IMG/VR virus record: IMGVR_UViG_3300005673_000094
Location: 1 to 64,000 of that record
Source of the DNA: a virus
DNA length: 64,000 nucleotides
Direction: 5' to 3' (one strand)
Shown: positions 1 through 64,000 of the stretch, piece after piece
Position numbering within the stretch: the first letter of the stretch is position 1
Layout of the letters: each line of letters starts with the position of its first letter
Notes under the pieces: generated by a model
Told to the model about the DNA's origin: nothing
Database searches by the model: none
What the model saw: the letters and a program-made list of their open reading frames with translations, nothing else
Made by a program: the position numbers and the translations under genes

Positions 1-731
1 TTCTCGGCCCCTCTCTCGGCCCCTCTCTTGGCCCCTGCCTTGGCAATCTCTTGGCCCTTAACCACCGTAATCTCTTGTTTCATAACGAGATTTGGTGGCC
101 CCTCGGCCGTGATCTTCTCGGCCCCTCTCTCGGCCCCTCTCTTGGCCCCTATTTCGTGATCTTCTTGGCCCCTAGTTGGCCCCTCTCTTGGCCCCTCTCT
201 TGGCCCTCGGAGCGCTTCGATGTACCTGCAAATCTCGTCGGTCAGGATCTGATAACGAGAGTAGTTTCTGATGCTTATGACGTTCGGGCGGCGACGGTTG
301 CCCTGTGGATCTTCTTGGCCCCTCTCTTGGCCCCTCTCTTGGCCCCTGATTTTCTCGAAATTCCTGTCAAGTACCTCGATCATTCCCTCGCGCTGGAGTG
401 TCTCCAGGAACACACGGACCGTCTTGTCGGACCAGTTCCACTTCTGTGCGAGGTAACCACGGGCGCCCAGCAACTCGCCCACATTGAGCGAGACGACGAG
501 CCCCCAGGTGTGCACCTTGGCGGGCTTGCGGGTGGCCATCATGAGCAGGCTCTGCCACGCCTCGGCGCGGCTGTAGGAGCCGCGGCTGGCCGTGGCGGGC
601 TTCACCGGCTGGCCGTACCCGACCACAGGGTGGTCCTCGATGTGGCGCGAGATGGCGATCCAGTTGCCGGGGTTCTGGAGCCATTCCGGTTCCTCGATCA
701 TGGGCCCGTTGTGGCCGAGCATGTCCGCCAT
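1..731 (-). CDS. Phage replication initiator (wHTH, DnaD/lambda O-like), 3' end outside window; not in ORF track
   Basis: Manual translation MADMLGHNG..GNWIAISRHIEDHP..AEAWQSLLMMA..RGYLAQKWNWSDKTVRVFLETLQREGMI; lies downstream of DnaB; contains iterons. Confidence 0.75.
   Translation of the reverse strand, partial: MADMLGHNGPMIEEPEWLQNPGNWIAISRHIEDHPVVGYGQPVKPATASRGSYSRAEAWQSLLMMATRKPAKVHTWGLVVSLNVGELLGARGYLAQKWNWSDKTVRVFLETLQREGMIEVLDRNFEKIRGQERGQERGQEDPQGNRRRPNVISIRNYSRYQILTDEICRYIEALRGPREGPREGPTRGQEDHEIGAKRGAERGAEKITAEGPPNLVMKQEITVVKGQEIAKAGAKRGAERGAE
4..347. repeat. Iteron-like 12-bp repeats (T[T/C]GGCCCCTCTC), about 15 copies in clusters; putative replication origin
   Basis: Directly visible tandem clusters inside the initiator gene, read in three different codon phases. 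Confidence 0.75.
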
Positions 732-733
732 GA

Positions 734-1117
734 TCACGCCCTCCCTTTGGCGCTGAGCAGCATCAGGATGGCCTGCTCCAAGGCATTTACGCAGAACACG
801 CCCGTGGGCAGCAGCGGCGCCACGGCGGCGGCACGCGTCAGCATCTCGGGCGGGAGGTGCGCCGGCGTGTCGCCGCGGTAGCGGGCCGTCAGCCACTCCT
901 CGGCGTGCAGCGTGATGATCAGGCCGCGAATACGCGCCACGGCCGCCGCAGCCAGATCGCGGTCGTAGTCGACCACCTCCGACGTGGCGGCGACGATGAT
1001 GTCGCTCTCGGCCGCCCGGTGCCCGAGCCTAGTGTGGAGCTCGTCGATGCGGTGGACGCACGACACCAAAAGATCTGGGTCGATGCACGCCACGGGTAGC
1101 GGTAGCCTAAGCTGCAT
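734..1117 (-). CDS. Hypothetical protein
   Basis: Overlaps DnaB stop and the initiator start region. Confidence 0.55.
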   Translation of the reverse strand: MQLRLPLPVACIDPDLLVSCVHRIDELHTRLGHRAAESDIIVAATSEVVDYDRDLAAAAVARIRGLIITLHAEEWLTARYRGDTPAHLPPEMLTRAAAVAPLLPTGVFCVNALEQAILMLLSAKGRA

Positions 1118-2516
1118 GTCGAGACTCCAGATTTGAGAACCGCGTCAGTTCGCCGTGGAATGCGCAGGTGACGATGCCTGTTGATCCCTGCCGATTCTTC
1201 GCGACGATGATCTCGGCCTTGCCTTCGGCCCGGCGCTTCTTCTGCTGCCAGTCCTCGTAGGCTTCGATGTCGTCCTCGGAGGGCTGAGCCCGCGACAGGT
1301 AGTAATCATCTCGGTAGACGAACATCACCACGTCCGCGTCCTGCTCGATGGCCCCGGACTCCCTGAGGTCTGACAATTGCGGGCGCTTGTCCTGCCGCTG
1401 CTCGACGGCGCGCGAAAGCTGAGACAGCGCGAGGACTGGAACGTCCAATTCTTTCGCCAGCGCCTTCAGTCCGTTGGTGATCTCGGTGATCTCGCCAACT
1501 CGGCTTTGATGGCGTCCAGTCGCCTGCATGAGTTGGAGGTAGTCGATGATGATGAGCCCGAGCGGCTGCCGCAGATGCATCCGGCGCGCCCGCATCGCGA
1601 CGTGCGCCAGCGAGGCGCCGCCCATCTGGTCGAACTCGATCGGGAGGGTTTCGATTTGCCGTGCTGCCGTGATGGCCCGCTCAATCTCCTGCTCACTGAC
1701 CGTGCCGCGGCGGAGTTTTTCACCGCTCACCTCTGCGCGCTCGGCGATGAACCGACCCGCGATCTGGTCGGCCTTCATTTCCAACGAGAAGAACGCGACC
1801 CGTCGGGGTCTCTCGCGGCTCTCCGCCGCAAACTGCTGCGCCGCCGCAAGGCACATCGTGCCGGCCAGCGCCGTCTTGCCGATCGAGGGCCGCCCGGCCA
1901 GCACGATGAGATCCGAGTTCATCAGGCCGGAGAGCTTGGCGTCGAGGTCGACGAGTCCGGTACGGACGCCGCGGAGCTCGTCCGGGTTGGCGTAGGCGTC
2001 GGCCATCGACTCGATCGCGAGCGCCACCGCCGACCGCATCGGCACCAGCGTCTCGCGCATGCCGCCGCTCTCGGCGACTTGGCAGATCGTCGACTCGCTC
2101 TTGGTCAGGATCTCCGCCGTGTCGACGCCGCTGGCGATGTCCTCGCGGATGTCCATGACCAGCCCGGCGAGTGCGCGCCGCTTGGCGAGGTCGATGAGGC
2201 GTTCGGCCAGAGACTTGAGCGGCGGGTTGCGTGGCGCCCGGAAGGCCAGCCGCCCGAGGTACTGTGTGGCGGTCAGGTCGTCGGCGACCGGCGCGCACGC
2301 GTCGGTGTAAGCGCGCAGCGACGCGGCGTCCGCCTGTCGGCCGGACGCAACGGCGTTGATCATCGCCTCGTACAGGCCCTGATGCAGCGGCTCGTAGAAG
2401 TGACCCGCCATCACGCCAGACAGCGACGCCAGCGCCCCGTTGTCGATCAGGATCGCGCCGAGGATGGCCTGCTCCACCTCGATGTCGTGCTGGAAGAGGT
2501 CGGAATCGTCAGCCAC
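1107..2516 (-). CDS. dnaB: Replicative DNA helicase DnaB
   Basis: EQAILGAIL N-domain; Walker A AGRPSIGKT; FFSLEM; IIIDYLQL; LSQLSR; DLRESGAIEQDADVV; KNRQG. Confidence 0.97.
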   Translation of the reverse strand: MADDSDLFQHDIEVEQAILGAILIDNGALASLSGVMAGHFYEPLHQGLYEAMINAVASGRQADAASLRAYTDACAPVADDLTATQYLGRLAFRAPRNPPLKSLAERLIDLAKRRALAGLVMDIREDIASGVDTAEILTKSESTICQVAESGGMRETLVPMRSAVALAIESMADAYANPDELRGVRTGLVDLDAKLSGLMNSDLIVLAGRPSIGKTALAGTMCLAAAQQFAAESRERPRRVAFFSLEMKADQIAGRFIAERAEVSGEKLRRGTVSEQEIERAITAARQIETLPIEFDQMGGASLAHVAMRARRMHLRQPLGLIIIDYLQLMQATGRHQSRVGEITEITNGLKALAKELDVPVLALSQLSRAVEQRQDKRPQLSDLRESGAIEQDADVVMFVYRDDYYLSRAQPSEDDIEAYEDWQQKKRRAEGKAEIIVAKNRQGSTGIVTCAFHGELTRFSNLESRHAA

Positions 2517-2828
2517 GGTCGCCTCCCGCCGCGTCGGGCGCACGCGACAGACCGCTATCGGCGGCCATCACGTCGGCGACCCGATCCAGCACGCGCGCCA
2601 TCGGTGCGGCGAGCGGCTCCCAGGCGTCGTCAGCCTGAGGCTCGGCGGGAGGGGATGTGGACAGGCTGTTGACACAGCCCGGTTTCGTGGTATCTGAGGT
2701 GTGCATCGAACTGATCCTTCGATGATGATTCGACCGCCTCGGAGCGCCAACTCCAGGCCATCGCCAAACTCAACCCCGCCCCACACGAAAGGCCTCCAGC
2801 GCAGCCAACGCTGGGGGCCTTCGCCGTT

Positions 2829-3329
2829 TCAGGCCGCCTTGCGGCGGCGCTCGGGCGCGGCAACTTGGAACCAACTCGCACGGATTCGCTCGCCGTTCAC
2901 CTGCTTGGCCTTGGTCTTGTGAGACACGGCCGGGTGCCGCTTGAGCGCACAGAGGAGAACGTTGTCGGACAGCGGCGCGAGCCGCTCGACCTCGCAGTGC
3001 TCCAAATAGAGAGCCATGATGCCACGATCACGGGTCGCTCGGTAAGCCCGGTGCTCGCCGGTTTCGCCGACGCGTTGCAGCCAAGCAACGAACCGATCAG
3101 CCGCGACCTCAGGGTCCAGCGGATCGACGGTCGGCTCCAACAGCCAGTGGCCCATGAGCAAGGTGGCGCCCTTCGGCAGTCGCAGCGCGATCTGCGGCGG
3201 ATTGTCCACGCGCTCGACGGTGTCGGCGATGCGGCGGGCGACGGGCGGGAGCGGGTCGCGGTCCTGCACCGCGGCGCGGCGATAGCCTGGCAGGACGGTG
3301 AGAGCGGCGGTGAGCAGCGCAGAAATCAT
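2829..3329 (-). CDS. Hypothetical protein
   Basis: ORF from MISALL; followed by a stem-loop near 2787-2822. Confidence 0.5.
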   Translation of the reverse strand: MISALLTAALTVLPGYRRAAVQDRDPLPPVARRIADTVERVDNPPQIALRLPKGATLLMGHWLLEPTVDPLDPEVAADRFVAWLQRVGETGEHRAYRATRDRGIMALYLEHCEVERLAPLSDNVLLCALKRHPAVSHKTKAKQVNGERIRASWFQVAAPERRRKAA

Positions 3330-3488
3330 CGGCCCCTCAGGGAGTTGGCGGCTACGCCGCGCGTGCTGGGAGGCCGGAACCCTCAGATCCCCCTGGTTCT
3401 CCGGCCTCCCCGCCGCGCGAATACTGACGCCACTCGTGAGGGGGCAGGATAGCGCGATTCGCCGTCCTGCCACCCTCTCGCCTGAAAC

Positions 3489-3565
3489 TGGTTGCGCAGG
3501 TGGGATTCGAACCCACGACCTTCGGAGTATGAGACCGACGAGCTCAGCCGCTGCTCTACCGCGCA
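3489..3565 (-). tRNA. tRNA-Met (CAT), initiator-like, CCA encoded
   Basis: TGCGCGG TA GAGC..GCTC G TCGGT CT CAT AC TCCGA AGGTC GTGGG TTCGAAT CCCAC CTGCGCA A CCA. Confidence 0.9.
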
Positions 3566-3761
3566 ATACGCCGACCGAGCGCCGCGATCAACGGCGCCGG
3601 CCGGCTAGGGGGTGCCAGGATCAAACCTCCCCCTGAGGCTTTCTTCCAGCCTGGCTCCTCGTGCGGGTTGTGCGACTGGCCTACCCCGCATGTGACCCAC
3701 CCCTCCGCCTTGGCCTTCGGCGTCAACGGGTTGTCGCGCCACTCAGAACCGTGCCAATCCC

Positions 3762-3825
3762 AAGAAGAGGCCCCACTCGCAACGTCGGGGCCAGTCTAGG
3801 GAGGAAACGCCCAAGGAGGGCATGC
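3762..3825 (-). ncRNA. suhB/alpha-r8 (MmgR)-like small RNA candidate
   Basis: GCCCTCCTTGGGCGTTTCCTCCCTAGACT followed by GGCCCC..GGGGCC hairpin and pyrimidine tail; contains the UUUCCUCCCU decamer. Confidence 0.6.
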
Positions 3826-3838
3826 TGTCCGCGAGGAC

Positions 3839-3934
3839 AGCGGTGGGGAGACCAACCCCGCAACTTGCACACGTCACGACGGACAGGCCGGGGACTCATG
3901 GTGGCCGACGTGTGTGTGTGATCTCCCCACCGCT
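3839..3934. ncRNA. Structured non-coding element (13-bp perfect terminal stem plus inner stems)
   Basis: AGCGGTGGGGAGA / TCTCCCCACCGCT enclosing CACACGTC/GACGTGTG and GGCC/GGCC. Confidence 0.4.
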
Positions 3935-3943
3935 ACCTTCGCT

Positions 3944-4195
3944 TTACGCCGCCAACAGACGAACGGGACGCTTTTTTTTGGGCCGAGGTGTCATCGACTT
4001 CGGCCGGGGATACAGGTCCGGCCTCAGGTCGTGACGCGACACACCGGTCACGCGCTCGACCTGCAACACGCGCTCGGCCGGCACCCGCGTCCACTTCGTC
4101 ACCGACTGCGCCTTGATTCGCAGCCGGCGCGCAAGCTCATGCTGAGACCCTGCGGCCTCGATCGCTGTCGTCAGTCCAGCATCGCGTCCCTTCAT
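3944..4195 (-). CDS. Cro/YdaS-like HTH regulator
   Basis: AIEAAGSQHELARRLRIKAQSVTKW..VPAERVLQVERVTGVSRHDLRPDLY. Confidence 0.9.
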   Translation of the reverse strand: MKGRDAGLTTAIEAAGSQHELARRLRIKAQSVTKWTRVPAERVLQVERVTGVSRHDLRPDLYPRPKSMTPRPKKKRPVRLLAA

Positions 4196-4199
4196 GGTG

Positions 4200-4300
4200 G
4201 TGAGGCTTACACCACACACCCGACGCGCGTCAACACACTTTGTCAGCCTCAGGCTTACGATTTGTGGTTGACGGCGCTGTCAGCCTGTGGCTTATAGCGA
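4200..4300. promoter_or_regulatory. Divergent sigma70-like promoters with AGCC-N3-GGCT operator-like palindromes
   Basis: Plus TTGACG-N~18-TATAGC; minus TTGACG-N18-TAAGCC; AGCCTCAGGCT, AGCCTGTGGCT, half site GAGGCTTAC. Confidence 0.55.
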
Positions 4301-4623
4301 GCCGTCGCGTCTCAGGTCGTGGAGGTTGAGTCGGTCATGGGTGGCGTCCCATTGCGGTGCGGTGGCGTAGCGTACTCCGATCAGGTGAAGGCGGCCGAGC
4401 TCGTCGTGCGTGTGCGTAGCGGCTCGGCCAGCCTCACCGACGTGGAGAAGTGGATCAAACGAAAGCCGGCTCAGCGCGCCCTGATCTGGGATTGGGCGGT
4501 GCGCCGCTACGGGGGCGGGGATGAGCGACTCGGTGAGAAGCGTGCTGGGGACGATCGGGCTGACGGCATTGATCATCACCGGGTGCGTGGCAATCGTGGT
4601 GTTGGCAACAGCGGGGTGACGAA

Positions 4624-5712
4624 ATGCTCGACCTGAAACCGAACTACCTTGCCGAGGGGATCTACTTCGGGCTCGACGAGGACGCCTACCACGCCGACGC
4701 GGCGCTGGGCTCTGGCTCGGTCCGAGAGATCGAGAAATGCCCCATGTATTATTGGGAGGACTCGTGGATGAACCCGCTCCGCGAGGCCAAGGAGGAAACG
4801 CCCGCGCTGCTGTTCGGCCGCGCACTCCATAAGCTGGTGCTGGAAGGGTCGGCGGCGTTCATGGCGTCCTACGTTCAGGCACCGCAAAAGGCGGACTATC
4901 CCGAGGCCATCGATACCGTCGACGACATCAAGGACCGGCTGCGCGCTGCGGGCGAGAAACTGTCCGGCACCAAGGACGTGCTGGCGGAGCGACTGCGCGC
5001 CATCGACCCCGACGTGACGCTGTGGTCCGACATCCTGGCCGCGCACGCCGAGATGTGCGCCCGCACCCGCGCCACCACGCTCAAGTCGGACGTCTACGCT
5101 CATGTGATCTCGGCGGCGCAGCACATTGTCGGTGACGAGCGGATCCGCTCTGCATTCCAGGGCGGCCGGCCCGAGGTCTCGATCTTCTGGGAGGAGGAGG
5201 GCGTCCGGGTCAAGGCTCGGCTCGACTACCTCAAGCTCGGCAGCGAGCAGGGACGCACGCTGGCCCTGGTGTGCGATCTCAAATCCTACGCCAACGTGCT
5301 CGACATGCCGCCCGAGCGGGCCGTGCTCCGCGCCATCGCGACGACGCGGCTCGACATGCAGGCGGCGCTCTACCTGCGCGGCACGGCGCACGTCGGCCGG
5401 CTGATCCGCGAGGGCAAGGTGTTCGGGGCCGACGGCATCAATGCCGAGTGGCTCAAGACCCTCGCGTCCGTCGAGCCCAAGGACTGGCGCTGGTACTGGT
5501 GTTTCTTCGAAAAAGAGGCCCCGATCGCGCTGCTGCGGTCGACCCGGCCGGGCGCGCCGATGGTGCAGGCGGGCGACATGGCGGTGTCCCGCGCGCTCGC
5601 CACCTACAAGGATTACGTGGAAACCTTCGGAACGCAGTGGCGGTTCGTGGACCCGATGCCCGACACTGAGGTGTCGGAGACGGACCTCCCGAAATGGCTC
5701 GGCGCCCAATGA
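4624..5712 (+). CDS. RecE/exonuclease VIII-like PD-(D/E)XK nuclease (DUF3799-type)
   Basis: YHAD.ALGSG; FGRALHKLVLE; EVSIFW..VKARLDYL..DLKS; QAALY. Confidence 0.85.
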   Translation: MLDLKPNYLAEGIYFGLDEDAYHADAALGSGSVREIEKCPMYYWEDSWMNPLREAKEETPALLFGRALHKLVLEGSAAFMASYVQAPQKADYPEAIDTVDDIKDRLRAAGEKLSGTKDVLAERLRAIDPDVTLWSDILAAHAEMCARTRATTLKSDVYAHVISAAQHIVGDERIRSAFQGGRPEVSIFWEEEGVRVKARLDYLKLGSEQGRTLALVCDLKSYANVLDMPPERAVLRAIATTRLDMQAALYLRGTAHVGRLIREGKVFGADGINAEWLKTLASVEPKDWRWYWCFFEKEAPIALLRSTRPGAPMVQAGDMAVSRALATYKDYVETFGTQWRFVDPMPDTEVSETDLPKWLGAQ

Positions 5713-5921
5713 GCGACCCACAGACCAGACTGCAGAACGCAACCGTTGCCTACCGCACAGCGGTGGCGGTGAGTGCGACCAGCTTCATGATCGGCGTGAC
5801 TATCCAATGGGGGACGGCGGGCTTCCTGCTCGGCGTGGCGGCGCTGGCTGCCTTCGCTGCGCGGGTGGCCCGCCGCGATCGGGACGAGGCAAGGGACGAG
5901 ATCAGGAGAGCAGGGCGATGA
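5709..5921 (+). CDS. Small membrane protein
   Basis: Two hydrophobic segments; ATGA coupling to upstream gene. Confidence 0.5.
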   Translation: MSDPQTRLQNATVAYRTAVAVSATSFMIGVTIQWGTAGFLLGVAALAAFAARVARRDRDEARDEIRRAGR

Positions 5922-6100
5922 CATTCCAGAGGTTTGTGCAAGTCGTCGGGCTGTCGGCGATCGTGATCGGCGTGGTTTTGCTGGCTCTGACGTTGTTGAC
6001 GGCGCCCCCAGGCGGGGCAACGCACGCATTGCTGTTCAGCGCCGTGTCGCTGTCCTTCGCTGGGCTGTCGCTGGTGATCTCGTCGAGGAGCGGAGGGTAG
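5918..6100 (+). CDS. Small membrane protein
   Basis: MTFQRFVQVVGLSAIVIGVV.. two TM helices; ATGA coupling. Confidence 0.5.
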   Translation: MTFQRFVQVVGLSAIVIGVVLLALTLLTAPPGGATHALLFSAVSLSFAGLSLVISSRSGG

Positions 6101-6103
6101 CTA

Positions 6104-7318
6104 ATGGGTCAGGATCTGGAACTGATCGAGGAGACGCGTGAGGTCGCGCTTGAGGACGCCAGCATGGCGACTCAGATCGCGCGCGCCGAGCTCGACACTC
6201 TGATCGCGACGGCGCGGACCTATCCGCGGTCGATCAAGCAGGCGATGAACCGGATGCTCGATCTCGTCACTCTCGACGAGGAGGCGGCCGACGACGCGAT
6301 CTACGCTCTACCGCGAGGCGGCAAAACCCTGGAGGGCCCGTCGATCCGGTTCGCCGAGGCTGCGGCGCAGTCGTGGTCGAACTGCCGAGTGGCCGCGCGC
6401 ACCGTCCACGTCGACAAGGTGCAGGGGTTTGTCGAGGCGGAGGGGTTCTTTCTCGACGCTGAGACGAACGTGGCCACGTTGGCCCGCGTGCGGCGCCGCA
6501 TCACGGACAGCAAGGGGCGCACCTACAACGAGGACATGATCGTCGTCACGAGCAATGCCGCGCAGTCGATCGCTCGCCGCAACGCGATCCTGGCGGGCAT
6601 CCCGAAGGCCGTCTGGCGCCGTCCCTACGAGGCGGCCCGGCAGGTGCTGATGGGCGATTTCAAGACACTCGCGAACCGGCGCGCCGAGGCGCTCGCGGCC
6701 TTCACGCGGTACGGCATCTCGGATGCGCAGGTGTTCGCGCTGCTGGGGGTCAAGGGCGCCGAGGACATCGATCAAGAGAAGATGGTCCCGCTCCGCGGAA
6801 TGTACGCGTCGATCAAGAACGGCGACGTCACGGTCGACGAATTGCTGCGCTCGATCGCGCCGGTCCAGCCCGCCCGGGTGACCGCGTCGCAGGCCAACAT
6901 GGCGGCGCCCTCGGTGCTCAATGGCGCCGGCGTGCCGTCTGTGGATGCCGCGCCCGCAACCGTAGCGCAACCGTCTGGAACCGGGAAACCGGACAAAGAA
7001 CCGGACAAAGAACCGACCCCAACGTCCACGGCGTCTGCGCCAGCAGCCGCCGTGGCTGCGGACAAGCAAGCGGACACAGTAGCGGTCACTCCGGCGCCCG
7101 CCGACGCAATGGCGAAGGACACCATCCGGCAAGCCAACCTGCTCGCCGGGCTGCAGGCCAAGCTCGACGGCGCCAAGACGGCCAAGGCGATCGCGGCCGC
7201 GTGGCGCGCCTTCGGCGAGGACTACGAGAGCCTGGACGAGGCGAACATGGCCGCCGCGATCGGGAAGCGCAAAGCCGCAGAGGAACGCGTCTCGGGCGGC
7301 CCGAAGTTGGAGATGTGA
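6104..7318 (+). CDS. Putative single-strand annealing/recombination protein
   Basis: Conserved-looking N-domain (YPRS..YALPRGGKTLEGPSIRFAE) plus Pro/Ala-rich linker; sits next to RecE-like exonuclease. Confidence 0.55.
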   Translation: MGQDLELIEETREVALEDASMATQIARAELDTLIATARTYPRSIKQAMNRMLDLVTLDEEAADDAIYALPRGGKTLEGPSIRFAEAAAQSWSNCRVAARTVHVDKVQGFVEAEGFFLDAETNVATLARVRRRITDSKGRTYNEDMIVVTSNAAQSIARRNAILAGIPKAVWRRPYEAARQVLMGDFKTLANRRAEALAAFTRYGISDAQVFALLGVKGAEDIDQEKMVPLRGMYASIKNGDVTVDELLRSIAPVQPARVTASQANMAAPSVLNGAGVPSVDAAPATVAQPSGTGKPDKEPDKEPTPTSTASAPAAAVAADKQADTVAVTPAPADAMAKDTIRQANLLAGLQAKLDGAKTAKAIAAAWRAFGEDYESLDEANMAAAIGKRKAAEERVSGGPKLEM

Positions 7319-7321
7319 GAT

Positions 7322-7651
7322 ATGAGGATGAGACCAATCGACATTCAAGCGCGAGTGCTGACCGACGTGCTGCGTCCGTGGATGGAGCCGTGCCCATTTG
7401 AGCGTGGAGACCTCGTGGTCGTGCGCAAGAAGGGGGATGGTTTGGGCCCTGGATCGTGGAATCCGAATACCGGCTCTGTGTTCATGGTGGCGTCACGATT
7501 GTCGGCTGCCTCGCCGTTCTGCATTGATCATGACGGCGCACTGATGCGGCTCTACGACATGATCGTGATCGCGATGGACCCTGACGGCGAGATCGAGATG
7601 CTGCGCGCCGAGAGCCGCCACTTCACCAAGTACACCGGGGAGATCGCGTGA
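7322..7651 (+). CDS. Hypothetical protein
   Basis: Operonic ORF. Confidence 0.6.
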   Translation: MRMRPIDIQARVLTDVLRPWMEPCPFERGDLVVVRKKGDGLGPGSWNPNTGSVFMVASRLSAASPFCIDHDGALMRLYDMIVIAMDPDGEIEMLRAESRHFTKYTGEIA

Positions 7652-8061
7652 TGGAGGCGTCCGCCGTCGAAGCGATTTCTCCGCGTCAGGTCGACAATAT
7701 CGACCGCGAGATCGGCCGCCGCATCCGGGAACTGCGCATCATCGCCGGACTGACGCAGGAGAAACTCGGCGACCGTCTGGGTCAGACCTTCCAGCAGGTC
7801 CAGAAGTACGAGCGGGGCCAGAACCGGGTCAGCGGCAGCCGGCTGGTGAAGATGGCCCGAGCGCTCGGCGTGTCGGTGGCGAGCCTGATCCCGGACGACG
7901 ATACAGCGGTCGCCTACGAGCCGCATCCTGGGGTCACGGCGCTTCTGGCCACGCGCAGCGGCCAGCGGCTGCTGACCGCGGCAGCGGCACTTCGGCCAGA
8001 GCACCTCGCCGCGATCTCTGATCTGGCCTGCGCCATCGTGGGGAGCAGCGATGTCCAGTAG
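7648..8061 (+). CDS. XRE-family HTH regulator
   Basis: IGRRIRELR..LTQEKLG..TFQQVQKYERGQNRVSGSRL. Confidence 0.92.
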   Translation: MMEASAVEAISPRQVDNIDREIGRRIRELRIIAGLTQEKLGDRLGQTFQQVQKYERGQNRVSGSRLVKMARALGVSVASLIPDDDTAVAYEPHPGVTALLATRSGQRLLTAAAALRPEHLAAISDLACAIVGSSDVQ

Positions 8062-8100
8062 AGAGCGCTAGGATGACGACGACGAGATGGAGGACGCCGC

Positions 8101-8598
8101 GTGACCCCTCGACCAAACCCCAACAGCAACGTCGTAATCCGCTCGGTGGCCAAGGAGATCGTGGACGAGTCCTCCAAGTGGATGGGCGCGGCGTGGCGCG
8201 AGGACATGAGGGATCAGAAAACCGAAGAGGTCGTCAACGTCTTGCTGACGGAAAGCGACGCCTACAAGCGCGCTCGGGCCCTGGACATCCTCGGCTGGCC
8301 CAACGTCGACATGCAACTCGTCTACATACTCGACATCGATCCGGGCCGAGATTTGTTCTGGGAGGCGATGGCGGAGTGGGCGGACCGGCACGGCCCAGCG
8401 CCGCTGTTCGAGCGCGGGCACCGCATCAGGTTCAAGGGCCGCGACTCGGGTCGGGAGTTGGTCGGTCAGATCGTTTTCGTAGACCGCGAGCACGCTTGGT
8501 ATCTGGTGACGAGCGATGATGCAGTGCCGCGGGATGCTGACTACTACGGCTCTCCGTCAGGGTTCTGCGTCCCATTCGAGGACGCCGAATCGGCATGA
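8101..8598 (+). CDS. Hypothetical protein
   Basis: SD GGAGG; operonic. Confidence 0.6.
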   Translation: MTPRPNPNSNVVIRSVAKEIVDESSKWMGAAWREDMRDQKTEEVVNVLLTESDAYKRARALDILGWPNVDMQLVYILDIDPGRDLFWEAMAEWADRHGPAPLFERGHRIRFKGRDSGRELVGQIVFVDREHAWYLVTSDDAVPRDADYYGSPSGFCVPFEDAESA

Positions 8599-8701
8599 TC
8601 ACACTCAGCGCAAGTCGCCTGTTTCTGTTGATCGCCATCGCGCTGGTGGTCGGCGCCATCGGTGGAGTGTGGGCTCAGATCTGGAAGGGGTGCATGTGAC
8701 C

Positions 8702-8977
8702 ATGGCCATTCTGAACGACATTCTCGCTCAATGCGACGAGATCGCCGACAAGGTCGACGCGCTCGCCGAGAAGATCGACGAGATCCCCGCGGCGACCTGC
8801 GAACAGCGCTCCAGCGGACTGTGGCTGCCGCTCATGATCATTGCGATCGTGGCCGGCCTCTACGGCTGCGAGCGAACCCAAGATGTGCGGGCTCATCGCG
8901 AGGCGTTTGAGTCGTGCGTGGCAGCGAAAGACCTGACGCCCGCGTGCCAATTCATTCTCCAGGGGCGGAGCCCGTGA
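8702..8977 (+). CDS. Small membrane/lipoprotein-like hypothetical protein
   Basis: TM followed by LYGC; overlaps next start. Confidence 0.45.
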   Translation: MAILNDILAQCDEIADKVDALAEKIDEIPAATCEQRSSGLWLPLMIIAIVAGLYGCERTQDVRAHREAFESCVAAKDLTPACQFILQGRSP

Positions 8978-9945
8978 CCAAAATCCAGTGGACCAATGAG
9001 ACGTGGAACCCCGTCGTCGGGTGCAGCATCGTCTCGCCGGGGTGCACGAACTGCTACGCCATGAGAGACGCGCACCGTCGGCTCGACGGCACGATGAAAG
9101 ACGGTCGCCTGATCGCGCCCCAGTACGCGGGCACGACGAAGATCGTCAACGGCAACCCGGTCTGGACGGGCAAGATCGGAATCGCCAGCGAAAAGACGCG
9201 CATGAAGCCTCTGCATTGGACACGGCCGCGCATGATTTTCGTCAACTCGATGGGCGACCTGTTCCACGAGGACATTCCCGATGAGGTGATCGACTGGGTG
9301 TTCTCGGTGATCGGGCGAGCTCGGCAGCATACGTTCCAGATACTGACGAAACGGTCGGCGCGGATGCGGGCCTACATGACTGAACTGGCACGCAGCGGGC
9401 GGTGGATGACTTGGCGGTGGGAGGACAGAGGCGGCTACATCTGGGATGTGAGCGTCGCCAAGTTCGACCGTGCATTTGCTCACGTGTGGTGCGGCGTCAG
9501 CGCCGAGGATCAGCGCCGCGCCGACGAGCGCATCCCCGACCTGCTGGCCACGCCCGCCACTGTGCGCTTCGTCTCCGCCGAGCCGCTGCTGGGGCCGGTG
9601 GATTTCACGCGGCTCGACTTGCCGGGCTACGGCTACCTCAACGCCCTGGACGACGGATTCTTCACAGACGGCCGAGCGCCGCGCCGCCGCCTGGATTGGA
9701 TCATCGTCGGCGGCGAGAGCGGCCCCAACGCACGCCAGATGGCGCTCGGCTGGGCCAAGAACATCGTGCGCCAGTGCAAGGCCGCTGGCGTCCCGGTGTT
9801 CGTGAAGCAACTCGGCGCGCACCCGACGAACCGCGAAGGCGAGCGCTGCCCGCACATCAAGGCTCGCAAGGGCGACGACATGGCGGAGTGGCCGGAGGAG
9901 TTGCGCGTGCGCGAGATGCCGGCCCAGCGCGAGATGGCAGCCTGA
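8974..9945 (+). CDS. DUF5131 (phage Gp37/Gp68) radical-SAM-like protein
   Basis: IQWTNETWNPVVGC..SPGCTNCYA; FVNSMGDLFHE; HTFQILTKR; SAEPLLG; WIIVGGESG; FVKQLG. Confidence 0.93.
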   Translation: MTKIQWTNETWNPVVGCSIVSPGCTNCYAMRDAHRRLDGTMKDGRLIAPQYAGTTKIVNGNPVWTGKIGIASEKTRMKPLHWTRPRMIFVNSMGDLFHEDIPDEVIDWVFSVIGRARQHTFQILTKRSARMRAYMTELARSGRWMTWRWEDRGGYIWDVSVAKFDRAFAHVWCGVSAEDQRRADERIPDLLATPATVRFVSAEPLLGPVDFTRLDLPGYGYLNALDDGFFTDGRAPRRRLDWIIVGGESGPNARQMALGWAKNIVRQCKAAGVPVFVKQLGAHPTNREGERCPHIKARKGDDMAEWPEELRVREMPAQREMAA

Positions 9946-9961
9946 CAGCGTAGAGGGTATT

Positions 9962-10162
9962 ATGTCCGACGACATTGGCCGCCGTGCCGTCTTGGAAGTG
10001 AAGGATCGGATGGAGCGCTCGCGATCGTGGCGCAAGATCATGAGCACTGGCGGGCGACACTATTTCGAGCATAGGCAGAATCATCACAAGGTGGTGGTCG
10101 AGATTACCGACACCACGGCCAGCGTCAGGAGCATCGCCGAGGGAAACCGCCAGCCGACGTGA
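9962..10162 (+). CDS. Hypothetical protein
   Basis: Short operonic ORF. Confidence 0.4.
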   Translation: MSDDIGRRAVLEVKDRMERSRSWRKIMSTGGRHYFEHRQNHHKVVVEITDTTASVRSIAEGNRQPT

Positions 10163-10169
10163 GGATGGC

Positions 10170-10454
10170 ATGACGACTTCGCCGACGCTGACGCCACGAG
10201 AGCAGCAGGTTCTCGCGTTCATTGCGGACCGCCTGTGGCGCACCGGAGGCGTTTCGCCAAGCTACGACGAGGTGGCTGCGGCCGTCGGGCTCAAGGCCAA
10301 ATCGGCCGTCGCCCGCATCGTCAAATCGCTTGTCTCCAAGGGAAGGCTGGCCCACCTGCCGCAGAAGCAGCGTTCGTTCGTGGTGATCGGTCATGTCGGG
10401 CCGGTCGGCTACTTTCGGTTCGACGACGCAGAGAAACGGCTGGTGCCCCTATGA
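10170..10454 (+). CDS. LexA N-terminal-like wHTH protein (no peptidase domain)
   Basis: LTPREQQVLAFI..GVSPSYDEVAAAVGLKAKSAV.RIVKSL..KGRL. Confidence 0.85.
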   Translation: MTTSPTLTPREQQVLAFIADRLWRTGGVSPSYDEVAAAVGLKAKSAVARIVKSLVSKGRLAHLPQKQRSFVVIGHVGPVGYFRFDDAEKRLVPL

Positions 10455-10993
10455 CTCGCATCATCTTCCTCGACGTCGACGGACCGATGATCCCTGGCCG
10501 TCAATGGCGGCAGGGACCAGAGCCTGGGCGGTGGTCCAAGGACGGCCGTCGTCTGGGCTGGCGTTTCGATCCCGAGTGCGTCTGGCACGTCACCGAGCTC
10601 GCCGCGCGCACCGGCGCACGCATCGTCTGGAACTCGGCCCACTGCCAGCGCGGTGCTACGGCGCTGGCGCGGGACGCGGTCGCCTCGGGCCTGAGGCTCG
10701 ACTTTATCCACGCCGATGCCGTCACCTGCTACCCGGGGATGACGTGGTTGCGCCCTTTTTCCTTGCCCGTCACTCGACTCGGCGCTATAAGACAATGGCT
10801 TATAGCCCACAGGGGCGTGACGGCCTGGGTCGTCCTCGATGACGAGTGGCTTTGGAGCAAGAATGCCGTGAGAGTGAAGTACAAGCACGGCATCACTGCC
10901 CGAGAGGTCGACAAGGCCGCCGAGATCCTGCAACGCGGGAGGCAGCCATGTAACGGGACGCGAGAATTGGCTCGCTCAGCGAGCGCGAGGTAG
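10451..10993 (+). CDS. HAD-superfamily protein (HAD_SAK_2-like)
   Basis: IIFLDVDG; RIVWNS; R..AI..WL; WVVLDD. Confidence 0.8.
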   Translation: MTRIIFLDVDGPMIPGRQWRQGPEPGRWSKDGRRLGWRFDPECVWHVTELAARTGARIVWNSAHCQRGATALARDAVASGLRLDFIHADAVTCYPGMTWLRPFSLPVTRLGAIRQWLIAHRGVTAWVVLDDEWLWSKNAVRVKYKHGITAREVDKAAEILQRGRQPCNGTRELARSASAR

Positions 10994-11005
10994 AGGGGCG
11001 GCGTC

Positions 11006-11084
11006 GGCGCGGGCTTGCGGGAGTCCGCGCCGACACTGCATCAGAGCACTGCGGTGGGCAGCGCCGCCTGCCCACCGCAGTGCT
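11006..11084. promoter_or_regulatory. Two intergenic hairpins, the second a perfect 17-bp stem
   Basis: GGCGCGGGCT/AGTCCGCGCC and AGCACTGCGGTGGGCAG/CTGCCCACCGCAGTGCT. Confidence 0.5.
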
Positions 11085-11105
11085 TGAGACGAAGGAGAGA
11101 CCGCC

Positions 11106-11543
11106 GTGTCCTGGCCGCGCGAGATCAAGAAGCAGGTGGTTCTCGGGAACTTCCGCACCCGCTCGGCCAAGCCGAAACACAAGAACTCCGCGTGGCGCGA
11201 CAAGCGCCCAGGGATGTCGGAAGATCACCTTGCGTTGATCCGCCAACTCCCCTGTTGCGTCACGCGGGGGCTCGGCGGCGAGGCGCACCACCTCAAGAGC
11301 GGCACGGGCGAGCGGGGCATGGGCGTGCGATCAACGGACCGCTGGGCCGTGCCGATGGGCCACGACGCCCACATGGAGGTGGAGCGGGCCGGGACGCGCA
11401 ACGAGGCGTCGTGGTTCGCCGAGCGCGGTGTCGATCCGCACGAATTGGCCCGAGACCTGTGGGCAGCGACAGGTGATCTGGAGCGGATGCGCAAGGTGCT
11501 CGCCGCCCACTGGAAACACAACGCGAGCGTGGCGAAACGGTAG
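11106..11543 (+). CDS. DUF968-like HNH-fold protein
   Basis: HLALIRQLPCCV..EAHH..GMG.RSTDRWAVPM..H.E. Confidence 0.75.
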   Translation: MSWPREIKKQVVLGNFRTRSAKPKHKNSAWRDKRPGMSEDHLALIRQLPCCVTRGLGGEAHHLKSGTGERGMGVRSTDRWAVPMGHDAHMEVERAGTRNEASWFAERGVDPHELARDLWAATGDLERMRKVLAAHWKHNASVAKR

Positions 11544-11599
11544 ACGCGTCGGGCTTAAAACTCGATTCTGTGCAGGTTCGAGTCCTGCCGCTCGCACCA
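11523..11599 (+). tRNA. tRNA-Leu (TAA) with abnormally short variable region, CCA encoded
   Basis: GCGAGCG TG GCG AAACGGTAGA CGC G TCGGG CT TAA AA CTCGA TTCTGT GCAGG TTCGAGT CCTGC CGCTCGC A CCA. Confidence 0.85.
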
Positions 11600-11622
11600 A
11601 CTTCAACGGAGGGGACATTCAC

Positions 11623-11865
11623 ATGACGGCTGACGACAACATCGGGGGAATGCCAGAGTTCGACGAAGAGACTATCGACGGCGCCGAGCAGGCCTATATC
11701 GCGATCCGCGGCGCGGCCTCGGCGCCGATGCTGCCCTGGTCGGAACTGTCCCACGAGATGCGGATGGCGCTCTGCAACGCCTATGCACATGGGTACGACG
11801 ACGCGCTGGATGCGGCCGGCGTCGATACCGACGGCGATGGGCCGGAGCCGGAGTCGCAGTCATGA
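11623..11865 (+). CDS. Hypothetical acidic protein
   Basis: SD GGAGG; MTADDNIGG. Confidence 0.55.
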   Translation: MTADDNIGGMPEFDEETIDGAEQAYIAIRGAASAPMLPWSELSHEMRMALCNAYAHGYDDALDAAGVDTDGDGPEPESQS

Positions 11866-12374
11866 GCGAGAACAGATTCTTGCAGACGCTTCGCGCTTAC
11901 AATGTACTCGACAGTGGTGAGTCGTCGGAACCCACAAAGAAGGTCGCTGAGTGTTACCTGAGATTAATGGGATTTCCAGTACGCGTGGATCCGACCCTAA
12001 AACCGGGCGAATGGCGCCCTGAGCCCGGGGCCAAGAATCTCGTGCTGCAGCAGGAAGTCGGGAAGGCCACCACCGACTACATCCCCACGACGACGCCCGC
12101 GTCCGAGGTCGAGTACCTCACTGCTCGCCTCAAAATGGCGGAGAGCGCCAATGCCGCCATGGCGGCCCAGGTGACGCGCGTCAATGCCGAAAAGCAGTCG
12201 ATGGCGGCCGAGATCGCCGACCTCAAGGCGTCGATCAACGCGATGAGTCTCGCCTCGATGGTCAACGCCGTCTCGGCAGCCGAGGTGCGGCCCCTGATCG
12301 AGGAACTGAGGGAACTCACGCTCTCGCGTGGCTCCCTCGCGAAGTGCAACGCCGTGCTGGAGAGGTTGAAGTGA
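11862..12374 (+). CDS. Hypothetical coiled-coil protein
   Basis: ATGA coupling. Confidence 0.6.
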   Translation: MSENRFLQTLRAYNVLDSGESSEPTKKVAECYLRLMGFPVRVDPTLKPGEWRPEPGAKNLVLQQEVGKATTDYIPTTTPASEVEYLTARLKMAESANAAMAAQVTRVNAEKQSMAAEIADLKASINAMSLASMVNAVSAAEVRPLIEELRELTLSRGSLAKCNAVLERLK

Positions 12375-12658
12375 CCGAGTACGCAAATGGAGTCTTGAAG
12401 GCGCAAGAGGATGCTCACGAGGGCTGGATCGAGCGGGCCCGCGCCAAGGCGCGCGAACTCGCCCGCATCCAAAGCGTGGTAACTGCCGACGACATCTGGC
12501 ACCACTGCCCGCCGCCCGAGGGCCTGGAGCCGAGGACCATGGGCGCCGTGTTCCACCCTCGCCGCGACTGGCGCGCGGTGGGCTACGTGAAGTCGGTTCG
12601 GCACGCCGTGAACCACGGGAGGCCGGTGCAGCAGTGGGAGTATGTCGGAAGTCGATGA
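12371..12658 (+). CDS. Hypothetical protein
   Basis: GTGA coupling. Confidence 0.55.
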   Translation: MTEYANGVLKAQEDAHEGWIERARAKARELARIQSVVTADDIWHHCPPPEGLEPRTMGAVFHPRRDWRAVGYVKSVRHAVNHGRPVQQWEYVGSR

Positions 12659-12888
12659 AGATCGCCGAAGCAAGAGCGGAGTGCGAGCGCTGGCTGGCCT
12701 ACATCGACGGCCAGCGCGAGAAGGCCGAGGGGCTGCAGCGCATCGCTTCGGAGCGGCGCGCGGGCACCTTGAGCCACGAGGACGCGAAACGGCGCATGGC
12801 GGCACTTGATGACCGGTGCAGCCTACGAGTGTTCGACGGCGCGAAGCTGGAAGTCGCTGTCCGGACTCTGTTGAAGCACGTGAAGTGA
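12655..12888 (+). CDS. Hypothetical protein
   Basis: ATGA coupling. Confidence 0.55.
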   Translation: MKIAEARAECERWLAYIDGQREKAEGLQRIASERRAGTLSHEDAKRRMAALDDRCSLRVFDGAKLEVAVRTLLKHVK

Positions 12889-12898
12889 GGAAGTCGAA

Positions 12899-13678
12899 AT
12901 GCCGAACCATGTGACGACGATATTGACGATCGAGGATGCGGGCGGCGTTCCTCTCGCCGACATCCGCCGAGCGTTCATCAACGACAAGGGGCATGTCGAG
13001 CTCAACGCGGTCGTAATGATGCCGAAGTGCTTAGAGGACTTTGAGCCGAACACCAGCGTCATCAGCCGAGCCAATGCAGCGCTCGGGCTCATCCCGGATC
13101 CGAAAACGTTGGGTGGAGGTGACGACTTTTCCACTTTGACCAAGCGCCTGGAGTTTTCCAACACCCTGCGGGACATCTCGACGCCAGCGCGCGCCACCGA
13201 CATTCCTCACATCGTGCGCGCCATTCAGAACTATCATGAGTGCGGCTTTTGCTACTGGTACGACTGGAGCACGGTCCACTGGGGCACCAAGTGGAACTGC
13301 TACCATCAGCCCGACGGAGGGCATCCCGCAGACGCGACTGAGTTTCGCTTCGACACGGCGTGGAGCCACCCGCGCCGTATGATCGAAATGATCTCCAAGA
13401 AGCTGCCGACAGTCACGTTCCACGTGCGGTACGCAGACGAGGACTTGGGCTCAAACTGTGGCGAGTACCGCGTTCTTGCCGGAACTGCCTTTGACATCGA
13501 CATTGCTAGTCGGTGGGACGAGAGAACGACGGCCGAGAAGCGGCGATGGACGGAGAAGGCGTTTCGCGTTCGCTACGGAGACGACGAGCCGCGCGAGGCG
13601 CACGGATACGACGCGAACTGGGACTACAACGAAGCCGTCTATGACGCCCACTACGCCAAGCAGAAGGCCGAGGCATGA
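12899..13678 (+). CDS. DUF1281/YubB ferredoxin-like fold protein
   Basis: MPNHV; WYDW..HWGTKWN; F.FDTAWS.P; YADEDLG.NCG. Confidence 0.85.
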   Translation: MPNHVTTILTIEDAGGVPLADIRRAFINDKGHVELNAVVMMPKCLEDFEPNTSVISRANAALGLIPDPKTLGGGDDFSTLTKRLEFSNTLRDISTPARATDIPHIVRAIQNYHECGFCYWYDWSTVHWGTKWNCYHQPDGGHPADATEFRFDTAWSHPRRMIEMISKKLPTVTFHVRYADEDLGSNCGEYRVLAGTAFDIDIASRWDERTTAEKRRWTEKAFRVRYGDDEPREAHGYDANWDYNEAVYDAHYAKQKAEA

Positions 13679-13681
13679 ACC

Positions 13682-13873
13682 ATGCAGGCACGCAAGAACA
13701 CGTTCGGGACCTGGGAGGTCATCGAGACCGGATCTGGCAAGACCTATCTGGCGACGCGGACGCCGCGGGGCGACTGGAAGATCGAGGACGGCCGGGACGC
13801 TCAGCCGGTCAACCCGTCCGGGACGCGAGGACGCAAGATCCTGGCTGCGATCCAACAGGCGGGCCAGCAATGA
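13682..13873 (+). CDS. Hypothetical protein
   Basis: Operonic ORF. Confidence 0.5.
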   Translation: MQARKNTFGTWEVIETGSGKTYLATRTPRGDWKIEDGRDAQPVNPSGTRGRKILAAIQQAGQQ

Positions 13874-14217
13874 CGGTGCCGACCGGATACGTTCGCATCC
13901 CGGGCGAACTGCGGTGTCGGTGTGCAAGGCTGCACATCGAGCCCGATGGGACAACGTGGTGTTGCCGCAACTCGCCGATGGAAGTGGTGCTGGAGCAGGG
14001 CTTGCCCGCAGTCACCATCGAGGTTCCGTTGACGGCGCTGTCGGCGCTGATGGCCGCCGCACGCGAGTGCGCCGAGGAACTCGCCGCCGAGATCGACGCC
14101 AAGTACCCCTCGCGCCACGAACAGCCCGTGCAGATGCGCCGGCACGATCGCGACATGCAGGTGGTCCAGCGCGTGATGGACGCCCTGGGCGCGATACCGA
14201 AGTGGACGACGCCATGA
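13870..14217 (+). CDS. Hypothetical protein
   Basis: ATGA coupling. Confidence 0.5.
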   Translation: MTVPTGYVRIPGELRCRCARLHIEPDGTTWCCRNSPMEVVLEQGLPAVTIEVPLTALSALMAAARECAEELAAEIDAKYPSRHEQPVQMRRHDRDMQVVQRVMDALGAIPKWTTP

Positions 14218-14678
14218 ACGCACATATCTGGGACGCGCCGACCGTTCTTGCCCGCTGCATCGGCAGCGCGATTGCGAAGGACGCCCCCGACGTCATGCGC
14301 CCTTGGTTGAAAGCCGGCATGGCCTGGAGCGACCGCAAGATCGGCGAGTCCATGGTGGACTTTCAAGCGCGAGCCTGCGCGCCAAGAGCGTGCCGTCCGA
14401 CCGAGCAGGACATCGCGCTGTGGGCGATGTTCCCGCAGACCTGGGGCGACACCTCGCTGGGGTTCGGCGGGATGGCCGGCCAGGCCATGACCGAGGCCTT
14501 CACCGTGGTGCTGATGTCGGATCACGCGTGGTTCCTCGTCTACTGGGGCGGCCTGTTCGGCTACCGGCTCGACCTGCGTGAGCCGAGTTTCGACCGCGAT
14601 GCGTTCTTCGCCGACCTCGCGGCCCAGCGCACCCACGCGCAAGCCGAGCGGCACAAATACTTCACGAGGAAGGCGTGA
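14214..14678 (+). CDS. Hypothetical protein
   Basis: MFPQTWGDTSLGFGGMAGQAMT motif; ATGA coupling. Confidence 0.6.
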   Translation: MNAHIWDAPTVLARCIGSAIAKDAPDVMRPWLKAGMAWSDRKIGESMVDFQARACAPRACRPTEQDIALWAMFPQTWGDTSLGFGGMAGQAMTEAFTVVLMSDHAWFLVYWGGLFGYRLDLREPSFDRDAFFADLAAQRTHAQAERHKYFTRKA

Positions 14679-14682
14679 TCGG

Positions 14683-15054
14683 ATGGGCTGGGCGATCGGA
14701 TTCGACAGCAACTGGAACCGAGACATCGGCTACGGCGTGCCGTGCGTGTGCGATCAGCCGGGCTGTCGCAAGCGAATCCATCGCGGGCTCGCTTTCGTCT
14801 GCGGTGGAGAGCCGAGGGGCGGCGACGAGGGATGCGGCTTGTTCTTCTGCTCGGGCCACTTGCTCATGGGGGTGCGCGGCAAGACCAGACAAGTCTGCGA
14901 GCGGTGCGCCGATAATCAGGATGCCTTCGACCCCAAGCCGGATGTGCGCTCCTGGCTGCGCCACAAGCTCCGGCACCCGTCGTGGCGGCAGTGGCGAGAC
15001 GAGAACCCCGAGGACGTGCGCGCGATCGCGGCGCGGCTGAGCGCAAGAGGCTGA
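14683..15054 (+). CDS. Cys-rich hypothetical protein
   Basis: MGW.IG.D..W.RDIGYGVP..CD.PGC..I.RGL..CG..GCGLFFC..H. Confidence 0.7.
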   Translation: MGWAIGFDSNWNRDIGYGVPCVCDQPGCRKRIHRGLAFVCGGEPRGGDEGCGLFFCSGHLLMGVRGKTRQVCERCADNQDAFDPKPDVRSWLRHKLRHPSWRQWRDENPEDVRAIAARLSARG

Positions 15055-15568
15055 CATGACGAGCGCCCGCATCCACGTCTGCCCGGCCTGTGGCGGCGAC
15101 GGCATCTTCTGCGAGGTGACGGGGCAGGATCCGCTCACCGGCGCACCGATCTCGCGGGAGGCGGAGTGCGCCTGCTGCGGCGGCACGGGCGAGGTTGAGA
15201 CCGAGGTCGAGCCGATCGAGATGGAGGATCTGGCATTCATCGAGGCGGAGATTCGCCGGCGGTTGGAACTGGTCAAACGCCCTGGAATGACCGTCACTGA
15301 GGTGCGCTCGGCGGCGCTCGCCATTGCCGAGGACATCCAAGCCGAGATGTCGAAGGACTCCCATGCTGAGCAGATCATCGTGACAGCAGGAGAGCAGCCA
15401 GGCAGCGTCAACGTCCAATTGCCAGAGCGCATGGCGGCGCTGCTGGCGCGCTGCTGGCAGACATCAAGCGGGATCTCGATGCTCTGTCGTAGTTCCGCAC
15501 CAGACGGGTGCAGACGACTCGATGTAGGGTGTAGCGTTCCAAGTCGTATCAACAACGGGGGACCCCCA

Positions 15569-16318
15569 ATGAAAGCGCTACTGACCGCCGCCGTGTGCGG
15601 CGCCATGATGACGACCGCCGCCCTGGCCGACGGGCCGACGCTGCCCAGCGCCACGAACTGGTCCGGGGGCTACTTCGGCGCCCATGCCGGCTATGGACAG
15701 GGCGACTCCAGCATCACCGAGGACCTGCCGACGTTCGGCGCTGTCCTGCCGGCCGCGCTGGCGACCACGCACGACGCGGACGGCTACATCGGCGGCCTGC
15801 AGGTCGGCGCGCGTCGGCAGTTCGGCCAGTTCGTGGTCGGTGTCGAGTTGTCCGGCAGCGGCGGCAACATCGAGGGCTCGACGGGCGACTGCCTCGGCAT
15901 TGAGACGATCGCGGCGGGCCTGGGTGCGCCGGCCGGTCTCGTCGGCTCGCGGTGCAACACCGAGGTCAACTGGATGGCCACGCTCACCGGCCGCGTCGGC
16001 TTCGCCTTCAACCAGTTCCTCGCCTACGGCGCGCTCGGCTGGTCGGTCGCTGGCGTGACGCACTCCAACACGATCTCGCTGGCCGTTCCGGGGTTCCCGA
16101 TCGCGCTCGGCGGATCGCAGAACGACGTCCTCAACGGACTCGCGTTCGGCGCCGGACTGGAGTGGGCGTTCGCGCCCAACATGAGCCTGGGGATCGAGTA
16201 CCTGCGTCACGATCTCAAGTCGGAGGGGTCCGGGCTGCTGCTCGGCGGCACACTGACCACGGGCTCGCGTGATCTGGAGCTCGACACCGTGACAGCCAAG
16301 CTCAACATCAAGTTCTGA
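15569..16318 (+). CDS. Outer-membrane beta-barrel protein, Omp25/Omp31/RopB family
   Basis: Signal peptide MKALLTAAVCGAMMTTAALA; NWSGGYFGAHAGYG; GRVGFA; GAGLEWAF; C-terminal LNIKF. Confidence 0.9.
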   Translation: MKALLTAAVCGAMMTTAALADGPTLPSATNWSGGYFGAHAGYGQGDSSITEDLPTFGAVLPAALATTHDADGYIGGLQVGARRQFGQFVVGVELSGSGGNIEGSTGDCLGIETIAAGLGAPAGLVGSRCNTEVNWMATLTGRVGFAFNQFLAYGALGWSVAGVTHSNTISLAVPGFPIALGGSQNDVLNGLAFGAGLEWAFAPNMSLGIEYLRHDLKSEGSGLLLGGTLTTGSRDLELDTVTAKLNIKF

Positions 16319-16324
16319 CGGGGC

Positions 16325-16349
16325 GGAGGCGCACACAAGGTGCGCCTCC
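16325..16349 (+). terminator. Hairpin after porin gene
   Basis: GGAGGCGCAC-ACAAG-GTGCGCCTCC; weak U tract. Confidence 0.4.
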
Positions 16350-16376
16350 TGTCCGCCTCTCTCCGGAGGACGCGTA

Positions 16377-16700
16377 ATGCGTGGACGCAGGACTCTCAAG
16401 GCGCTGGCGCGCTCAGCCCTCCCGCCACGCGTCAGCATCGTGCTGTCTCTGATCGCCGTGGCGCTCGCGCTCGGTATGCACGGGGCCGCCGCGGTGATCG
16501 AGCCGTTTCACAGTGCGCTTGGCGCTAAGGTTGACCAGTACGCGCGCGTATTCGAGGTGATGTGGCTGTGGGTCTTAGTCGGCGGCGCCCTGGGGCAGTT
16601 CGCGGGCCGGATCGTGAAAGCCTGGGACGACTGGCGCGCTTGGATGCGCGCGAGCGGTGGCGCAATCAACCATCGACGTGAGGAGAAGGCATATGAGTAG
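16377..16700 (+). CDS. Membrane hypothetical protein
   Basis: Two TM segments. Confidence 0.5.
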   Translation: MRGRRTLKALARSALPPRVSIVLSLIAVALALGMHGAAAVIEPFHSALGAKVDQYARVFEVMWLWVLVGGALGQFAGRIVKAWDDWRAWMRASGGAINHRREEKAYE

Positions 16701-16929
16701 CTTGTTGTCCGACCCGTTCCTTGTCGACTCCCCTCGTGCGCCGTCGGCTCGCGAGAGCGTGATCGACGACCTATCCAATCGGAAAGACCAGCCCCTGCGC
16801 TATGACGACGAGGTCGAGGCGCTGAGGGCAGTCTACGAGCGCGCCCTCGACTCGCTGGTGCAGATCAAGAGCGCGCTGATGTATTGCGAGGCGAGACGCG
16901 CCGAGCGGGGCGGGGATTGGCCGTGGTAG
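16693..16929 (+). CDS. Hypothetical protein
   Basis: SD GAGGAG. Confidence 0.5.
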   Translation: MSSLLSDPFLVDSPRAPSARESVIDDLSNRKDQPLRYDDEVEALRAVYERALDSLVQIKSALMYCEARRAERGGDWPW

Positions 16930-16980
16930 CGGCAGCGCTCCCGGCTCCACCCGTTGCCTCAGAGTCGGAAGGAGTGAGTG

Positions 16981-17211
16981 ATGGACACTGACGACCACGG
17001 CGGCCCGGCCTTCCCGGTCAACAGCCCGAGCGGGACGCCGGAGTACATCCCAGCACGCGATGGCATGACCTTGCGCGACTGGTTCGCCGGCCAGGCACTA
17101 GCGGGGAGAATAGGTGCGCGCTCACATATGCATGACGAAGCACTCTTGATCGCGGCTGATGCCTATCGGTTCGCCGACGCGATGCTGGCCGCTCGGAAGG
17201 TGAAGCGATGA
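16981..17211 (+). CDS. Common small phage protein (GGPAFP..GMTLRDWFAGQAL family)
   Basis: Motif recognised. Confidence 0.8.
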   Translation: MDTDDHGGPAFPVNSPSGTPEYIPARDGMTLRDWFAGQALAGRIGARSHMHDEALLIAADAYRFADAMLAARKVKR

Positions 17212-17714
17212 GTGAGCAGTGCTCCACCTGCAGGTTCTTCGGCAAGTCGAGCGCCGGCTCTCGGCATCACGTCTGTCGTCGGCACCCTCCGCATCCGATG
17301 ATGGTGGGAGGGGTCTCTCGCTCTGACTTCCCGGTCGTTCTGGAGGACGACTGGTGCGGGGAGTGGAAAGGAGAGCGCGTGACGAGCGTGCGCCACGGCG
17401 AACCGTTCCCTCTTCCGACAGCAGGCGAGGGTAGGGTGGCTCGGATCACCGCAACCGCTCACGAGACGTACTCGCAACTCCTTGTTGAGGTGCAGGACGA
17501 CGACGGCTCGTGGGTGCCTGCCACGACATGGACTCCTCGGCCTTTAGTGCCCGAGGTTCGGCAGTGCTCGACGTGCTGCCACTTCAAGCCTCAGATCGCG
17601 CCCGACCAGGGTATTTGCCGCTATGGAAGTCCCAATCGAGACGCCCGAGGGGTAGAGTGGTGGCCGGTGATGAAGCCGACAGAGGTCTGCTCGCACTGGG
17701 AAGCGATCTTTTGA
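17208..17714 (+). CDS. Protein with two CxxC..CR..P..(W)C..W metal-binding repeats
   Basis: CSTCRFF..CRRHPP..DWCGEW and CSTCCHF..CRYGSP..VCSHW. Confidence 0.6.
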   Translation: MSEQCSTCRFFGKSSAGSRHHVCRRHPPHPMMVGGVSRSDFPVVLEDDWCGEWKGERVTSVRHGEPFPLPTAGEGRVARITATAHETYSQLLVEVQDDDGSWVPATTWTPRPLVPEVRQCSTCCHFKPQIAPDQGICRYGSPNRDARGVEWWPVMKPTEVCSHWEAIF

Positions 17715-17722
17715 GGCTCGAC

Positions 17723-17956
17723 ATGACCACCATCCCCCGCCGCCAACTGCTGACCGGGCTTGCCAGCCTGCTCGCCGCGCCGGCGATCGTGCGAGCGTCC
17801 TCGCTCATGCCGGTGGTGCCGGTGCGGCCGCTGCGCGGCCCGCCGATGGGCCCGGGTTGGCGGGTTGTCGAGTTGCAGAGTCAGACCTTTCAAGGGATGG
17901 CGTTCTGGTATCCCATGACGCTGACCAACGACGATCTCATCGCGCTGACGAGTTAG
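17723..17956 (+). CDS. Small protein with twin-arginine-like signal
   Basis: MTTIPRRQLLTGLASLLAAPAIVRA. Confidence 0.6.
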   Translation: MTTIPRRQLLTGLASLLAAPAIVRASSLMPVVPVRPLRGPPMGPGWRVVELQSQTFQGMAFWYPMTLTNDDLIALTS

Positions 17957-18596
17957 GTGTGGCGAACAAAAACAGGTGCGGGCCGAGATCGCCTTTGATC
18001 TCGTATGGAAGCCGAGCCAGGCATCCGCGCTCACGGAGCCAGCGGTGGCATCGTGATGCCTCGACGTACCCAACCTCCAGAGGAAAGATGGTTCCTCTAG
18101 GGATCGATGAAGGGCCGCGCGAGGACCACATTTCAGCATCGAACGGCACGATGACCTCGCCGTCCTCTCCATTCGGCGCCCCGGTGTATCGGCACGCGAG
18201 CCCGGAACTGTTCAGAGCGATCTGGTTGCCGTAGTGGTCGGCGTTCGGCCTAGCCCAAGAGATGACCGGAACGGCCGCCACGAACAGGCGGCCGTCGTCG
18301 ACCTTCTGTCGGAGTTCTGGAGAGTCGAAGTCTTGCTTCCAGCAAGGCTGGTGCAACACCCTGACGAGGAACTCCAGCGAAGGCCGCACCTGCGGCAGGC
18401 CGGTCCGCGGCTCCAGAGGCACGCCCATCTCCGAGTGCTTGGCGCGATGATGGTCGCCGATCGCCGCCCACGACGCGACAACGCTGGCCTCATGTCTTTC
18501 GCGCTGCTGCTGCCGAATGTTTTTCGCTAGATCGGGATTTGATCGGTCGAACAGTCGAGCTACAGCTTCGCACTCCTCCCAGATCGTCTGCCTCAT
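17937..18596 (-). CDS. Hypothetical protein
   Basis: ATGA-coupled to the recombinase. Confidence 0.6.
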   Translation of the reverse strand: MRQTIWEECEAVARLFDRSNPDLAKNIRQQQRERHEASVVASWAAIGDHHRAKHSEMGVPLEPRTGLPQVRPSLEFLVRVLHQPCWKQDFDSPELRQKVDDGRLFVAAVPVISWARPNADHYGNQIALNSSGLACRYTGAPNGEDGEVIVPFDAEMWSSRGPSSIPRGTIFPLEVGYVEASRCHRWLRERGCLARLPYEIKGDLGPHLFLFATPNSSAR

Positions 18597-19306
18597 GGTT
18601 GCCTCTTAATCATCTCCAAGATGGAGCGCGCATCGTAACGTCGACCGCGCTCGTTGATGTGCCCGGCCGCCTCCAGTTCGGCGGCGATCTTGCGAAGTGA
18701 CCTGCGCTCGCCCGTCTTCGGGTTCTTCCTGTGCAGCCGCTTGGCCATGGCAACCGCCTCTGGGACCTTTTCTGCGTTCCGCTTCCGCCCCTCTATCCGG
18801 CGCCCCAGCGCGTTCGACTTCCGGTCCCGAGCCCCCTTGAGCTTCGCCGTCAGGCTGGAACGATCGAACTGCGCCACGGCACCCAAGATCTGACGGATCA
18901 GCGTTGCGGTCGGGCCGTCGTCAAGAAACGAGTTCGGACTGTCGGCGGCGATGAGGGTGATGCCGCCGTCGCGCAGCATGGCATAGGCAACTTCCTGCAC
19001 CATGAGATCGCGGGCCAACCGGTTGGCCGTCTCGACGATGATCGTCCTGACGCCGTCGCTGCGTATCCGCAACTCCATGGCCTTCCAGCCGGGGCGGTCG
19101 CCTACCGGGTCCGTGCCGCTCACCGCGGCGTCGTAGAACCAGTCGCCTTCAGCAATCTGGTATCCGTTGGCTGCGGCGAACCGCTCGATGGCCTGTCGCT
19201 GTCGCTGCTCGCTGTCTTTGTCCTCGCCGACGTTTGTCGCGGAACTCGTCCGCATGTAAGCGACTGCTTTGATGCGTTCTTTACCGCTCGAATGCCCGTC
19301 TGTCAT
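18593..19306 (-). CDS. Serine recombinase (resolvase/invertase family)
   Basis: AVAYMRTSS; DSEQRQ; D..VSG..RPG; IIVE.ANRLARD; RQILGAVAQF. Confidence 0.93.
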   Translation of the reverse strand: MTDGHSSGKERIKAVAYMRTSSATNVGEDKDSEQRQRQAIERFAAANGYQIAEGDWFYDAAVSGTDPVGDRPGWKAMELRIRSDGVRTIIVETANRLARDLMVQEVAYAMLRDGGITLIAADSPNSFLDDGPTATLIRQILGAVAQFDRSSLTAKLKGARDRKSNALGRRIEGRKRNAEKVPEAVAMAKRLHRKNPKTGERRSLRKIAAELEAAGHINERGRRYDARSILEMIKRQP

Positions 19307-19461
19307 GGCGTTTTGCTCGGTCTTTGTGTAGATATCTCCAGATAAACACACGCGACAAGTACGCTTTTCGCAATGCTGCACCGCAACAATCATGGCGCTG
19401 GCAGTAATTGCTGATGCAACAGGTAGGGTTGCACTAGCGTCTCGATCGCGACCACGAACGT

Positions 19462-19890
19462 CTACCTGCACTCCAAGCCTGGCGCGTCGTCGAGCGCGGC
19501 GCTCCGGCACGGGATCGGCGCCACCGCCCGAGCGTTGCGCAGGACGAGCCCGACAGGTCCGAAGAACCACGGGCTCACACTGAGCCGGTCGGCGAGGCTG
19601 GCACGCACCACGTCGACCACATCGACGACACCGATGATGGCGCCGCGCGCCAGGTCCCGCGCCAGCGGGACCTCTGCCTTGGTGATGTCGTTGATCGTCT
19701 CTCCCGCGTCCTCGTACTCGTCGCGCGTCATGCCCGATGAGGCGTGGATACAGACGGGCCCCCGGAAGTCGAGCCCAGGGTTCGGCTTGCGCCAGTCTCG
19801 GTTCTCGATGTCCTTTGGCGGGCTGGCATAGATGATCGCCCATGCCCACGGCTGGCGAACGGAGAGCGCGAGCTTCGGCAGATCATCCAT
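19462..19890 (-). CDS. ASCH domain protein
   Basis: ALSVRQPWAWAI..KDIENR.W..FRGPV.IHAS; GAIIGVV. Confidence 0.85.
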   Translation of the reverse strand: MDDLPKLALSVRQPWAWAIIYASPPKDIENRDWRKPNPGLDFRGPVCIHASSGMTRDEYEDAGETINDITKAEVPLARDLARGAIIGVVDVVDVVRASLADRLSVSPWFFGPVGLVLRNARAVAPIPCRSAALDDAPGLECR

Positions 19891-19902
19891 CGTCCTCGCT
19901 CC

Positions 19903-20157
19903 TCAATCTGGTTTGCCAACAAGGGCTTTGATCGCGTCGATGCGCGCCACCATAGCATCGCGCCACTTCGCCAAAGGATCGCCTTGCGTGAACGGATATT
20001 GATTGCAGATCGCGGCAAACGTGTCGTGATCCTCGCGCAGCGCCTCCTCTAACTCAGCGAGTCGGCTCATCACCGCTTTGTCTCCGCCAGTAAGGGCGGC
20101 AAGCGAGGGGTTGGATAGCCGCGCGTCTATACTGGCAGCGCTTCTGATGTAGTCCAT
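19903..20157 (-). CDS. Hypothetical protein
   Basis: SD GAGGAG. Confidence 0.55.
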   Translation of the reverse strand: MDYIRSAASIDARLSNPSLAALTGGDKAVMSRLAELEEALREDHDTFAAICNQYPFTQGDPLAKWRDAMVARIDAIKALVGKPD

Positions 20158-20167
20158 GATCGCTCCT

Positions 20168-20572
20168 CTATCTTACGGGGGGTGCGGTTTGGATTGGGTG
20201 CCGAGCGCCCAGCCACGCCACGACGCGATACCGTTCGGCGTCGTTAAGACCGGCCATGATCTGCTCGCACTGACGCATCGCTAGCAGTTCGCGCGGCTCA
20301 CCAGCATCCGCATCACAATGCAATCCGCCGAATCCCGTTCTGTGCGAGCGCCGCCGTCGTCGACAAAAATAACCTTCCGGCGCGGGCGGGAACTCCGTCC
20401 ACGTCGGGATTGACCAGTCTCCGTTATAGCCCTCGGCGATAAGCCTGGGCGGCAACGTGCCCTCTGCCTTCCAGGCCCGACCCGGTCGCCACGCCCCCGT
20501 GCCATCTCTGTTGGCTTCGCGGACCCACACCAGAATGGGCCGATCTGTCGGCGCGTTGTCTGCTGTGTTCAT
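20168..20572 (-). CDS. Hypothetical protein (DUF551-like N-terminus)
   Basis: AP.DRPILVW..PT.W..FPP.P. Confidence 0.5.
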   Translation of the reverse strand: MNTADNAPTDRPILVWVREANRDGTGAWRPGRAWKAEGTLPPRLIAEGYNGDWSIPTWTEFPPAPEGYFCRRRRRSHRTGFGGLHCDADAGEPRELLAMRQCEQIMAGLNDAERYRVVAWLGARHPIQTAPPVR

Positions 20573-20595
20573 AGTGGGCCTCTATCGTACAGGCT

Positions 20596-20781
20596 TCAGT
20601 CTTCCAAAAACGCAGCCACGGAACGCGGCGACTTGTAGCCCAGGAACTCTTGAATTTGCCTGATGCTGTAGCCGGCGTCCCGTAGCGTCTTGGCCATCTT
20701 CTTCCGCTCGGTCGTCCGATCCCTTTCGACCTTGCGCGGCTCCGGCAAATGACCCTTGCCGCAGCAGATCGGACACTTCAC
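20596..20781 (-). CDS. Small Zn-finger/HTH protein
   Basis: CPICCGKG plus GYSIRQIQEFLGYKSPRSV. Confidence 0.6.
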   Translation of the reverse strand: MKCPICCGKGHLPEPRKVERDRTTERKKMAKTLRDAGYSIRQIQEFLGYKSPRSVAAFLED

Positions 20782-21032
20782 GCGTCACCGGGCAGCTTGA
20801 TCCGCTGCGGCTTGAAGATTGAGCGCACCGCCCACATGGCGGCCGTCTGCATGTTGCTCACGCCGAGCGCAACGCAGCGCTTGTCGGTGTCAGGATGCGC
20901 GGACAGCTTGTCGAGCCATCGCAGGTATTGCTCCTCTAGCGCCTTACCCTCGTTGGCAAGATCGACGTTGCTCTGCGGTTGCGAGGTGTATCCAGCAACG
21001 GGCATCGGTGCGTGGGTCAATTCGTTCTCCAT
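20778..21032 (-). CDS. Acb2-like cyclic-oligonucleotide sponge (anti-CBASS)
   Basis: VAGY..Q..VDLANEGK.LEE..DKRCVALGVSNMQTAAMWAVRSIFKP matches the Acb2 pattern GY..N..K..RW.A...QT..M...R.I..P. Confidence 0.75.
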   Translation of the reverse strand: MENELTHAPMPVAGYTSQPQSNVDLANEGKALEEQYLRWLDKLSAHPDTDKRCVALGVSNMQTAAMWAVRSIFKPQRIKLPGDA

Positions 21033-21055
21033 TGTAGTCGGGGCTTTCCTGTCGC

Positions 21056-21235
21056 TCACTTCGCGTCTTTGCCGTAGGAGTGTTTGCACTCGGGGCACAC
21101 CCAAAAACCCCGCCGGTCCTTCACCAGCTCCGGCCCCCGGCAACGCCAGTCGCGGCAGAGCCAATTCGTGCAGCGTGCCGTCCGCACAAGCGCCTGATCT
21201 TCGCAATCGGCGCTGTCATCTATCTTGTCGGACAT
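21056..21235 (-). CDS. Small Zn-ribbon protein
   Basis: C..C..WVCPEC..SYG. Confidence 0.55.
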   Translation of the reverse strand: MSDKIDDSADCEDQALVRTARCTNWLCRDWRCRGPELVKDRRGFWVCPECKHSYGKDAK

Positions 21236-21348
21236 GCGGGGCATAGCGGGCCTCTGTCGTCGTCTTGGCGGCACCATCGCCGCCTCATCTGTGGAGCAAT
21301 GTAGACTAGGGCTTGCAGTTTGTAAAGTGCCGTGGCATGTTCAACGGC

Positions 21349-22026
21349 ATGAGGCATGTTGAAAACTTTACCGCGTTCTATCGCAGCCTTCGCGGCCACT
21401 CGGTCGAGCACCAGCGCGAGCTGGTCAAGGCGATCGTCGCTCGCATGGGCGGGCGTATCATCGCCGAGTACACAGCAGACGAGCACGGCGGCGACCGTGA
21501 CGAGTGGATCAGGACGACGCGCCAGCACGAGGGCGCCGTGGTCGCCGGTCTCTATGTCATCCCCGAGCCGGCCACGAAGGGCCGCCGGCCGTCAGCCGAC
21601 TACGCCGCCGCGCTCATGTCGTTGATCCAGCGATGCGCCGTGGTGGTCGATGCCGAGAGTGGCTTGACCTCGCGCGACGGGGCGAAGTGGGTGGCGCTGG
21701 TGGAGAAGCACGCGCACAAGACCGCCGCCGGCCGGACGATGCACCGCAAACGGGCGCAGAAGATGGCCAAGGCAAAGTGGGACAAGGCGCCGCCGACGCC
21801 GGCCGAGAAGTGGTCAGCGCCGAACATGAAGCGCGAGCACAAGAGGTGGGCGCAGCACTGGCGCGACCCCATCTATGCCACGGCACAGGCGGCGTTCGAC
21901 GCGCTGCCGGAAGAGATGCAAGCCGAGATGAAGAACACGCGGCGCATGTACGACATATTCGGCCCGCGTGATCCGACAGGCTCGCGCGGCGGTCGCCCGC
22001 CGGCAGCGAAGAAACGCAAGAGGTAG
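21349..22026 (+). CDS. Degenerate serine-recombinase-like protein
   Basis: AFYRSLRGHSVEHQRELV..GGRIIAEY..DR resembles a resolvase N-terminus without the canonical YxRVS. Confidence 0.4.
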   Translation: MRHVENFTAFYRSLRGHSVEHQRELVKAIVARMGGRIIAEYTADEHGGDRDEWIRTTRQHEGAVVAGLYVIPEPATKGRRPSADYAAALMSLIQRCAVVVDAESGLTSRDGAKWVALVEKHAHKTAAGRTMHRKRAQKMAKAKWDKAPPTPAEKWSAPNMKREHKRWAQHWRDPIYATAQAAFDALPEEMQAEMKNTRRMYDIFGPRDPTGSRGGRPPAAKKRKR

Positions 22027-22038
22027 AGGAGGCCCGGC

Positions 22039-22356
22039 ATGCCATCACATCCAAGCGATGATGACGGAGACCGAAGGTCGGGTAGGAGCACGGAGCAAAT
22101 CAAGCGCGCTCCGCATCGCGCACTGATGGTCACGCCAAACGCAAGACATTGCGACTACTCGCGCCATCTCGCGATTGGGTTGGGTCGCCTCGACGTGCAG
22201 TTCGCTTCTCTGGACACGATCACGCGGAACGGTTGGGAGCGCACGCGAGGGCTGTGGGGTACTGACGCAGTGATGCTCGATCATGCGTGTTGGCACTTCA
22301 TGTCAAAGGCTGAGCGCGAGGAATTTTATCACCTGCAAGCCGCCTATGGGTGGTGA
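22039..22356 (+). CDS. Hypothetical protein
   Basis: SD GAGGAGG. Confidence 0.5.
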   Translation: MPSHPSDDDGDRRSGRSTEQIKRAPHRALMVTPNARHCDYSRHLAIGLGRLDVQFASLDTITRNGWERTRGLWGTDAVMLDHACWHFMSKAEREEFYHLQAAYGW

Positions 22357-22387
22357 CGGAAAACCGGAAGCAAAGGAGGGTCCGCGC

Positions 22388-23383
22388 GTGCGGGTGAAAC
22401 TCGTCCAGATCGACGGCAAGCTGCCGAACTTGGCCCTGATGCAGTTGGCATCGTGGCACAAGGCGCGCGGCGATGATGTCGTCTACACGCGCGACACCTC
22501 GCATGATCTGTTCGAGCCGACCTATGACCGCGTCTACGGCTCGGCGATCTTCAAGTTTTCCGCTGATAAAATCGCGCGGCTTCGCGCCACGTATCCGGCC
22601 GCCATCATCGGCGGCACAGGCACCGACAACGCCACGACGGTGGAAGACGTAATCGGAGAGGAATGGGCAGGTCGCGACTACGCGATATTTCCCGGCTATC
22701 GCGCCAGCCTTGGGTTCACGCAGCGCGGGTGCCGTCTCGCGTGCAAGTTCTGCGTGGTGCCTGGCAAGGAAGGCAAGGCGCGGTCGGTGGCGACGATCGC
22801 CGACATCTGGCGCGGGGATGGGCACCCGAAGCAACTGCACCTGCTCGACAATGACTTTTTCGGCCAGCAGGAGGATCAGTGGCGCGCTCGCGTGGCCGAG
22901 ATCCGCGACGGCGGATTCAAGGTCTGCTTGAGCCAAGGTATCAACGTGCGCCAGATCACGCCGGCGGCCGCCGAGGCGTTGGCATCCATTGAGTACCGGG
23001 ACGACAGCTTTACCGAGCGCCGCGTCTACACGGCCTGGGACAACCTGAAAGACGAAGCCGTGTTCTTCCGTGGTGTCGATATGTTGGAAGCCGCCGGCAT
23101 CCCACCGAAACGAGTGATGGCCTACATGCTGGTTGGCTTCGACAAGCGCGAGACCTGGGATCGTCTTTGGCATCGGTTCACGCGCATGACCGAGCGCGGG
23201 ATTGAGCCCTATCCGATGGTGTTTGACTGCCGCGCGACAGACCCCGATCGCTACCGCGAACTAAAGCGGTTTCAGCGGTGGGTGGTGACGGGTCTCTATC
23301 GCGCCGTGCCGTTCAGCGAGTACGACGCGGGCAAGAAGTCGGGACGAGGCGCGGTTTGCCAGCAGCTTGAGCTTCTGGCGTGA
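22388..23383 (+). CDS. Radical SAM protein
   Basis: PNLALM N-domain; TQRGCRLACKFCVVP (CX3CX2C); LLDNDFF. Confidence 0.9.
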   Translation: MRVKLVQIDGKLPNLALMQLASWHKARGDDVVYTRDTSHDLFEPTYDRVYGSAIFKFSADKIARLRATYPAAIIGGTGTDNATTVEDVIGEEWAGRDYAIFPGYRASLGFTQRGCRLACKFCVVPGKEGKARSVATIADIWRGDGHPKQLHLLDNDFFGQQEDQWRARVAEIRDGGFKVCLSQGINVRQITPAAAEALASIEYRDDSFTERRVYTAWDNLKDEAVFFRGVDMLEAAGIPPKRVMAYMLVGFDKRETWDRLWHRFTRMTERGIEPYPMVFDCRATDPDRYRELKRFQRWVVTGLYRAVPFSEYDAGKKSGRGAVCQQLELLA

Positions 23384-23536
23384 CGACAAAGGAGGCCCTG
23401 CCGTGCCTGAATGGGTGACGCGAGAGCATGACGCGGTGAAGTGGTGGCGCGCGTGGCGCGCTGCGATCTTCCCGGTCTACTTAACCACGCTGCGCGGTAG
23501 GCCGTGGCAAGACACGCAGTAGCAAAGGAGGCTGAG

Positions 23537-23770
23537 ATGCAGATCGAGGATACTGTGCTGCGAGCGATCGAAGAGTGCTGCGCGTGTCGGTATTGGACCG
23601 GCCTTGAAGGATCAGACAGCGACTGCGGAAGGTGCCGCCGGTACCCGCCGACGAAGCACGTGTCGATGGAGACCTCTGGCGACGCGATCAAGCTCAGTGT
23701 GAAGCAGGGTTTCCCCGAGACCTTCCGCGCTTCGTGGTGCGGCGAGTTTGCCAAGGTCGAGAAAGTCTAG
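23537..23770 (+). CDS. CxxC..CRRYPP..WCGEF protein (paralogous motif to 17208)
   Basis: CCACRYW..GRCRRYPP..FP....WCGEF. Confidence 0.65.
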   Translation: MQIEDTVLRAIEECCACRYWTGLEGSDSDCGRCRRYPPTKHVSMETSGDAIKLSVKQGFPETFRASWCGEFAKVEKV

Positions 23771-23778
23771 GAGCCGCT

Positions 23779-24123
23779 ATGGTTGCGATCAATTTCAGCG
23801 AGCGGTTCGCCGGTCCCGTTGAGCGCGGAGAGAAGCGGCAGACGATCCGGCGCAGCAGAAAGTGCGCACCCGGTGATGCGTTGCAACTCTACACGGGCCA
23901 GCGCACGAAGGCGTGCCGCAAGCTGATGGACGCGGTGTGTCGTGACGTCACCTATGTGGGTCTGACCGCGCGTGGCGTGACGCTCGGAGACAAGTCGAAG
24001 TTCCCGAGCGACATCGACGACTTTGCTCGCGCAGACGGCTTCGCCGACTACGCCGAGATGTGGAAGTGGTTCAGCGAGCGATATGAAACCAACAGCTTCA
24101 CCGGCTACGTGATCCGGTGGTGA
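23779..24123 (+). CDS. ASCH/PUA-like protein
   Basis: INF..F...V..GEKRQTIR..PGD.LQLYTG.RTK.C; FARADGF. Confidence 0.75.
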   Translation: MVAINFSERFAGPVERGEKRQTIRRSRKCAPGDALQLYTGQRTKACRKLMDAVCRDVTYVGLTARGVTLGDKSKFPSDIDDFARADGFADYAEMWKWFSERYETNSFTGYVIRW

Positions 24124-24142
24124 CGACTGAGGAGCGCGAGCC

Positions 24143-24418
24143 GTGACCGACGAACGCGACTACAGTGGCGACTACGACCGTCCGCATATCCCAGACGGTC
24201 ACGTGCTGTGCCCGCGATGCGATGGGCACCAGACGGTCAACTGTCACTGCGGCGGCGATCTGTGCGTCTGCGATAACTACGGCGAAGAGCCGTGCCCGCT
24301 CTGCGGAGGTGAGTACGGCGGCGAAGGGTACGTCTCAAAAGAAGTTTACGACCGCTGGTGGGAGATGGCGCGACAGTGGCAGACGGCGTTCGCCGTGCTG
24401 CCGACTGAGCAGAAGTAA
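24143..24418 (+). CDS. Cys-rich (DnaJ-like Zn finger) protein
   Basis: CPRCDG..CHCGGDLCVC..CPLCGG. Confidence 0.6.
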   Translation: MTDERDYSGDYDRPHIPDGHVLCPRCDGHQTVNCHCGGDLCVCDNYGEEPCPLCGGEYGGEGYVSKEVYDRWWEMARQWQTAFAVLPTEQK

Positions 24419-24431
24419 AGGAGCGCGGGCG

Positions 24432-24644
24432 GTGGCTCATCCGAAGCAAGACGAGAGGCCGAAGCGTCACAGATGGGCGCCGGGCAACTACGGCGGCTTG
24501 TGCCATTGGTGCGGCGAGAAATTTGTTGGCGACAAGTTGGCGAGCGAGTGCGCCGACTGCGCGTATGCCGAGCCGCACCCGGCCGAAGCTGGTAAGCCTG
24601 CCCTCGGCGCGCAACGCCTGTGGGAGATATGGCGCAAGAAGTAG
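24432..24644 (+). CDS. Small Zn-finger protein
   Basis: WAPGNY..CHWC..F.GDK.A.ECADCA. Confidence 0.6.
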   Translation: MAHPKQDERPKRHRWAPGNYGGLCHWCGEKFVGDKLASECADCAYAEPHPAEAGKPALGAQRLWEIWRKK

Positions 24645-24654
24645 AGGAGCGACT

Positions 24655-24882
24655 ATGAAGCACTTCAGCAGCATCTACTCGCGCCGCCGAGAGCCCAAGC
24701 GGCCGGTCTATCGAAAGGTGTCGTGGTTGGACGTGCTGCGCGCCGAGCGCAAGGCTGATGCCACCAGCGCTGCGGCCGAGCGCATCATGCTCGACGCTCT
24801 GCTCTACGGCACCGGCATCGGGCTCGCACACGTGCCGCTCGACCGAGCCTTTGCGAGCATGCCGGAAACCTCGGAAGGATAG
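24655..24882 (+). CDS. Hypothetical protein
   Basis: SD GAGGAG. Confidence 0.5.
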   Translation: MKHFSSIYSRRREPKRPVYRKVSWLDVLRAERKADATSAAAERIMLDALLYGTGIGLAHVPLDRAFASMPETSEG

Positions 24883-24888
24883 GAGGCC

Positions 24889-25167
24889 ATGCCGATGCTG
24901 AAGCTATTCGAGTTCTCCGGCGCCGAGACAGATTGGGTTGCCGCGCACGACGAGGCCGAGGCGCGGCGCGTGCTCAAGGCGCATCACGGGATCAGCGACG
25001 AAGACATCGCTAGCAGCTACGAGGACATTGGTGAGGTCGACCCGACCACCATTGAGTGCACGCCCGATGACTGGGATTACGACAACGAGGATGCGGAGAA
25101 GCCGACTGCGCTCGATGAGATGCGCGGCAAGACAACTGCGTTTTTCCTCGGCTCAACCTGCACGTGA
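24889..25167 (+). CDS. Hypothetical acidic protein
   Basis: SD GGAGG. Confidence 0.6.
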   Translation: MPMLKLFEFSGAETDWVAAHDEAEARRVLKAHHGISDEDIASSYEDIGEVDPTTIECTPDDWDYDNEDAEKPTALDEMRGKTTAFFLGSTCT

Positions 25168-25200
25168 CGATGAAGGAGGGTGACATGGGCAAGGTGAAAA

Positions 25201-25452
25201 GTGAGCGACAGGAAAGCCCCGACCATGAAGTGTGTCGCCATAGATGCCGACGACGACGCAGTGTTCGACGCGCAGCGCAATCACTCGAACTGTGAGGGAG
25301 GCGGCTACTGCTGCCCGCACTGCTTGAGGGACAACGAGCACGGCCCTGTTGGTAGCGAGCGCGAGGCGGTCGCGTGCGATCACTGTGGCAAGACGTTCGT
25401 CGTTTGGGATGAGACCGAAATTCGTCAATGCAGCGGCCCGCTGGCTGCGTGA
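25201..25452 (+). CDS. Zn-ribbon protein
   Basis: CPHC..CDHCGKTF. Confidence 0.55.
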   Translation: MSDRKAPTMKCVAIDADDDAVFDAQRNHSNCEGGGYCCPHCLRDNEHGPVGSEREAVACDHCGKTFVVWDETEIRQCSGPLAA

Positions 25453-25465
25453 AGTGGAGGCCGCT

Positions 25466-25831
25466 ATGACATTGCGCAGCACGACATGGCTTGGCGAGAC
25501 GTGGATGAAGGTCGGGGCCGATCGCTCATCCGTCGACGTCAACGTGCAGAAAATGAATGCGCTGGCGGATGCTTACACGCACGGCACCAACACAAGCGAC
25601 GCTGCGTTCGTTGCGTGCGCCGTGCGTTACGCGATCCTTGCCGAACGTGAGGCGTGTGCACGCATTGCCTCCGCCACGGCTGACGGTAGCGACTGCGACA
25701 ACCGGGGTGCGATGGATATGGAAACAGGTGAGGTGCCTTGCGCTGCCGAGCGTCGCGGCGAGGTGTGCACGTGCGCCGAACGCTTCGACCTAGCGCACAA
25801 GATCGCCGACAAGATTCGAGCCCGCAAGTAG
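25466..25831 (+). CDS. Hypothetical protein
   Basis: AILAEREACARIA..IADKIRARK motif common in phage early genes. Confidence 0.6.
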   Translation: MTLRSTTWLGETWMKVGADRSSVDVNVQKMNALADAYTHGTNTSDAAFVACAVRYAILAEREACARIASATADGSDCDNRGAMDMETGEVPCAAERRGEVCTCAERFDLAHKIADKIRARK

Positions 25832-25858
25832 CGACAGGAAAGCCCGCTATCCCAAACG

Positions 25859-25899
25859 AAAAAGGCACCCGCCGACGCGAACGGGCGCGTCGGCGGGTG
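25859..25899 (-). terminator. Rho-independent terminator at the convergence of late and early arms
   Basis: 14-bp stem CACCCGCCGACGCG/CGCGTCGGCGGGTG with a T5 tract on the minus strand. Confidence 0.75.
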
Positions 25900-26082
25900 G
25901 CTCGCTGCCGGGGGAGAGCGCGAGCAATCGACCGGTTCTGCGGCCGGTCGATCTCTTAGGTCACGATGTCAAATAGCGGAACGTCGCTGCCGCAACGACC
26001 AACATCAGCGCCGCGAAAACCTTCTGGTCGTGTCTCGTCTCGACACGAACCAAGCGCCACAGCGCCACCTTCACCAGAGTCC

Positions 26083-26469
26083 TCATTGAGCAAGCCCCTT
26101 GAGCGCCACGAGCACCTTGCCGGCCGAGTCGAGGATCTTGATGACCGGCTCGCTCCAGCCCAGGATGACTACCGCCACCGACACGAGGAGGTAGGTCAGG
26201 CTTGATTTGAGAACCTTCTCCAGCCCCGGCAGAGCCGCCGACGAGGCCTGAGACGCCTCGATCGACGCCATACGAGCGTCGATCGAGTTCATCCTGTGAT
26301 CGCCGTCCTGCAGCCGGCTGTCGATACGGTCCAGCCGCTCGACCGTTTCCTCGACTCGGTCCGCTGTCATAGCTGTCCGCTCGTCTATCCGTCCGATCAG
26401 CATGACGATATCGCTCGTCATGCCCCAGTGCTGGCCGGGGTGGCCGTAAGGGTGGTAGGGGTCGCGCAT
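26083..26469 (-). CDS. Putative holin-like protein (coiled coil plus C-terminal TM)
   Basis: In lysis cassette; TM LTYLLVSVAVVILGW. Confidence 0.5.
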   Translation of the reverse strand: MRDPYHPYGHPGQHWGMTSDIVMLIGRIDERTAMTADRVEETVERLDRIDSRLQDGDHRMNSIDARMASIEASQASSAALPGLEKVLKSSLTYLLVSVAVVILGWSEPVIKILDSAGKVLVALKGLAQ

Positions 26470-26490
26470 CTCTCACGTCGTCCATGGTCG

Positions 26491-26799
26491 TCAGCCCTGC
26501 CTCTTGGCGCGCAAATGAACATGGCGCTGGCAGACCCGATAGTCGTCGCGGACCCGACCGTAAGCCTCTCGGGCGCGCAGCCATGCGCTCGCCCAATGAG
26601 CGTTGACAGCCGTCGCCGACGTCGCCCCGACAGGAAGGTCCGGAACCCGCGGGAGATCATCGGGAACGCGCGCGCGGCACTCGTCAGGAGCCGCTGCAAA
26701 CGAGCGTTGAACCTCGACTGGAATGTATTCTGTCTTGGAACAGCCAGCCGCAACCAGTGCGGCAACCACCATGCCGATTCGGCAACCGCGAGTCATCAT
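26491..26799 (-). CDS. o-spanin-like lipoprotein
   Basis: Lipobox VAAGC; Pro-rich; follows i-spanin. Confidence 0.7.
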   Translation of the reverse strand: MMTRGCRIGMVVAALVAAGCSKTEYIPVEVQRSFAAAPDECRARVPDDLPRVPDLPVGATSATAVNAHWASAWLRAREAYGRVRDDYRVCQRHVHLRAKRQG

Positions 26800-27248
26800 G
26801 GCGATACCCTCCGAATGACCGCATTGAGATCGGCAACCGTTGCCGGAGATTCCGGAGACGACGCCTGCGGCTCCAGAACGGTCCGGCGCAGCACGTCGAG
26901 AGCCTGGTCGCGCTCGCGGCGCGCCCGGTCCTGCTCGGCCCGCAGCCGGGCGATCTCCGCCGCCTCCGCCGCGTTGTCGGTCGCGTCCTTCTTCGCCACC
27001 TTGCCTTGCAACTCGATCTTCTGGCCGCGGAAATCGGCCTCGCGCTCGCGATACCCCTGGCGGTGCATCCACCAGCCGAACAAGGCGACCGCCACCACGG
27101 CCACGATGCCGACCTTGATCATCGCCGTCGCCGACGTCTCGGGCGGGTCGTATCGCCACGCCTCGATCCGGTCTCGCACCCGGTCTCGGCCCGAGCGGAA
27201 CGCGCGCTTCACCGCGCTCGCCGCTGCTGCCGCTGTCAGAACACTCAT
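26796..27248 (-). CDS. i-spanin-like protein
   Basis: Single TM plus coiled coil directly after the endolysin. Confidence 0.65.
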   Translation of the reverse strand: MSVLTAAAAASAVKRAFRSGRDRVRDRIEAWRYDPPETSATAMIKVGIVAVVAVALFGWWMHRQGYREREADFRGQKIELQGKVAKKDATDNAAEAAEIARLRAEQDRARRERDQALDVLRRTVLEPQASSPESPATVADLNAVIRRVSP

Positions 27249-28570
27249 GTCGACCCCCCGGTCGGTTGCAGGTCGAGCCCCTTGCGATACGCCTCCACCT
27301 TCGCGCGCTCGACACCCTTCGCCGCGAACCAGATCAGCACCCCGATCAGGATCGCCACCCCACTCCCCACTACAATGAGTCCGCCAGGGCTCAACAGCCA
27401 CCCGAAGGCAGAATGAATCTCATCGGCTCGCTGCTTGGCCTCGTTGATGGCCGTCAGCGTCGTCGGGACGTCGCCAGCCGGCATGGTGATTCCGAAGAAG
27501 CTGAGCACCGACGACACGATGGTCAGAGCCTTCGCGCCGAGTTTCACGCGCTGTGCCGCCTTGACCTCGGTCGAGCCGTTGGCCGCCAAGTCGGCCGCGG
27601 TCGCGTTCGTCCGCGCCTCCGACACGGGTGCCGGGGCCGTCGTCATCAGGACGTCGAGCGTCCGCGGTCCGATCTCGCCGTCGACCTTGAGCCCGTGCTC
27701 GCTTTGGAACGCGACCACCGCACGCCGAGTCAACACCCCGAACGCGCCGTCGACCTCGCCGCACGGGTAGCCCAGGGCGACCATCTTCTCCTGCGCCGCC
27801 TTGATCTCGGGGGACTGGTCGCCCTGCCGCCAGATCTTGGCATCGACCAGATCTCGGTCAGACGTGGCCGGCCAAACGCCCTTGGCCTTGGCGGTCCACC
27901 GGCGGCGGCCGTCGAGGTTGTTGGTGATGGACTTCTTCGACGGCGAGCCGGTGTTGAGCGCGGCCGACACCGAGTCGACGTCGTCCGCCTCGGCGTACCG
28001 GGCCAGCCCCTTGAGGTGCCAGTCCGCGAAGGCGGAGCGCACGCCCCACTCCGGTTGCTCCAGCGCCTCGGGCTCGTTGATCAGTGACGGACAGGCCCGG
28101 CCGCCGGGCTGCCTCCTGATCTCCTCCTCGATCGCCTCGTAGTTCGACAGGTGGGTGATCTGAGTGGGGCCGCGTCCAATGTACTTGCCGCACATCACCG
28201 GAGTCCCCTCGCGGCCGCCGTAGACGAAGGCGGCCAGACGCTCGGGCTCGTTGACCAGCGACTGCGCAAGCTTTGCCACCGTGCCGTACTGCTCGCGGCA
28301 GTCGTCGAGGTTCTCGGACAGCGCCTTGCGCAGACGGAACCCGTACACCTCGCGAATCCGCTCCGCCGTGGTGAAGCGCATGTTCTCGCGCATCGCCGTG
28401 AGCGCGAGTCCGTTCGTCTCCGCACCCCATTGACCCGCGAAGTGTACCCATTGCTGCCGATTCATGCGGTAATGCCGCATGAGTTCCCCCGACAACTTCG
28501 TCATCGCCTCAGACCACACACCTTGTGCCTGAGGCGCGAAGCGATCCATGTCGCGCCGCGTGATTTCCAT
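27245..28570 (-). CDS. Endolysin: GH19-like lysozyme + PG-binding domain + C-terminal TM helices
   Basis: F.GQ..AET; YIGRGPTQIT..NY; VDG.FG..T..AV.AFQ..HGL.VDG.IGP.T. Confidence 0.88.
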   Translation of the reverse strand: MEITRRDMDRFAPQAQGVWSEAMTKLSGELMRHYRMNRQQWVHFAGQWGAETNGLALTAMRENMRFTTAERIREVYGFRLRKALSENLDDCREQYGTVAKLAQSLVNEPERLAAFVYGGREGTPVMCGKYIGRGPTQITHLSNYEAIEEEIRRQPGGRACPSLINEPEALEQPEWGVRSAFADWHLKGLARYAEADDVDSVSAALNTGSPSKKSITNNLDGRRRWTAKAKGVWPATSDRDLVDAKIWRQGDQSPEIKAAQEKMVALGYPCGEVDGAFGVLTRRAVVAFQSEHGLKVDGEIGPRTLDVLMTTAPAPVSEARTNATAADLAANGSTEVKAAQRVKLGAKALTIVSSVLSFFGITMPAGDVPTTLTAINEAKQRADEIHSAFGWLLSPGGLIVVGSGVAILIGVLIWFAAKGVERAKVEAYRKGLDLQPTGGST

Positions 28571-28594
28571 GATCAGCCGCCCCCTAGCGGATCA

Positions 28595-29410
28595 TCAGTT
28601 GAGAGGCCCCAAAATCTCCACCAACGTCGACAAGGCGTCGACATACTGGGTGCCGTAGTTTGTCGATTGACCGATATAGTAAGGCTTCCAAATCAGAGAC
28701 ACAGCCCCGCGCGAGTCAACGATAGGGTGAGCAAGACCCATTCCCGTGGTGGTCAGAAAAGTTGCGCCTTGCACACTCGTGAAGGCAGGCATGGGTATTG
28801 GATAGCATCTGGTCGTCATGTTCGGCGTCGTCGTGCGCCTGCGCATCAGCCACGACTGGTTCGGCTTTGGCCAGTAGGTCAGCGTGGGCCTTGCGACATA
28901 CGTGATCACGCCGATCCTGAACCGCAGACGGAAGTCGTCGACTGATGTTTTCAAGGTCGCCAGCGCATCGATCATCGAGGCCGGATCGTCCGATCGCGCC
29001 AGCACCGGCCGCGTGCGCCCGTCCGAAGCCCAGCGATAGTATCCGTACCGACCCTGCGCGCTTTTGTTGTAGGCCGGGCTCGGGATCGTGCCGGCGTGCT
29101 CGCTTGGCAGTCGCAAGTACCACGAAAAGCGATTGCTCGTGTTTACCACGTGCATCAGATACGGGTTCGATCCTTCCCACACGTCACCGTAAGGTCCGGT
29201 CGCAAACGGATCCGTCAGCGCCGCGACAATAGGATCGCCAGACGGCACATGGTGAACTGCAACGCTCTGAACCGCTTGGCTCTCTTCGTACTCATCGACG
29301 GCGTCGAGCCCGATACGCAGCGTGGAGCCAGACAGCGCCGCGTCGACCAAGGCGCCAACCGAGCCAGACACGCAGGCGCCAGAACTTGTGGTCTCGTAGA
29401 GGATCGACAC
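28595..29410 (-). CDS. Hypothetical protein
   Basis: Long ORF between tail and lysis modules. Confidence 0.55.
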   Translation of the reverse strand: MSILYETTSSGACVSGSVGALVDAALSGSTLRIGLDAVDEYEESQAVQSVAVHHVPSGDPIVAALTDPFATGPYGDVWEGSNPYLMHVVNTSNRFSWYLRLPSEHAGTIPSPAYNKSAQGRYGYYRWASDGRTRPVLARSDDPASMIDALATLKTSVDDFRLRFRIGVITYVARPTLTYWPKPNQSWLMRRRTTTPNMTTRCYPIPMPAFTSVQGATFLTTTGMGLAHPIVDSRGAVSLIWKPYYIGQSTNYGTQYVDALSTLVEILGPLN

Positions 29411-29422
29411 CGTTACCTCCGA

Positions 29423-29965
29423 TCAGAAAGCAGCCGCCAGCGCAATGATTTCCTGGGACGGAACTGGCCAATGATCATCGGCCTTGTACGTATCGTCGCC
29501 CGCCACGATGAGGTCTCTGCACTTGGTTCGCATCGCTGCGATCCAGTCGAGACCCGCCTTGTACGTGACGAGATCGGCCGGCGACAGAGAGTCGCCAGCA
29601 GCCGCGGCAGCCAAGTTGATCTGGGCGGTCTCATTCACGACCGCCAGTATTCGGCGTCGGCACTCGGCCTTGATCGCTGGCGATAGTGTGTCCTGCGCTG
29701 TTGCCACGCGCCAACCGTCACGCGACTTGACAAGCCTTGCATCCCAAGAGCACGAGATGGCAAAGCGCCCGTCAGCGTCCGCCAGGCGCTTACGGCCAAC
29801 GTCGTCAACGAACCACTCCGTCGTGTCGGCAGCGTCAACGATCGAGCCTTCCACACAGCGCAGCCTGTCGTCCGGAAGGGACAGCAGAAGATCTGGAATC
29901 GGAACCCCCGAAACATCTCCGCTCGCCCTTGCGAGCACGATGTCGTCGTCGACAATGGCTTTCAT
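29423..29965 (-). CDS. Tail fibre assembly chaperone-like protein
   Basis: IKAECRRRI..Q.N..WIAAMR..D..WP; follows fibre gene. Confidence 0.65.
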   Translation of the reverse strand: MKAIVDDDIVLARASGDVSGVPIPDLLLSLPDDRLRCVEGSIVDAADTTEWFVDDVGRKRLADADGRFAISCSWDARLVKSRDGWRVATAQDTLSPAIKAECRRRILAVVNETAQINLAAAAAGDSLSPADLVTYKAGLDWIAAMRTKCRDLIVAGDDTYKADDHWPVPSQEIIALAAAF

Positions 29966-29985
29966 CACGGCCAACCCCCATTTGG

Positions 29986-31170
29986 TTACGCGTGGACCCG
30001 CAGCGTGGCTGCGGGCTCGGCGTAGTTTGCAGAAACGTAGTAACCAGTGACCTCGTAGGTGAACGAGTACCTTGTGCTCGGAGTGGCCACCAACGTGCCA
30101 AACGCAACAAGCGCCTCATTATCAACCGTCATGTCACAGTCGGCTTTCTGAAGTTCAAACTGCGGCGATCGCGCCCAGTTGATCGTTCCCGTCAGCTTAG
30201 GAACTGAAGAACGTGTCGCGTAGTTGGTCGCGGAACCGGACCTGACGTAAGTAGCGCTCAACAGCGCCTTGTTGGCCAGCGCCGTGATCGTAAGGGCATT
30301 GGAGCCATTCGTGACAACGCGCGCGACAAGCATGTCGTCGAAGGTCGTATCAAACGTCGCATCTGTTTCGGCCAGAGCACTCGGATTATATCCGACATCC
30401 GCCAAATCTTCGAGGACGAACCGGCCCGACGGGTATGTCGCGGCGGGAGTCGCATCGCCAGTGCCGGGGGCGTGCCAACGCAAATGGTAGGTCTTGTTTG
30501 CAAGGGTGGCGAACGTGCGCGCACCGGAATCCAGTGCCGTAGAGTTGAACAGACCCCAGCCGCGGTGTCGCCAGCCTAGCCCGGTGTTGATCGTCATCGT
30601 GCCAGTGCCGGAGGTGAAGGTCAGGATGTTGCTCGTCGCCGTGATCTCAGGATGGATCGGCAGCCCAGGCCCGCGAGCCGACGCCCACGGCTTCAGCATG
30701 AATGCGCCCACGCCGCCGTTCAATGTGGCATCGTAGATCAGTTGGCACAGCAAAGACTTGATGATCGACCCAGGGGCGAGCGGCGCGCCGAAGTCAGACC
30801 GGATCTGCTTGCTCCCGATGCCGAACGCGTTGATCGTCGACACGTCGGTGTTGGTGTTGGCCGGAAAGAACTCAACCGTCATGCCCGTAAAGTAGGCCTT
30901 CGGCGGCTGATACGAGCCGAGCGCCGTCAGCACGTAGGCGTTCGCCGATCCACTGTCGGTCCCGTGATACCCGCCACCAGCAGAGTACCGCGCGACAGCC
31001 TGGGCAAGCTGCTGCTTGTCGGTGTCGGGTCCGCCGTAAGGGTCTGGCGTGATCCCAGCCGTGACGACCGTTTTGTCCAACTCGTAGAATCGCACCGAGT
31101 CCTCGGCAGCCGACAGCCGCCCGTCGGCGTTGGCTCCGGAGTTCTCAACCTTGACCTGATAAGCGCGCAT
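29986..31170 (-). CDS. Tail fibre protein (baseplate-attached)
   Basis: AGITPD..QLAQAV anchor; follows gp48-like gene. Confidence 0.75.
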   Translation of the reverse strand: MRAYQVKVENSGANADGRLSAAEDSVRFYELDKTVVTAGITPDPYGGPDTDKQQLAQAVARYSAGGGYHGTDSGSANAYVLTALGSYQPPKAYFTGMTVEFFPANTNTDVSTINAFGIGSKQIRSDFGAPLAPGSIIKSLLCQLIYDATLNGGVGAFMLKPWASARGPGLPIHPEITATSNILTFTSGTGTMTINTGLGWRHRGWGLFNSTALDSGARTFATLANKTYHLRWHAPGTGDATPAATYPSGRFVLEDLADVGYNPSALAETDATFDTTFDDMLVARVVTNGSNALTITALANKALLSATYVRSGSATNYATRSSVPKLTGTINWARSPQFELQKADCDMTVDNEALVAFGTLVATPSTRYSFTYEVTGYYVSANYAEPAATLRVHA

Positions 31171-31190
31171 GTCGTTTCATCCCCTCAGTC

Positions 31191-31832
31191 TCAGCAGGAA
31201 ATCGGCGGAGTGTTGTTCCAGATCACGACGACGTTCGCGGGTCGAATGCGCTCGATCATGCACATGAAGTCGTCGCACAGATCGCCAGTGCCGTAGGTCG
31301 CCGGATAGTCGTAATTGTACCCCTCACCGCCACAACCACCGACCACATCGATGTAGACGCGGAACCGACCGAGCTTCGGCAGGTTGCGGTAGTAGATGGG
31401 GTAGCAGCTCGGATAGAGCGACGGCTTCTGGACCAGCCACCCCGGCGTGATCGTGATTTCCAGGCCGTACAGCGCGGCGAGATCGTGCCAGTCCTGCGCC
31501 GTCGTCCAGCGCCGCTTGTCGAGGCGCCACATCACCCACGCGCGCCGCTCCTCCAGCGTCTGAGCGTCAGGCAGGCACGGGTCGGGAAGACCCATCGCGG
31601 TCTCCCACTCGGTGATCATGTCGGTCGTGGTGCGCGGATCCAGTTCGGTCGCCAGTCGGCACAGCGCTTCCCAGGCATCCTCGAAGGATTGACCGAGCGC
31701 CCACAGCAGCCGCCAGGCCGTGGTCCCAGGTCGGCGGAACATCTCCCACGCCACGCCAGTCGGCAGGTGCGCGTCAAGCACCTCCTGCGATCGATCTCCG
31801 GGCTCAAGATAGTGGCAGGTCGGCGTCGTCAT
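31191..31832 (-). CDS. Baseplate wedge protein, DUF2313/Mu gp48-like
   Basis: LPTGVAW; ELDP.TT..I.EWE..GLPD.C; RPAN. Confidence 0.88.
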   Translation of the reverse strand: MTTPTCHYLEPGDRSQEVLDAHLPTGVAWEMFRRPGTTAWRLLWALGQSFEDAWEALCRLATELDPRTTTDMITEWETAMGLPDPCLPDAQTLEERRAWVMWRLDKRRWTTAQDWHDLAALYGLEITITPGWLVQKPSLYPSCYPIYYRNLPKLGRFRVYIDVVGGCGGEGYNYDYPATYGTGDLCDDFMCMIERIRPANVVVIWNNTPPISC

Positions 31833-33169
31833 GCGAAGGTGACCTCGCCAAGCGCGGGCAACTCGTTGGCGCCGACTGTGACGTCAGAGGCCGGATCGGC
31901 AAGCGTGAACGACACCACCTTGGCCCTCCCCTCACGGTCATAGGTCTCTCGCACAGCACAGAGGATGGCGTCGTGCGGGATATTGGTGGCGTAGTCGACC
32001 GACTCGCCGAAGAACTGCTCCAGACGCGCGATGATCGCCCGACGCATCGAAGCGGTGTCCGGGACAAGCGACGCGATGTCGATGTCGACGTCCAGCTTGG
32101 TCGGCGCCGCAACCACGACATCTTCCGGCGCCGTGTGGGCCGGCATGATCATGCTGTGAATCTTCTCGCGCACCGTCTCGACCTCGAAGGAGGACGGATA
32201 CGGGTTGGCGTCATCGTCGCGCATGAAGGCGATCTTGACCTGCCCGTCGTAGACCCCGTTGGTGCCGTTCTCGGTCGCCTTGCGCACCCAAACGCGCGTT
32301 ACACCTGGCACCGACTTCGCGACGATCTCGATCTCGTCCGCGGTGAACATGCCGAAGTCGGTGCCGAGCGCCTTGAGGATGCGGGCCCGGTAGGACTCCG
32401 TCGTCTCTGCGTCCGTCCCGCCGCCGATCTCGCCAAACGTGACGATGGCCTGCGCAGCGGCGCCCGACGGCGGGTTGGAGATCGTCAGAGTCGACCCCGC
32501 GTCGAGGTTCGTGCTTTGCCCGGTTTCGTCGGACACGATCGTCGCAATCGCCCACGACGCCGTCATGATCGGCGACCCTGTTGCCGGCGTGGTCGGCGTG
32601 GCGTCGACAAGGTCGAACGTGAACTCGTTGGGCGCCGTGACCGTAATCGTCCACGATCCGTTGTAGTCGGTCTGGGTTGCGCCAGAGATCGCAACCGTCA
32701 TCCCAGTTGCGAGAAAGTGCTCGGACGACGTCTCGAATATCGCAGTCGAACCTGATCGTGTCAGCGAGGCCGCGTTGAGCGACTGCGTAGCGATCGCCGT
32801 TGACGCCTCGACCCGGTAGGTGACGTTGGAGCCGACCATCTCGGTGCCTGCATCGATGATCGTGCCGGCCGCGCCGATGATGACCACGCGCCCCGAAGCC
32901 GCCGCCGCCTCGTAGGGCGCGAGATTGGTCACATCGCGCCACCAGCCATTACGCAGAAACGCGCTCGACGCACGCTGTGGAAACGGCTCGTTGTCAGCGT
33001 AGCGCTTCAACGCCACGTACCAGTCGTGCAGGGCAGAGGCGACGGACTTGACGAGCCCGCCGATGAACGAGCGCCGCGATGTTGACGGGTCGAGTTCGGG
33101 CAGCGCCTCGCGCGCATAGCCCTGCAGCCCAGCGACGACGCCAGCTCTCTGTGGAATCTGTAGCGGCAC
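31829..33169 (-). CDS. Baseplate J/Mu gp47-like protein with FCCH-like beta insert
   Basis: GGTDAET..YRARIL; SVPGVTRVW; ELP.LG.VT. Confidence 0.9.
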   Translation of the reverse strand: MPLQIPQRAGVVAGLQGYAREALPELDPSTSRRSFIGGLVKSVASALHDWYVALKRYADNEPFPQRASSAFLRNGWWRDVTNLAPYEAAAASGRVVIIGAAGTIIDAGTEMVGSNVTYRVEASTAIATQSLNAASLTRSGSTAIFETSSEHFLATGMTVAISGATQTDYNGSWTITVTAPNEFTFDLVDATPTTPATGSPIMTASWAIATIVSDETGQSTNLDAGSTLTISNPPSGAAAQAIVTFGEIGGGTDAETTESYRARILKALGTDFGMFTADEIEIVAKSVPGVTRVWVRKATENGTNGVYDGQVKIAFMRDDDANPYPSSFEVETVREKIHSMIMPAHTAPEDVVVAAPTKLDVDIDIASLVPDTASMRRAIIARLEQFFGESVDYATNIPHDAILCAVRETYDREGRAKVVSFTLADPASDVTVGANELPALGEVTFA

Positions 33170-33202
33170 GCATCCCTCCGTCCTTGACCAGTTGGCCGTC
33201 TA

Positions 33203-34006
33203 CTACAGTTTCCAGATTTCGAGACGCGCGAAGATTTCGACAGAGCCAAAGTTGCTGGCTGTCCCAAGGCCGTTTGATGCCTTCGATGTCTGGCATCGGT
33301 GCTCAATGGTGAACGTCTTGGAACCAGCAATCGTGACAACCGCAGACCCTTCGCTGATCGACCACCCAGAACCGGTGGAGATCGAAAAAGCCTGGACGCC
33401 GACGCCGGCGTCGGTGCTGTCTGTCGTGTTTCGCAACCACGTCTTGTGGGCGTCGACTGAAAACGCTGGTGCAGACCAGCGGAAGCGGTATGTGCCGGCG
33501 GGCAACGTGACAGCATTAGCTGAAAGAGACGCAAGAGACGCAACGTTTCTCACGAGCGTGTTGAGCACTCGCGTTGCTCGGGCACCGGACGTAAAAGTCC
33601 CGCCCTCAGTGTTGGCCGCCTTCTGATCCTCGACGATGACATCGGGGGCCGGGCTTGTACCTGGGCTGACCGCCAGAGCAGTCCCGCTCACCCTCTGGTA
33701 GCTTGTCACCCGCCAGTTGCCGGACCCGTCGGACTCAGCCTCGCACACATCACCCGCTGCCGTGGTGATATTGGCGCCGGTCGGAAGGATCAACGTGGTC
33801 ACGTTGTGCGTGAGAGTGAGCACGCCAGAGAAGCGGATGCGGCGGCGACGGTTGGCAACCGTGCCGAAGCTCGTGATGGTCGTTGTGCCGGTGATCTCCA
33901 CTCGCGTTGTCAGCGCGGCGCCGATGTCGCAGGTGGATGCAGACGCGACGGCGGTCTCCGCCAAGACGCGGCCCCGAAGGATGTCGCCGACCAGTTGCTC
34001 CAGCAT
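33203..34006 (-). CDS. Tail fibre/appendage-like protein
   Basis: Shares the ASA.TCDIG..ITGTTTITSFG..LILPTGANITTAAGD module with the next two genes. Confidence 0.65.
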   Translation of the reverse strand: MLEQLVGDILRGRVLAETAVASASTCDIGAALTTRVEITGTTTITSFGTVANRRRRIRFSGVLTLTHNVTTLILPTGANITTAAGDVCEAESDGSGNWRVTSYQRVSGTALAVSPGTSPAPDVIVEDQKAANTEGGTFTSGARATRVLNTLVRNVASLASLSANAVTLPAGTYRFRWSAPAFSVDAHKTWLRNTTDSTDAGVGVQAFSISTGSGWSISEGSAVVTIAGSKTFTIEHRCQTSKASNGLGTASNFGSVEIFARLEIWKL

Positions 34007-34015
34007 GGTTTCCCC

Positions 34016-36196
34016 TTAAGCAGCGATCGCTTGCAGTTCTGCGTCGGTGAAGTCGCGCGTGAACCATGCCACACGTCTGATGATGCCAGTGAATAGGGAC
34101 GCTGCGTCTGCACGCCGACCGATGTATAGATGAGTGGCTGTCGGAATAGTCGCTACGTTATCCACGGCGACTGTGCTTCCGTCGCGACTTCCTGCGATGT
34201 CATTTGTGGCAAACGACACCGCTGCCTTAAATGTCTGGCCCACAGACATTGCGGCGCCCATCGAAGCGAATGCCTGCGCGACACCATCATCGAGTACGGA
34301 ATACGCGGGTTGATTGCCGCTCGTGAACAAAATAGAGCATCTATCGGCATTTGTACCGTTGTTGAACTCCACAACAACCTGCTCAAATCCAGTAGCGTTC
34401 AGCGTAGTAATGCGTGCTTCCACGAACAGCGTGCCCCGCACTGACGGGTCGCCCGGCAGCGCACTCGTGAGGATCGAGATCGCATCCGCATTCCGAGTTG
34501 CGGTTGTGCCGGCAGTGGGGATGTAAGAGGTCGGCTGCGATCCAAGTTCGAACTGACCACATCCGATGTGAATGCCCGATGTGCCATCACCCGTGAACGA
34601 GGTCGACGTGCCGTTATCGAGCGCGATCCGTAGATTGATATTGGTGTCCGTGCCGCCGAGCGTGACCGCAACCCAGCATCGATAGAGCCCGCCACCCCAA
34701 TCTTCGATGCCGGAGCCCGCAACAACAGCGTCGGCGCCTGATGTCGCTCCAACAACAGTCCCGGTGGACGCGTTGAAAGTGCATCCGCCATACCGTGCTA
34801 GCGTCGTGCCCTCGTAGATGGCGAGATGCACGCGCGAGAACTCGGCTTGGCGAACGAAGTGCGAGAACACATAGGTGCTGGTGTTGGTCGTGCCTGAAAT
34901 TGTCTGCGTTCGCGTGTGCGAGTTGGGCAGCGCGGTAGCGACGATCTTCTCAAGCGTCAAAGCGCCTGTTGGCCCGGCAGCAGAGTTTGCAGCAACCGTC
35001 GTCTGAAAGCTCGACCACGGCGACACGTCAAGTTCCTCAGACCTAAGTAGCAGGTTCGTCGCCGCCGGCTCGACCAAGATCCCCAGCAGCACGCCCGTCA
35101 CGGGGTCGTGCTGGTACCGCAGCGTATTGGCCGCGGCGTACTTGTAGACCCGATCTCTGTCGACGTAGCCGGCATTGGTTCCAGAGCGGGTGACGGTGAG
35201 CAGATCCTCAGGTTTGCCCGCGTTGGACTTCGCACCAGAGTAGTCGGCGATCAGGGCCGACCGCGACGGTGCGTCGATCGCAAACCCCTCCTCGCCGGCC
35301 AGAATGTCCTCGGCGCACAGGATGGTGTCTCGCGTCTCGGTCAGCGCTCTGCCGCTCGCACGCCCGAACCACAGGCACCGCCACTGACCTGAGCCGTTGG
35401 AGGCGAAGATCGCCATGTCTCCGGCAGCCGTGGTGATGTTCGCGCCCGTCGGCAGGATGAGCGTCGTGGCGTTGTGTGTGAGCGTCAGCGCGCCAGAGAA
35501 GCGGACGAACCGGAACCGGTTGGCGACAGACCCCAGCGAGGTGATCGTCGTTGTGCCTGTGATCTCCACGCGTACCGACGTGGTGGCTCCGATGTCGGTC
35601 GTCGAGGCAGACGCCACCACCGCCTCGGCGACATTCAGGTATGCCTGCGCGAATGCCGTGGTGGCGATCTGTGTCGTGCTCGTTCCGCCCGCCGCAGTCG
35701 GTGCGGTCGGCGTCCCGGTCAGCGCTGGAGACGCAAGCGGCGCCTTGAGCGCCAGGGCTGCAGTCAGCGTGGCCACGTAGTTCGGATCGTCGCCGAGCGC
35801 CGCAGCGAGTTCGTCGAGCGTATTGAGCGCGCCCGGCGCTGCAGCGATCAAAGCATTGATCGCTGCCTGCACAAACGCGGTTGTCGAGAGTTGGGTCGTG
35901 TTGGTGCCCAGGCTCGCAGTCGGGGCGGTCGGTGTGCCGGTGAACGGGACGCTGTTCAGGTCCATCAGATTGAACGGCAGCTTGCCGCCTGCCCCGAGCA
36001 GAGGGATTGTCCCCTCAGAGGTGCCGACCGCGTAGCCGAACGAATCGCCCGCCTTGGACAGGATGTAGGCCCACAGGGCGCGCCACTTGTACGGGGTCGG
36101 CCGAACTGCGGCGACCGACTCTGCCCCGAGCAGAATCGCGTCATCCCCAGGGCTGGAGTCCACCAGTACGTTCGGGTCTCCGAGGTTGAAGGTCAT
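34016..36196 (-). CDS. Fibre/spike protein with C-terminal LamG-like carbohydrate-binding domains (paralog 1)
   Basis: TGTPTAPT..ATTAFV; APGALNTLDELAAALGDD; GILVEPAATNLL; TSYIPT..TRNAD. Confidence 0.8.
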   Translation of the reverse strand: MTFNLGDPNVLVDSSPGDDAILLGAESVAAVRPTPYKWRALWAYILSKAGDSFGYAVGTSEGTIPLLGAGGKLPFNLMDLNSVPFTGTPTAPTASLGTNTTQLSTTAFVQAAINALIAAAPGALNTLDELAAALGDDPNYVATLTAALALKAPLASPALTGTPTAPTAAGGTSTTQIATTAFAQAYLNVAEAVVASASTTDIGATTSVRVEITGTTTITSLGSVANRFRFVRFSGALTLTHNATTLILPTGANITTAAGDMAIFASNGSGQWRCLWFGRASGRALTETRDTILCAEDILAGEEGFAIDAPSRSALIADYSGAKSNAGKPEDLLTVTRSGTNAGYVDRDRVYKYAAANTLRYQHDPVTGVLLGILVEPAATNLLLRSEELDVSPWSSFQTTVAANSAAGPTGALTLEKIVATALPNSHTRTQTISGTTNTSTYVFSHFVRQAEFSRVHLAIYEGTTLARYGGCTFNASTGTVVGATSGADAVVAGSGIEDWGGGLYRCWVAVTLGGTDTNINLRIALDNGTSTSFTGDGTSGIHIGCGQFELGSQPTSYIPTAGTTATRNADAISILTSALPGDPSVRGTLFVEARITTLNATGFEQVVVEFNNGTNADRCSILFTSGNQPAYSVLDDGVAQAFASMGAAMSVGQTFKAAVSFATNDIAGSRDGSTVAVDNVATIPTATHLYIGRRADAASLFTGIIRRVAWFTRDFTDAELQAIAA

Positions 36197-36203
36197 GGCT
36201 CCA

Positions 36204-38381
36204 TCACCCCGTCAGAGCCACGAGTTCAGAGTCTGCCAGATCGCGCGAGAACCACGCCACGCGACGGATGATGCCATTCACTGCCCCGCCAGATGCGCTG
36301 GCCCCCAATTGAAGCCGAGTGACTGTGGGCATCGTCGCCGAGGTGTCAGTACCAACAGCGCCACCATCGCGACTCCAGGCGACATCGTTGACGCGATACG
36401 ACATCGCCATCCGAACAACCTGACCAACGGCAACCGCAGAGCCAACCGCTGCAGATGCCTGGGCCACGCCCCCATCTGGCAGGAAGATTGCGGGAATCAG
36501 CGTCGATCCGATATTGATATTCACGCGCTCATTGTTGGTAGCGTCGTTGAGTTCCGCCAACGATTGCGTCGCGCCGGTTGTTCCTAAGGTCAGCGCATCG
36601 ACGAACAGCGTTCCCATCACCGACGCATCCCCAGGAAGTAGGCTCGTGGCAATCGTGATCGCATCCGCGTTTCTTGTTGCCGCAGCAGATGTCGTCGGGA
36701 TGTAAGAGGTCGCAGCGGAGCCCGCCTCAAGCTGAGCGCCCCAGACGTAGACGCCGGACACTCCGTCGCCGGTGTAGCCGGCTGCCGAGTTCGACACGTT
36801 TTGCAGGATGATCTGAGCGGCGACCGTGGTGCCACTCGGCCCGCAAACGCCGGTCAATTCGATCCGATAGACGCCATTGGGATATGGGACCACGCGGGCG
36901 CTGGCCCCGGAGCCAGTGCCCAGGTTCACTGCCGCAACCGTTATCTGGCCGTTTGAAGGATCGACATGAACACGAACGCCGTCCGAGCCCGACACCATCT
37001 GCGCGCGGACGAAGCGACCTCCGGAAGCCGGCTTGACAAAGAAGGATAAGGTGTTGGTGGAGCCGGCAACAACCGTAATGTTCTGATAGATGTAGTGGGA
37101 CCCGTTCGCCGTATCCTCGACGATCATGTCCATGGTGTTGGTGCCGTTGGGCGCGATGGCTGCGTCAGCTACCGAGCCCGAGCCGAACGCAAGGATGCCG
37201 GAGCGCAACCATGATGTCTGGAATTCCTGCGAGCGCAGCAGCAGGTTCGTCGCCGCTGGCTCGACCAGCAGCCCGAGCGGAACGCCCGTCAGCGGATCGT
37301 GCTGGTAGCGCAGGACGTTTACGCCTGCGGTCTTCAGAATCCGATCGCGATCGACGTAGGTGGCCGTCGTCGCTCGGACCTCCGTCAGCAGATCCTCAGG
37401 CTTACCGGCGTTCGACTTCGCGCCCGTCAGGTCATTGATCAGCGCCGAGCGCGACAGGAACTCCGCCGCAAACCCCTCGTCGCCGCGCAGAATGTCTTTC
37501 GCAGTGCGGATCACGTAGGGCGCCGCAATCGCCTTGCCTGAGGCCCGGAGGTAGGACACGACCCGCCAGTTGCCAGACCCATCAGATGCCACCAGCGCGA
37601 CGTCGCCGACGGCCGTCCTGATGTCGGCGGCGCCGGGAAGGATCAGCGACGTGACGTTGTAGGTCAGCAGCACCTCGCCGGAGAACCGAAGCACGCGGAA
37701 CCGGTTCGTGCCCGACCCGAACGACGTGATCGTGGTCGAGCCCGTGATCTCGATCCGGGTGGTGGTGATCGATGCCAGGTCGCAGGTCGCCGCTGACGCA
37801 AGCGTGGTCTCGGCGACGTTGAGCAGGGACTGCACGAAGGCCGTCGTCGCGATCTGCGTGGTGTTCGTGCCCGCCGTCGCGGTCGGCGACGTCGGCGTGC
37901 CCGTGAGCGGGGGCGAGGCCAGAGGCGCCTTGAGAGCCAGCGCCGACGTGATCGTGGCGGCGAAGTTCGCATCGTCACCCAGCGCCGCGGCAAGCTCGTC
38001 GAGTGTGTCGAGCACACCGGGAGCCGAGGCGATCAAGGCGGCGACGGCAGCCTGAACGAAGGCGGTCGTGGCAAGTTGAGTGGTGTTCGTTCCGAGGGTA
38101 GCTGTCGGGGCAGTCGGGATGCCGGTCAGCGGAACGCTGGCCAAGTTCATCTGCGCGTGGGGGAGTTTCCCGCCCGGCCCGAGCAGCGGAATATCGCCTT
38201 CCGCCGTGCCGACGTCGTATCCGAGCGTGGTCCCGGCCTTCGATTGGATGTAGGCCCACAGCGCCGACCACTTGTAGGGCGCCGGACGAGGCGAGTTGAT
38301 CGACGGCGCGGCCATGACGATGCCGTCGTCGCCCGCGCTGGTGTCGACGACCGCGCCGCCGTCCTTGAAGTCGAATGCCAT
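36204..38381 (-). CDS. Fibre/spike protein (paralog 2)
   Basis: Same architecture as 34016-36196. Confidence 0.8.
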   Translation of the reverse strand: MAFDFKDGGAVVDTSAGDDGIVMAAPSINSPRPAPYKWSALWAYIQSKAGTTLGYDVGTAEGDIPLLGPGGKLPHAQMNLASVPLTGIPTAPTATLGTNTTQLATTAFVQAAVAALIASAPGVLDTLDELAAALGDDANFAATITSALALKAPLASPPLTGTPTSPTATAGTNTTQIATTAFVQSLLNVAETTLASAATCDLASITTTRIEITGSTTITSFGSGTNRFRVLRFSGEVLLTYNVTSLILPGAADIRTAVGDVALVASDGSGNWRVVSYLRASGKAIAAPYVIRTAKDILRGDEGFAAEFLSRSALINDLTGAKSNAGKPEDLLTEVRATTATYVDRDRILKTAGVNVLRYQHDPLTGVPLGLLVEPAATNLLLRSQEFQTSWLRSGILAFGSGSVADAAIAPNGTNTMDMIVEDTANGSHYIYQNITVVAGSTNTLSFFVKPASGGRFVRAQMVSGSDGVRVHVDPSNGQITVAAVNLGTGSGASARVVPYPNGVYRIELTGVCGPSGTTVAAQIILQNVSNSAAGYTGDGVSGVYVWGAQLEAGSAATSYIPTTSAAATRNADAITIATSLLPGDASVMGTLFVDALTLGTTGATQSLAELNDATNNERVNINIGSTLIPAIFLPDGGVAQASAAVGSAVAVGQVVRMAMSYRVNDVAWSRDGGAVGTDTSATMPTVTRLQLGASASGGAVNGIIRRVAWFSRDLADSELVALTG

Positions 38382-38384
38382 GGC

Positions 38385-38978
38385 CTAGTCCCACTCGACG
38401 GGCACGCCGCCCCAGTTGATCCGTTCGCCACCCCACTCCAACGCATCCTCACGGGCATCACCGACCGTCGTCGACACCGCCGTCGTCGTTGCAAACGTGC
38501 GGGCGATCGTGCGGTCGGCCAGCAGGTAGGCCCTGGTCGTCTCGCCGCCGTCCGGCTCGGTCACCGACACCACGAACTGAGCTCGCCGGTGCGCCGGCTC
38601 CATCAGCACGGCACAGTCGGAGTTTTGAATGAGTCCCGCCTCGATCATCCACTCGACCGCGGCGTTGCCCTCGATCCGAAGCCCGATGGCCACCTCGCGC
38701 GTCAGCCGGCGTTGCTCGTAGAGCCACAGGCCCGAGCCGTGCAGGTCGCCCGGCACCTCGGACACGAGGTCGCCGATCCAGCCGCGGCGCTTGAGCGGAT
38801 CCGCCACTTCGTCCGGGCGGGCGCGGCGATCTGAGAAGAAGGATACGAACAGCGCCGACTCCAGCCCGTCGGTGGTCGCGAAGTCACGGCTCGTCGCGTC
38901 GATGACGAGGTCGTAGTAGCCGTGCGGCGTGCGCTCGTAGGAGAGATCGGTGTAGGTGACTGCTCCCGCAGAAATCAT
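38385..38978 (-). CDS. Baseplate protein, Mu gp46-like; N-terminus supplied by the TnpB element
   Basis: GLESALFVSFFSDRRA..RGWIGD..GSGLWL..R. Confidence 0.88.
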   Translation of the reverse strand: MISAGAVTYTDLSYERTPHGYYDLVIDATSRDFATTDGLESALFVSFFSDRRARPDEVADPLKRRGWIGDLVSEVPGDLHGSGLWLYEQRRLTREVAIGLRIEGNAAVEWMIEAGLIQNSDCAVLMEPAHRRAQFVVSVTEPDGGETTRAYLLADRTIARTFATTTAVSTTVGDAREDALEWGGERINWGGVPVEWD

Positions 38979-40070
38979 AGCGAGGCTCCTTCTACAAGCG
39001 TGTCCAGCCCGACACGGACGATGTTGAGTGCGGCGTTAACGTCGCGATCGTGGCTCTCGCCACAGACCTCGCACTCCCATCGTCTTATTCCGATCTCTGC
39101 GATACCTTTGGGGCCGCTGTCTGCACCGCAGACAGAACAGGATCGGGAGGTGTTTCGCTCATCCACCTCGATCATCTTCCCGCCATGCCTAAGGGCCTTG
39201 TACGAGAGTTGAGTGCGAAGCGTGGACCAGCCGGCGTCGAGCACACTCTTAGCCATGCGGGTCCGAGCAAGTCTCTCGCTCGATACGTTGCCCACGAAGA
39301 TCGTCCCGTGAGCCAAGGCGATCCGAGCGCTCGCCTTGTGGAGGTAGTCCTTGCGGCAGTTCGCGACCTTCGCCGCGATGCTGCGCGCGAGCTTCGTCTT
39401 GCCGGCACGCTGCGCTTTCGCGTGACGCTCGGCGTGCTTGGCGAGGTGTCGCGGGTTCTCGATCTTCTCGCCAGTCGATAGCGTCGCGAGGTCTTTCAAG
39501 CCGAGATCGATGCCGACGATGCTGCCGCCGGACTTGGCGAACGCCTCAGCCGGCATCTCGATCGGCAGGTTGATGTACCAGCGCCCGCGGGAGTCCTGAT
39601 TGAAAGACCCGGCGCGGATCACGGCGCCATCGGGCAGATCGCGCCAGTGCATCGTCTCGTAGATGACGCCGCGGAACTTAAGTTTTCCCGGCGCCACGAC
39701 GGTGACGTGGCCCTGGTTGAAGGGGACCCACCCGAGCGACTTGCGTCCACGGAATCGGAGCCAGGGCTTGCGATGCTGTTTACGTGAGCGGTCGTACTGC
39801 TGGCAGACCTTCTGGATCGTGTGCGCGTGCAGGTCGAGGTCTTTCGACGCGCCAGCAGTGAGGCGCTGGAGGTCGACGGCTGTGAGCCACTTGCGCCCAG
39901 CGCGGGCGGTCTTCTGTTGGGTCTCGTTGCAGTAGTTCCACACGAAGTTGACGGCGCGTCCCTGACTGCTCAACTCACGCGCATGTTTGTCGCGCAGCCG
40001 AAAGCGCATCACCGTCAGTGCGCTACGAGCCCCGCACTGGCGGACACCGCTTTCACCTTCTTGATCTACG
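38956..40070 (-). mobile_element. Transposase-less IS200/IS605-type TnpB element inserted at the start of gp46
   Basis: Left hairpin CAGTGCG/CGCACTG (40016-40039); right end ..GAGCAGTCAC; removal restores ATG ACA GAA GAC ATC TAC ACC GAT (MTEDIYTD). Confidence 0.65.
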
Positions 40071-40084
40071 ATGTCTTCTGTCAT
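38975..40084 (-). CDS. tnpB: TnpB RNA-guided endonuclease
   Basis: VNFVWNYC; GIDLGLK; IFVGNVS (RuvC-II E replaced by G); VDERNTSRSCSVC..CEVC; DRDVNAALN. Confidence 0.95.
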   Translation of the reverse strand: MTEDIVDQEGESGVRQCGARSALTVMRFRLRDKHARELSSQGRAVNFVWNYCNETQQKTARAGRKWLTAVDLQRLTAGASKDLDLHAHTIQKVCQQYDRSRKQHRKPWLRFRGRKSLGWVPFNQGHVTVVAPGKLKFRGVIYETMHWRDLPDGAVIRAGSFNQDSRGRWYINLPIEMPAEAFAKSGGSIVGIDLGLKDLATLSTGEKIENPRHLAKHAERHAKAQRAGKTKLARSIAAKVANCRKDYLHKASARIALAHGTIFVGNVSSERLARTRMAKSVLDAGWSTLRTQLSYKALRHGGKMIEVDERNTSRSCSVCGADSGPKGIAEIGIRRWECEVCGESHDRDVNAALNIVRVGLDTLVEGASL

Positions 40085-40485
40085 GACGGGCCCGCCGCGA
40101 GTGAGGCTGCCACCGCCGTGCCGACCGCGGTCGCCTCGGCATCGGCCAGGGCGAGTACCGCAGTCACCAGCGATGACGAGGTGGTCGAATACTGGAGCCC
40201 CTCGATCGTCAGCACGGCGTTCTTGAAGGTGCCGGCATCGTCGTAGCGGGCCTGCAGAACGAGCCCGAGCGGGGCGCGGCCGCCAACTGTCTGCTTGATC
40301 TTGGTCGAAACCAGCGCCACGGTGACGTCCACCGCGTAGGGATCGATCCCCCAGTTGTTGTCGGCGCCGGGGGGTGGGTTGATCACGCGCGCGGAAACGG
40401 TCCAGCCGTGAGTCGCATTCCCGAGGGAGGCGATCAGGTTGGTGATGAGCGTGTTCGACGCGGCCGGAAGGGTCGGGGCGGGCAT
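40081..40485 (-). CDS. Hypothetical protein
   Basis: Between PAAR and gp46. Confidence 0.55.
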   Translation of the reverse strand: MPAPTLPAASNTLITNLIASLGNATHGWTVSARVINPPPGADNNWGIDPYAVDVTVALVSTKIKQTVGGRAPLGLVLQARYDDAGTFKNAVLTIEGLQYSTTSSSLVTAVLALADAEATAVGTAVAASLAAGPS

Positions 40486-40492
40486 AATCGCT

Positions 40493-40750
40493 CTAGTCTG
40501 TGATGCACTTGGCGGCACCCGAGACGATGATCGCTCCGCAGGAGCACACTGACGTGATTCGGCAGTTCCGCCTATTGTTCACGATGGTCTTCGGAGACCC
40601 TGAAACCACCACCTGCGGCCCGTGGATGGCGCACAGGTAGATGTCCATGACCCGAGACGAGCGGCGGTTCTCATCGATGGTGTCCGGGGAGCCGGTCACC
40701 AGCACGCCGCCGTGGCTGCCCTTGTCGCCGATGCGCGCGTCCCTGGGCAT
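40493..40750 (-). CDS. PAAR-like spike tip protein
   Basis: ARIGD..SHGG..C.IHG..CSCGA. Confidence 0.85.
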   Translation of the reverse strand: MPRDARIGDKGSHGGVLVTGSPDTIDENRRSSRVMDIYLCAIHGPQVVVSGSPKTIVNNRRNCRITSVCSCGAIIVSGAAKCITD

Positions 40751-41145
40751 CAGGCGTCGCAGTTGATGAAGTAGATGCCCTCGGTATTGGTGCGCTTGTC
40801 GGCGCCGACCTTTTCTTTGAGTTCCGCCGTGGTGACGACCTTCGTGTTGCCGTCCGCGTCGTGCTTCACGTAGTTGGCGGTGTGCGGGCTGGCGAAGCTC
40901 GTCTCGCCCGCCTTCTGCTTGTCCATGCGCCGGGCCGGCGGCGCCATCACGATGCCGACCAGCTTGCCCTCGTCGCCGTCGAGTTGCATCACCAGCACCT
41001 TGGAGCCCTTGATCGGGTTCGACTGCACCCCGAACGGCTCGATGATCTCGATGGTCGCCTCGTGGCCGTCGGACTTCACCCGCACCAGCTTGTGCGGGCC
41101 CTTGTCGTTCGACGGGCCGACAACCGTTCCCCAGCGATTGACCAT
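40750..41145 (-). CDS. Baseplate spike, Mu gp45-like
   Basis: EPFGVQSNP..GS; position. Confidence 0.75.
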   Translation of the reverse strand: MVNRWGTVVGPSNDKGPHKLVRVKSDGHEATIEIIEPFGVQSNPIKGSKVLVMQLDGDEGKLVGIVMAPPARRMDKQKAGETSFASPHTANYVKHDADGNTKVVTTAELKEKVGADKRTNTEGIYFINCDA

Positions 41146-41148
41146 GCC

Positions 41149-42351
41149 TCAGTCCCCCTCGTCGTAGTCGAGCCGGTCGGGCCCCTCATCCTCAGGCTGG
41201 TCGAGTCCCTCCTCCTGCGCGGCGCGGTGCGAGCCTGCGGCCGCCGAGCCGATCCCGCCGGACGACCCACGCCCACCGCCCCCACCGCCGCCTTCGGAGA
41301 ACCCGTCCTTGTAGGTGCACACCACCTCGGTGGTCGCGCCGCCTTTGAAGTCGAGGTGCCACTGCACCTTCACGATCAGAAGCTCGTCGTTGATCTCGAA
41401 GTGATCGTCGCGAACCGGGATCACGAAGCCCGGCCACCACAGTTCGCCCGGTGCCGCCTCGAAGCCCTGCACGGTCGCGGTGTACTGAAACCCGCGCGCC
41501 TTGGCGACGTTCGAGCGCCACTTCGCAGCCTTCTTCGGCGTGCCGCCTTCCAGGCCCCGCTCGGACCGGTAGTGCCGGCGGCGCTGCGGCCTGATCTCGT
41601 CGTCGAGATGCACGCCCCACTGCTTCGACATCGGTCCAGCCTGACCTGGCTTGAAGTCTTTCTCCTGACCTTCCCAGTAATCGAGGTCGTTCTGAGACTT
41701 CTGACCAGCAACGGCGGTCTGGTTGTGCCGGTCTTTATCGGACTGCTTGTACTTTGCCTTGAGGACGTTGTTGCGTGGATTGTCCTCAAATGACTTGAAC
41801 AACATGCCTGGACCGCGCCGTTTCTGGTTGCGGTCGATGACGATATTGCCCTCGCCGTCCGTGGTGAGGACGCACTCGCGATTGCGGGCCCAGCGGTCGC
41901 AGAAGTTGAAGCCGAACTCCTGAATGCCGGCGACCGGCACCTCGGCGGAGCCGAACGGCGGCGGCGAGACCTTGTCGATGACCTTGAGGTCGAGCCCCAT
42001 CTTCTTGGTCGTGCGCTCGATCACCTGCTTCAAGGTGACGGGCGGCTTCAACTCGACACCGGGGCCAACGGTCGAGTCGATGAAGTCCTGCGTCTTGTCC
42101 CGGAAGGAGAAGTTGATCGCGTGGTCCTTCCAACCGTGGCTCGCGTCGACCTCGTTGATGAACCCGGTGACCACCGGCCGCCCCATCAGGATCAACTGCG
42201 CGGGCATGCCGAGCTTGGCCGGGAACACCTGCCCTGGAAGCTCGGAGATCGTGATCCTGGCCGACCCCTCGACCTTGTCGAAGGACTGCTCGGCCTTGAT
42301 GTCGAGCGTGCCGGCGTAGGCCTGGCCGTCGAGCATGACGATGGCGCGCAT
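41149..42351 (-). CDS. Baseplate hub, Mu gp44 (gpP)-like
   Basis: RDKTQDFIDS; LTTDGEGNIV; LWWPG..V.D. Confidence 0.85.
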   Translation of the reverse strand: MRAIVMLDGQAYAGTLDIKAEQSFDKVEGSARITISELPGQVFPAKLGMPAQLILMGRPVVTGFINEVDASHGWKDHAINFSFRDKTQDFIDSTVGPGVELKPPVTLKQVIERTTKKMGLDLKVIDKVSPPPFGSAEVPVAGIQEFGFNFCDRWARNRECVLTTDGEGNIVIDRNQKRRGPGMLFKSFEDNPRNNVLKAKYKQSDKDRHNQTAVAGQKSQNDLDYWEGQEKDFKPGQAGPMSKQWGVHLDDEIRPQRRRHYRSERGLEGGTPKKAAKWRSNVAKARGFQYTATVQGFEAAPGELWWPGFVIPVRDDHFEINDELLIVKVQWHLDFKGGATTEVVCTYKDGFSEGGGGGGGRGSSGGIGSAAAGSHRAAQEEGLDQPEDEGPDRLDYDEGD

Positions 42352-42352
42352 G

Positions 42353-43522
42353 TCAGCGCACCATCAGGATGGTGGTCGGCCCGGCCATCTGAATCGGGTT
42401 GGTCTCAGGGTTGAGATCGATGATCGTCTGCTGATCGCGGTCCGTGTCGTAGAGCATGTAGCAGACGAGCGAGGCGGGCAGCCGGTTGACTTGAATCACC
42501 TCGGTGTTCGGCAGCCTGACCGCGGCGTCGCGGAGCACCTCCGATGTGGCGATCACGATCTCGCGGACGCGGCGCGTGATCTCCTCCGGCAGATCGCGCT
42601 CCTGAATCTCCTCCCACCGGCGGATCAGGTCGGCCTCGTCGGCTTCGACCTCGTCCGACGTGCGATAGGCGCGAACGGCGCAGGACTGGCACAGCAGGAT
42701 GAACGCGTTGACCTCGGTCCACTGCGCCACCGTCATCAACGCTTGGCGACGGGCCTGCAACTGGAACGTCGTCGTCACGATCGCGGCGGCGAGATCGACC
42801 TCTGCGCCGGCTGCGTCCATCACGTCGCGGTAGGCCAGCACCAACTGCTCGGGGGAGTAGGTCTCCTCGTTGTCCATCGGCGCCTGGAACATCTGCTCCA
42901 TGCGCTCGGCGAGCAGTTCGGGCTGATCGACGTAGGCGGCCGCGTCGCTGGCCAGACGAGATCCGACTACCGATCCCGAGAACGCCGACACCGCGCTTGA
43001 CGCGATCGCGGTCACCGCGTCGGCGATCTGATCGCGAGACGACAGGATCGACTCGACCTGGCCGTAGGTGGTGACGAAGGCCGCGTACAGCGCCGAGACC
43101 GCCGATCCGGCGAGGCTCGACACCACCGCGGAGACGCCAGAGACGAGAGAGGTCAGCGGCGGCCCGGTGACCTTGAACTTGATCTCCAGCGTGATCACGC
43201 CGGCGTTGGCGTCGGTCCGCTCGCCCTTGTAGGGGCCGCACACGGCGACGAACCTCGACCCGAAGTAGGGGTGTTTGAGAGTGCCGGGGCCGGGCGTGTT
43301 GAGCGCGCTTTTGAGCCGGCGCAGTTTGGCCGGGAGGTTGGCCCCGTGCAGAATCGCGGTGACCGAGAACTCCTCCGGAAACTTCCCGTTGTCCTCCATG
43401 TAGTGCATGGACGAGTCGGGGTAGAGGTGATCGATCGTGTTGCGGCCGTCCTCGAAGCTGTCCTTCGGGACGAGGAATGACGCGCCGCGGAACGAGGCGG
43501 GCTGCAGGTCGGAGAGCAGCAT
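42353..43522 (-). CDS. DNA circularization protein, Mu gp43-like
   Basis: LQPASFRGASF..GR..HLYP..ED.G; PGPGTLKHPYFG. Confidence 0.9.
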   Translation of the reverse strand: MLLSDLQPASFRGASFLVPKDSFEDGRNTIDHLYPDSSMHYMEDNGKFPEEFSVTAILHGANLPAKLRRLKSALNTPGPGTLKHPYFGSRFVAVCGPYKGERTDANAGVITLEIKFKVTGPPLTSLVSGVSAVVSSLAGSAVSALYAAFVTTYGQVESILSSRDQIADAVTAIASSAVSAFSGSVVGSRLASDAAAYVDQPELLAERMEQMFQAPMDNEETYSPEQLVLAYRDVMDAAGAEVDLAAAIVTTTFQLQARRQALMTVAQWTEVNAFILLCQSCAVRAYRTSDEVEADEADLIRRWEEIQERDLPEEITRRVREIVIATSEVLRDAAVRLPNTEVIQVNRLPASLVCYMLYDTDRDQQTIIDLNPETNPIQMAGPTTILMVR

Positions 43523-43533
43523 GTCTCAGTCCC

Positions 43534-45564
43534 TCACTCTGCCCAGCCCCGGGTCGATCCACCGCCCGACTGCGCCGTCGACTGGCCGCGAGCCGGGTTG
43601 GCCTGCAAGCTAACCGAGTCGGGGCCGCCAAGGGGACCGTTGTATTGGATGGCGATGCTGGCCGGTTGGAAGGTGACCGGGTCGACGGTCACGTGCGCGT
43701 TCATCGCCTGGGGGACTGGGCTCGCGGAACTGAACGGAGACGGGCCCCAATTGGGGTCGGTTCCCGTGACCCTGTCCCACAACCCAAGCGGCGCAGGCTG
43801 CCCAAGCGGCCCGAAGCTCTGGCGCGGGTCGTAAAAGCGCGTTGCGGCGTCGGCCATGCGGCGGGCATGGTCGGACAGGACCGGCATGCCAAGCGTGCCA
43901 GCATCAGCGGCTCCACCTGACCGCTGCTCAATGAAGTTGCCGCCGAACGGGTTACTGTTGCTCTTGTTGGCCATGCCCCAGAGCCACTTCAGCCAGTCGG
44001 GCGCCTCGGGGAAGGCAATGTCGACCGTGATCTTCTCCAACAAAAGATCCTTGAGCTTTGGCCAGTTGTCGTAGAGCCAGTAGAGCGATGCGATGCCCGC
44101 GACCGCGATAGTGATCGCCACCGCTATCCCGCTGAAAGCGAGCAGACCGCCGATGGCGCGGACCGCCACACCGGCCGCACCACCGAGCCCTAGAAGTCGC
44201 GTCGTCAGAAGTCCGATGCCAGCAAGCGTTGCGCCAGCCGCAAGTGTCGTGGCGCCGGCGCCGATGTAGCCCAGGATGTCCTTGTTGTTGCCGAGCCGCT
44301 CCAGCGCGTCCGCCAGTCCGGACACCCACGGAGTCAGCACCGGCAGGGCGCCCTTGCCGAGTTGGACCAGCACGAAGTCCCACGCCTCGCGGACGCGGGC
44401 CATCTGCTTGACCATCGAGTCCATGCGCGCGTTGAACTCTTGATCGACGGATCCGGCCGCCAGAGTTCTCCCCTGAGGAGTGAGGCGCAACAGGCGCTCC
44501 AACTCGTCGGGCCTCGTCTGGCGCAGCCACTCGACCCACTTCGGGTCCTTCAAGAACTTCTTGGCCCACTCGACCGACGTCGAGGCGAGGGCATACTTGA
44601 ACTTGTTCAACTGGCCCGACATGGCGACAAGCTGCCGAGCGGCGCGCTGATCGCCCAACATGGCGCCGAGAGACCCGATCGCCTTGTTCTTGTCTGGGAT
44701 CGAGGCGACCTTCTCCATCAGCTTGAGCATGCCGGCGACGCGGCCCTCTTTGGCGACGGTCCGGTCGAAGTCCTTGATGTCCCAGCCCATGGCCTTGAAG
44801 GCCTTCATGCCCTGCTTGGTCCGGGCTTTGGTCATCATGCGCCAGATCGAGGCCGAGGCCTGCGTGCCTTCCATCGATCCCGACACCCCAGCAGAGATAG
44901 CGGTCGCGCCCCACGCCGCCGCCTCGTGCGCGTTGAGCCCGGTCTGGTTCATGATGTTGCCGGCGCGCTGGAAGAACTTCAGCATCTCCATCGGCTTGGC
45001 GCCGGCGATGTTCTGGCCGAGGTAGTTGATGGAGTCGGCTACGCCCACCATGCGCTTCTGCGCCTCTTCGGCGCTGAGATTGCCGAAGAACTGGCCGGTG
45101 ATCCGGCCCATCGTCTCGCCGGCAAACGACGCCGACACGCCGTCCCAGGCCACCGCCACCTTGGTGACGGTTTCAGCAAACTGCGACAGCGCCTCGGTGC
45201 CGCGGATACCCATGCGCGCGCCGCCAGCGAAGATGTCGGCGATGTTCTCCTTGGTCTCGCCGGACCAGATCGCGAGCCGCTGGACCTCCTTGCCCATGGC
45301 CCACATGGTCTCTTTCGTCATGTCCGGAACGACCTTCCGGACCTCGGCCATCTTGTCCTCGAACTTCGCGGCTTCCTTGACGGCCGCCACGAACAGTCCC
45401 CCGAGCGCCGCACCACCGGCCGCCCCGACCACACCCAGCGCGGCAGCAGCGGTGCCGGCCTTGGTCAGCGCGCCGTGCATGGCGGTCGCGGCCGCCGTGG
45501 CCGCTGTGAGAGAGCCAAGATTGGCCGTCGCAAACCGGAAAAGGTAATTGATCGAGTAGTTCAC
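43534..45564 (-). CDS. Tape measure protein
   Basis: AAKFEDKMAEVRKV core; TM region; position. Confidence 0.9.
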   Translation of the reverse strand: MNYSINYLFRFATANLGSLTAATAAATAMHGALTKAGTAAAALGVVGAAGGAALGGLFVAAVKEAAKFEDKMAEVRKVVPDMTKETMWAMGKEVQRLAIWSGETKENIADIFAGGARMGIRGTEALSQFAETVTKVAVAWDGVSASFAGETMGRITGQFFGNLSAEEAQKRMVGVADSINYLGQNIAGAKPMEMLKFFQRAGNIMNQTGLNAHEAAAWGATAISAGVSGSMEGTQASASIWRMMTKARTKQGMKAFKAMGWDIKDFDRTVAKEGRVAGMLKLMEKVASIPDKNKAIGSLGAMLGDQRAARQLVAMSGQLNKFKYALASTSVEWAKKFLKDPKWVEWLRQTRPDELERLLRLTPQGRTLAAGSVDQEFNARMDSMVKQMARVREAWDFVLVQLGKGALPVLTPWVSGLADALERLGNNKDILGYIGAGATTLAAGATLAGIGLLTTRLLGLGGAAGVAVRAIGGLLAFSGIAVAITIAVAGIASLYWLYDNWPKLKDLLLEKITVDIAFPEAPDWLKWLWGMANKSNSNPFGGNFIEQRSGGAADAGTLGMPVLSDHARRMADAATRFYDPRQSFGPLGQPAPLGLWDRVTGTDPNWGPSPFSSASPVPQAMNAHVTVDPVTFQPASIAIQYNGPLGGPDSVSLQANPARGQSTAQSGGGSTRGWAE

Positions 45565-45633
45565 GGCCGGCCTCCGAAACGCAAGCGGCCCGCGCACCGG
45601 GAGGTGGCGGGCCGTTCGTTCGTGGTGGTGTCG

Positions 45634-46292
45634 TTAGTGCCTGCGCTTGGCTGCTCTCTCTCGCTCAGCCTGCAGGGCTACGAAGTCGGACTCTAGCGCG
45701 ATCAGGAGAGTGAGCGGGTACGTTCGCCGCGCCTGCTCATAGGCAACGGCGCCTTTGTAGCAGGCGCAGAGCCAGGAGATTCGGCGCTCCCACTCTTCTT
45801 CCGAGAGTTCTGGCGCAACAGCGCCTCGAAGAAAAAATTGGTGAAGGCGCTCATCACCTTGTCGATCGCCTCCATGCCGCCCGCCGACTCCAACTGGTCC
45901 CACACCTCGTCGGTAACGGGCGTCGGGTTGGCCGGGTCGTAGTCGCCGACGCTCGCCAGCACGTGCCGGTTGGACAGCGCCCGCTTCACGTACTGCACGA
46001 ACTTCGGGAACTCCTCGGTCCCGAGCCCCATGGCCATCAGTGCCATGACGTCCTGCTCGGCGTCCGGATCGGGCTTACCCGCCTCCTCCTCGTCAGCGGC
46101 CTGCTTCGTGCGGCTGGCGAACTCGCTCATCGCCATCGCGGTCTTGCTGACGTAGGCCTTCATCGCCGAATGGATGTCGAGGTGCGACACGCCGGGCGCG
46201 CGCACGACGATGCGATTGGTGGGCACGAACTGCCCACCCTTGGAGAACGAGAACTCAAAGTCGAACGTCACGACGGTTTCGCCGCGTGCCAT
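45634..46292 (-). CDS. Tail assembly chaperone G (45702-46292) and -1 frameshift product GT (to 45634)
   Basis: Slippery T TTT TTC at 45831-45837 joins the overlapping -1 ORF just upstream of the tape measure. Confidence 0.75.
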
Positions 46293-46345
46293 AAGGTATC
46301 CCCCTGGTTCACCTCAGGCGGGCGTGCAGGCGCCCGCCACTCACG

Positions 46346-46753
46346 TCACTGGAGCGAGTTGTCGCCGCCCTTGTACTCCATCTTGATAGAGCCGTCGGCC
46401 TTGAACTCAAGGCTCGGCTTGTTCTGCAGGAACATCGGGGCGAGCGCGAACTGCTGCGTCGCCTCGACGATCCGGATGGTAACGGATTCGCCGCGGTTCG
46501 CCTTGGCCCGCTGCTCGCGCACGAAGTCGCCCATCTCGGCGGTGTGCGCCACCTCGAAGGAGACCATGGACAGCATCTCCTCGGCGTTCACGCCGGCGAC
46601 GACGCTGACCGTGCCGCCACCCGCAGACACGGCGCGGATATTGGTCTCGCCGCCGACCTCGTAGGTGCACGAGTTCGGGATGATCTTGATGATGCGACCG
46701 TCCACCAGCACCTTCGGCGTGGATAGGACGCGATTGGAGTCGAGTGCCGGCAT
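46346..46753 (-). CDS. Tail tube protein
   Basis: 135 aa, directly after the sheath. Confidence 0.75.
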   Translation of the reverse strand: MPALDSNRVLSTPKVLVDGRIIKIIPNSCTYEVGGETNIRAVSAGGGTVSVVAGVNAEEMLSMVSFEVAHTAEMGDFVREQRAKANRGESVTIRIVEATQQFALAPMFLQNKPSLEFKADGSIKMEYKGGDNSLQ

Positions 46754-46810
46754 GGGCGCCCTCTTGTCGGATCAGGGGGAAGGGGGACGCGAGACGAGGA
46801 CGGCGTGGGC

Positions 46811-48382
46811 TTACACGGTGCCCGGCGAGAACGAGAACTTGACCGAGCCGATGATCTCGCCAAGCTGGGAGACCATGGGCACGTCGGCAGCGACCTCTAC
46901 CCGGCGAAGGTCGGGACGCATCGTCACGACGAGGTTGTCCTCGAAGTAGCGGCGTGCGTCACGGCCGGCCTGCGTCAGCACCTCGGCGGCGAGATCGTCG
47001 TATAGCTCGTAGAGGAAGGCGCGGACGCCCGCCTCGTCGACGATCGCGTAGCCCGGAACCGCAGTGCCCGCCGTCATGCGGTACTGCGAGAACTCGCGGC
47101 GCAGGTTGGTCACGAAATACTCGCGGATGGCACCGTGCGTGTCGCGCCACTCCAGCCACTTCCACGTGTCGTCGAGGTTGCCCGCAGCATCGTTGTTCCA
47201 AGTCGTCACGACCTGGCCCATGATGACGGCGTTGTTGGTGCGGTTATAGCCGATGACGGTGACGCCATCGCCCTCAAGCTCGACCTGCTCCTCGTAGGTG
47301 TAGCCGGAGCCGGTGAGCGGCTGGCGCACTTCGAGGATCGGCGTGTTGAAGTAGGGCAGCGAGTTCTTCGACATGCCGCCGAACTGGTCGCGCGGCTCGT
47401 TGGTGACGACGAGGTCCGAGATCGAGAACCCGTCCTCGAAACGCCGAGCACGCGCTGCGGCCGCCTTGGCCGCGATCGCGTCGGGGGCCTCGGGGATGTG
47501 CGGCCCCTTCCAGTACGACAGGTCGTTCTTCTCGTTGGTCATCACCACGACCTCGGACGAGTTGTACGAGATGGCCGAGGTCTTGACGTCGGCGTAGGCC
47601 TCCACAGAGTAGATGAAGGCGCGGCCGTCGAGGATGTTGTTGTCGAGGTTCTTGCGCGCGTCGATCCAGTTCACCAGCGTGGAGCGGGTGTATGCCTCGG
47701 GGTAGACGACGCCCTGGTAGCGAGTGTTCTCGACCTCGTCGAACAGGCCCGACAGCGACGGGTTGGTCGCGCCCCCGGTCCAGCCGGTGAGCGTGAAGGT
47801 GAGCCCCGGCACGTTGGCTGGACGGTCGTAGGTATCGAGCACCGACAGCAGCCACCCGTTGCACAGCGTGCCCTTGTTGGCAGCCGTGAAGGTGACGGTG
47901 GTGACCGGCGTGCCACTGGTGGCATAGGTGAAGGGCGCCTCGGTGTCCTCGTCGATCAGCGCGGCGAGCTTGGCCATGAACGTAGCCGGCGTCTCGCCGA
48001 TCACGACATCGACTTCGTAGCGATTGTGAGTCGCCGAGACCACCGACACGTAGACCGTCTTGGCCTTGGTCGCGGTGCCGGAGCCGACAATCACCGCAGT
48101 GCCAGCCGTGCCGCCGGCGTTGTCGGCCAGCGCGATCACGTCGAGGTTGGTCACCTTGTTGACGCGCCGGAACGCGCGGCACATCAGCGAGAGGTGCGAG
48201 CGGGCGCCGAACAGTTCGTTGATCTCGGCGTCGGTGCGCGGCACGTCGCGATTGAGCCCCGCCGCCGCAGTGCCGGAGAGCTTCTGACCGACGATCAGGA
48301 CGCGCTGGTCTTCGAGACCAAGGCGCTGATCGCGCGGCACGATGTTGAGGGTGACCCTCGGATTGGCGACAAAAGAGCCCAT
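46811..48382 (-). CDS. Tail sheath protein (Mu gpL-like)
   Basis: VLIVGQKL..ELFGARS.L..M; AANKG..N; GGATNP; VTT..D..G. Confidence 0.9.
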   Translation of the reverse strand: MGSFVANPRVTLNIVPRDQRLGLEDQRVLIVGQKLSGTAAAGLNRDVPRTDAEINELFGARSHLSLMCRAFRRVNKVTNLDVIALADNAGGTAGTAVIVGSGTATKAKTVYVSVVSATHNRYEVDVVIGETPATFMAKLAALIDEDTEAPFTYATSGTPVTTVTFTAANKGTLCNGWLLSVLDTYDRPANVPGLTFTLTGWTGGATNPSLSGLFDEVENTRYQGVVYPEAYTRSTLVNWIDARKNLDNNILDGRAFIYSVEAYADVKTSAISYNSSEVVVMTNEKNDLSYWKGPHIPEAPDAIAAKAAAARARRFEDGFSISDLVVTNEPRDQFGGMSKNSLPYFNTPILEVRQPLTGSGYTYEEQVELEGDGVTVIGYNRTNNAVIMGQVVTTWNNDAAGNLDDTWKWLEWRDTHGAIREYFVTNLRREFSQYRMTAGTAVPGYAIVDEAGVRAFLYELYDDLAAEVLTQAGRDARRYFEDNLVVTMRPDLRRVEVAADVPMVSQLGEIIGSVKFSFSPGTV

Positions 48383-48388
48383 CGCTCA

Positions 48389-48601
48389 TCAGTCCTTCTT
48401 GGTCTTCGCCGAGCGCGGGACGGTATCGGCAGGGGTTGCGGGGGAGGCAACGCGTTCGGCGCTTCCGTCGGCGAGACGCTTGCGCCAGTAGAGATCGATC
48501 GGGGCGCCGTCGCCGTCGGCGTCGACCTGAAAGGTCTGGCCGGGCTTGGTGCCCTTGAGGGTGGTCTGGCTGACGTTCTTCAGGGTGATCTTGGCCATCA
48601 C
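48389..48601 (-). CDS. Small sheath-associated protein (DUF2635-like)
   Basis: YWRKRLADG. Confidence 0.7.
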   Translation of the reverse strand: MMAKITLKNVSQTTLKGTKPGQTFQVDADGDGAPIDLYWRKRLADGSAERVASPATPADTVPRSAKTKKD

Positions 48602-49794
48602 GGAATCTCAAAGCTGGCGGTGAGCGGGGACGGGTGACCCTTGTGGAGTATCCCGGTGAAGTCCAAGCCGTCGATGACGGGGGCGCCGGTCGGCGGGATC
48701 GTCGTCGGCACCGTGCCGTTTGCCAGCGCGGCGTCGTTGAGGCTCGGCCAGTCGAACGGTGCAATCGCGTCGGCTTGGGTCAACTCGATGGTGGACTGGA
48801 AGCGGTACGCGTGGACGTAGATTGCCCGATTCGCCACCAGAATGGGCTCGTGCTGATCGAGCAGCGCGACATACGCCGACTCGCCGCACGCCAACTCGCT
48901 CGTCGGCAGTTTGAGTCCGCGGTAGGTGCGCAGGATGGCGCGGAAGATCTCGCCCACCGCCAAGTCGTAGCAGGCGACGTGCGCGGCGGTCGTCTTGCCG
49001 GGCAGGAACGCCAGCGCCACGAATCCATCCATCAGAAGTTGGCGGTAGTCTGACCCGACACCGATCTCGCCCAGAGCATCCGAGTTGGCGAAGTTGGAGC
49101 GCGACGCGCGCGCGCCGGAGGGCTGCGGCGTGATGAACAGATGCGCCTTGGTCAGGCTCGCGTCGTCCCGTGTGAACTGCGACAGGGACGCGTCGAGATC
49201 GACCGCGCCGAAGATGCGGATGTTGCGGACCACCACCGGGTTGGTGACGGCGTAGGAGCGCTCGACCGTTGACGGCGTCGGGAACGTGAGCGTGGTCGAG
49301 GATGCCGCAGTGACGGCGTGCCACCCGATGATGGCGTCCTCCATCCGCTCCAGCAGCTTCTCGTTGCCGGTGAGCACGATGGGCCCGACCACGGCCGCGC
49401 CGGGCGTGAAGCGGACCTTGGTCGGCGACGGCGTCGACACGATCTGGCGCACGCCGTTGAGGTGCGCGTTGGTGAACCCGGTCAGCTTGACCGTCGGGTA
49501 GAGCGGCGTCGACCAGTCCGGTCCGACAAGCTGGTTGTGCGGGTACTGAGTCGTGATCTCGATCGTCTGCGAGTCGATGACGGTGGCCGCAGTGATCGGG
49601 TTCGGCGCCTCGGCGTCGGTGATCGAGATGGCGATCTGCTGCCCGACCGGGACACCGTGCGCGGCCGAGGTGGTGATGGTCACCAGACCGCCCGCCGTGA
49701 CGACGATCAAAGACACCGCGAACGGGTCGGAGAAGCGCGAGGTGTATCGCGGCAGGATGACGCCGCCGGCCAGGACCAGAGGTGTGAGTTTCAT
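48598..49794 (-). CDS. Tail terminator/neck protein with FCCH-like beta inserts
   Basis: TITT..AHG..G..I repeats; YVHAYRFQ; position. Confidence 0.6.
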   Translation of the reverse strand: MKLTPLVLAGGVILPRYTSRFSDPFAVSLIVVTAGGLVTITTSAAHGVPVGQQIAISITDAEAPNPITAATVIDSQTIEITTQYPHNQLVGPDWSTPLYPTVKLTGFTNAHLNGVRQIVSTPSPTKVRFTPGAAVVGPIVLTGNEKLLERMEDAIIGWHAVTAASSTTLTFPTPSTVERSYAVTNPVVVRNIRIFGAVDLDASLSQFTRDDASLTKAHLFITPQPSGARASRSNFANSDALGEIGVGSDYRQLLMDGFVALAFLPGKTTAAHVACYDLAVGEIFRAILRTYRGLKLPTSELACGESAYVALLDQHEPILVANRAIYVHAYRFQSTIELTQADAIAPFDWPSLNDAALANGTVPTTIPPTGAPVIDGLDFTGILHKGHPSPLTASFEIP

Positions 49795-49795
49795 G

Positions 49796-50242
49796 TCATC
49801 CGCCTCCGATCATGGCGCGCCAGGTGGCATCGCCGAGGATGCGGGTGATCTCGTCGCGGGTCTTCTCGACGGTGAGCACGAGATAGGGCCGCGGGGCCAT
49901 CTTGGTCGTGCCCTCGTGGACTGCGATCGAGTAGTCGAACGCGTTGTTGAAGGCACCCGAGGAGCCGAACTCCAGCGAGCGCCAGCCGTGGACGCGGTAG
50001 TTGATCGAGCCGTAGAGTAGGGCGGTCTGGATCGCCGGATAGCCACCCGGGGCGGAGGCCTGTCGGCGCTGGCCGGGGTAGATGCGACCGCCGCCCGCGC
50101 TCTGCATCCCCGCTTGGCACTCGCGCACGAGGATCTGGCCGGCCATGTGCGCGCCGTCGCGCAGCCCGAGGCGGAAGTTCTTCGCCATGGAAAACAGGGC
50201 GGCAAGCGCCCGGACGTCCCCTGTCACGGTGAGCCCGGCCAT
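49796..50242 (-). CDS. HK97 gp10-like neck protein
   Basis: ASAPG.YPA..T..L..SI; EGT.KMAPRPYL. Confidence 0.8.
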   Translation of the reverse strand: MAGLTVTGDVRALAALFSMAKNFRLGLRDGAHMAGQILVRECQAGMQSAGGGRIYPGQRRQASAPGGYPAIQTALLYGSINYRVHGWRSLEFGSSGAFNNAFDYSIAVHEGTTKMAPRPYLVLTVEKTRDEITRILGDATWRAMIGGG

Positions 50243-50375
50243 CAGCGCCTCCCCAAACGCAAGCGCCCGCGCTCGGATGAGGCGGCGGGCGTGGAAAGGC
50301 ACTGTAGCGACGTGGATACGCGCGCCGCGATGCCATGGCAAGCCCTGAATTGACCATGTGGCAGAGTGTCGCAGT

Positions 50376-50738
50376 TCATGTCGCCGCCTCCGCGTCCTCG
50401 TGGCCGGTGAAGGCGCACATGAGCCGCATTTCGCGGTTGCCGAGCCCGACGTTGTCGATCCTGAGGATCTGCCACAGGTTGCCTCGGGCATCCCGGACGC
50501 GGTCCCGGATGTCGAAGGTGAGCGTGGTGTAGCGGATCGTGAAGGTGTCGGTGACCTTCTTGCCGTCGATGTCGACCTGATTCCACTCCGAGGTGCCGGT
50601 GGACTTGACCATGGCTCGGGTGAGGAACACGCGCGTGTAGGCATGGCGCGGCACGGCAGACCCCGGCGCCGGCGGCACGAGCTCGCGCCGCACGACTTCG
50701 ATGGACACCCGCTTGTCGGAGATCAGCGCCTTGGTCAT
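50376..50738 (-). CDS. Head closure/head-tail adaptor (SPP1 gp16-like)
   Basis: TD.FTIRY..DRV..W.I..I. Confidence 0.7.
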   Translation of the reverse strand: MTKALISDKRVSIEVVRRELVPPAPGSAVPRHAYTRVFLTRAMVKSTGTSEWNQVDIDGKKVTDTFTIRYTTLTFDIRDRVRDARGNLWQILRIDNVGLGNREMRLMCAFTGHEDAEAAT

Positions 50739-51430
50739 CCGACGGTCACCCACCGATAGACGTGGTCGCCGAGGATGTTGCGGGCCTCGGCCGGGATGAT
50801 CGAACTGCCCCGGCTCTGCTTCATCGCGTAGACGGTGACGTTGGCGCCGGGGCTCGCCTGGGTGTCGCCGCGCGCCATGTCGAGGGCGGCGGTGGTCATC
50901 AGGAGGGCGTGGCGGATCTCCTCGGGCAGCGGCGGGAAGCCGGCGCTCTCGTCGCCCTCGGTGACAGCGAACCCGGCGCGCGCCGTGATCCGAACCGCGT
51001 CGTGGCGGCGGGCCGTCTCGGGTAGCGTGGCGCCCTCGCCGATGAACAGCATGCCGCAATCCTGGGCGATCGGCAGGGCGTGCCACAGCGACGAGTCGAG
51101 CGTCTTGATCTCGCCCGTGCCGTCCTCGACGTACTGGACCTGCGTCACGTCGAGGAACGGGCGCAGCACGAGTCGGGTGTGATCGTAGAAGGCCGGGAGC
51201 GTGCCGACCCACGTCGAGGCGGTGGCGATGAGGCGGCAGTGGCGCTCGATCTCGGCCTGAGCGATCGCGATGAACGACTGCTTCTCGGCGTCGAAGAACG
51301 TGTCCTCCAGGGGGATATTGAGGAACGTCTTCAACTCGTCGACGTCGATGGCCAGAGTCGAGCCGCCCGCCGTGTGCTTCCAGCGGATGGTCGGCGCGGG
51401 AGGTGTGGCGAGCGGCGGGCCGGAGAACAT
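50735..51430 (-). CDS. Head-tail connector (gp6/gp15-like)
   Basis: VDELKTFL..IA.A..IERHCR; AV.IT..AGF; LP..IRHA.L. Confidence 0.8.
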   Translation of the reverse strand: MFSGPPLATPPAPTIRWKHTAGGSTLAIDVDELKTFLNIPLEDTFFDAEKQSFIAIAQAEIERHCRLIATASTWVGTLPAFYDHTRLVLRPFLDVTQVQYVEDGTGEIKTLDSSLWHALPIAQDCGMLFIGEGATLPETARRHDAVRITARAGFAVTEGDESAGFPPLPEEIRHALLMTTAALDMARGDTQASPGANVTVYAMKQSRGSSIIPAEARNILGDHVYRWVTVG

Positions 51431-51433
51431 GCG

Positions 51434-52558
51434 TCACACCTTGCTGGTCTTGCCGTCGCGGGGCGTGCCGCCGTAGGGCAGCACCTGCGCCCCGCGAGAG
51501 ATCGCGGCGTTGATTCGCGCTTGGTCGCTCCATCCCGACGAGCCGAGTCCTGACACGGGCGCCGAAGCGCTCGCCGTCTGCATCGCGGCGTAGTTGCTGT
51601 CGGCCGAGGCGAACCGCTGAGCGGACGCCGCGTCGAGGCGGCCGTTGACGCCGCCGGTGCGCTGCTGCCGGCCGGGCGCGGGCGGCTTGTACTCGGGCCT
51701 GATGTTGCCGTCGGGCCCGAACTGCTCCGGAAAGGTGCGGTTCATCTCGCCCGGCTTCTGGAGTCGCTGGGCGTTGTCCTTGAGCCACTTCTCACCGCCC
51801 CAGCCGACAGGGCGGTTGGCGCCCTTCGGCCCCTTGTAGGGGGTCAGTTGAGACGGCGGCGGGGAGCTCGGGTTGACGGTGCCATCCTTGCGGAAGCGGT
51901 TGTCGGACTCGCGGTATGCGGCGAGCGGGTGCTTGCCTTGGGCGCGGAGCAGCATGTCGTCCCTGCCGCGGGCTTGGCCTTTCAATCTGTCGCCGCGATC
52001 TGCGTGGACTCCGGCACTAAGCGCGAGTGACGTTCCTGCACCAACGCCCGCTGTAGCCAGCGCGAGGTTGCCCATCGCCGCGTTGAGGCCCGCGCCAGCA
52101 AACGACATGCCCGCACCGATCGTTAGGATTCCGGCGCTGCGGTGCTCTTTGCGGCCCTTTTCATAGGTCCGCTGCGCGATCGCTGTCGTCGGTTTTGCCT
52201 TCTTCGCCATGGATGCCCCCGCTGTCATGAACTGCACCGGCGCCTCGGCGCGCGGCTTGGGTGATTTGCCCTGCTGCTTCTCTCGGTACGCGTCGGACTT
52301 CTTCTTCGCGTCGTAGATCGCCGAGCCGACCGCGTAGGCCGCCGCTCCGACCGCAGCGATTGGCAGGGCCCGCGTTGCGAGCGGCACCGCCTTCGAGATC
52401 AGCTTGGCGCGGAATGCCGGATCGCGAACCGCTTGCCGAGCGATCTCGGTCACAACATGCGTGCCGAGCGCCGCACCGCCGACGCCGACCAGCGCTTGGT
52501 TGAGACGACTGTCCCACCAGCGAGGCTCGCGCTTCGGCTCTTGCTTGCGGTCGGCCAC
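51434..52558 (-). CDS. Putative internal/ejected virion protein with shared C-terminal motif
   Basis: Basic, G/A-rich; ends AQRFASADSNY..SGWSDQARINAAISRGAQVLPYGGTP. Confidence 0.7.
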   Translation of the reverse strand: MADRKQEPKREPRWWDSRLNQALVGVGGAALGTHVVTEIARQAVRDPAFRAKLISKAVPLATRALPIAAVGAAAYAVGSAIYDAKKKSDAYREKQQGKSPKPRAEAPVQFMTAGASMAKKAKPTTAIAQRTYEKGRKEHRSAGILTIGAGMSFAGAGLNAAMGNLALATAGVGAGTSLALSAGVHADRGDRLKGQARGRDDMLLRAQGKHPLAAYRESDNRFRKDGTVNPSSPPPSQLTPYKGPKGANRPVGWGGEKWLKDNAQRLQKPGEMNRTFPEQFGPDGNIRPEYKPPAPGRQQRTGGVNGRLDAASAQRFASADSNYAAMQTASASAPVSGLGSSGWSDQARINAAISRGAQVLPYGGTPRDGKTSKV

Positions 52559-52565
52559 GGCGCCC

Positions 52566-52772
52566 TCACTTCCGCCGCGAGGGCGGCACCGGCTGCGGCG
52601 TGTTCGTAGACTGCTGCAGGTCGGCGAGGTGGCGGATGTTGACGATGCCCGGACCGACCTCGTTTGACGGCTGCGCCATCATCCGGTCGTGGATCGGGTT
52701 GGACGGGGCAGGCTTCTTGGCCATGGCGGATCCTTTCGGGGGGCTGGTGCTGATGTCGCTGCGGTAGGTCAT
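52566..52772 (-). CDS. Small hypothetical protein
   Basis: ATGA coupled. Confidence 0.45.
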   Translation of the reverse strand: MTYRSDISTSPPKGSAMAKKPAPSNPIHDRMMAQPSNEVGPGIVNIRHLADLQQSTNTPQPVPPSRRK

Positions 52773-54535
52773 GATTTCTTGTCCTTCGGTGCGGCTGGCG
52801 GCTTGTAGTTCTCGGCTTGGCTGGGGTCGCCGCCGTAGGGCGCATTCTGTCCGCCCGGGTTGCGGGCGTAATAGCTGGCGATCACCGCCTCCGGACCGAA
52901 CCCGGGCTCGCGGCCGGACGACTCCGGCGGCGCGGCCGCTTCTCGCTGCTGCCCGCCGCTTTCCTCCTGCGACGCGCGGTAGGACCGTTCAGCCGCGTTG
53001 AACCGCTTCGCCGTGTCGGCGGTGAGCTTGGGCGGCGCGGAGCCCGCCACTGAGGCCGCCGACGATGGCGCCTTGGCCTGCCCGCCGGCGGCCGTGTAGT
53101 TGTTGATGGCGAGCGTGGTGGCGTCCCCGCCGCCAGACCCGGCCCACTTGGTCCAGGCGGTCGAGGCGAGCCCGCCCGTAAACGTGTCGGCCGCTCCGAG
53201 TGCCGCTCCTCCTGCGATGCCGCCCCACGACGCGCCACGCTGCGACGCCTTGTAGGCGCCAGCGCCAGCGCCAACGAGAGCCGCGAGGGCGGTGAGCGGC
53301 AGCGCAGCCTTCGAGACGATCGCGGCGAGCTTCGGCGCCGCCCGGCCGATGAGAGTCGGCGCGGCGAGCGCGACGGTTGCCGGCGCGGCCCCCTTCGCAG
53401 CGGCTCCGGCGGCTTCAAGGTTCCCGGCGCCCTGCGCCTTTGCGGCGTTCCAGCCCATCACGCCATGCGTCACTGCGGAGGTCGCAAACATTGCCGGCGT
53501 GGCGACCGCGAGCCCATACATCGCCTTGTTGCCGAAGCCCTGCAATTGCTTGAGGCCGGTCATCGTGTCTTTGGTCGCGATGGCGGCTTTCGCAGCGGTC
53601 TTGCGGACGGCGCGGCTCTTGGTCCCGGTGGCGACCTGGCGGGCGTCGGTGACACCGCCGCTCGCCTCGGCGAAGTCCTTGAGTGTCGCTTGGCTGTGAG
53701 CCTTGGAGACCGGCAGGACGCCGATACGCTGCACCTGAGATTTGGCGTCCAGAGAAACGGCGATCGTTTCTCCATAGGGCAGTCGTCTGATGACGCCATC
53801 GTGCCCTTTGGCGCGCGCCTGTTTCACGATTTTATCGAAGCCGAGAGACGTGCCTTTCCACGACCTCGGGTTACCCTTCTGGACGTAGTCCTCGACCAGC
53901 GGATTGTTAAAGGTGACCTTCGCCGCTTCGACGACGCCTCTGGGGCCAGCGTAGGGCTGGGCCCGCGTGATGTCCGTCGTGTAGAAGCGGCCGCCAGGAA
54001 TGAACTCTTTCCCTTTGGGCGCGGGCCCAGCCGACTTTGCCCCTCGATAGCCGACAATCGTGACCGGCTTGACCTTCTCGCCGCCAGACGGGGCCGCAGA
54101 GGCGGTCGCTGTCGAGCGTGCCGCCTTCCCCTTCGCAGTCACTTCCTTGCGCTGGTCACGCGCCATCTGTGACATGGCGACGTTCTTGACGTCGGTCGCG
54201 ACGACAGCCGAGGCATCACCCGTCGACCGCGGCGGGGCTTGGCGCGTCTGAGCCCGGCGCGCGGCACGGCCGGCATGCCTCACCTCGACGCGCTGATCCT
54301 TTGCCAGTTGTCCGACGGCGACGTTCTTGATGTCGATGTGGGCGGTCGTTCCCGCAGCGGCCTGGACGACCTGCTCGACTGGCGATGGACCGGGCCGCGC
54401 CGTTCGCTGCTGAGCCTTGGCGCTCATGCTCCGGACCTGCTTGGCGACAGTCGGACGCGCGCCCTCTTTCGGCGCCGGCGAGTGCGCCGCTGTCCGTGGT
54501 GAGGTCTTGCGTGGTGTCCCGGTCGCCCGTCCCAT
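52769..54535 (-). CDS. Putative internal virion protein with ART-PolyVal-like ADP-ribosyltransferase domain and shared C-terminal motif
   Basis: YRG..G.FYT..A..YA..V..NPL..GHDGVI..E; ends GFGPEAVIA..NAPYGGDPSQAENYKPP. Confidence 0.7.
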   Translation of the reverse strand: MGRATGTPRKTSPRTAAHSPAPKEGARPTVAKQVRSMSAKAQQRTARPGPSPVEQVVQAAAGTTAHIDIKNVAVGQLAKDQRVEVRHAGRAARRAQTRQAPPRSTGDASAVVATDVKNVAMSQMARDQRKEVTAKGKAARSTATASAAPSGGEKVKPVTIVGYRGAKSAGPAPKGKEFIPGGRFYTTDITRAQPYAGPRGVVEAAKVTFNNPLVEDYVQKGNPRSWKGTSLGFDKIVKQARAKGHDGVIRRLPYGETIAVSLDAKSQVQRIGVLPVSKAHSQATLKDFAEASGGVTDARQVATGTKSRAVRKTAAKAAIATKDTMTGLKQLQGFGNKAMYGLAVATPAMFATSAVTHGVMGWNAAKAQGAGNLEAAGAAAKGAAPATVALAAPTLIGRAAPKLAAIVSKAALPLTALAALVGAGAGAYKASQRGASWGGIAGGAALGAADTFTGGLASTAWTKWAGSGGGDATTLAINNYTAAGGQAKAPSSAASVAGSAPPKLTADTAKRFNAAERSYRASQEESGGQQREAAAPPESSGREPGFGPEAVIASYYARNPGGQNAPYGGDPSQAENYKPPAAPKDKKS

Positions 54536-54538
54536 GGC

Positions 54539-56818
54539 TCAGTACGGCCTCCGGTCTTTCGGCGGCACGTAGCCGGGAGCCTGAGTCGGGTCTCCTCCGT
54601 AGGGGAGGTTGACGGCTCCGCGAGCCTGAGCGGCCGCGATGCGCGCCTCGGGGCTCCACCCGGAGCGCTCACCGGTCGCCTGAGGCTGACCCTGGCCCAT
54701 GTGGTCGTAGTTCGCGTCGGCCTTGGCGAAGGTCTGCGCCTGGCCGGCGGAGACGCGTCCCTGAGTCGGCCCGCCAAACACGGCGTCATAGGCTCGCTCG
54801 CCGAGTCCGCGGCCGTCCTTCATCAGGCCGGTGCCGGCGCCGATCCCGGTGACGATCGCGGTCGGGTCGAGCGAGCGCAGAGCGCCGCGCGCGGCCCCGC
54901 GGACAGCGTTGCTGTCCTCCTTCGCGCCCTGATAGGCGCCCCATACCGCCATGGCTGGCGCAGCCGCCTTGCCGGCCACCTTGAGGGCAGCACCAGCCGC
55001 TTTAGCGCCGGCCCCGAGAAGTCCTGTCGCGCCGACAAATCCTTCGGCGGCATTCGTCCCCAGGACGCGACCCAACCCTGGATTGCGAGGCACCCACGCG
55101 TCATGAGCGCGCTGGGCCACGCCGAGCAATCCGTCTCCCGCTTTTGACAGCGCGTTGCCGATCGGCTTGGCGCCGAGCATCAGCGCGCCCGGAGTTGCCG
55201 CGAGAGCGCCCGCGCCCATCGCCTCGCCGGTGGACTTGCCTTCCTGCTTCGCCTTGTTGAACGCCTGCGCTGCGGCGACGCCCGTTCCGACGACGGCGAG
55301 CCCGGTGTTGACCTGTCCCCATGACGGCAGGCGCGATCCGCTCGACTGAGCGGGCGGGGCCGGAGGAGCAGGGGGCTTCATCCCCATGGCGGAGTCGTTG
55401 GTGACGCCCTTCGGCGGATACGTCGGCATCTGCGATGCGACCATCGCTCCGCCCAGTCCGTGGCTCTTCACCAGAGCGAGCTTCTGCTGCTCGGTGAGTG
55501 TGCCGGGCGGCTGGCCCGGGCCGGGGCGGACCACGTCTTTGAGTGTGGGCGGTGTCGCTCCGATCTTGTTCCAATGCTCTCGTGGTCCTGGTGGAGTCGC
55601 GGGAGGCTTCGGAGCGTTCCGACGCGCGGCATCACTCGCCGCCTGCGCAGCGTTCACCTTGTCGATGAAGGATGAACCCGTGCTGGCGTGGTCGGCGGAT
55701 GGGTTGCGGGCTAGGCCTTTGTTTAAGCTCCCTTGGTAGCCCCACTTCATGGACTCGGATTTTGAGAGCATTCGCTTGATTGACATGCTTTTCGGCGGTT
55801 CACGTCCGCCATGAGCCGCTTTGTAGGCGTCGACCGCTGCCTGCCGCTTCGCCGAAGATGCCTTTGCAGGCTTTGCCTGGGATGTGGACTTCACCTTCGC
55901 GAAATCCGCGCCAAACGTCTGCTTCTGGTTCCCATAGACGCTGCCATCGACCTCGGAGCGGAAGATCACGCCGCCCTTCTTGATGGTCTGCATCTCGCCC
56001 CAGGGCGCCTTGATCTGGACGTCCTCCTTGACGCGCACCGCGCGCCCGGTGCTGCGCGACCGGTATTCGCCCGGCTTGGAGGGGTCCCTCTCGTAGAGCT
56101 TGTCCCACTTCTCCGAGGAGACGACGTAACTGTCGCCTGGCGAGCGCGTAACGATGCGGTCTCCCGCCTTCGCGGTCCGCTTCGTCTCGACGAACGACCC
56201 ACCCTTGCCGTCCGGTTGGCGCGTGACGATCTCCTCGCCGCCCTTCGCAACGGCGACCTGAGACTCGCTCAACCGCGCCGTCTTGCGATAGAGCGGGGCC
56301 TTTGAGAAATCGAAGTCGTTTGGCGTGACCACGCGCGGTGCCGCCGCATTGCCTCCGAACGGCCGCTCCCCTCGCGCCACCCGCGCGAACCTCTCCGCCG
56401 CCCGGCGCTTCGGACCGCCATCGGACCCTCCTGCCTCGGTGCGGTTCGCAGCGCGGGCCGCCATGCCCGACGCGACCGCGGCCCGCTTCTGACCGGTCGG
56501 CGCATCGGACGCCACCTTCGGACCGTTGTTCGCCGAGAGCGCTTCGAGCAACTGCCCGCCGGAGAACGAGCGCGCCGTGCTGGCGATGGTCTTCTTGGCC
56601 CGCATGTCGGCTGCCCTCTTGTAGATCTGACGCTCGACGATGCGTGTCGCCTCAGCCTCAGTCTTGCCGGGCTGAGGCTTATTGGCCTTGTTCCAGGCGG
56701 CGACGGCGGTCGGGCCCTTGGCCTTCACATCGCGCGGCGCGGTCCGCACGTTCGACGCCGGCCTCGCCTCGCGGATTACCGCGTTGCCCACCTCGTCGTA
56801 GCGTGTGGACTTCGCCAT
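54539..56818 (-). CDS. Putative internal virion protein with PGDYG-like domain and shared C-terminal motif
   Basis: YRK..GD.IVT..GDSYVV..KLYE / APWG..GG..Y; ends SGWSPEARIAAAQARGAVNLPYGGDPTQAPGYVPP. Confidence 0.7.
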   Translation of the reverse strand: MAKSTRYDEVGNAVIREARPASNVRTAPRDVKAKGPTAVAAWNKANKPQPGKTEAEATRIVERQIYKRAADMRAKKTIASTARSFSGGQLLEALSANNGPKVASDAPTGQKRAAVASGMAARAANRTEAGGSDGGPKRRAAERFARVARGERPFGGNAAAPRVVTPNDFDFSKAPLYRKTARLSESQVAVAKGGEEIVTRQPDGKGGSFVETKRTAKAGDRIVTRSPGDSYVVSSEKWDKLYERDPSKPGEYRSRSTGRAVRVKEDVQIKAPWGEMQTIKKGGVIFRSEVDGSVYGNQKQTFGADFAKVKSTSQAKPAKASSAKRQAAVDAYKAAHGGREPPKSMSIKRMLSKSESMKWGYQGSLNKGLARNPSADHASTGSSFIDKVNAAQAASDAARRNAPKPPATPPGPREHWNKIGATPPTLKDVVRPGPGQPPGTLTEQQKLALVKSHGLGGAMVASQMPTYPPKGVTNDSAMGMKPPAPPAPPAQSSGSRLPSWGQVNTGLAVVGTGVAAAQAFNKAKQEGKSTGEAMGAGALAATPGALMLGAKPIGNALSKAGDGLLGVAQRAHDAWVPRNPGLGRVLGTNAAEGFVGATGLLGAGAKAAGAALKVAGKAAAPAMAVWGAYQGAKEDSNAVRGAARGALRSLDPTAIVTGIGAGTGLMKDGRGLGERAYDAVFGGPTQGRVSAGQAQTFAKADANYDHMGQGQPQATGERSGWSPEARIAAAQARGAVNLPYGGDPTQAPGYVPPKDRRPY

Positions 56819-57177
56819 CAGCGTAGGTTCTCCAGCTTGTAGACCGTGCGGTGGTAGAGCGCGGCGAGTTCGTCGATCAGGTTCTCGACTGCGTCACACC
56901 CGCGACTGACCTGCTTCTTGTTGGCCTCGATCCACTCCGCCTCTGCGGAGAGGTGCTTGGCGATGTCGCTGACCTTCCACGGCAGCGCTGGCACGGCGAA
57001 CGGGTCGATCAGTCCGAACTTGCCCTGGTAGACCTCGACGATCTCGTCGATCGCCTCAATGAGATCCTCGTAGAACGAGCCCAGCGCCATGTGCGTCGCG
57101 TAGCTCTTGGTCGCGAAGTGCGCCAAGTGCGCCGCGCTGCGGGTCGCGAAGACTCGTCCGACGAGGCCCTCGATCAT
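56818..57177 (-). CDS. DUF5856 ferritin/Dps-like four-helix protein
   Basis: AHLAH..T.SYA.H.AL..FYE.L..D.IVE.YQG..ENLIDE..YKL. Confidence 0.8.
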   Translation of the reverse strand: MIEGLVGRVFATRSAAHLAHFATKSYATHMALGSFYEDLIEAIDEIVEVYQGKFGLIDPFAVPALPWKVSDIAKHLSAEAEWIEANKKQVSRGCDAVENLIDELAALYHRTVYKLENLR

Positions 57178-57686
57178 CACTTCTTGGCCTTCCCGCCCTT
57201 CTTCGCGGCCGGCGCGGGCGCCGCCTTGGTTGCGGGTGCTGGCGCTTGGGCCTTGTTCTCCATCGGGGGCTTGTGCACATCGCTCTCCTGTTCGGCTGAG
57301 GCTTCTTCGGCTTCGGGCTGCGCGCCGTGCGCGCGCTCCACCGCTTCCATCACGTCCTGCTCGGACATCGGATCGGCGAGTCCCTTCTCCACCGCGAACG
57401 CGGCGAGCTTCTCGTCGGCGAAGCACACGATCGAGCCTTCTTCGACGACGACCGGCGCAGCGCGCGGCTCCTCGGGATCCTTGATCGTCGGCTCGCTCGG
57501 GATGTGCGCGTTGAGGAAGTAGGTGGCGTCATCCTCGCGCGAGAACCCGATCACGAGTCCAGGCTCAACGACGAGCGATTGGTGATCGACGGACCACACG
57601 GCCTTGACCAGCGCGCGGATCAGGAACGTGGTGCCGAAACTCGGCCAGTGTCCCGGCGCCTTGGCGCGCACGAAGTGATACGGCAT
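57177..57686 (-). CDS. Hypothetical protein
   Basis: Downstream of capsid; acidic/Ala-Lys-rich tail. Confidence 0.55.
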   Translation of the reverse strand: MPYHFVRAKAPGHWPSFGTTFLIRALVKAVWSVDHQSLVVEPGLVIGFSREDDATYFLNAHIPSEPTIKDPEEPRAAPVVVEEGSIVCFADEKLAAFAVEKGLADPMSEQDVMEAVERAHGAQPEAEEASAEQESDVHKPPMENKAQAPAPATKAAPAPAAKKGGKAKK

Positions 57687-57752
57687 GCAAAGCCCCCTCA
57701 CTGGAAGATCGGGTCGAGGCCGCAGCAGAGCGCCGCGGCCTCGCTCACATCA

Positions 57753-58229
57753 TCAGGTCTCGATGCTCGACTGCCAGACCGGCTTGTGCATCGGGTGGCC
57801 CTGGAGGGTGATGATTTCGATCGGCGTGCCCGACGAGTGCGTGCCGCCGAACTCCAGGCGCAGGCGGCAGTACCGCTTCTTGCCTCGGTAGCCGACGAGG
57901 TTGTAGACGGTGTCGGCAGCGGCCTTGGCGGCCGTGTACGACTTCACGATGCCACTGCCGGCCGTGCCGTAGGTGAGCCCGTAGGGCAGGATCAGGTCAT
58001 CGGCGACGACCTCGTTCCAGGCCGAGTTGTCATCCGACTCCTGGATGACGATGTCGAGGCGGTTGGTCGAGGTGAAGGTGATGCCGCCGATGCCGACGTA
58101 CCAGCCGAGGGTCACGGACTTGTAGAGTTGCGTGTCGACAGCCGGGCCGTTGGCGTCCGCGTCGAGGGTGGCGAGCACCGTGCCCACGGGCATGCGGATG
58201 TTGCTCACCAGATCGTAGTCTGCGCTCAT
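57753..58229 (-). CDS. Head decoration/minor capsid protein
   Basis: Follows capsid; QESDD..W..V; GY.G.KRY.RL. Confidence 0.65.
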   Translation of the reverse strand: MSADYDLVSNIRMPVGTVLATLDADANGPAVDTQLYKSVTLGWYVGIGGITFTSTNRLDIVIQESDDNSAWNEVVADDLILPYGLTYGTAGSGIVKSYTAAKAAADTVYNLVGYRGKKRYCRLRLEFGGTHSSGTPIEIITLQGHPMHKPVWQSSIET

Positions 58230-58271
58230 TTCGAGTCACTCCGAAGGATGGGGTTCGTGCGTGCGGCTGCG

Positions 58272-58289
58272 GCGGGCCCGAAGGCCCGC
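58272..58289 (-). terminator. UUCG stem-loop after the major capsid gene
   Basis: GCGGGCC TTCG GGCCCGC on the minus strand. Confidence 0.45.
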
Positions 58290-58306
58290 TCGCCGTCACG
58301 TCAGGA

Positions 58307-59587
58307 TCAGGCCTTGATCCGCATGATCTTGAAGGCTTCCGGCATGATCACGCGACCGGTGAGGTATCGCCGGAAGGTCCACTCGGTGATCGCCTGGCGC
58401 TTCTTCGTCAGGTCGTCGCGGATGACCGAGATACCCATGAGGTCGAAAATCTCGTAGCCGCGGCGCATGTCGCCGAAGATGATCGGCTTGGCGCCGGCGC
58501 CCGTCTGCGCGTCGGCCATGTTGATCATGTCCGACGAATACGGGAAGCCCCAGATCGTGGCCGGAGTCTCGCCCGCGACCGGAGACCAGATCGGCACGCC
58601 GATCGACGACTTGATCTGCCACATCTTCGCGAGCGTGCGCCGGTTGAAGAACCACATTGGCATCTGGCCGCGCTTGAGCTTGCCGGCGATATTGGCCATG
58701 TCGAGGAAGTCGACCTCGCCGGTGGTGGCGGTGTCCACGACCTCGATACGGGTATCGCTGATGATGCCCTGCGGCCCCTTCACGCCGAGGCCGGTGAGGA
58801 AGTTCTGGCCCTCGTTGAGGCCGAACGACTCGCCGACGTCGCTGGCGATCTCGCGCTCCAGATCGAAGGCAGACGAGATCATCATGTCGAGCGTGGCCGG
58901 CACGGTGACCGACTGGCGGTAGAGCGTGACCTGCTCGCTGCCGTAGGTCGACTCGGACGTGTCGTCCTGCTCCGCCTCACCCTCAAACGAGGCGACGAGG
59001 AGCGCGAGACGACGCGGCACGTCCATGGTCTTGGACGGCGCCACGCGGTTGCGGGCGTACAGCCGGACCGGGCTGATCTCGGTGATGTTCTTGCGGATCT
59101 CGTTGTCCATGATCTGCGGGATCAGGTACGCGCCCTGCGTCTCCGAGTCGGTGCGCAGCGTCTTGAGATCTAGGTCCGTGTTCATGTGCTTCTTCGGATG
59201 GTAGGCAAGCCACCCGAAGAAATTCTTGTACTCGTCGGACGAGCGAGCGATCTGCGGATCGTCGCCGGTCTTGCCCTTGTTCTGGATCAGCAGTTCGAGC
59301 TGCTCCACCCGCTGCTTATAGCCGGTCGAGTCCTTCTTGAAGTCGGCGAGTTCGGTCTCGGCCTTGGCGACCGCGGCCTTGAGTTCGGCCTCGACGCGCT
59401 CCTTCTCAGCCCACTTCTTGGTGACGCTGTCGGCGAAGTCCTGGTACTTGCCCATGAAGTCGAGGACGTTCTTCTTGGTGTCCTCGGGCAAGATGCCCTT
59501 CTTGACGCCGTCGATGTCGCTCTGGAGCGTGGCGAGGGCGTCCTTGACGTCCTTCGCCATCTTGGCGGGATCCGGGATGTCGTTCAT
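58307..59587 (-). CDS. Major capsid protein, HK97 family
   Basis: Coiled-coil delta domain; GAYLIP; FLTG.G.KGPQGI; IFGDMRRGY. Confidence 0.95.
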   Translation of the reverse strand: MNDIPDPAKMAKDVKDALATLQSDIDGVKKGILPEDTKKNVLDFMGKYQDFADSVTKKWAEKERVEAELKAAVAKAETELADFKKDSTGYKQRVEQLELLIQNKGKTGDDPQIARSSDEYKNFFGWLAYHPKKHMNTDLDLKTLRTDSETQGAYLIPQIMDNEIRKNITEISPVRLYARNRVAPSKTMDVPRRLALLVASFEGEAEQDDTSESTYGSEQVTLYRQSVTVPATLDMMISSAFDLEREIASDVGESFGLNEGQNFLTGLGVKGPQGIISDTRIEVVDTATTGEVDFLDMANIAGKLKRGQMPMWFFNRRTLAKMWQIKSSIGVPIWSPVAGETPATIWGFPYSSDMINMADAQTGAGAKPIIFGDMRRGYEIFDLMGISVIRDDLTKKRQAITEWTFRRYLTGRVIMPEAFKIMRIKA

Positions 59588-59606
59588 TGCTCTCTCGGGG
59601 ATGTTG

Positions 59607-60656
59607 TCAGCCGGACTTGCGCGCGACAACGGAGGACAGTGCCTCGCTGATGGCGCTGAGGAGCTTCACTGCATCCTCGGGGGCCGCAGCATCCCGCTGC
59701 GGATGATCTCGGCCAGCATCCCGCTGGCCTGCTGTCGACAGTCGTGTGGCGAGCTTCCTGCTGAGACCGATCCCGCGCAGACGAGCTTCCCGCTCGCCCA
59801 GATCGAGGGCATCGAACTCCTCAACGGAAAGAGACTTGCGAGGGCTCTCCATCGAGAGCGAGGCGTAATACCTGTCGAGGTGATCCTGTACGACCTCGAC
59901 CGCCTGCTCTGAGAGATCAACTCCGCCCCGAGCGCCACACAGCGCCGCTGACGCCTTGAACAAAGCCACAGGATTCGCGACGAGTCGAGAGGTTTTCTCA
60001 TCCACGTCGGCGATCAGCAGGCGCGGGTCCCACTGATCGATGCCCTTCTCGTCATCGGCGAACAGGAACGCCTGACGGACCTCGGCGCTGCCGGCGAAGT
60101 GCTTCTTCACGCGCTCCAGCGCGGCCGCCGCGTCCCACGACTTCGCCTCGCGCGCGATCGGGAGATCAGCGAACGGCACGACGCCCTTCACCGTCTCGAC
60201 CGCAGCGAGCGGATTCATCGGCATGTTGACGATGCTGATCTCGTAGAGCCGGATCTGCTTCAGCAGCCGCGCGCCGTCCTCCTTGCGCCGGTCCTTCTCG
60301 GTGGCCTTGTAGCCGATCGAGGTGCCGCGCAGGCCGCGCCGCTTCAACTGCGGCACGATGCGGCCGGCGACGAACGAGTCGTCCTTGGGGAGCTCGGCCT
60401 TGAACCACAGGCCGCGCTTGTCCTCCTTGGCATCGAGGATGGTGCCGATCGGCGCATCCTCCATCTTGTGATTGAACAGCAGGAGCGGCATGCCGTGCTC
60501 GCGCAGCGACTTCGCGAATGCGCCAGGCACGACGACGTCGTTGCCGAGGTCGGTGTTGTTGAAGATCGAGCCGTAGCCCGTGATGGTCCAGCAGTCCTCG
60601 CTCTCCGCGAGCGCCTTCTCCTCGAAGTCCACGAGAGCGCCGTAGTCGCGCAGCAT
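59607..60656 (-). CDS. HK97-family prohead protease with C-terminal extension
   Basis: GYGSIF..D..ND.V.PGAF; LLFNH..PIG; GTSIGY; LYEISIV..P.NP. Confidence 0.95.
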   Translation of the reverse strand: MLRDYGALVDFEEKALAESEDCWTITGYGSIFNNTDLGNDVVVPGAFAKSLREHGMPLLLFNHKMEDAPIGTILDAKEDKRGLWFKAELPKDDSFVAGRIVPQLKRRGLRGTSIGYKATEKDRRKEDGARLLKQIRLYEISIVNMPMNPLAAVETVKGVVPFADLPIAREAKSWDAAAALERVKKHFAGSAEVRQAFLFADDEKGIDQWDPRLLIADVDEKTSRLVANPVALFKASAALCGARGGVDLSEQAVEVVQDHLDRYYASLSMESPRKSLSVEEFDALDLGEREARLRGIGLSRKLATRLSTAGQRDAGRDHPQRDAAAPEDAVKLLSAISEALSSVVARKSG

Positions 60657-60783
60657 GGCAGGTGTTCCTTTCAGTCTCGAATGCGCTCCGCCGGGCGCGG
60701 GTTGTCCCTCGCGAGAGGGGGATCTGACGCGAGAGACACGGGGCGGGCCGCGGGCGGATGCGCGACCTCTGTACGCAATCGGG

Positions 60784-62769
60784 TTACGGGGAGACGCGAC
60801 GCAGGTGCTCGGCGGAGTGCGTCACCGAGCGTCGAATGAGTTCCTCGATGCCAAGCGGCTCGCGCCCGGCGGCGATCTGGACTCGGCGCACGACGCCGGT
60901 CCGGGTGTTGACCTCAGCGCGCGCCACCACGTCACGGCCGATGCTGACCACCAACGTGCCCGGCGTCTCCTGACGCATGCGGGCAATGGTGCGGCCGTCC
61001 CCGAGAACGACTCGGGCGTCCGTGGTGCCGTTGAGCGTGACCGCCTCGGTGGCGCGGATCGGCGTTGGGTTTCCGGGCTTGTCGCCGGCGCGCCACGTCC
61101 GTCGGGCAGGGAGGTGCGGTGTGTTGATCTGGAGCTCGACCCGGCGTCCGTCATTGCCGATGGCCACGTAGTGCGCGCCGCACCTACAATTGTGGGCAAG
61201 CAGCCCGTTGGCGTAGTACCAGCCCTGGTCCGTCTCTATGTTGTAGACATGACCAACGAACCGGCGCCTCTCGACGAGCGCAACATCGTCGAACGATACA
61301 CGGCTGGCGAGTCCGAGAAGGCGCTCGCCATCGCCCTCAAGACCACCCGCGAGCGCGTTCGGCGCATACTGCTGAAGAACGGGGTCGAGCGCCGGGGGCG
61401 CAGCGCGGCGATGTACAATCGCATGTCCCGATCCGACACCGACACCCGCAAGGCACTCGCCCGGAAAGCCAACGAAGCCAGGCGCGGCCAGAAGGCGAGC
61501 CACATCGAGAAGTCCCGAAAGGCCGCCTGGAAGGAAGCGACCAAGATCAAGACGGGAGCGGTCGAAGAAACGCTGGTGTCCATGCTGGAGCATTCTGGCG
61601 TGACGACCAAGCCGCAGGCTGCTGTCGGCCCGTACAACATCGACATCATGTGTGGGCCGGTCGCCGTGGAAGTCCACAGCGGAACGCACTTCCCGCACAG
61701 TCACGAAGCGACCCGAGAGCGCATTGAATACCTGTTCGATGAAGGGCTCAACGTCATCTACGTGATGTGCGTCGTGCAGCGGAAGAACAAAACGCCGCGG
61801 CGCGTCATGCGCCTGCCCAACGGAGCCGCAATGGCCGACCTTGTCGCCTTCATTGAGCGATCCAAGGCCGACCCAGCCTTTCGACGTCAGTATCGGGTGG
61901 TTCGGAGTTCCGGCGAGCTTGTGGCCGAGGCGGGTGGTGATCTCGATCAGATCGCCCGAGTACCAGTGCCGCGTCGCCGCCCTGACGAACCCTGACACTC
62001 GCGTGTCGCCGGGGAAGCAGTTGATCAAGTTCCCCAGCGAAGCGCCGAGCGTCGAGTCGCCTGGGAACATGAGCCGCTCGCCGGAGACCACGAACGGCTG
62101 CGAGACCAGCACCTCCTGATCCTGCGCCGCGACGTGGTCGAAGGCTGACTTCGGGGGATGCCGGACGCGGTCGTCCTTCATCGTCTCCCAGCGCTTGTAG
62201 ATGCGGGCGTTGGCGTGCTTCTGCTTCACCCACCGGAAGATGGCGCCCTCGACTGCCTCTTGGGTCTCGTTGTTGACGATCGCCCGCATGCGCGCCTTGA
62301 CCTTGCGCCACGCCGTCTGCGCCGTCTCTTTGAGCTTGCCCGTCATCCACACCGACCACGGCTGCTTGTCGCTGGCCTTGGTCTCGTAGTGGGCCGCCAC
62401 CGCCTTCTGTGTGAGCCCGACCTGCTCGGAGGCGCGGGCAAGCTCGCGGTCGATCGACTGCATGTACCGCAGCGACTGCCGGTGCGCCCGGGCGGCGAGG
62501 CTCTCGCGGTGCTGAGCGTCGAGCGCGGCGTCGTCGAGCCGGGCGTCGCGCGGCGGGCGGATGCCGCGCACCACGTAGCAGCAGCGCGCGTAGTGCCGCA
62601 TGAGCACCTGCTCGATGGACGTGCGCGCGCTCACCGTCTCCCAGAACGGGACGCGCGACTCCGATCGCACCCACAGCGCGATGTAGGCGGCAAGCGCTTG
62701 GCCGAGCGGGCGAACGAGTTCCTGCTCCAGGGCCAGCTTTGCCTTCAAAACGTCCGAATCGGCCGCCAT
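60784..62769 (-). CDS. Head morphogenesis protein (MuF/SPP1 gp7) containing an intein
   Basis: KRW.T..D.RVR..H..Q..F.V.G..L.FPGD..LIN|intein|CRC. Confidence 0.9.
   Translation of the reverse strand: MAADSDVLKAKLALEQELVRPLGQALAAYIALWVRSESRVPFWETVSARTSIEQVLMRHYARCCYVVRGIRPPRDARLDDAALDAQHRESLAARAHRQSLRYMQSIDRELARASEQVGLTQKAVAAHYETKASDKQPWSVWMTGKLKETAQTAWRKVKARMRAIVNNETQEAVEGAIFRWVKQKHANARIYKRWETMKDDRVRHPPKSAFDHVAAQDQEVLVSQPFVVSGERLMFPGDSTLGASLGNLINCFPGDTRVSGFVRAATRHWYSGDLIEITTRLGHKLAGTPNHPILTSKGWVGLGSLNEGDKVGHCGSVGQAHDAPRRFVLPLHDAHHVDDVEPFIEQVFNALSGRFVTVREVRSAVDFHGDRPTHDVDVVRADSSLRLGRHARMLQHGHQRFFDRSRLDLGRFLPGGLSGLLDVARLLAAPGFVGFPGECLAGVGVGSGHAIVHRRAAPPALDPVLQQYAPNALAGGLEGDGERLLGLASRVSFDDVALVERRRFVGHVYNIETDQGWYYANGLLAHNCRCGAHYVAIGNDGRRVELQINTPHLPARRTWRAGDKPGNPTPIRATEAVTLNGTTDARVVLGDGRTIARMRQETPGTLVVSIGRDVVARAEVNTRTGVVRRVQIAAGREPLGIEELIRRSVTHSAEHLRRVSP
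61189..62019 (-). mobile_element. Intein (277 aa) in MuF
   Basis: Block A CFPGDTRV; block B TPNHPIL; blocks F/G VYNIET..YYANGLLAHN followed by +1 Cys. Confidence 0.92.
61249..61995 (+). CDS. Antisense HTH + PD-(D/E)XK (Vsr/DUF559-like) endonuclease nested inside the intein
   Basis: IVERY.AGES..LA..RVRRIL..GV HTH; E..L..Q..VGPYNIDI..VAVEV..H..R..YL..G..V. Confidence 0.8.
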   Translation: MTNEPAPLDERNIVERYTAGESEKALAIALKTTRERVRRILLKNGVERRGRSAAMYNRMSRSDTDTRKALARKANEARRGQKASHIEKSRKAAWKEATKIKTGAVEETLVSMLEHSGVTTKPQAAVGPYNIDIMCGPVAVEVHSGTHFPHSHEATRERIEYLFDEGLNVIYVMCVVQRKNKTPRRVMRLPNGAAMADLVAFIERSKADPAFRRQYRVVRSSGELVAEAGGDLDQIARVPVPRRRPDEP

Positions 62770-62860
62770 CTTCGCTTTCGGTCTCGCGTCCAGTACTTGC
62801 GTTGCACATCTCCAGAGAGCCCGAGCACCGGTTTCGCGTCGGTTCGGGCTCTCCGCGTTT

Positions 62861-63283
62861 CTAGGACACGGTGACCGTGACGCTGCCGACCGCCCCCGTG
62901 GCGCTCACCCCCGTCACCACCGCCTCCGCATCTGCGTCGTTGATCGATTGTAGCGACCGGAACTTCCCCCGAGCCACCGCGACACTGGATCCATTCGACA
63001 GCGTGACCTCCAACTCGTGGATGTAGTCTCCGACGTCACGGAACAACCGCTTGGGCAGAGTCACGGTGATGACGTTGGCGGCGATCGCGATCTGGCCGTT
63101 TCCACTCGTGAGCGTGAGCACCGACGCCCCGAGCGTGCCGGGGCTCAGCACCGGAGCGAGCGACCACCGCGCGCTAGCGCTGGTCAGGTCGGCCGCTCGC
63201 CTGGTCGCGTGATCGAGCACGGTGAACGCCATCACCAGCGAGTCGCCGGCAATGTAGTCGAGGATGTTGACCGGCGTGGTCAT
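62861..63283 (-). CDS. Structural protein (BppU-like beta domain)
   Basis: GDS..F.V..DLT..ASAR; G.Y.HELEVT. Confidence 0.6.
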   Translation of the reverse strand: MTTPVNILDYIAGDSLVMAFTVLDHATRRAADLTSASARWSLAPVLSPGTLGASVLTLTSGNGQIAIAANVITVTLPKRLFRDVGDYIHELEVTLSNGSSVAVARGKFRSLQSINDADAEAVVTGVSATGAVGSVTVTVS

Positions 63284-63408
63284 CGGATGCAGACCCTGTG
63301 CGTGGCAATGGTCCTGAGCGACACGTCGTAGCGCCGCGGCGTCTCCAGGCTCACCGTCGCCTCGAAGGTCGTGGTCAGCGTGACGGTGAAGTACAGCGTG
63401 TCGGGCAT
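63280..63408 (-). CDS. Small hypothetical protein
   Basis: Coupled on both sides. Confidence 0.4.
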   Translation of the reverse strand: MPDTLYFTVTLTTTFEATVSLETPRRYDVSLRTIATHRVCIR

Positions 63409-63839
63409 CACTCGATCCGAACGATGGCGGTCGCCGGGTCGGCGGCCGGGAAGGTGACGGTGAAGTTGCCGCCGGCCGAGGACTTGTCGGCGCCAAAGTC
63501 GATCACCGCGACGGCGCGATTGCCTTGGCTGGAGTTGTAGATGAGTGCCCCTCGCGCTGTGATGGTCGATGTCGACCACGTCACGTCGGCGAAGTCGGTG
63601 AAGGCCGATGTGCCGGACGCCGCCGGGTCCACCCGGGTCAGTGTGGCGCCGCCGGTGGTGTAGCCGTTGCCGTTCGCGACCTCGTTGGTGGCCGAGTAGG
63701 CCGTCGTCGCAGCGCCGAGCGTGGCAACGTTGGTGTAGAGCGCGATCTTGAAGGTGTCGCCGCCCGAGAGAAGGAAGTTGTGCTTGGCCTCAAGCAACTC
63801 CTTCTTGAAACTCGTGCACATCGCGGATGTGATGGCCAT
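63408..63839 (-). CDS. Conserved virion structural protein
   Basis: MAITSAMCTSFK.ELL..HNF..FKIALYT..GYT.GG.TL..DF.D..W..ARGALIYN. Confidence 0.75.
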   Translation of the reverse strand: MAITSAMCTSFKKELLEAKHNFLLSGGDTFKIALYTNVATLGAATTAYSATNEVANGNGYTTGGATLTRVDPAASGTSAFTDFADVTWSTSTITARGALIYNSSQGNRAVAVIDFGADKSSAGGNFTVTFPAADPATAIVRIE

Positions 63840-63846
63840 GACGCTC

Positions 63847-64000
63847 TCAGGTCTTGGGTTTCGACTTCACCGGCGGGACGTAGCCGGGAGCTTTCTCTGC
63901 GTGCCCGCCGTAGGGCAGAACGGCGGCGCCGCGAGCTCGGGCCGCCTCGATGCGAGCCTCAGGCCCCCATCCCGGCTTGCGAGCGCTGGGCGGCTCAGCA
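63847..64000 (-). CDS. 3' end of a fourth protein with the shared C-terminal motif (partial, not in ORF track)
   Basis: Manual translation ..KPGWGPEARIEAARARGAAVLPYGGHAEKAPGYVPPVKSKPKT*. Confidence 0.8.
   Translation of the reverse strand, partial: AEPPSARKPGWGPEARIEAARARGAAVLPYGGHAEKAPGYVPPVKSKPKT

Follow-up and report, generated by a model that had tools for sequence, protein, structure and literature searches.

The virus gene gp46 has very probably been entered at its start codon by a tnpB-only derivative of the IS200/IS605 family, one that targets ATGAY, carries at its own right end a start signal that would rescue the gene, and is predicted to follow the guide logic of RNA-guided TnpB systems. 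The element lies in the window, the whole 64,000-nucleotide stretch of DNA that we analysed, which comprises bases 1-64000 of the 97,657-bp IMG/VR virus record IMGVR_UViG_3300005673_000094; the record has 65% G+C and is rated 100% complete by CheckV. Element and gene follow a Mu-type baseplate block on the minus strand, laid out in the coding direction as follows:

41149-42351, minus strand: GpP-like gene, Mu-type baseplate block, read first in the coding direction
40750-41145, minus strand: Gp45, Mu-type baseplate block
40493-40750, minus strand: PAAR, Mu-type baseplate block
40081..40518, minus strand: 145-aa late-operon ORF upstream of tnpB, no Pfam match
38975..40084, minus strand: extended tnpB ORF, 369 codons, Pfam OrfB_IS605 and Cas12f1-like_TNB
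38385..38978, minus strand: gp46 as now encoded, 197 aa, PF07409 (phage GP46 baseplate family)

The boundaries of the element emerge from comparison with element-free alleles in the 90% cluster of the window's gp46. These begin M-T-Y-T-D-L (P0244, 190 aa, 95% identical to the window's gp46) or M-T-Q-Y-T-D-L (P0242 and P0243, both 191 aa), whereas in the window's protein a leader precedes T-Y-T-D-L in place of the bare M; a further protein, P0241 (197 aa), has the window's leader followed by T-Q-Y-T-D-L. Occupied gp46, at 197 aa, is the native form of 190-191 aa with six extra N-terminal residues. We also collected TnpB relatives from viral, metagenome and genome contigs, and in the closest clade the otherwise unconserved left flank ends in ATGAC, sometimes ATGAT, in nearly all members examined. 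Because native gp46 starts M-T followed by the flank seen in the empty alleles, the element spans 38956-40079 and its TAM would be ATGAC; the insertion point falls between base 5 and base 6 of gp46, leaving ATGAC at 40084-40080 as the sole gp46 DNA to the left of the element. Degenerate DNA patterns of the empty site had no match in viral or metagenome contigs.

38956..40079, minus strand: TnpB element, 1,124 bp, IS200/IS605 family, tnpB only, no target duplication
40080..40084, minus strand: ATGAC, the native gp46 start codon plus 2 nt; insertion target, from empty alleles and left flanks, and presumed TAM

An earlier sequence-only reading had placed the element at 38956-40070, with a native gp46 start of MTEDIYTDL (a predicted 194 aa) and a TAM of about GACAT. 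Its central claim, that the element interrupts the first codons of gp46, is borne out by P0244, P0242 and P0243, and no tnpB-less relative begins with the leader MISAGAVT, so the claim survives that check as well. Deleting 38956-40070 does restore an open frame, and starts in the family consist of M, one to five residues and then Y/F-T-D-L, much as MTEDIYTDL would require; but this is not the real empty site, as the same three alleles are of 190-191 aa and the 194-aa form is absent from the cluster. The junction falls after ATGAY in all six verified empty sites, not at GACAT, and the nine bases at issue, which can be aligned with L170's left end, are the start of the left end here. We give this placement next to no chance. 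The distance from target to left-end hairpin, being spread over 14-37 nt among relatives, is unable to separate the two boundary models. The earlier observation is partly confirmed, the element being real and its left boundary misplaced, and the interpretation is partly supported, right in its logic and wrong in left boundary, native N-terminus and TAM.

At its right end the element carries a ribosome-binding site and a start codon. The earlier claim of AAGGAG, seven nucleotides and an ATG over the tnpB stop, in frame with gp46, holds on the minus strand:

38986..38991, minus strand: AAGGAG, Shine-Dalgarno-like box, 7 nt ahead of the replacement ATG
38956..38978, minus strand: right-end leader of ATG, six codons and then AC, which completes ACC (Thr)

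The replacement ATG (38978-38976) overlaps the tnpB TGA and shares the frame of the gp46 ORF 38385..38978. Position 38956 is the last base of the right terminus, GGAGCAGTCAC, which relatives always share, in this form or as a close variant; the last bases of the element are ..GTC AC, and codon 2 is rebuilt in frame. Between the junction and the conserved or invariant GP46 residues there is no alternative in-frame start codon. We propose that the AAGGAG box, its 7-nt spacer and the ATG would start a seven-codon leader, that the next host base would complete Thr, and that gp46 would gain six residues. What had been called translational re-initiation is better described as initiation at the right-end Shine-Dalgarno sequence together with an ATGA-coupled start.

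Could gp46 instead be broken in this record, a defective prophage in which nothing is rescued? The record is a metagenomic contig, and no direct support for this account was found. Against it, the full-length GP46 ORF is intact (PF07409 at 2e-16) and retains all family-invariant residues, in 35 columns; the identical leader-bearing protein is found on five contigs; the layout recurs in many phages and genes; and CheckV's completeness estimate leaves the record whole. A broken gene is therefore very improbable.

The same layout recurs within the genome and across the clade. A second copy, outside the window (G000:C1:91008-92194; L002:1449-2635, minus strand), is 67% identical in DNA, encodes a 349-aa TnpB, lies after ATGAT and retains the canonical right-end hairpin. 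An ATG lies over its tnpB stop, 7 nt past an AAAGGAG; the copy ends in ..GTCAC, and its leader runs into a 181-aa ORF whose nearest homologue, P0248 (163 aa, 83% identity), starts M-I-I-S-N-R, the predicted empty site. For four other loci (L010, the GcrA homologue L011, L015 and L084) empty alleles came from exact look-ups of the leader-fused proteins: cluster mates start M-T or M-I and continue with the exact post-junction residues. All six insertions for which an empty allele is known follow the fifth base of the ORF, after ATGAY and without duplication; of the genome's 320 ATGAY sites, a rough tally finds no more than 39 that look like gene starts. In practice, genes whose products begin Met-Thr or Met-Ile would supply the clade's target, as their start codon and the two bases after it. 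What was first seen at one locus is a design shared across the clade. An internal CTGAC that we had considered as the target at L011 was rejected, since the empty alleles show ATGAC at the start.

Reading phase is held across this variation. Outward-reading, stop-free ATGs are present in 22 of 23 aligned right ends, with a spacer of 6-7 nt between AGGAG and ATG, and in 20 of those 22 the terminal AC forms the first two bases of a codon completed by the next base; leaders in this phase measure 23, 47, 50, 53, 56 or 59 nt, all 2 mod 3. Of 25 independent elements, 17 have a leader that enters an ORF of at least 60 codons or reaches the edge of the contig, whereas the other two frames do so in one and four cases among the first 15. 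Because these 25 are related to one another, the frame statistics are not fully independent. Pfam assigns the frames downstream of leaders to GP46, GcrA, N6_N4_Mtase and HTH_3. At L116 the right end is ..GTCAA and the element is located after ATGAA; right ends in ..CAC or ..CAA thus mirror targets in ..GAC or ..GAA, which keeps codon 2 in frame. A scan with the right-end DNA pattern returned mostly unrelated coding matches, and only L079, L082 and L084 were new elements. L084 (8241-8560, minus strand) is a tnpB-less mini-element in which the left-end hairpin is joined directly to a right end with Shine-Dalgarno sequence, ATG and leader; its fusion partner is an 83-aa ORF, whose empty alleles, of 68 aa, were seen on more than 18 contigs.

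Such a distribution might also arise by peel-and-paste transposition, with a host or helper TnpA acting in trans, insertion at start codons reflecting survivorship only and the right-end ATG being incidental. Most relatives do have canonical hairpins at both left and right ends, a tnpB-less mini-element exists, and survivorship must contribute in gene-dense phages. However, phase, Shine-Dalgarno spacing and 2-mod-3 leaders are conserved across indels, which is unexpected for an untranslated end; the right end mirrors its target; and the gp46 element is without the hairpins that TnpA would need. We consider transposition in trans with an incidental ATG improbable. No Y1 (HUH) TnpA (PF01797) was matched anywhere in the 97.6-kb record, with positive controls, and the absence of tnpA first noted near gp46 is borne out across the whole record.

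On the left side, the captured gp46 ATG (40084-40082) overlaps the TGA (40083-40081) of the 145-aa ORF as ATGA, confirming a reported overlap of the tnpB start with the upstream late-operon gene. The 85-aa PAAR-motif ORF in turn shares 26 nt with the 145-aa ORF (window 40493-40518, minus strand). The sequence supports the further claim that the tnpB ORF opens, in frame, from the captured start: coupled by ATGA to the upstream baseplate-operon gene, the captured codon would open a frame through the 70-nt left end into tnpB.

40010..40079, minus strand: left end, 70 nt, coding for residues 3-25 of the 369-aa TnpB; a degenerate version of the canonical left end

Many TnpB homologues in our protein collection have a left-end-coded N-terminal extension of 22-28 residues and are without the canonical internal Met, which argues that TnpB is translated from the captured start in those elements. 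For the gp46 element, TnpB could alternatively start at the internal ATG at 40009, giving a core of 344 aa. That core is 95.6% identical to that of P0121, the nearest TnpB relative; the 25 codons of the left end have the same length as in P0121 and retain an open frame, and 5 of 25 residues match (20%). The canonical left end of relatives usually has an 8-bp hairpin after ATGAC or ATGAT. A left hairpin had been described at 40016-40039, and one of 7 bp is present there, energetically ordinary (z = -1.2), but it is not the family's canonical left-end hairpin. The left end of the gp46 element has let its hairpin decay and kept its frame.

The protein is a recognizable TnpB. Its 369-codon ORF, which is intact, matches PF01385 at 8e-15 and PF07282 at 4e-23 (OrfB_IS605 RuvC and TNB zinc finger) and the ISDra2 TnpB structure chains 8bf8, 8exa and 8h1j at E = 1e-22, and it retains GIDLG, HDRDVNAA, two CxxC motifs and the RuvC-I and RuvC-III aspartates. 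At the canonical RuvC-II glutamate column it has Val; this column is non-acidic throughout the clade, the adjacent column holds Asn or Asp, and an invariant clade Glu lies about 40 residues downstream of the canonical position. Relocated RuvC glutamates are known in several TnpB clades, some of them virus-specific (PMC10691335), and by this analogy nuclease activity of the protein would depend on the relocated Glu. We considered GNVS in place of GDVS as a private inactivating change and rejected it, as both forms are common in the clade. The TnpB relatives in GenBank phages were all of 45% identity or lower.

The last ~130 nt, made up of the end of tnpB and the right end, have a conserved fold with covarying stems. 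In the alignment of 23 right ends a 6-bp hairpin at 38999-39016 shows compensatory changes at 6/6 pairs and none broken; a long-range stem in the same region also covaries, and both stems lie inside coding sequence.

38956..39085, minus strand: omegaRNA-scaffold-like region over the tnpB 3' end, with covarying stems
38940..38955, minus strand: predicted guide template, the first 16 nt of gp46 past the junction, by analogy with ISDra2-type TnpB

By that analogy the tnpB 3' end and right end would encode an omegaRNA scaffold, with the first ~16 nt of gp46 as the guide. The sequence-only reading had proposed 38955-38940 as guide template, and these 16 nt do adjoin the conserved right end and have a single exact copy in the genome. 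The guide would match element-free alleles, with ATGAC ahead, and not the occupied allele; there GTCAC precedes the flank in place of ATGAC, which should spare that allele. Empty alleles are known as proteins, and identity of guide and target is therefore established at the protein level only. An Rfam scan of 38000-41000 gave no family at E <= 1 except a chance snoRNA match. On the plus strand (window 49050-49071) a 14/16 match to the guide, at 49056-49071, comes after a CTGAC but is displaced from it by one base; this is probably chance, because a control pattern gave as many matches.

Both canonical end hairpins are lost from the gp46 element: the left one is degenerate, and the terminal right-end hairpin, 8 bp in most relatives, is deleted, as a result of which the omegaRNA may be impaired. 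The element might then be an inert relic, a fixed fossil whose TnpB and RNA are inactive and which owes its persistence only to a right-end start that renders it harmless; the missing hairpins, the missing tnpA and a left-end peptide diverged to 5/25 identities all suit this account. Yet tnpB is intact, and its copies in two phage lineages are 97.6% identical where the gp46 genes beside them differ by 5.8%; its core is 95.6% identical to that of P0121, the scaffold stems are intact, and the left end, strongly diverged as it is, still spans 25 codons in an open frame. Nor does the history of the alleles look like that of a fossil: each gp46 allele that bears the element has its closest match in one that lacks it (95.2% and 96.3%, versus 94.2% between the bearers), and element and neighbouring Gln codon occur in every combination. 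We judge an inert relic unlikely, if worth taking seriously.

The last of these points concerns the presence or absence of the element and of the Gln codon next to the junction, for which all four combinations exist (38940-38978; P0001, P0241-P0244). Sites 1-3 nt apart are inseparable by recombination, so either the element was gained or lost repeatedly or the indel recurred. Such population data agree with a recent gain or loss at the exact site, or with strong constraint on tnpB. Homing of the gp46 element is predicted, and these data stop short of proving it. Since both canonical end hairpins are lost, the element, if it still spreads, would do so without a transposase. L012 and L013, like the gp46 element, are without the terminal right-end hairpin and the canonical left-end hairpin, and all three look like elements that have lost the substrates of a transposase and retained nuclease and RNA. 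Tentatively, and at less than even confidence, we extend this to a general scheme: a clade with an ATGAY TAM, mostly from phage contigs here, whose right end serves as both scaffold and start, which can thereby colonise essential genes, whose hairpin-less copies are non-transposing homing (gene-drive) cassettes that persist and pass between co-infecting phages by this route only, and in which binding of TnpB to the scaffold competes with translation of the rescued gene.

IS200/IS605 elements make no target duplications. At L012 (2400-3560) and L013 (2340-3570) we nevertheless observed a direct repeat of 10-11 nt, in which the bases after the target, or after ..GAC, are the bases that follow the right end. 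These repeats might be the scar of imprecise, break-induced copying.

With elements of the ISDra2/IS608 type, which have TnpB and omega(re)RNA (8bf8, 8exa, 8h1j; PMC13565253), the gp46 element shares a TnpB with RuvC and zinc finger, a structured RNA over the tnpB 3' end that ends at the right end, and insertion 3' of a fixed pentanucleotide, the TAM, with no duplication and with a right-flank guide, TAM and guide being predicted here. The targets differ, TTGAT or TTAC in those elements and ATGAY in the clade of the gp46 element. Unlike them, the gp46 element has a right end with Shine-Dalgarno sequence, ATG and fixed-phase leader and a left end that is an open frame continuous with tnpB, has neither tnpA nor either canonical end hairpin, and has its RuvC-II Glu apparently relocated. 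By protein, RNA and target behaviour it is a member of the IS200/IS605 family; in tnpA and end hairpins it departs from it.

The nearest functional parallel is the IStron. CdISt1 and its relatives (PMC4227781, PMC10690162) are likewise IS200/IS605 or IS607 TnpB elements that offset their cost inside a coding gene, and in them too one 3' junction serves both host gene and guide RNA. IStrons rescue the host gene by group I intron splicing (PMC4227781, PMC10690162), whereas the gp46 element would do so at translation, through a replacement start. We found no group I intron in the gp46 element by Rfam scan of 38000-41000, and its left end is only 70 nt. A replacement start could rescue a gene only from an insertion at its very 5' end. 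Features shared with TnpB-only (IS1341-type) elements and palindrome-associated mini-elements are tnpB without tnpA and short non-autonomous derivatives with both ends, as at L084; for these we found no literature account of an outward start codon built into the element, nor of targeting to start codons. Full-text literature searches likewise gave no description of the replacement-start TnpB layout, and the terms 'start codon' and 'translation' are absent from a 2026 OMEGA review (PMC13565253). The predicted behaviour, cutting of the element-free allele in a co-resident genome and copying in by repair, is that of free-standing and intron-borne phage homing endonucleases; as far as it is described in PMC13565253, a TnpA-independent IS605 plasmid gene drive (Mears et al. 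2025, cited there) behaves in the same way. The gp46 element differs in being, by prediction, RNA-guided and TAM-dependent, and in lying inside an ORF without intron or intein.

The TnpB proteins of IS200/IS605 elements are the ancestors of Cas12 and are in development as compact genome editors. To our knowledge, avoidance of harm to a gene-dense host by a TnpB element was known only for IStrons, which splice out. Here we suggest that the cost is removed at translation: the start codon is targeted, and the last bases of the element restore Shine-Dalgarno sequence, ATG and reading phase. This would explain how TnpB elements come to lie inside essential late phage genes without splicing. It predicts that the natural TAM is ATGAY and that there is a trade-off between formation of the guide RNA and translation of the host gene, and, with homing as predicted, it would offer a natural case of RNA-guided gene drive among viruses that is simple and open to testing. 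For annotation it carries a warning, as N-terminal leaders ending in ..GAVT are element-derived.

One observation concerns the genes beyond gp46. Directly after it, in window 34016-38381 (minus strand), lie two tandem paralogues of ~725 aa each, with similar N-termini and a Laminin_G_3-like C-terminus in both. This is the slot at which gp47 and gp48 are expected in a Mu-type phage.

Follow-up and report, generated by a model that had tools for sequence, protein, structure and literature searches.

To our knowledge, the entry of polyvalent or effector proteins into phage heads is known experimentally only for a few N-terminal signals, those of T4 and P1, and for fusions to MuF or the portal protein. 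Docking on the shell through the C-terminus is also a property of encapsulin cargo and of the HK97 protease, whose C-terminal targeting tail was reportedly described by Duda, Oh and Hendrix in 2013. The ejection proteins of P22 (gp7, gp16, gp20) and T7 (gp14-16) are carried inside the virion and exit together with the DNA to act at the envelope. The experimentally defined capsid-targeting signals of phages, as in T4 IPIII and P1 DarB, are N-terminal and 10-30 residues long; those of T4 are removed by a gp21-type protease, and the P1 Dar proteins have no consensus (PMC9024508). Docking on the shell by a C-terminal peptide or helix-turn-helix is established for the scaffolds of P22 (gp8) and of the herpesviruses (the C-terminal 25 residues of UL26/UL26.5) (PMC12005531). 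Packaging and injection have been argued for polyvalent proteins (Iyer, Burroughs, Anand, de Souza and Aravind 2017, PMC5512222), in a paper that proposes fusion to MuF or the portal as the packaging route and makes no mention of transmembrane or glycine-rich segments.

The window analysed here is the first 64 kb (64,000 nucleotides) of the 97,657-bp virus record of an uncultured phage. Six otherwise unrelated proteins, coded among the head genes of this record, end in one C-terminal module. We hold with middling confidence that all six are virion cargo, internal or ejection proteins of the polyvalent kind, each composed of a variable N-terminal payload and one conserved C-terminal delivery module; judged from the comparisons below, the module most likely loads the proteins into the capsid and helps their delivery into the host. 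The relevant features of the window are these:

50735..51430, minus strand, head-tail adaptor (phrog_442, E = 2e-12), the downstream limit of the three-gene block of putative cargo
51434..52558, minus strand, 374-aa basic protein (open reading frame and translation; pI 10.5), the smallest bearer of the module in the record
51434..51640, minus strand, tail of the 374-aa protein: alpha-1, linker, alpha-2, PYGG and a short basic end (alignments)
52769..54535, minus strand, 588-aa basic protein; its N-terminal leader is duplicated, its middle cassette can be swapped, and it ends in the hydrophobic module and the tail
52769..53029, minus strand, tail of the 588-aa protein (alignments)
53126..53524, minus strand, Gly/Ala-rich hydrophobic segments of the 588-aa protein (Kyte-Doolittle 19-residue maximum 1.97)
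53636..54103, minus strand, payload cassette of the 588-aa protein, residues about 145-300 (ortholog alignment)
54539..56818, minus strand, basic protein of 759 aa; it has the hydrophobic module, a PYGG-type tail and a region weakly resembling PGDYG
54539..54772, minus strand, tail of the 759-aa protein (alignment; AF2 fold of the tail alone)
54824..55321, minus strand, Gly/Ala-rich hydrophobic region of the 759-aa protein, kept in its positional orthologue on IMG/VR contig G002
56818..57426, minus strand, DUF5856 protein (Pfam DUF5856, E = 2e-16)
58307..59629, minus strand, HK97-type major capsid protein (Pfam Phage_capsid, E = 2e-38, residues 166-437), a candidate receptor for the tail
59607..60656, minus strand, S78 prohead protease (Pfam Peptidase_S78, E = 4e-27)
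60784..62769, minus strand, MuF-like head morphogenesis protein from a gene of its own, into which an intein is inserted (matches to Pfam Intein_splicing and to the PHROG families for head protein and head morphogenesis), a candidate adaptor
63847..64000, minus strand, 3' end of the gene for a 1216-aa protein, which extends to base 67497 of the record

The four C-termini quoted in the first-pass annotation are present on the minus strand, ending at 51434, 52769, 54539 and 63847, and all four proteins do share the motif; the record, however, holds more of them. The PYGG-type tail ends five proteins, namely the three complete ones in the window, the 1216-aa protein and a 799-aa protein whose gene lies before that of the small terminase, and a variant tail ends a sixth, ParB-like protein coded between terminase and portal. 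The upstream element A(Q/K)xFxxA(D/E)x(N/S)Y, pointed out earlier in the three complete proteins, was found in them and in the two further PYGG-tailed proteins. With the tail of the 759-aa protein as query the other tails within the record were retrieved at E = 1e-13 to 3e-7, and the shared tail is therefore not a product of chance. Furthermore, an in-frame PYGG near a stop codon occurs in the record only at these five sites, each 10-26 residues from the stop. The tailed frames have a GC3 of 0.78-0.88, with GC3 > GC1 > GC2, and have protein-level homologues, so they are coding. The tail of the 588-aa protein is PYGG-type, of a subtype with an insertion. The 1216-aa protein combines a ParB-like N-terminus (phrog_10691) with the hydrophobic module and the PYGG-type tail, and its gene directly follows the portal gene.

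Across the six proteins the payloads are ParB-like, HExxH plus GNAT-like, ART-like, PGDYG-like, or none. The three complete window proteins are, as had been observed, basic (pI 10.3-10.5) and coded between the HK97-type capsid gene and the head-tail adaptor. That two of them carry recognisable payload domains is true in a weak sense: the PGDYG-like region of the 759-aa protein matches at E = 6e-4, below Pfam's cut-off, and the ART-PolyVal clusters that resemble the 588-aa cassette in the ESM Atlas (0.89-0.90) do so by language-model features only and are a lead only; the cassette has no Pfam match. The 374-aa protein has the hydrophobic Gly/Ala helices and a PYGG-type tail scoring 82.9 bits against the tail profile, and has no recognisable payload; the protein gave no Pfam, PHROG or NCBIfam match.

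The conserved part is not a motif of about 35 amino acids, as was at first described, but a C-terminal module of 200-250 amino acids that includes the hydrophobic segments. It runs, in order, through Gly/Ala-rich hydrophobic helices, alpha-1 (F..AN..Y), a linker, alpha-2 (GWS..ARI), an aromatic-Gly turn (PYGG) and a basic end. The hydrophobic segments immediately precede the tail in 67 of 72 members, and outside the module a hydropathy of at least 1.6 was reached in only 2 of 36 long members. Their hydropathy maxima are moderate (1.2-2.0), and the segments need not therefore be true transmembrane helices. In AF2 models of the 229-residue module, helices are predicted at residues 159-175 and 192-201, with pLDDT 90-97 for alpha-1, alpha-2 and PYGG. 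The 77-residue tail of the 759-aa protein modelled alone has helices at 9-26 and 41-50 and pLDDT 91-93 over alpha-2 and PYGG, with a pTM of only 0.43; a structure search with it reached a best Z of 2.7, with no specific match.

The tail is inseparable from a much longer conserved module and is not the short tag first envisaged; its role may consequently lie in what the module itself does and not in addressing. The module could be an ejectosome, membrane-channel or anchoring domain like those of P22 gp7/gp16/gp20, T7 gp14-16 or tape-measure segments, the tail being an oligomerisation or host-side interaction element and packaging depending on something else, such as an N-terminal leader or MuF. 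Consistent with this, the Gly/Ala-rich segments are conserved as much as the tail, AF2 folds them into a confident helical hairpin (pLDDT 85-89) whose best structural alignments, non-specific at Z below 8, are mostly to transmembrane hairpins, the phage's own tape-measure protein has segments of the same style, and the conserved N-terminal leader of the 588-aa family could be the true packaging signal. Nevertheless we consider this rather unlikely. The genes do follow the head genes, as those of the P22 and T7 ejection proteins do, but no sequence or fold similarity of the module to known ejection proteins was found, and the P22 and T7 proteins have neither a common terminal motif nor exchangeable enzymatic payloads. 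The tail of the phage is contractile and has a tape-measure protein of its own, and the extreme C-terminal place of a soluble two-helix tail would be left unexplained. An ejectosome role also overlaps the membrane step of the proposed cargo delivery and does not exclude it.

Alpha-2 by itself is also found at internal positions, with two copies in the 1216-aa protein and 32 across the family; these lie in interdomain linkers of the giant members, usually with a conserved Pro-Gly-Glu-Ala-Lys stretch after them, and lack alpha-1 and PYGG. If the tail docks cargo, such copies may provide extra contacts or mark processing sites. Alternatively, alpha-2, both terminal and internal, could be where the S78 prohead protease, or a cargo-borne zincin, recognises or cuts the chain; polyproteins would be cut there, and the tail at the end would be lost at maturation as a propeptide. 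The linker position of the internal copies fits this, as do the HExxH motif of the 799-aa protein and the autoprocessing of polyvalent proteins predicted by Iyer et al. (PMC5512222). It is improbable all the same, since alpha-2 has no similarity to the inferred capsid cleavage region, the internal copies without alpha-1 and PYGG point to a different signal, and small members of 110-370 aa offer no parts for cleavage to separate; moreover, cleavage and docking are compatible, as with the T4 targeting sequence.

A profile of the motif was searched against 1.84 billion proteins and gave 90 cluster representatives of 54-2319 aa at E <= 1e-3, 40 of them at E <= 1e-10. The families stem from related uncultured phages. 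The hits were as anticipated in the first-pass annotation, with highly variable, effector-like N-termini and, in the contexts fetched, a place among head and packaging genes; the tail was expected to be strictly C-terminal, and this holds for the full tail, which forms the very end of the protein in about 88 of the 90 clusters, but not for its alpha-2 half. The N-termini carry LPD1 (n=5), methyltransferase (n=4), GNAT (n=3) or LPD23 (n=2) domains, or LPD5, NUDIX, ADPrib_exo_Tox or ART-PolyVal in one member each, or nothing known. Several may be combined, as in a 1992-aa protein of L012 (LPD1, LPD23, methyltransferase) and in P0084 (LPD1, LPD5, LPD23, methyltransferase). The module is described in none of Pfam, NCBIfam, PHROGs, PDB or the papers searched, no LPD or other Pfam family covers it, and tblastn against 50,697 phage records gave no match.

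The family thus resembles the polyvalent proteins, which are large multi-domain phage proteins coded beside virion genes, and shares with them LPD1, LPD5, LPD23, methyltransferase, ART-PolyVal, GNAT, NUDIX, ParB-like and HExxH elements. Several effector or LPD domains on one polypeptide, the mark of polyvalent proteins, are seen in the family; the three window proteins show this weakly, with one weak domain or none each. Unlike in polyvalent proteins, the same C-terminal module is found at the end of small proteins too, which have one payload or none, and there is no fusion in cis to MuF or the portal: the Phage_Mu_F domain was found in 0 of 62 members scanned. MuF is a separate gene here, in contrast to the MuF toxins and SPP1 gp7 fusions.

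Four contexts with the same synteny were compared: this phage, JACCDG010840680.1, ERZ724522 contig 2333 and IMG/VR G002. In orthologues of the 588-aa protein the leader and the C-terminal module are kept and the payload cassette is swapped or absent. Tail subtype is independent of payload orthology, in that orthologues exchange tail subtypes too, which is consistent with the modular design proposed at the outset. Different subtypes coexist within one phage, and this argues against a simple lock of one tail to one receptor. Under plain paralogy, the proteins would stem from duplication of one ancestral gene within a single phage lineage, and the conserved C-terminus would play no part in addressing or delivery. 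This would agree with the single lineage of the fetched contexts (capsid proteins 56% identical) and with the lack of matches to the module in cultured phages, plasmids and 185,579 species genomes. We regard it as highly improbable given that the N-termini are unrelated, with at least ten different Pfam domains, that cassettes are swapped on a constant module and that the module is kept at 30-70% identity among members where the rest is unalignable.

From these observations we infer packaging, a docking partner, ejection and membrane insertion, as follows. During procapsid assembly the two-helix tail, acting as an address tag, would dock the protein on the inner face of the HK97-type shell or on its scaffold extension, in the way of the C-terminal helix-turn-helix of scaffolding proteins; the portal or the free MuF protein are possible alternative sites. 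The capsid protein has an N-terminal, delta-like scaffold extension and is 56% identical to that of G002, extension included. After ejection through the phage tail, the Gly/Ala-rich hydrophobic hairpins, which resemble tape-measure segments, may insert into the host inner membrane or aid passage, and would so bring or hold the payload at the site of DNA entry. A stronger version is possible but doubtful: a self-contained, transferable module for loading and injection, whose tail would suffice to dock any protein in an HK97-type procapsid and whose hairpins would take that protein into or through the host membrane, giving a lineage of ~100-kb phages a plug-in injection system with cassettes and tail subtypes shuffled by recombination.

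Like the signals of the T4 internal proteins, Alt and P1 DarB, the tail is a short shared element on otherwise unrelated proteins that are packaged in heads and delivered to the host, packaging here being putative. It differs in being C-terminal, bipartite and joined to hydrophobic helices; the shared element is not an N-terminal leader of ~10 residues, and the protease is S78 (HK97-type), not gp21-type. With the scaffolding proteins it has in common two short helices at the extreme C-terminus (in the AF2 models), basic residues on the last helix and an HK97-fold shell, but sequence or detectable fold similarity is lacking, scaffolds exit the capsid where cargo should remain, and the scaffold here is the extension of the capsid protein. 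Encapsulin cargo-loading peptides and the HK97 protease tail are likewise C-terminal and load diverse cargo into HK97-fold shells, and encapsulin peptides share the neighbourhood of shell genes; both are, however, short, without hydrophobic helices and without motif similarity to the tail, which is a far longer element in a tailed phage. The C-terminus of the phage's own protease did not match the tail profile. A conserved C-terminal module with many payloads is a testable candidate for a second route into the heads of HK97/S78-type phages. It could be a cargo-loading handle for engineered capsids, and a sequence marker for packaged effectors, hence for anti-defence enzymes, in metagenomic phages without recognisable domains.

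The six genes occupy three sites within the packaging and head operon, in tight coupling with head genes. At the junction TGATG, for example, the DUF5856 stop and the start codon of the 759-aa gene overlap, and the two genes are translationally coupled. In all four fetched contexts the tagged genes lie among those for terminase, portal, MuF, S78 protease and HK97 capsid protein, and in three of the four the free MuF gene adjoins a tagged gene. Because these contexts are all from one lineage, the linkage to head genes is not one shown independently many times. The proteins could, with their hydrophobic segments, instead be late membrane-anchored proteins of the producing cell, with roles such as exclusion, membrane-associated DNA modification or the control of lysis, and with the module as an anchor bearing a conserved cytoplasmic or periplasmic end. 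This is very unlikely in view of the embedding in, and translational coupling to, head and packaging genes, and of payloads that are anti-defence or host-takeover domains typical of injected polyvalent proteins and of little use late in infection. Furthermore, a 3912-aa polyvalent-type giant protein of Ruegeria phage 45A6 has the same N-terminal domain as the 1216-aa protein, and the gene for the giant protein lies just after the annotated tail-fiber gene of that record.

The four C-termini quoted in the first-pass annotation, together with the upstream element, were found exactly at the positions it gave. It had put the shared part at about 35 aa, whereas five proteins aligned by their last 230-370 residues are homologous across the whole C-terminal module. 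All four motif-ended proteins that it counted are present, but the count was too low; the record has five proteins with a PYGG tail (A to E) and a sixth, F, with a variant tail. With the tail of C as query within the record, D, B, E and A are matched at E = 1e-13 to 3e-7, and a six-frame scan finds PYGG near a stop codon at these five sites only, 10-26 residues from the stop. All frames show GC3 > GC1 > GC2 with a GC3 of 0.78-0.88, the pattern of real genes. A, B and C have a pI of 10.3-10.5, and Ala and Gly make up 28-32% of their residues.

The module starts with one to four Gly/Ala-rich hydrophobic helices (19-residue hydropathy maxima 1.3-2.0), followed by a conserved Lys-Gly-Ala stretch and helix alpha-1, whose core F..AN..Y is the upstream element of the earlier annotation. 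A variable polar linker leads to helix alpha-2 (GWS..ARI, with Arg-Gly at its end), and then come a Leu-Pro-Tyr-Gly-Gly turn, a proline-containing stretch and a basic end. F was recovered (E = 6e-4) when a profile from 114 family tails was run against all ORFs of the record; it shares the hydrophobic region and alpha-1 with the other five and carries a ParB-like Asp-Gly-Asn-His-Arg motif; its alpha-2 and aromatic end are of the variant type. The positional orthologues of F in two related contigs have yet other tail endings. Two further internal copies of alpha-2 alone are present in D.

The 229-residue module of D, predicted by AF2 with a 32-sequence alignment, has a mean pLDDT of 67.5, with 85-89 in a helical hairpin of the hydrophobic part and 90-97 both across alpha-1 and across alpha-2, PYGG and the proline stretch. 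When the tail of C was folded by itself, pLDDT was 91-93 for alpha-2 and PYGG and 75 for alpha-1, with a pTM of 0.43. A tail predicted to be locally well defined and non-globular would fit a docking peptide that folds on its partner. Foldseek against the PDB and BFVD gave no match at E <= 0.001, and VIA-align matched the module to nothing more specific than generic helical hairpins (Z <= 7.8) and had no match to the isolated tail (Z <= 2.7).

The window covers bases 1-64000 of an IMG/VR virus record that is complete by CheckV (97,657 bp, GC 62-69%). Since its closest cultured capsid relatives, Rhizobium phage RHph_X2_25 and Azospirillum phage Cd, are only about 30% identical, it represents an uncultured lineage, probably with an alphaproteobacterial host. 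The late genes lie on the minus strand as follows.

Late genes in transcription order (record coordinates; L008 is a stretch of the same record)
77403-78827 (L008:14403-15827), minus: TnpB, IS605-type (Cas12f1-like TNB, OrfB_IS605, HTH), first in order, just upstream of E and the packaging operon
74578-76977 (L008:11578-13977), minus: E, 799 aa
minus: 172-aa ORF, between E and the small terminase
minus: small terminase
L008:9035-9667, minus: HNH endonuclease (phrog_374, E = 2e-62), between the small and large terminases
minus: large terminase, between the HNH endonuclease and F
69390-70481 (L008:6390-7481), minus: F, 363 aa, outside the window
minus: portal, between F and D
63847-67497, minus: D, 1216 aa
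minus: two small PHROG-only genes, between D and MuF
60784-62769, minus: MuF-like head morphogenesis protein, intein-interrupted (Pfam Intein_splicing, E = 2e-7)
59607-60656, minus: S78 prohead protease
58307-59629, minus: HK97-type capsid protein with N-terminal scaffold extension
minus: phrog_5707, then DUF5856, between the capsid gene and C
minus: C (759 aa), B (588 aa) and A (374 aa), in that order
50735-51430, minus: head-tail adaptor, after A
minus: sheath, tube and tape measure

Coupling between these genes is tight: the start of C overlaps the stop of DUF5856, and B begins 3 nt past C. A 68-aa minus-strand ORF without a match (52566-52772), whose ATG overlaps the stop of B (ATGA), fills the gap ahead of A. 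On the plus strand a long ORF at 60655-61995 overlaps the intein-interrupted MuF gene. An HNH gene placed between the two terminase genes is typical of HNH-assisted cos packaging.

Our leading reading, held at about even odds, is that the six proteins are head-packaged cargo of the polyvalent kind: the C-terminal tail would dock inside the procapsid and, once the protein is ejected, the hydrophobic hairpins would function at the membrane of the host. It is favoured by the position of the genes among the head genes and by their translational coupling to them. The proteins carry no MuF in cis, while a free MuF gene adjoins in three of the four contexts compared, which also argues for packaged cargo. 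C-terminal shell-binding elements have a precedent that points the same way, in the HK97 protease and in encapsulin cargo. The scaffolds of P22 and herpesviruses have such elements too (PMC12005531). Against it stands the N-terminal position of the known targeting signals of phages (PMC9024508). Mixed tail subtypes in one phage, the internal alpha-2 copies and the only moderate hydropathy also count against it.

A profile of the record's five tails was searched against 1.84 billion cluster representatives and gave 90 proteins at E <= 1e-3, 40 of them at E <= 1e-10, with lengths of 54-2319 aa. About 88 of the 90 are matched up to their C-terminus or to a few residues before it, and PYGG lies a median of 17 residues from the protein end. 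The exceptions are P0015, which extends 72 residues beyond the tail, and P0080, an unrelated repeat protein rejected as a false positive. Among members of at least 250 aa, 67/72 have hydrophobic segments within the 250 residues ahead of the tail, and a hydropathy of at least 1.6 is reached in the remainder of only 2/36 long members. Two rival explanations concern this hydrophobic part: the proteins could be late membrane proteins, or the module could be an ejectosome or anchor domain, the tail having no addressing role. The latter overlaps with packaging as cargo and does not exclude it. The same holds for a further rival, that alpha-2 or the tail is a protease signal. There are 32 internal alpha-2 copies, spread over about 22 proteins; they lack alpha-1 and PYGG, and a conserved Pro-Gly-Glu-Ala-Lys stretch usually comes next. 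The idea that the tail mimics the C-terminus of the phage's own protease was discarded, as the tail profile gives no match to the protease end. Other relatives share the hydrophobic region, alpha-1 and alpha-2 and have a different end, so PYGG is one subclass of a broader ending (alpha-2, two or three residues, an aromatic residue, Gly).

The N-termini cannot be aligned (mean column identity 9%). Pfam, run on 62 members, left most without a match and identified LPD1 in five, methyltransferases in four, GNAT and Rho_N-like helix-extended-helix in three each, LPD23 in two, and LPD5, NUDIX, ADPrib_exo_Tox and ART-PolyVal in one each. Payload types of this kind are useful only if delivered early (PMC5512222), which favours packaged cargo. 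The members come from Logan, ENA and JGI metagenome assemblies and one NCBI WGS contig, and none is informatively named. One of them, P0083 (337 aa), has a ParB-like N-terminal region joined straight to the latter half of alpha-2 and the PYGG end, with neither hydrophobic region nor alpha-1 between them; it has the look of a D-like protein that underwent a natural in-frame deletion.

Four independent gene contexts were compared, this phage and three related contigs. On JACCDG010840680.1 (99,970 bp) a tagged 1992-aa protein with LPD1, LPD23 and a methyltransferase precedes the small terminase; next are the large terminase, a module bearer (352 aa, ParB-like), the portal and P0106 (1341 aa). P0106 is an orthologue of D, and the two share 66% identity in the N-terminal 365 residues and about 30% in the module. 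ERZ724522 contig 2333 has portal, tagged 1591-aa protein, MuF and S78 protease in that order. The IMG/VR contig G002 is 45 kb long, out of an estimated 100 kb, and its capsid is 56% identical to that of this phage. Gene order there is a ParB-like bearer of 349 aa, the large terminase, the portal, a 1412-aa tagged protein, MuF, S78 protease and the capsid; after these come an orthologue of C (523 aa) and a protein of 338 aa, each ending in a variant tail, and the adaptor. Two or three tagged proteins also occur on each of several other contigs. All of this represents one phage lineage; the linkage to head genes is therefore well documented within it, without independent replication across lineages.

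Several searches gave no match: the tail, the whole module and F had none by tblastn in 50,697 phage records, nor did the tail in 72,556 plasmids, and pattern scans of IMG/VR based on the first two alignments and a PDB sequence search were likewise empty. Two scans of GTDB species genomes were also empty, so at that sensitivity the family is not seen in prophages of sequenced species. Pfam, PHROGs and NCBIfam hold no model of the module, and literature searches on the motif and on C-terminal targeting signals of phages gave no account of it. The proteins belong to the same theme as the polyvalent proteins of PMC5512222, where transmembrane or glycine-rich segments go unmentioned and the module is absent. 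The targeting sequences of T4 and P1 are N-terminal, a defining feature that the C-terminal module lacks; the bearers likewise lack that of MuF fusions. The likeness to scaffold helix-turn-helix elements and encapsulin peptides is a functional analogy only. A sorting signal of the sortase, exosortase or rhombosortase type was rejected, since there the motif precedes the terminal transmembrane helix and here the order is reversed. The module is thus new relative to Pfam, NCBIfam, PHROGs, the PDB and the papers searched, while the polyvalent-protein theme is already known.

Plain paralogy of the bearers is another rival. Tail subtype and payload orthology are discordant: the tail of D shares 65% identity with that of C, from its own phage, but only 43-44% with those of its positional orthologues, and P0106 has a tail nearest to that of E. 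In evolution the tail thus behaves as a separate unit. In the B orthologues P0011, P0100 and P0099 a duplicated N-terminal leader and the C-terminal module are nearly unchanged, and the middle cassette (B residues about 150-290) is replaced in one and absent in two. Such exchange of cassettes, with a strictly C-terminal tail, again favours packaged cargo. By language-model features the cassette of B resembles ART-PolyVal clusters (0.89-0.90), which is a lead only; an ART assignment by Pfam fails in B and its orthologues.

The leader of B (54103-54535) is a duplicated basic repeat of about 30 residues, kept in all orthologues regardless of cassette; it may have a function of its own beside the module, in packaging or DNA binding for instance. 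In E, residues 556-586 form a Rho_N/SAP-like helix-extended-helix directly before the hydrophobic module, and the same Pfam family occurs in three other members; this suggests a DNA-binding element beside the module. Finally, a 3912-aa hypothetical protein of Ruegeria phage 45A6 (KT820175.1; L015:6829-18567) has the N-terminal ParB-like domain of D at 45% identity and a different C-terminus, so that one payload rides different carriers in different phages.

Follow-up and report, generated by a model that had tools for sequence, protein, structure and literature searches.

The window analyzed here is a 64,000-nucleotide stretch of viral DNA with a GC content of 65% (positions 1 to 64,000 of IMG/VR record IMGVR_UViG_3300005673_000094). 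The capsid protein of this phage is closest to those of Rhizobium, Azospirillum, and Bradyrhizobium phages. The minus strand carries a MuF-like head-morphogenesis gene whose PHROG matches are to head protein or head morphogenesis families (phrog_15127, E = 2.8e-47) and whose homologues contain PF04233 (Phage_Mu_F). A blastn search of the phage collection in distant mode with the whole MuF gene returned zero matches. The gene is interrupted in frame by an intein, and its features are as follows.

60784..62769, minus strand: MuF-like head-morphogenesis gene, 661-aa precursor including the intein (from the open reading frame list and its translation)
62020..62769, minus strand: N-extein, 250 aa, C terminus ...LIN
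61189..62019, minus strand: class-1 intein, 277 aa, C1 ... HN, precursor residues 251-527
61822..62019, minus strand: N-terminal part of the HINT domain, intein residues 1-66 (blocks A and B), pLDDT 93-98
61603..61752, minus strand: middle segment of the HINT domain, intein residues 90-139, predicted folded, pLDDT 70-93
61303..61602, minus strand: sense-frame filler, intein residues 140-239, at the canonical endonuclease-insertion position, predicted disordered, pLDDT 30-44
61189..61302, minus strand: C-terminal part of the HINT domain, intein residues 240-277 (blocks F and G), pLDDT 93-97
60784..61188, minus strand: C-extein, 134 aa and stop, N terminus CRC

The intein has intact splicing blocks

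The splicing blocks that had been read from the letters (C1, TPNH, and HN-C) were all found. The intein begins with Cys1 (codon 62017-62019) and has a block B of the TxxH form (T38-P-N-H41), and it ends with H276-N277 followed by the +1 Cys nucleophile (codon 61186-61188), as is the rule at both ends of class-1 inteins. The NCBIfam N-terminal and C-terminal intein models TIGR01445 (25.9 bits, cut-off 24.5) and TIGR01443 (16.2 bits, cut-off 15.6) matched the sense frame, and Pfam Intein_splicing (PF14890) reached 31.5 bits, under the 35.8 of its gathering threshold. As modelled by AlphaFold, the sense intein has a HINT fold, with a Z of 12.7 to the Mtu RecA mini-intein (rmsd 1.8, 105 aligned) and a Z of 12.7 to the Hedgehog autoprocessing domain.

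No LAGLIDADG or HNH model of Pfam or NCBIfam matched the sense frame, in agreement with the sequence-only reading, which had described the roughly 190-aa centre of the intein as shadow sequence. That description holds for about 120 residues, which look like filler (residues 68-88 and 140-239 have pLDDT values below 50), but it does not hold for residues 90-139, which are predicted to be a folded part of the HINT domain with an invariant FHG motif (F117, H118, and G119, invariant columns among 36 sequences). We rejected the sense centre as a cryptic endonuclease, given that it has no domain match and that residues 140-239 are of such low pLDDT.

The antisense gene encodes a predicted Vsr-like nuclease

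The opposite strand holds, as had been noticed, a 248-aa open reading frame that lies entirely within the intein (P0001), spanning intein residues 10-257.

61249..61995, plus strand: antisense gene, putative homing endonuclease, 248 aa, helix-turn-helix (HTH) and Vsr-like nuclease
61276..61383, plus strand: HTH DNA-binding domain, residues about 10-45, predicted helices 10-18, 23-29, and 34-43
61603..61935, plus strand: Vsr-like PD-(D/E)XK nuclease domain, residues 119-229, identified by fold matches and invariant D132 and E141

The antisense gene pairs codon for codon with the intein, each codon being the exact reverse complement of its partner. Codon position 2 lies opposite codon position 2, so that sense residue s faces antisense residue 258-s. 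The nuclease domain is thus read from the strand opposite block B and the folded HINT segment, and the middle segment (61603..61752) faces the nuclease core. The codons GTC-GCC-GTG-GAA of the middle segment are fixed in most intein-borne copies and different in a free-standing copy.

Searches of Pfam, PHROGs, and NCBIfam with the antisense protein gave no significant family, only sub-threshold matches to HTH_58, MTES_1575, and Nif11. All Pfam PD-(D/E)XK and HTH matches were far under their cut-offs; PF18741 (DUF559 / REase_MTES_1575) scored 13.4 bits against a cut-off of 38.2. The profile of the protein matched 3hrl in the PDB (E = 1.5e-4), with D132 and E141 aligned to the D and E of 3hrl. 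Foldseek of the single AlphaFold model (pLDDT 84) against the PDB found nothing at E<=0.001; its best E was 0.02, and its leading rows were 3hrl and 3r3p.

The clear Z-scores came from VIA re-alignment after Foldseek. The predicted nuclease domain aligned with Vsr (1cw0, Z 10.0, rmsd 3.1, 112 aligned; 1vsr, Z 9.5), I-Bth0305I (3r3p, Z 9.6), and 3hrl (Z 8.8), against a background in which the next unrelated nuclease folds stood at about Z 6 and two rows, from one mitoribosome structure, at 8.0-8.6. The N-terminal helices aligned with the HTH domains of Mos1, a LuxR-type protein, and IstA (Z 5-6). Profile and structure searches of both frames gave a nuclease fold on the antisense strand and a HINT fold with disordered filler on the sense strand, and the HTH and PD-(D/E)XK Vsr/DUF559-like core proposed from the letters were both recovered.

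Neither D132 nor E141 varies in alignment A1 or among 10 phage copies. They are the counterparts of the metal-binding Asp (Vsr D51) and of the acidic residue at the Vsr F62 position; the roles of the Asp, the F62-position acid, and the His base in EDxHD enzymes are described in PMC3239194. No conserved column is found at the place expected for the general-base His (Vsr H69 / I-Bth0305I H213). The window copy has H143, H147, and D164; relatives differ in the His columns and are mostly, not always, acidic in the D164 column. On the predicted model, the catalytic role of the antisense protein as a nuclease is putative.

The antisense frame is selected in the intein centre

In the intein centre, GC at codon positions 1/2/3 is 0.83/0.46/0.61 in the sense frame and 0.61/0.46/0.83 in the plus frame. 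The flanking genes have GC3 values of 0.76-0.92, and the sense composition of the centre is the reverse of every one of them.

The variable sites of Jerseyviruses followed the same division. At sense positions 1/2/3 the exteins have 63/41/189 of them and the centre has 90/20/46 (extein versus centre, chi-square p = 2e-14; p = 8e-10 in Gordonia phages). In the intein centre of Salmonella Jerseyviruses and Gordonia phages, respectively, omega was 0.84 and 0.68 for the sense frame and 0.15 and 0.26 for the antisense frame, whereas the extein sense omega of these groups was 0.00-0.17. Within the intein of the relatives, the sense omega was 0.07-0.37 over the N-terminal part of the HINT domain, indicating purifying selection, and 0.07-0.17 over the C-terminal part. 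Over filler residues 140-239, the sense omega rose to 0.72-1.05 and the antisense omega was 0.16-0.19. Antisense dS was lower opposite the HINT middle segment (0.20 versus 0.51). All these selection tests were done on the DNA of relatives that are not close to the window phage. Judged from these comparisons of DNA, selection in the intein centre acts on the plus-strand reading frame, and at the splicing ends it acts on the sense frame.

The sequence-only reading had also remarked that both frames stay open over 747 nt. They do, and the dN/dS ratios in the two independent phage groups show selection on the antisense frame. In the high-GC window, an open sense frame across the antisense gene is not improbable in itself (P about 0.18 with extein codon usage). 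The significance of the open frame comes from the low-GC relatives, in which its P runs from 0.01 down to 6e-11. There TTA, CTA, and TCA, which would stop the sense frame, are absent from the antisense gene; the probability of zero such codons is 5e-5 in a Jerseyvirus, 3e-6 in an Idiomarinaceae phage and in Aaphi23, and 6e-11 in a Vibrio phage. By these codon counts, avoidance of the three codons keeps the sense frame of the relatives free of stops.

The layout is widespread, and empty alleles exist

Conservation of the antisense reading frame was examined by tblastn, which found relatives in 128 phage records, including Salmonella, Gordonia, Pseudomonas, Klebsiella, and Vibrio phages and Aaphi23. 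In 15 of the 16 phage records inspected, a MuF intein contains the match on its antisense strand and in equal codon register, and the layout, with its frame open, is also conserved in phages of 42-43% GC. The homologue family numbers 1631 library representatives at E<=1e-3. The antisense protein aligns with P0003 over 95% of its length (48% identity), and its best matches in the phage database are Gordonia phages Fosterous, Vivi2, Angelicage, and Affeca (38-41% identity). In Acinetobacter phage P1068, a free-standing homologue is oriented convergently with a short MuF gene that has no interruption. A search of viral contigs for related loci, based on the antisense protein, confirmed no locus.

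A close intein-free allele (P0189) is 384 aa long, that is, 661 minus 277. It aligns without gaps to the joined exteins (89% identical), is 93% identical to N-extein residues 1-240, and is continuous across NIVN|CRC; its extra divergence from the window is limited to the junction flanks. Among Jerseyvirus-type records, the intein is found in 58 of 364 (about 300 are without it), and phage SS3e has a precise empty site. The intein and the antisense gene are present or absent jointly among Jerseyviruses.

Start site and upstream signals

The antisense ATG (61249..61251, plus strand) is read from the strand opposite the CAT of block-F His257. Of 15 loci examined, 14 have this start 60 nt away from the low end of the Asn codon. 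Two candidate upstream signals were located.

61237..61242, plus strand: TATGTT, candidate -10 box, 6 nt before the ATG
61161..61190, plus strand: promoter-like TGGCCA-N18-TACAAT, spanning the junction of intein and C-extein, with the ATG about 59 nt downstream

TATGTT is where it had been reported, ahead of what was proposed to be a leaderless transcript. It stands in place of the GAGGT Shine-Dalgarno of the relatives owing to an Ile (ATA) rather than a Leu at sense residue 261. Unlike most other copies in proteobacterial phages, the window copy is without the GAGGT Shine-Dalgarno and the TATAAT box. The promoter-like site, a rival to TATGTT as start signal, came from a consensus scan (1 site versus 0.1 expected in shuffles) and is a motif match only. 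The same scan called no site in Jerseyvirus LP31, where the -35 box is absent. Promoter-like counts in the relatives are not above those in shuffles, so that only the position of the hits is suggestive.

A probable two-strand mobile element

The evidence supports a contiguous intein with a separate antisense gene for its Vsr/DUF559-like homing endonuclease, and this DNA-cutting enzyme probably spreads the intein. On the minus strand, the late MuF-like head gene would be translated straight through the 277-aa class-1 intein. Residues 1-66, 90-139, and 240-277 would assemble the HINT domain, with stretches 68-88 and 140-239 as translated filler between its parts. The intein would then excise itself via Cys1, Asn277, and the +1 Cys to leave a 384-aa MuF protein (...LIN-CRC...). 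On the plus strand, codon against codon, the gene would specify a 248-aa protein in which an HTH at the N terminus is joined by a basic helical linker to a Vsr/EDxHD-type nuclease. Given the strand, this nuclease would have to be expressed independently, from a transcript of its own. During coinfection it would cleave MuF alleles that have no intein, at the sequence coding for LIN|CRC or close to it, and repair would copy the intein and the nuclease gene into the empty site (homing). We infer the splicing, the antisense transcription and translation, and the specificity of cleavage. We consider the whole of this explanation, homing included, to be likely.

It is also conceivable, but in our judgment improbable, that the antisense gene of the window is a silent or decaying relic, inert filler in a mini-intein that still splices but is inherited vertically and does not home. 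The missing Shine-Dalgarno and consensus -10 box before the ATG would fit such decay, as would the unconserved general-base His column, and Gosselin et al. note that some VSR-like cases appear vertically inherited. A relic would hardly be expected to be full length, however, with all invariant columns of its closest relatives kept, a near-complete alignment with P0003, and a gene-like GC3. The close intein-free allele, which diverges at the junction flanks only, as after recent gain or loss, also argues against it.

Somewhat less probable still is an antisense protein that is expressed without being the homing enzyme of the intein, acting instead as a nuclease or HTH regulator in phage-phage competition or on a neighbouring target. 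The free-standing homologue beside the uninterrupted MuF gene of phage P1068 shows that such a gene can stand outside an intein, and many of the 1631 family representatives may do so. Against this reading, the gene sits inside the MuF intein in 15 of 16 loci, with start and register fixed to the splicing blocks, and comes and goes with the intein among Jerseyviruses. We rejected as very improbable a plus-strand frame that is an artefact of high GC, with the sense-frame centre functional: high-GC genomes do give long antisense frames in that register, the open stretch of the plus frame (60646 to 61995) extends well past the intein, and P(open) is about 0.18, but codon-position GC, substitution pattern, and dN/dS favour the plus frame, its protein has a confidently predicted nuclease fold, the frame is conserved in 42-43% GC phages, and the sense centre has neither order nor a domain match.

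Of the ways in which inteins may acquire endonucleases, the best supported is that a free-standing endonuclease gene invades a mini-intein; a free-standing relative adjoins MuF in the Acinetobacter phage. Whether the overlap, rather than being a passive passenger, is one co-adapted element of ancient origin, with the signals of each strand drawn from the conserved codons of the other, is a point on which we lean slightly toward doubt. Such co-adaptation would fit an ATG that complements the block-F His codon, a GAGGT Shine-Dalgarno in the relatives that complements the block-F Asn-Leu codons, a TGnTATAAT-type -10 box in the complement of blocks F and G, and a nuclease catalytic core that faces a folded part of HINT with an FHG motif under selection of its own. 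If so, about 110 codons would specify two folded domains at once, in a unit spread across phages of Actinobacteria and Proteobacteria at at least two sites in MuF. The locus offers natural long antisense dual coding, with about 750 nt on both strands and selection detectable on each.

Relation to known systems

The layout is genuine and has already been described: antisense VSR-like endonucleases in actinophage minor-capsid inteins were reported in a 2025 preprint (Gosselin, Arsenault and Gogarten, bioRxiv 10.1101/2025.01.02.630785), which bears out the pointer in the sequence-only reading to related non-canonical inteins in actinobacteriophage capsid-morphogenesis genes. Both systems have a contiguous intein with an antisense reading frame for a Vsr-like endonuclease (probably EDxHD), and minor capsid (MuF-type) proteins are among the hosts of the reported one. 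In the window, the frame covers intein residues 10-257 with its ATG opposite the block-F His codon, and the phage is not an actinophage.

The cyanobacterial dnaX intein has an antisense or out-of-frame LAGLIDADG endonuclease (Gorbalenya 1998, as cited in later work; Phillips et al., bioRxiv 10.64898/2026.09.14.751524). There too the endonuclease is in a frame other than that of the intein and is under purifying selection, with the overlapped intein frame relaxed; the nuclease here is Vsr-like, however, and the host gene and organism differ. Fractured genes (Dassa et al. 2009, PMC2677866) have a split intein whose halves flank a free-standing gene for a Vsr-like endonuclease, mostly in phage-like DNA. 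They share a Vsr-like gene associated with an intein, but they consist of two reading frames joined by trans-splicing, whereas the host gene here is one uninterrupted 661-aa frame. I-Bth0305I, the prototype EDxHD homing endonuclease (PMC3239194, PDB 3r3p), likewise has a Vsr-like catalytic domain after N-terminal DNA-binding modules (Z 9.6, rmsd 3.0, 92 aligned). Unlike the antisense protein, with which it shares 14% sequence identity, it is the product of a sense-strand gene in a group I intron, and its His general base is not clearly conserved in the family described here.

The plus-strand reading frame is annotated in only 2 of the 16 inspected phage records. For the annotation of the window, the MuF gene becomes an intein-containing gene and a second gene is to be added on the opposite strand, with modest practical consequences.

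A Vsr-like nuclease gene lies antisense within the MuF intein

The sequence-only reading had proposed a MuF intein with intact splicing blocks and a nuclease gene on the opposite strand, entirely inside it. The observation of this contiguous intein with an antisense Vsr-like nuclease gene was confirmed and the core interpretation is supported, with splicing, expression, and cleavage as predictions. The virus record is 97.7 kb, judged complete, and the GC content of the window is 65%. The host is probably an alphaproteobacterium, as the closest matches of the capsid protein come from Rhizobium, Azospirillum, and Bradyrhizobium phages. The features are as follows.

60784-62769, minus strand: MuF-like head-morphogenesis gene, 661-aa product (ORF, translation, PHROGs match)
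61189-62019, minus strand: intein, 277 aa, residues 251-527 of the 661-aa MuF-like protein
61249-61995, plus strand: antisense ORF P0001, 248 aa, wholly within the intein

The intein has Cys1, TPNH (block B, intein residues 38-41), GHVYNIE (block F), and a terminal His-Asn followed by a +1 Cys. Both the N-terminal and the C-terminal NCBIfam intein models scored above the cut-off, and Pfam Intein_splicing scored slightly under its own cut-off. The P0001 codons are exact reverse complements of intein codons, with sense residue s facing antisense residue 258-s; the ORF therefore covers intein residues 10-257. The plus frame is without stops for 449 codons (60646-61995), well past the intein and on into sequence opposite the C-extein and the protease gene. 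Such a run is ordinary in this register at 65% GC and was rejected as a sign of a longer protein.

Pfam, PHROGs, and NCBIfam gave sub-threshold hints alone for P0001 (HTH_58 and REase_MTES_1575). A profile from eight P0001 homologues matched PDB 3hrl (E 1.5e-4), a DUF559-type endonuclease-like protein, with D132 and E141 of P0001 aligned with D and E of 3hrl. The AlphaFold model (pLDDT 84) predicted the architecture that had been read from the sequence: an HTH (residues ~10-45), a basic helical linker, and an alpha/beta domain (119-229). Compared by VIA-align, this domain matched E. coli Vsr (1cw0; Z 10.0, rmsd 3.1, 112 aligned), the I-Bth0305I catalytic domain (3r3p; Z 9.6), 1vsr (Z 9.5), and 3hrl (Z 8.8). 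Two mitoribosome entries from one structure scored Z 8.0-8.6, and unrelated nuclease folds came next at Z ~6.

Residue roles were assigned from the I-Bth0305I paper (PMC3239194). Its metal-binding Asp and its additional acidic residue have counterparts in P0001 that are invariant among the aligned relatives. For the His general base and the second Asp, the window copy has the residues, but the alignment columns vary among relatives, which leaves catalytic competence of P0001 plausible. Searching 1.8 billion library proteins at E<=1e-3 gave 1631 representatives of the family. Vsr-like endonucleases were defined as a family by Dassa et al. 2009 (PMC2677866) and Taylor et al. 2011.

The antisense strand is the constrained strand in the intein centre

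GC3 was 0.76-0.92 in both exteins and the flanking genes. Over the intein centre (61279-61821), GC1/2/3 of the sense frame was 0.83/0.46/0.61, and the gene-like pattern is therefore that of the plus frame. For selection, homologous loci from two independent groups of more distant relatives were compared, six Salmonella Jerseyviruses and three Gordonia phages. In the Jerseyviruses, the counts of variable sites by sense position (1/2/3) were 63/41/189 for the exteins and 90/20/46 for the centre (chi-square p 2e-14), and the Gordonia phages had the same positional flip (p 8e-10). Per-strand dN/dS in these relatives likewise agreed with the proposed antisense gene, and at the splicing ends of the intein constraint was back on the sense frame.

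Omega by region and frame (Nei-Gojobori)
Exteins, sense frame: 0.00-0.17
Exteins, antisense frame: 1.2-1.9
Intein centre, sense frame: 0.84 (Jerseyviruses) and 0.68 (Gordonia phages)
Intein centre, antisense frame: 0.15 (Jerseyviruses) and 0.26 (Gordonia phages)

The sense-intein AlphaFold model, built with a 36-sequence alignment, matched HINT domains (Mtu RecA mini-intein: Z 12.7, rmsd 1.8, 105 aligned). It was confident for residues 1-66, 90-139, and 240-277 and unconfident for 68-88 and 140-239. The earlier description of the centre as shadow-like held for the two unconfident parts and failed for 90-139, in which F117-H118-G119 is invariant in 36/36 sense sequences. The disordered 100-residue stretch is bordered by long strands (126-137 and 242-263), which places it at the usual intein endonuclease position, and it faces the HTH and linker of P0001. 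The folded segment 90-139 faces the nuclease core (antisense residues 119-168), and block B faces the final strands of the nuclease fold (214-229).

Opposite the FHG segment the plus-strand codons are GTC-GCC-GTG-GAA (Val-Ala-Val-Glu), with plus-frame synonymous sites fixed in most intein-borne copies at 42-68% GC; these codons are not kept in the sole free-standing copy. Plus-frame dS was 0.20 opposite segment 90-139 versus 0.51 in the filler in Jerseyviruses, and 0.24 versus 0.42 in Gordonia phages. The fixed synonymous sites and lowered dS are suggestive, though not conclusive, of selection on both frames in this segment.

An open sense frame across the ORF has P ~0.18 in the window, unsurprising at high GC. 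In the nuclease gene of low-GC relatives, TTA, CTA, and TCA, whose complements are stops, have zero uses. Derived from the extein codon usage of each phage itself, P(0) was 5e-5 in Jerseyvirus LP31, 3e-6 in Idiomarinaceae phage 1N2-2, 3e-6 in Aaphi23, and 6e-11 in Vibrio phage 1.113.A. The sense frame of these relatives is thus actively held open, as needed for an intein that has to be read through in translation.

The layout recurs in other phages

A tblastn search with P0001 matched 128 phage records at 28-41% identity, including 62 Salmonella, 15 Gordonia, and 15 Pseudomonas records, with further matches in Klebsiella, Escherichia, Vibrio, Acinetobacter, Aaphi23, the Idiomarinaceae phage, and others. 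In 15/16 inspected records, the match sat inside an intein, antisense to a MuF/head-morphogenesis CDS and with the identical codon register. The exception was a free-standing homologue in Acinetobacter phage P1068.

L011:1779-2714 (+) and L011:2708-3484 (-): stand-alone nuclease homologue and MuF, Acinetobacter phage P1068
L007:1668-2561: intein and antisense nuclease gene, Escherichia Kagunavirus fEg-Eco06
L006:1905-2714 (+): antisense ORF, Salmonella phage PK2, annotated 'hypothetical protein'

The P1068 homologue is an annotated CDS convergent to the MuF end, with an overlap of a few bases. MuF there is uninterrupted (258 aa) and retains the ...CKCR motif; an intein is absent from the locus, and many stops interrupt the frame facing the nuclease gene. 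This gene may be a free-standing precursor or a derivative of the intein-borne form. The related fEg-Eco06 unit occupies another MuF site, TSTT|CRARDG, ~20 codons upstream of the Jerseyvirus HPN|CRS.

The window element belongs to an already described type. The layout was described by Gosselin, Arsenault and Gogarten (bioRxiv 10.1101/2025.01.02.630785), whose preprint text reports contiguous inteins of actinobacteriophages that carry VSR-like endonucleases on the antisense strand; their hosts include minor capsid proteins, in line with what the sequence-only reading had suspected. It proposes that free-standing endonuclease genes invaded inteins, and cites the dnaX intein with antisense LAGLIDADG genes, known since Gorbalenya 1998. 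In the literature library searched, no further paper describes this layout. The preprint concerns actinophages and ORFs typically outside the splicing domain, whereas here the layout occurs outside actinophages and the nuclease core overlaps the folded HINT segment. As far as the preprint text goes, both points are additions to it, as are the start fixed opposite the block-F His codon and the motif set embedded upstream of it.

PK2 is among the few records annotating the antisense ORF, and several Jerseyvirus records name the intein-containing MuF 'NAD+--asparagine ADP-ribosyltransferase'. Intein-region matches P0261, P0266, P0209, P0211, P0187, and P0190 bear other host domains (uracil-DNA glycosylase-like PF03167; Phage_min_cap2 PF06152; portal PF04860 fused to MuF), so related inteins may reside in other host proteins.

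Candidate start signals are embedded in the splicing blocks

In 14/15 loci, a distance of exactly 60 nt separates the antisense start codon from the low end of the Asn codon, and the start complements the His codon of block F; fEg-Eco06 retains this geometry. Most proteobacterial-phage copies have GAGGT, a Shine-Dalgarno motif, 7 nt upstream of the ATG, as the complement of the Asn-Leu codons. Copies from five lineages (Jerseyvirus, Idiomarinaceae phage, Kagunavirus, Aaphi23, and Vibrio phage) also carry a perfect TATAAT on the strand opposite blocks F/G, 28-54 nt before the ATG; in 4/5 it follows a TGn. Both motifs are spelled by the complement of codons from blocks F and G, among them ATA, a rare Ile codon. 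Of these TATAAT sites, a consensus scanner called those of the Vibrio phage and of Aaphi23, with TG, but not that of Jerseyvirus LP31.

L002:2410-2462, L009:1752-1806, and L008:1778-1815: TATAAT (usually TGnTATAAT) and GAGGT upstream of the ATG in related phage loci
61161-61190, plus strand: candidate promoter TGGCCA-N18-TACAAT in the window (motif match)

The window copy has neither GAGGT nor TATAAT upstream of the ATG; it has TATGTT instead of GAGGTT because sense residue 261 is Ile (ATA). The leaderless start proposed earlier from TATGTT is possible on the motif, as is expression of P0001 from the candidate promoter.

Empty sites point to mobility

P0189, an intein-free MuF homologue, has 384 aa, exactly 661 minus 277, and aligns with the joined exteins without gaps at 89% identity, continuous over NIVN|CRC. 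Around the junction 25/40 residues are identical, versus 91-93% elsewhere, a pattern compatible with co-conversion or with divergence of the target site.

61069-61188 and 62020-62049: extein flanks of the intein with reduced identity to P0189

The intein is present in only 58/364 Jerseyvirus-type records. The intein-free records give a two-piece match spanning ~1030-1044 bp, and phage SS3e has the precise empty site HPN|CRS.
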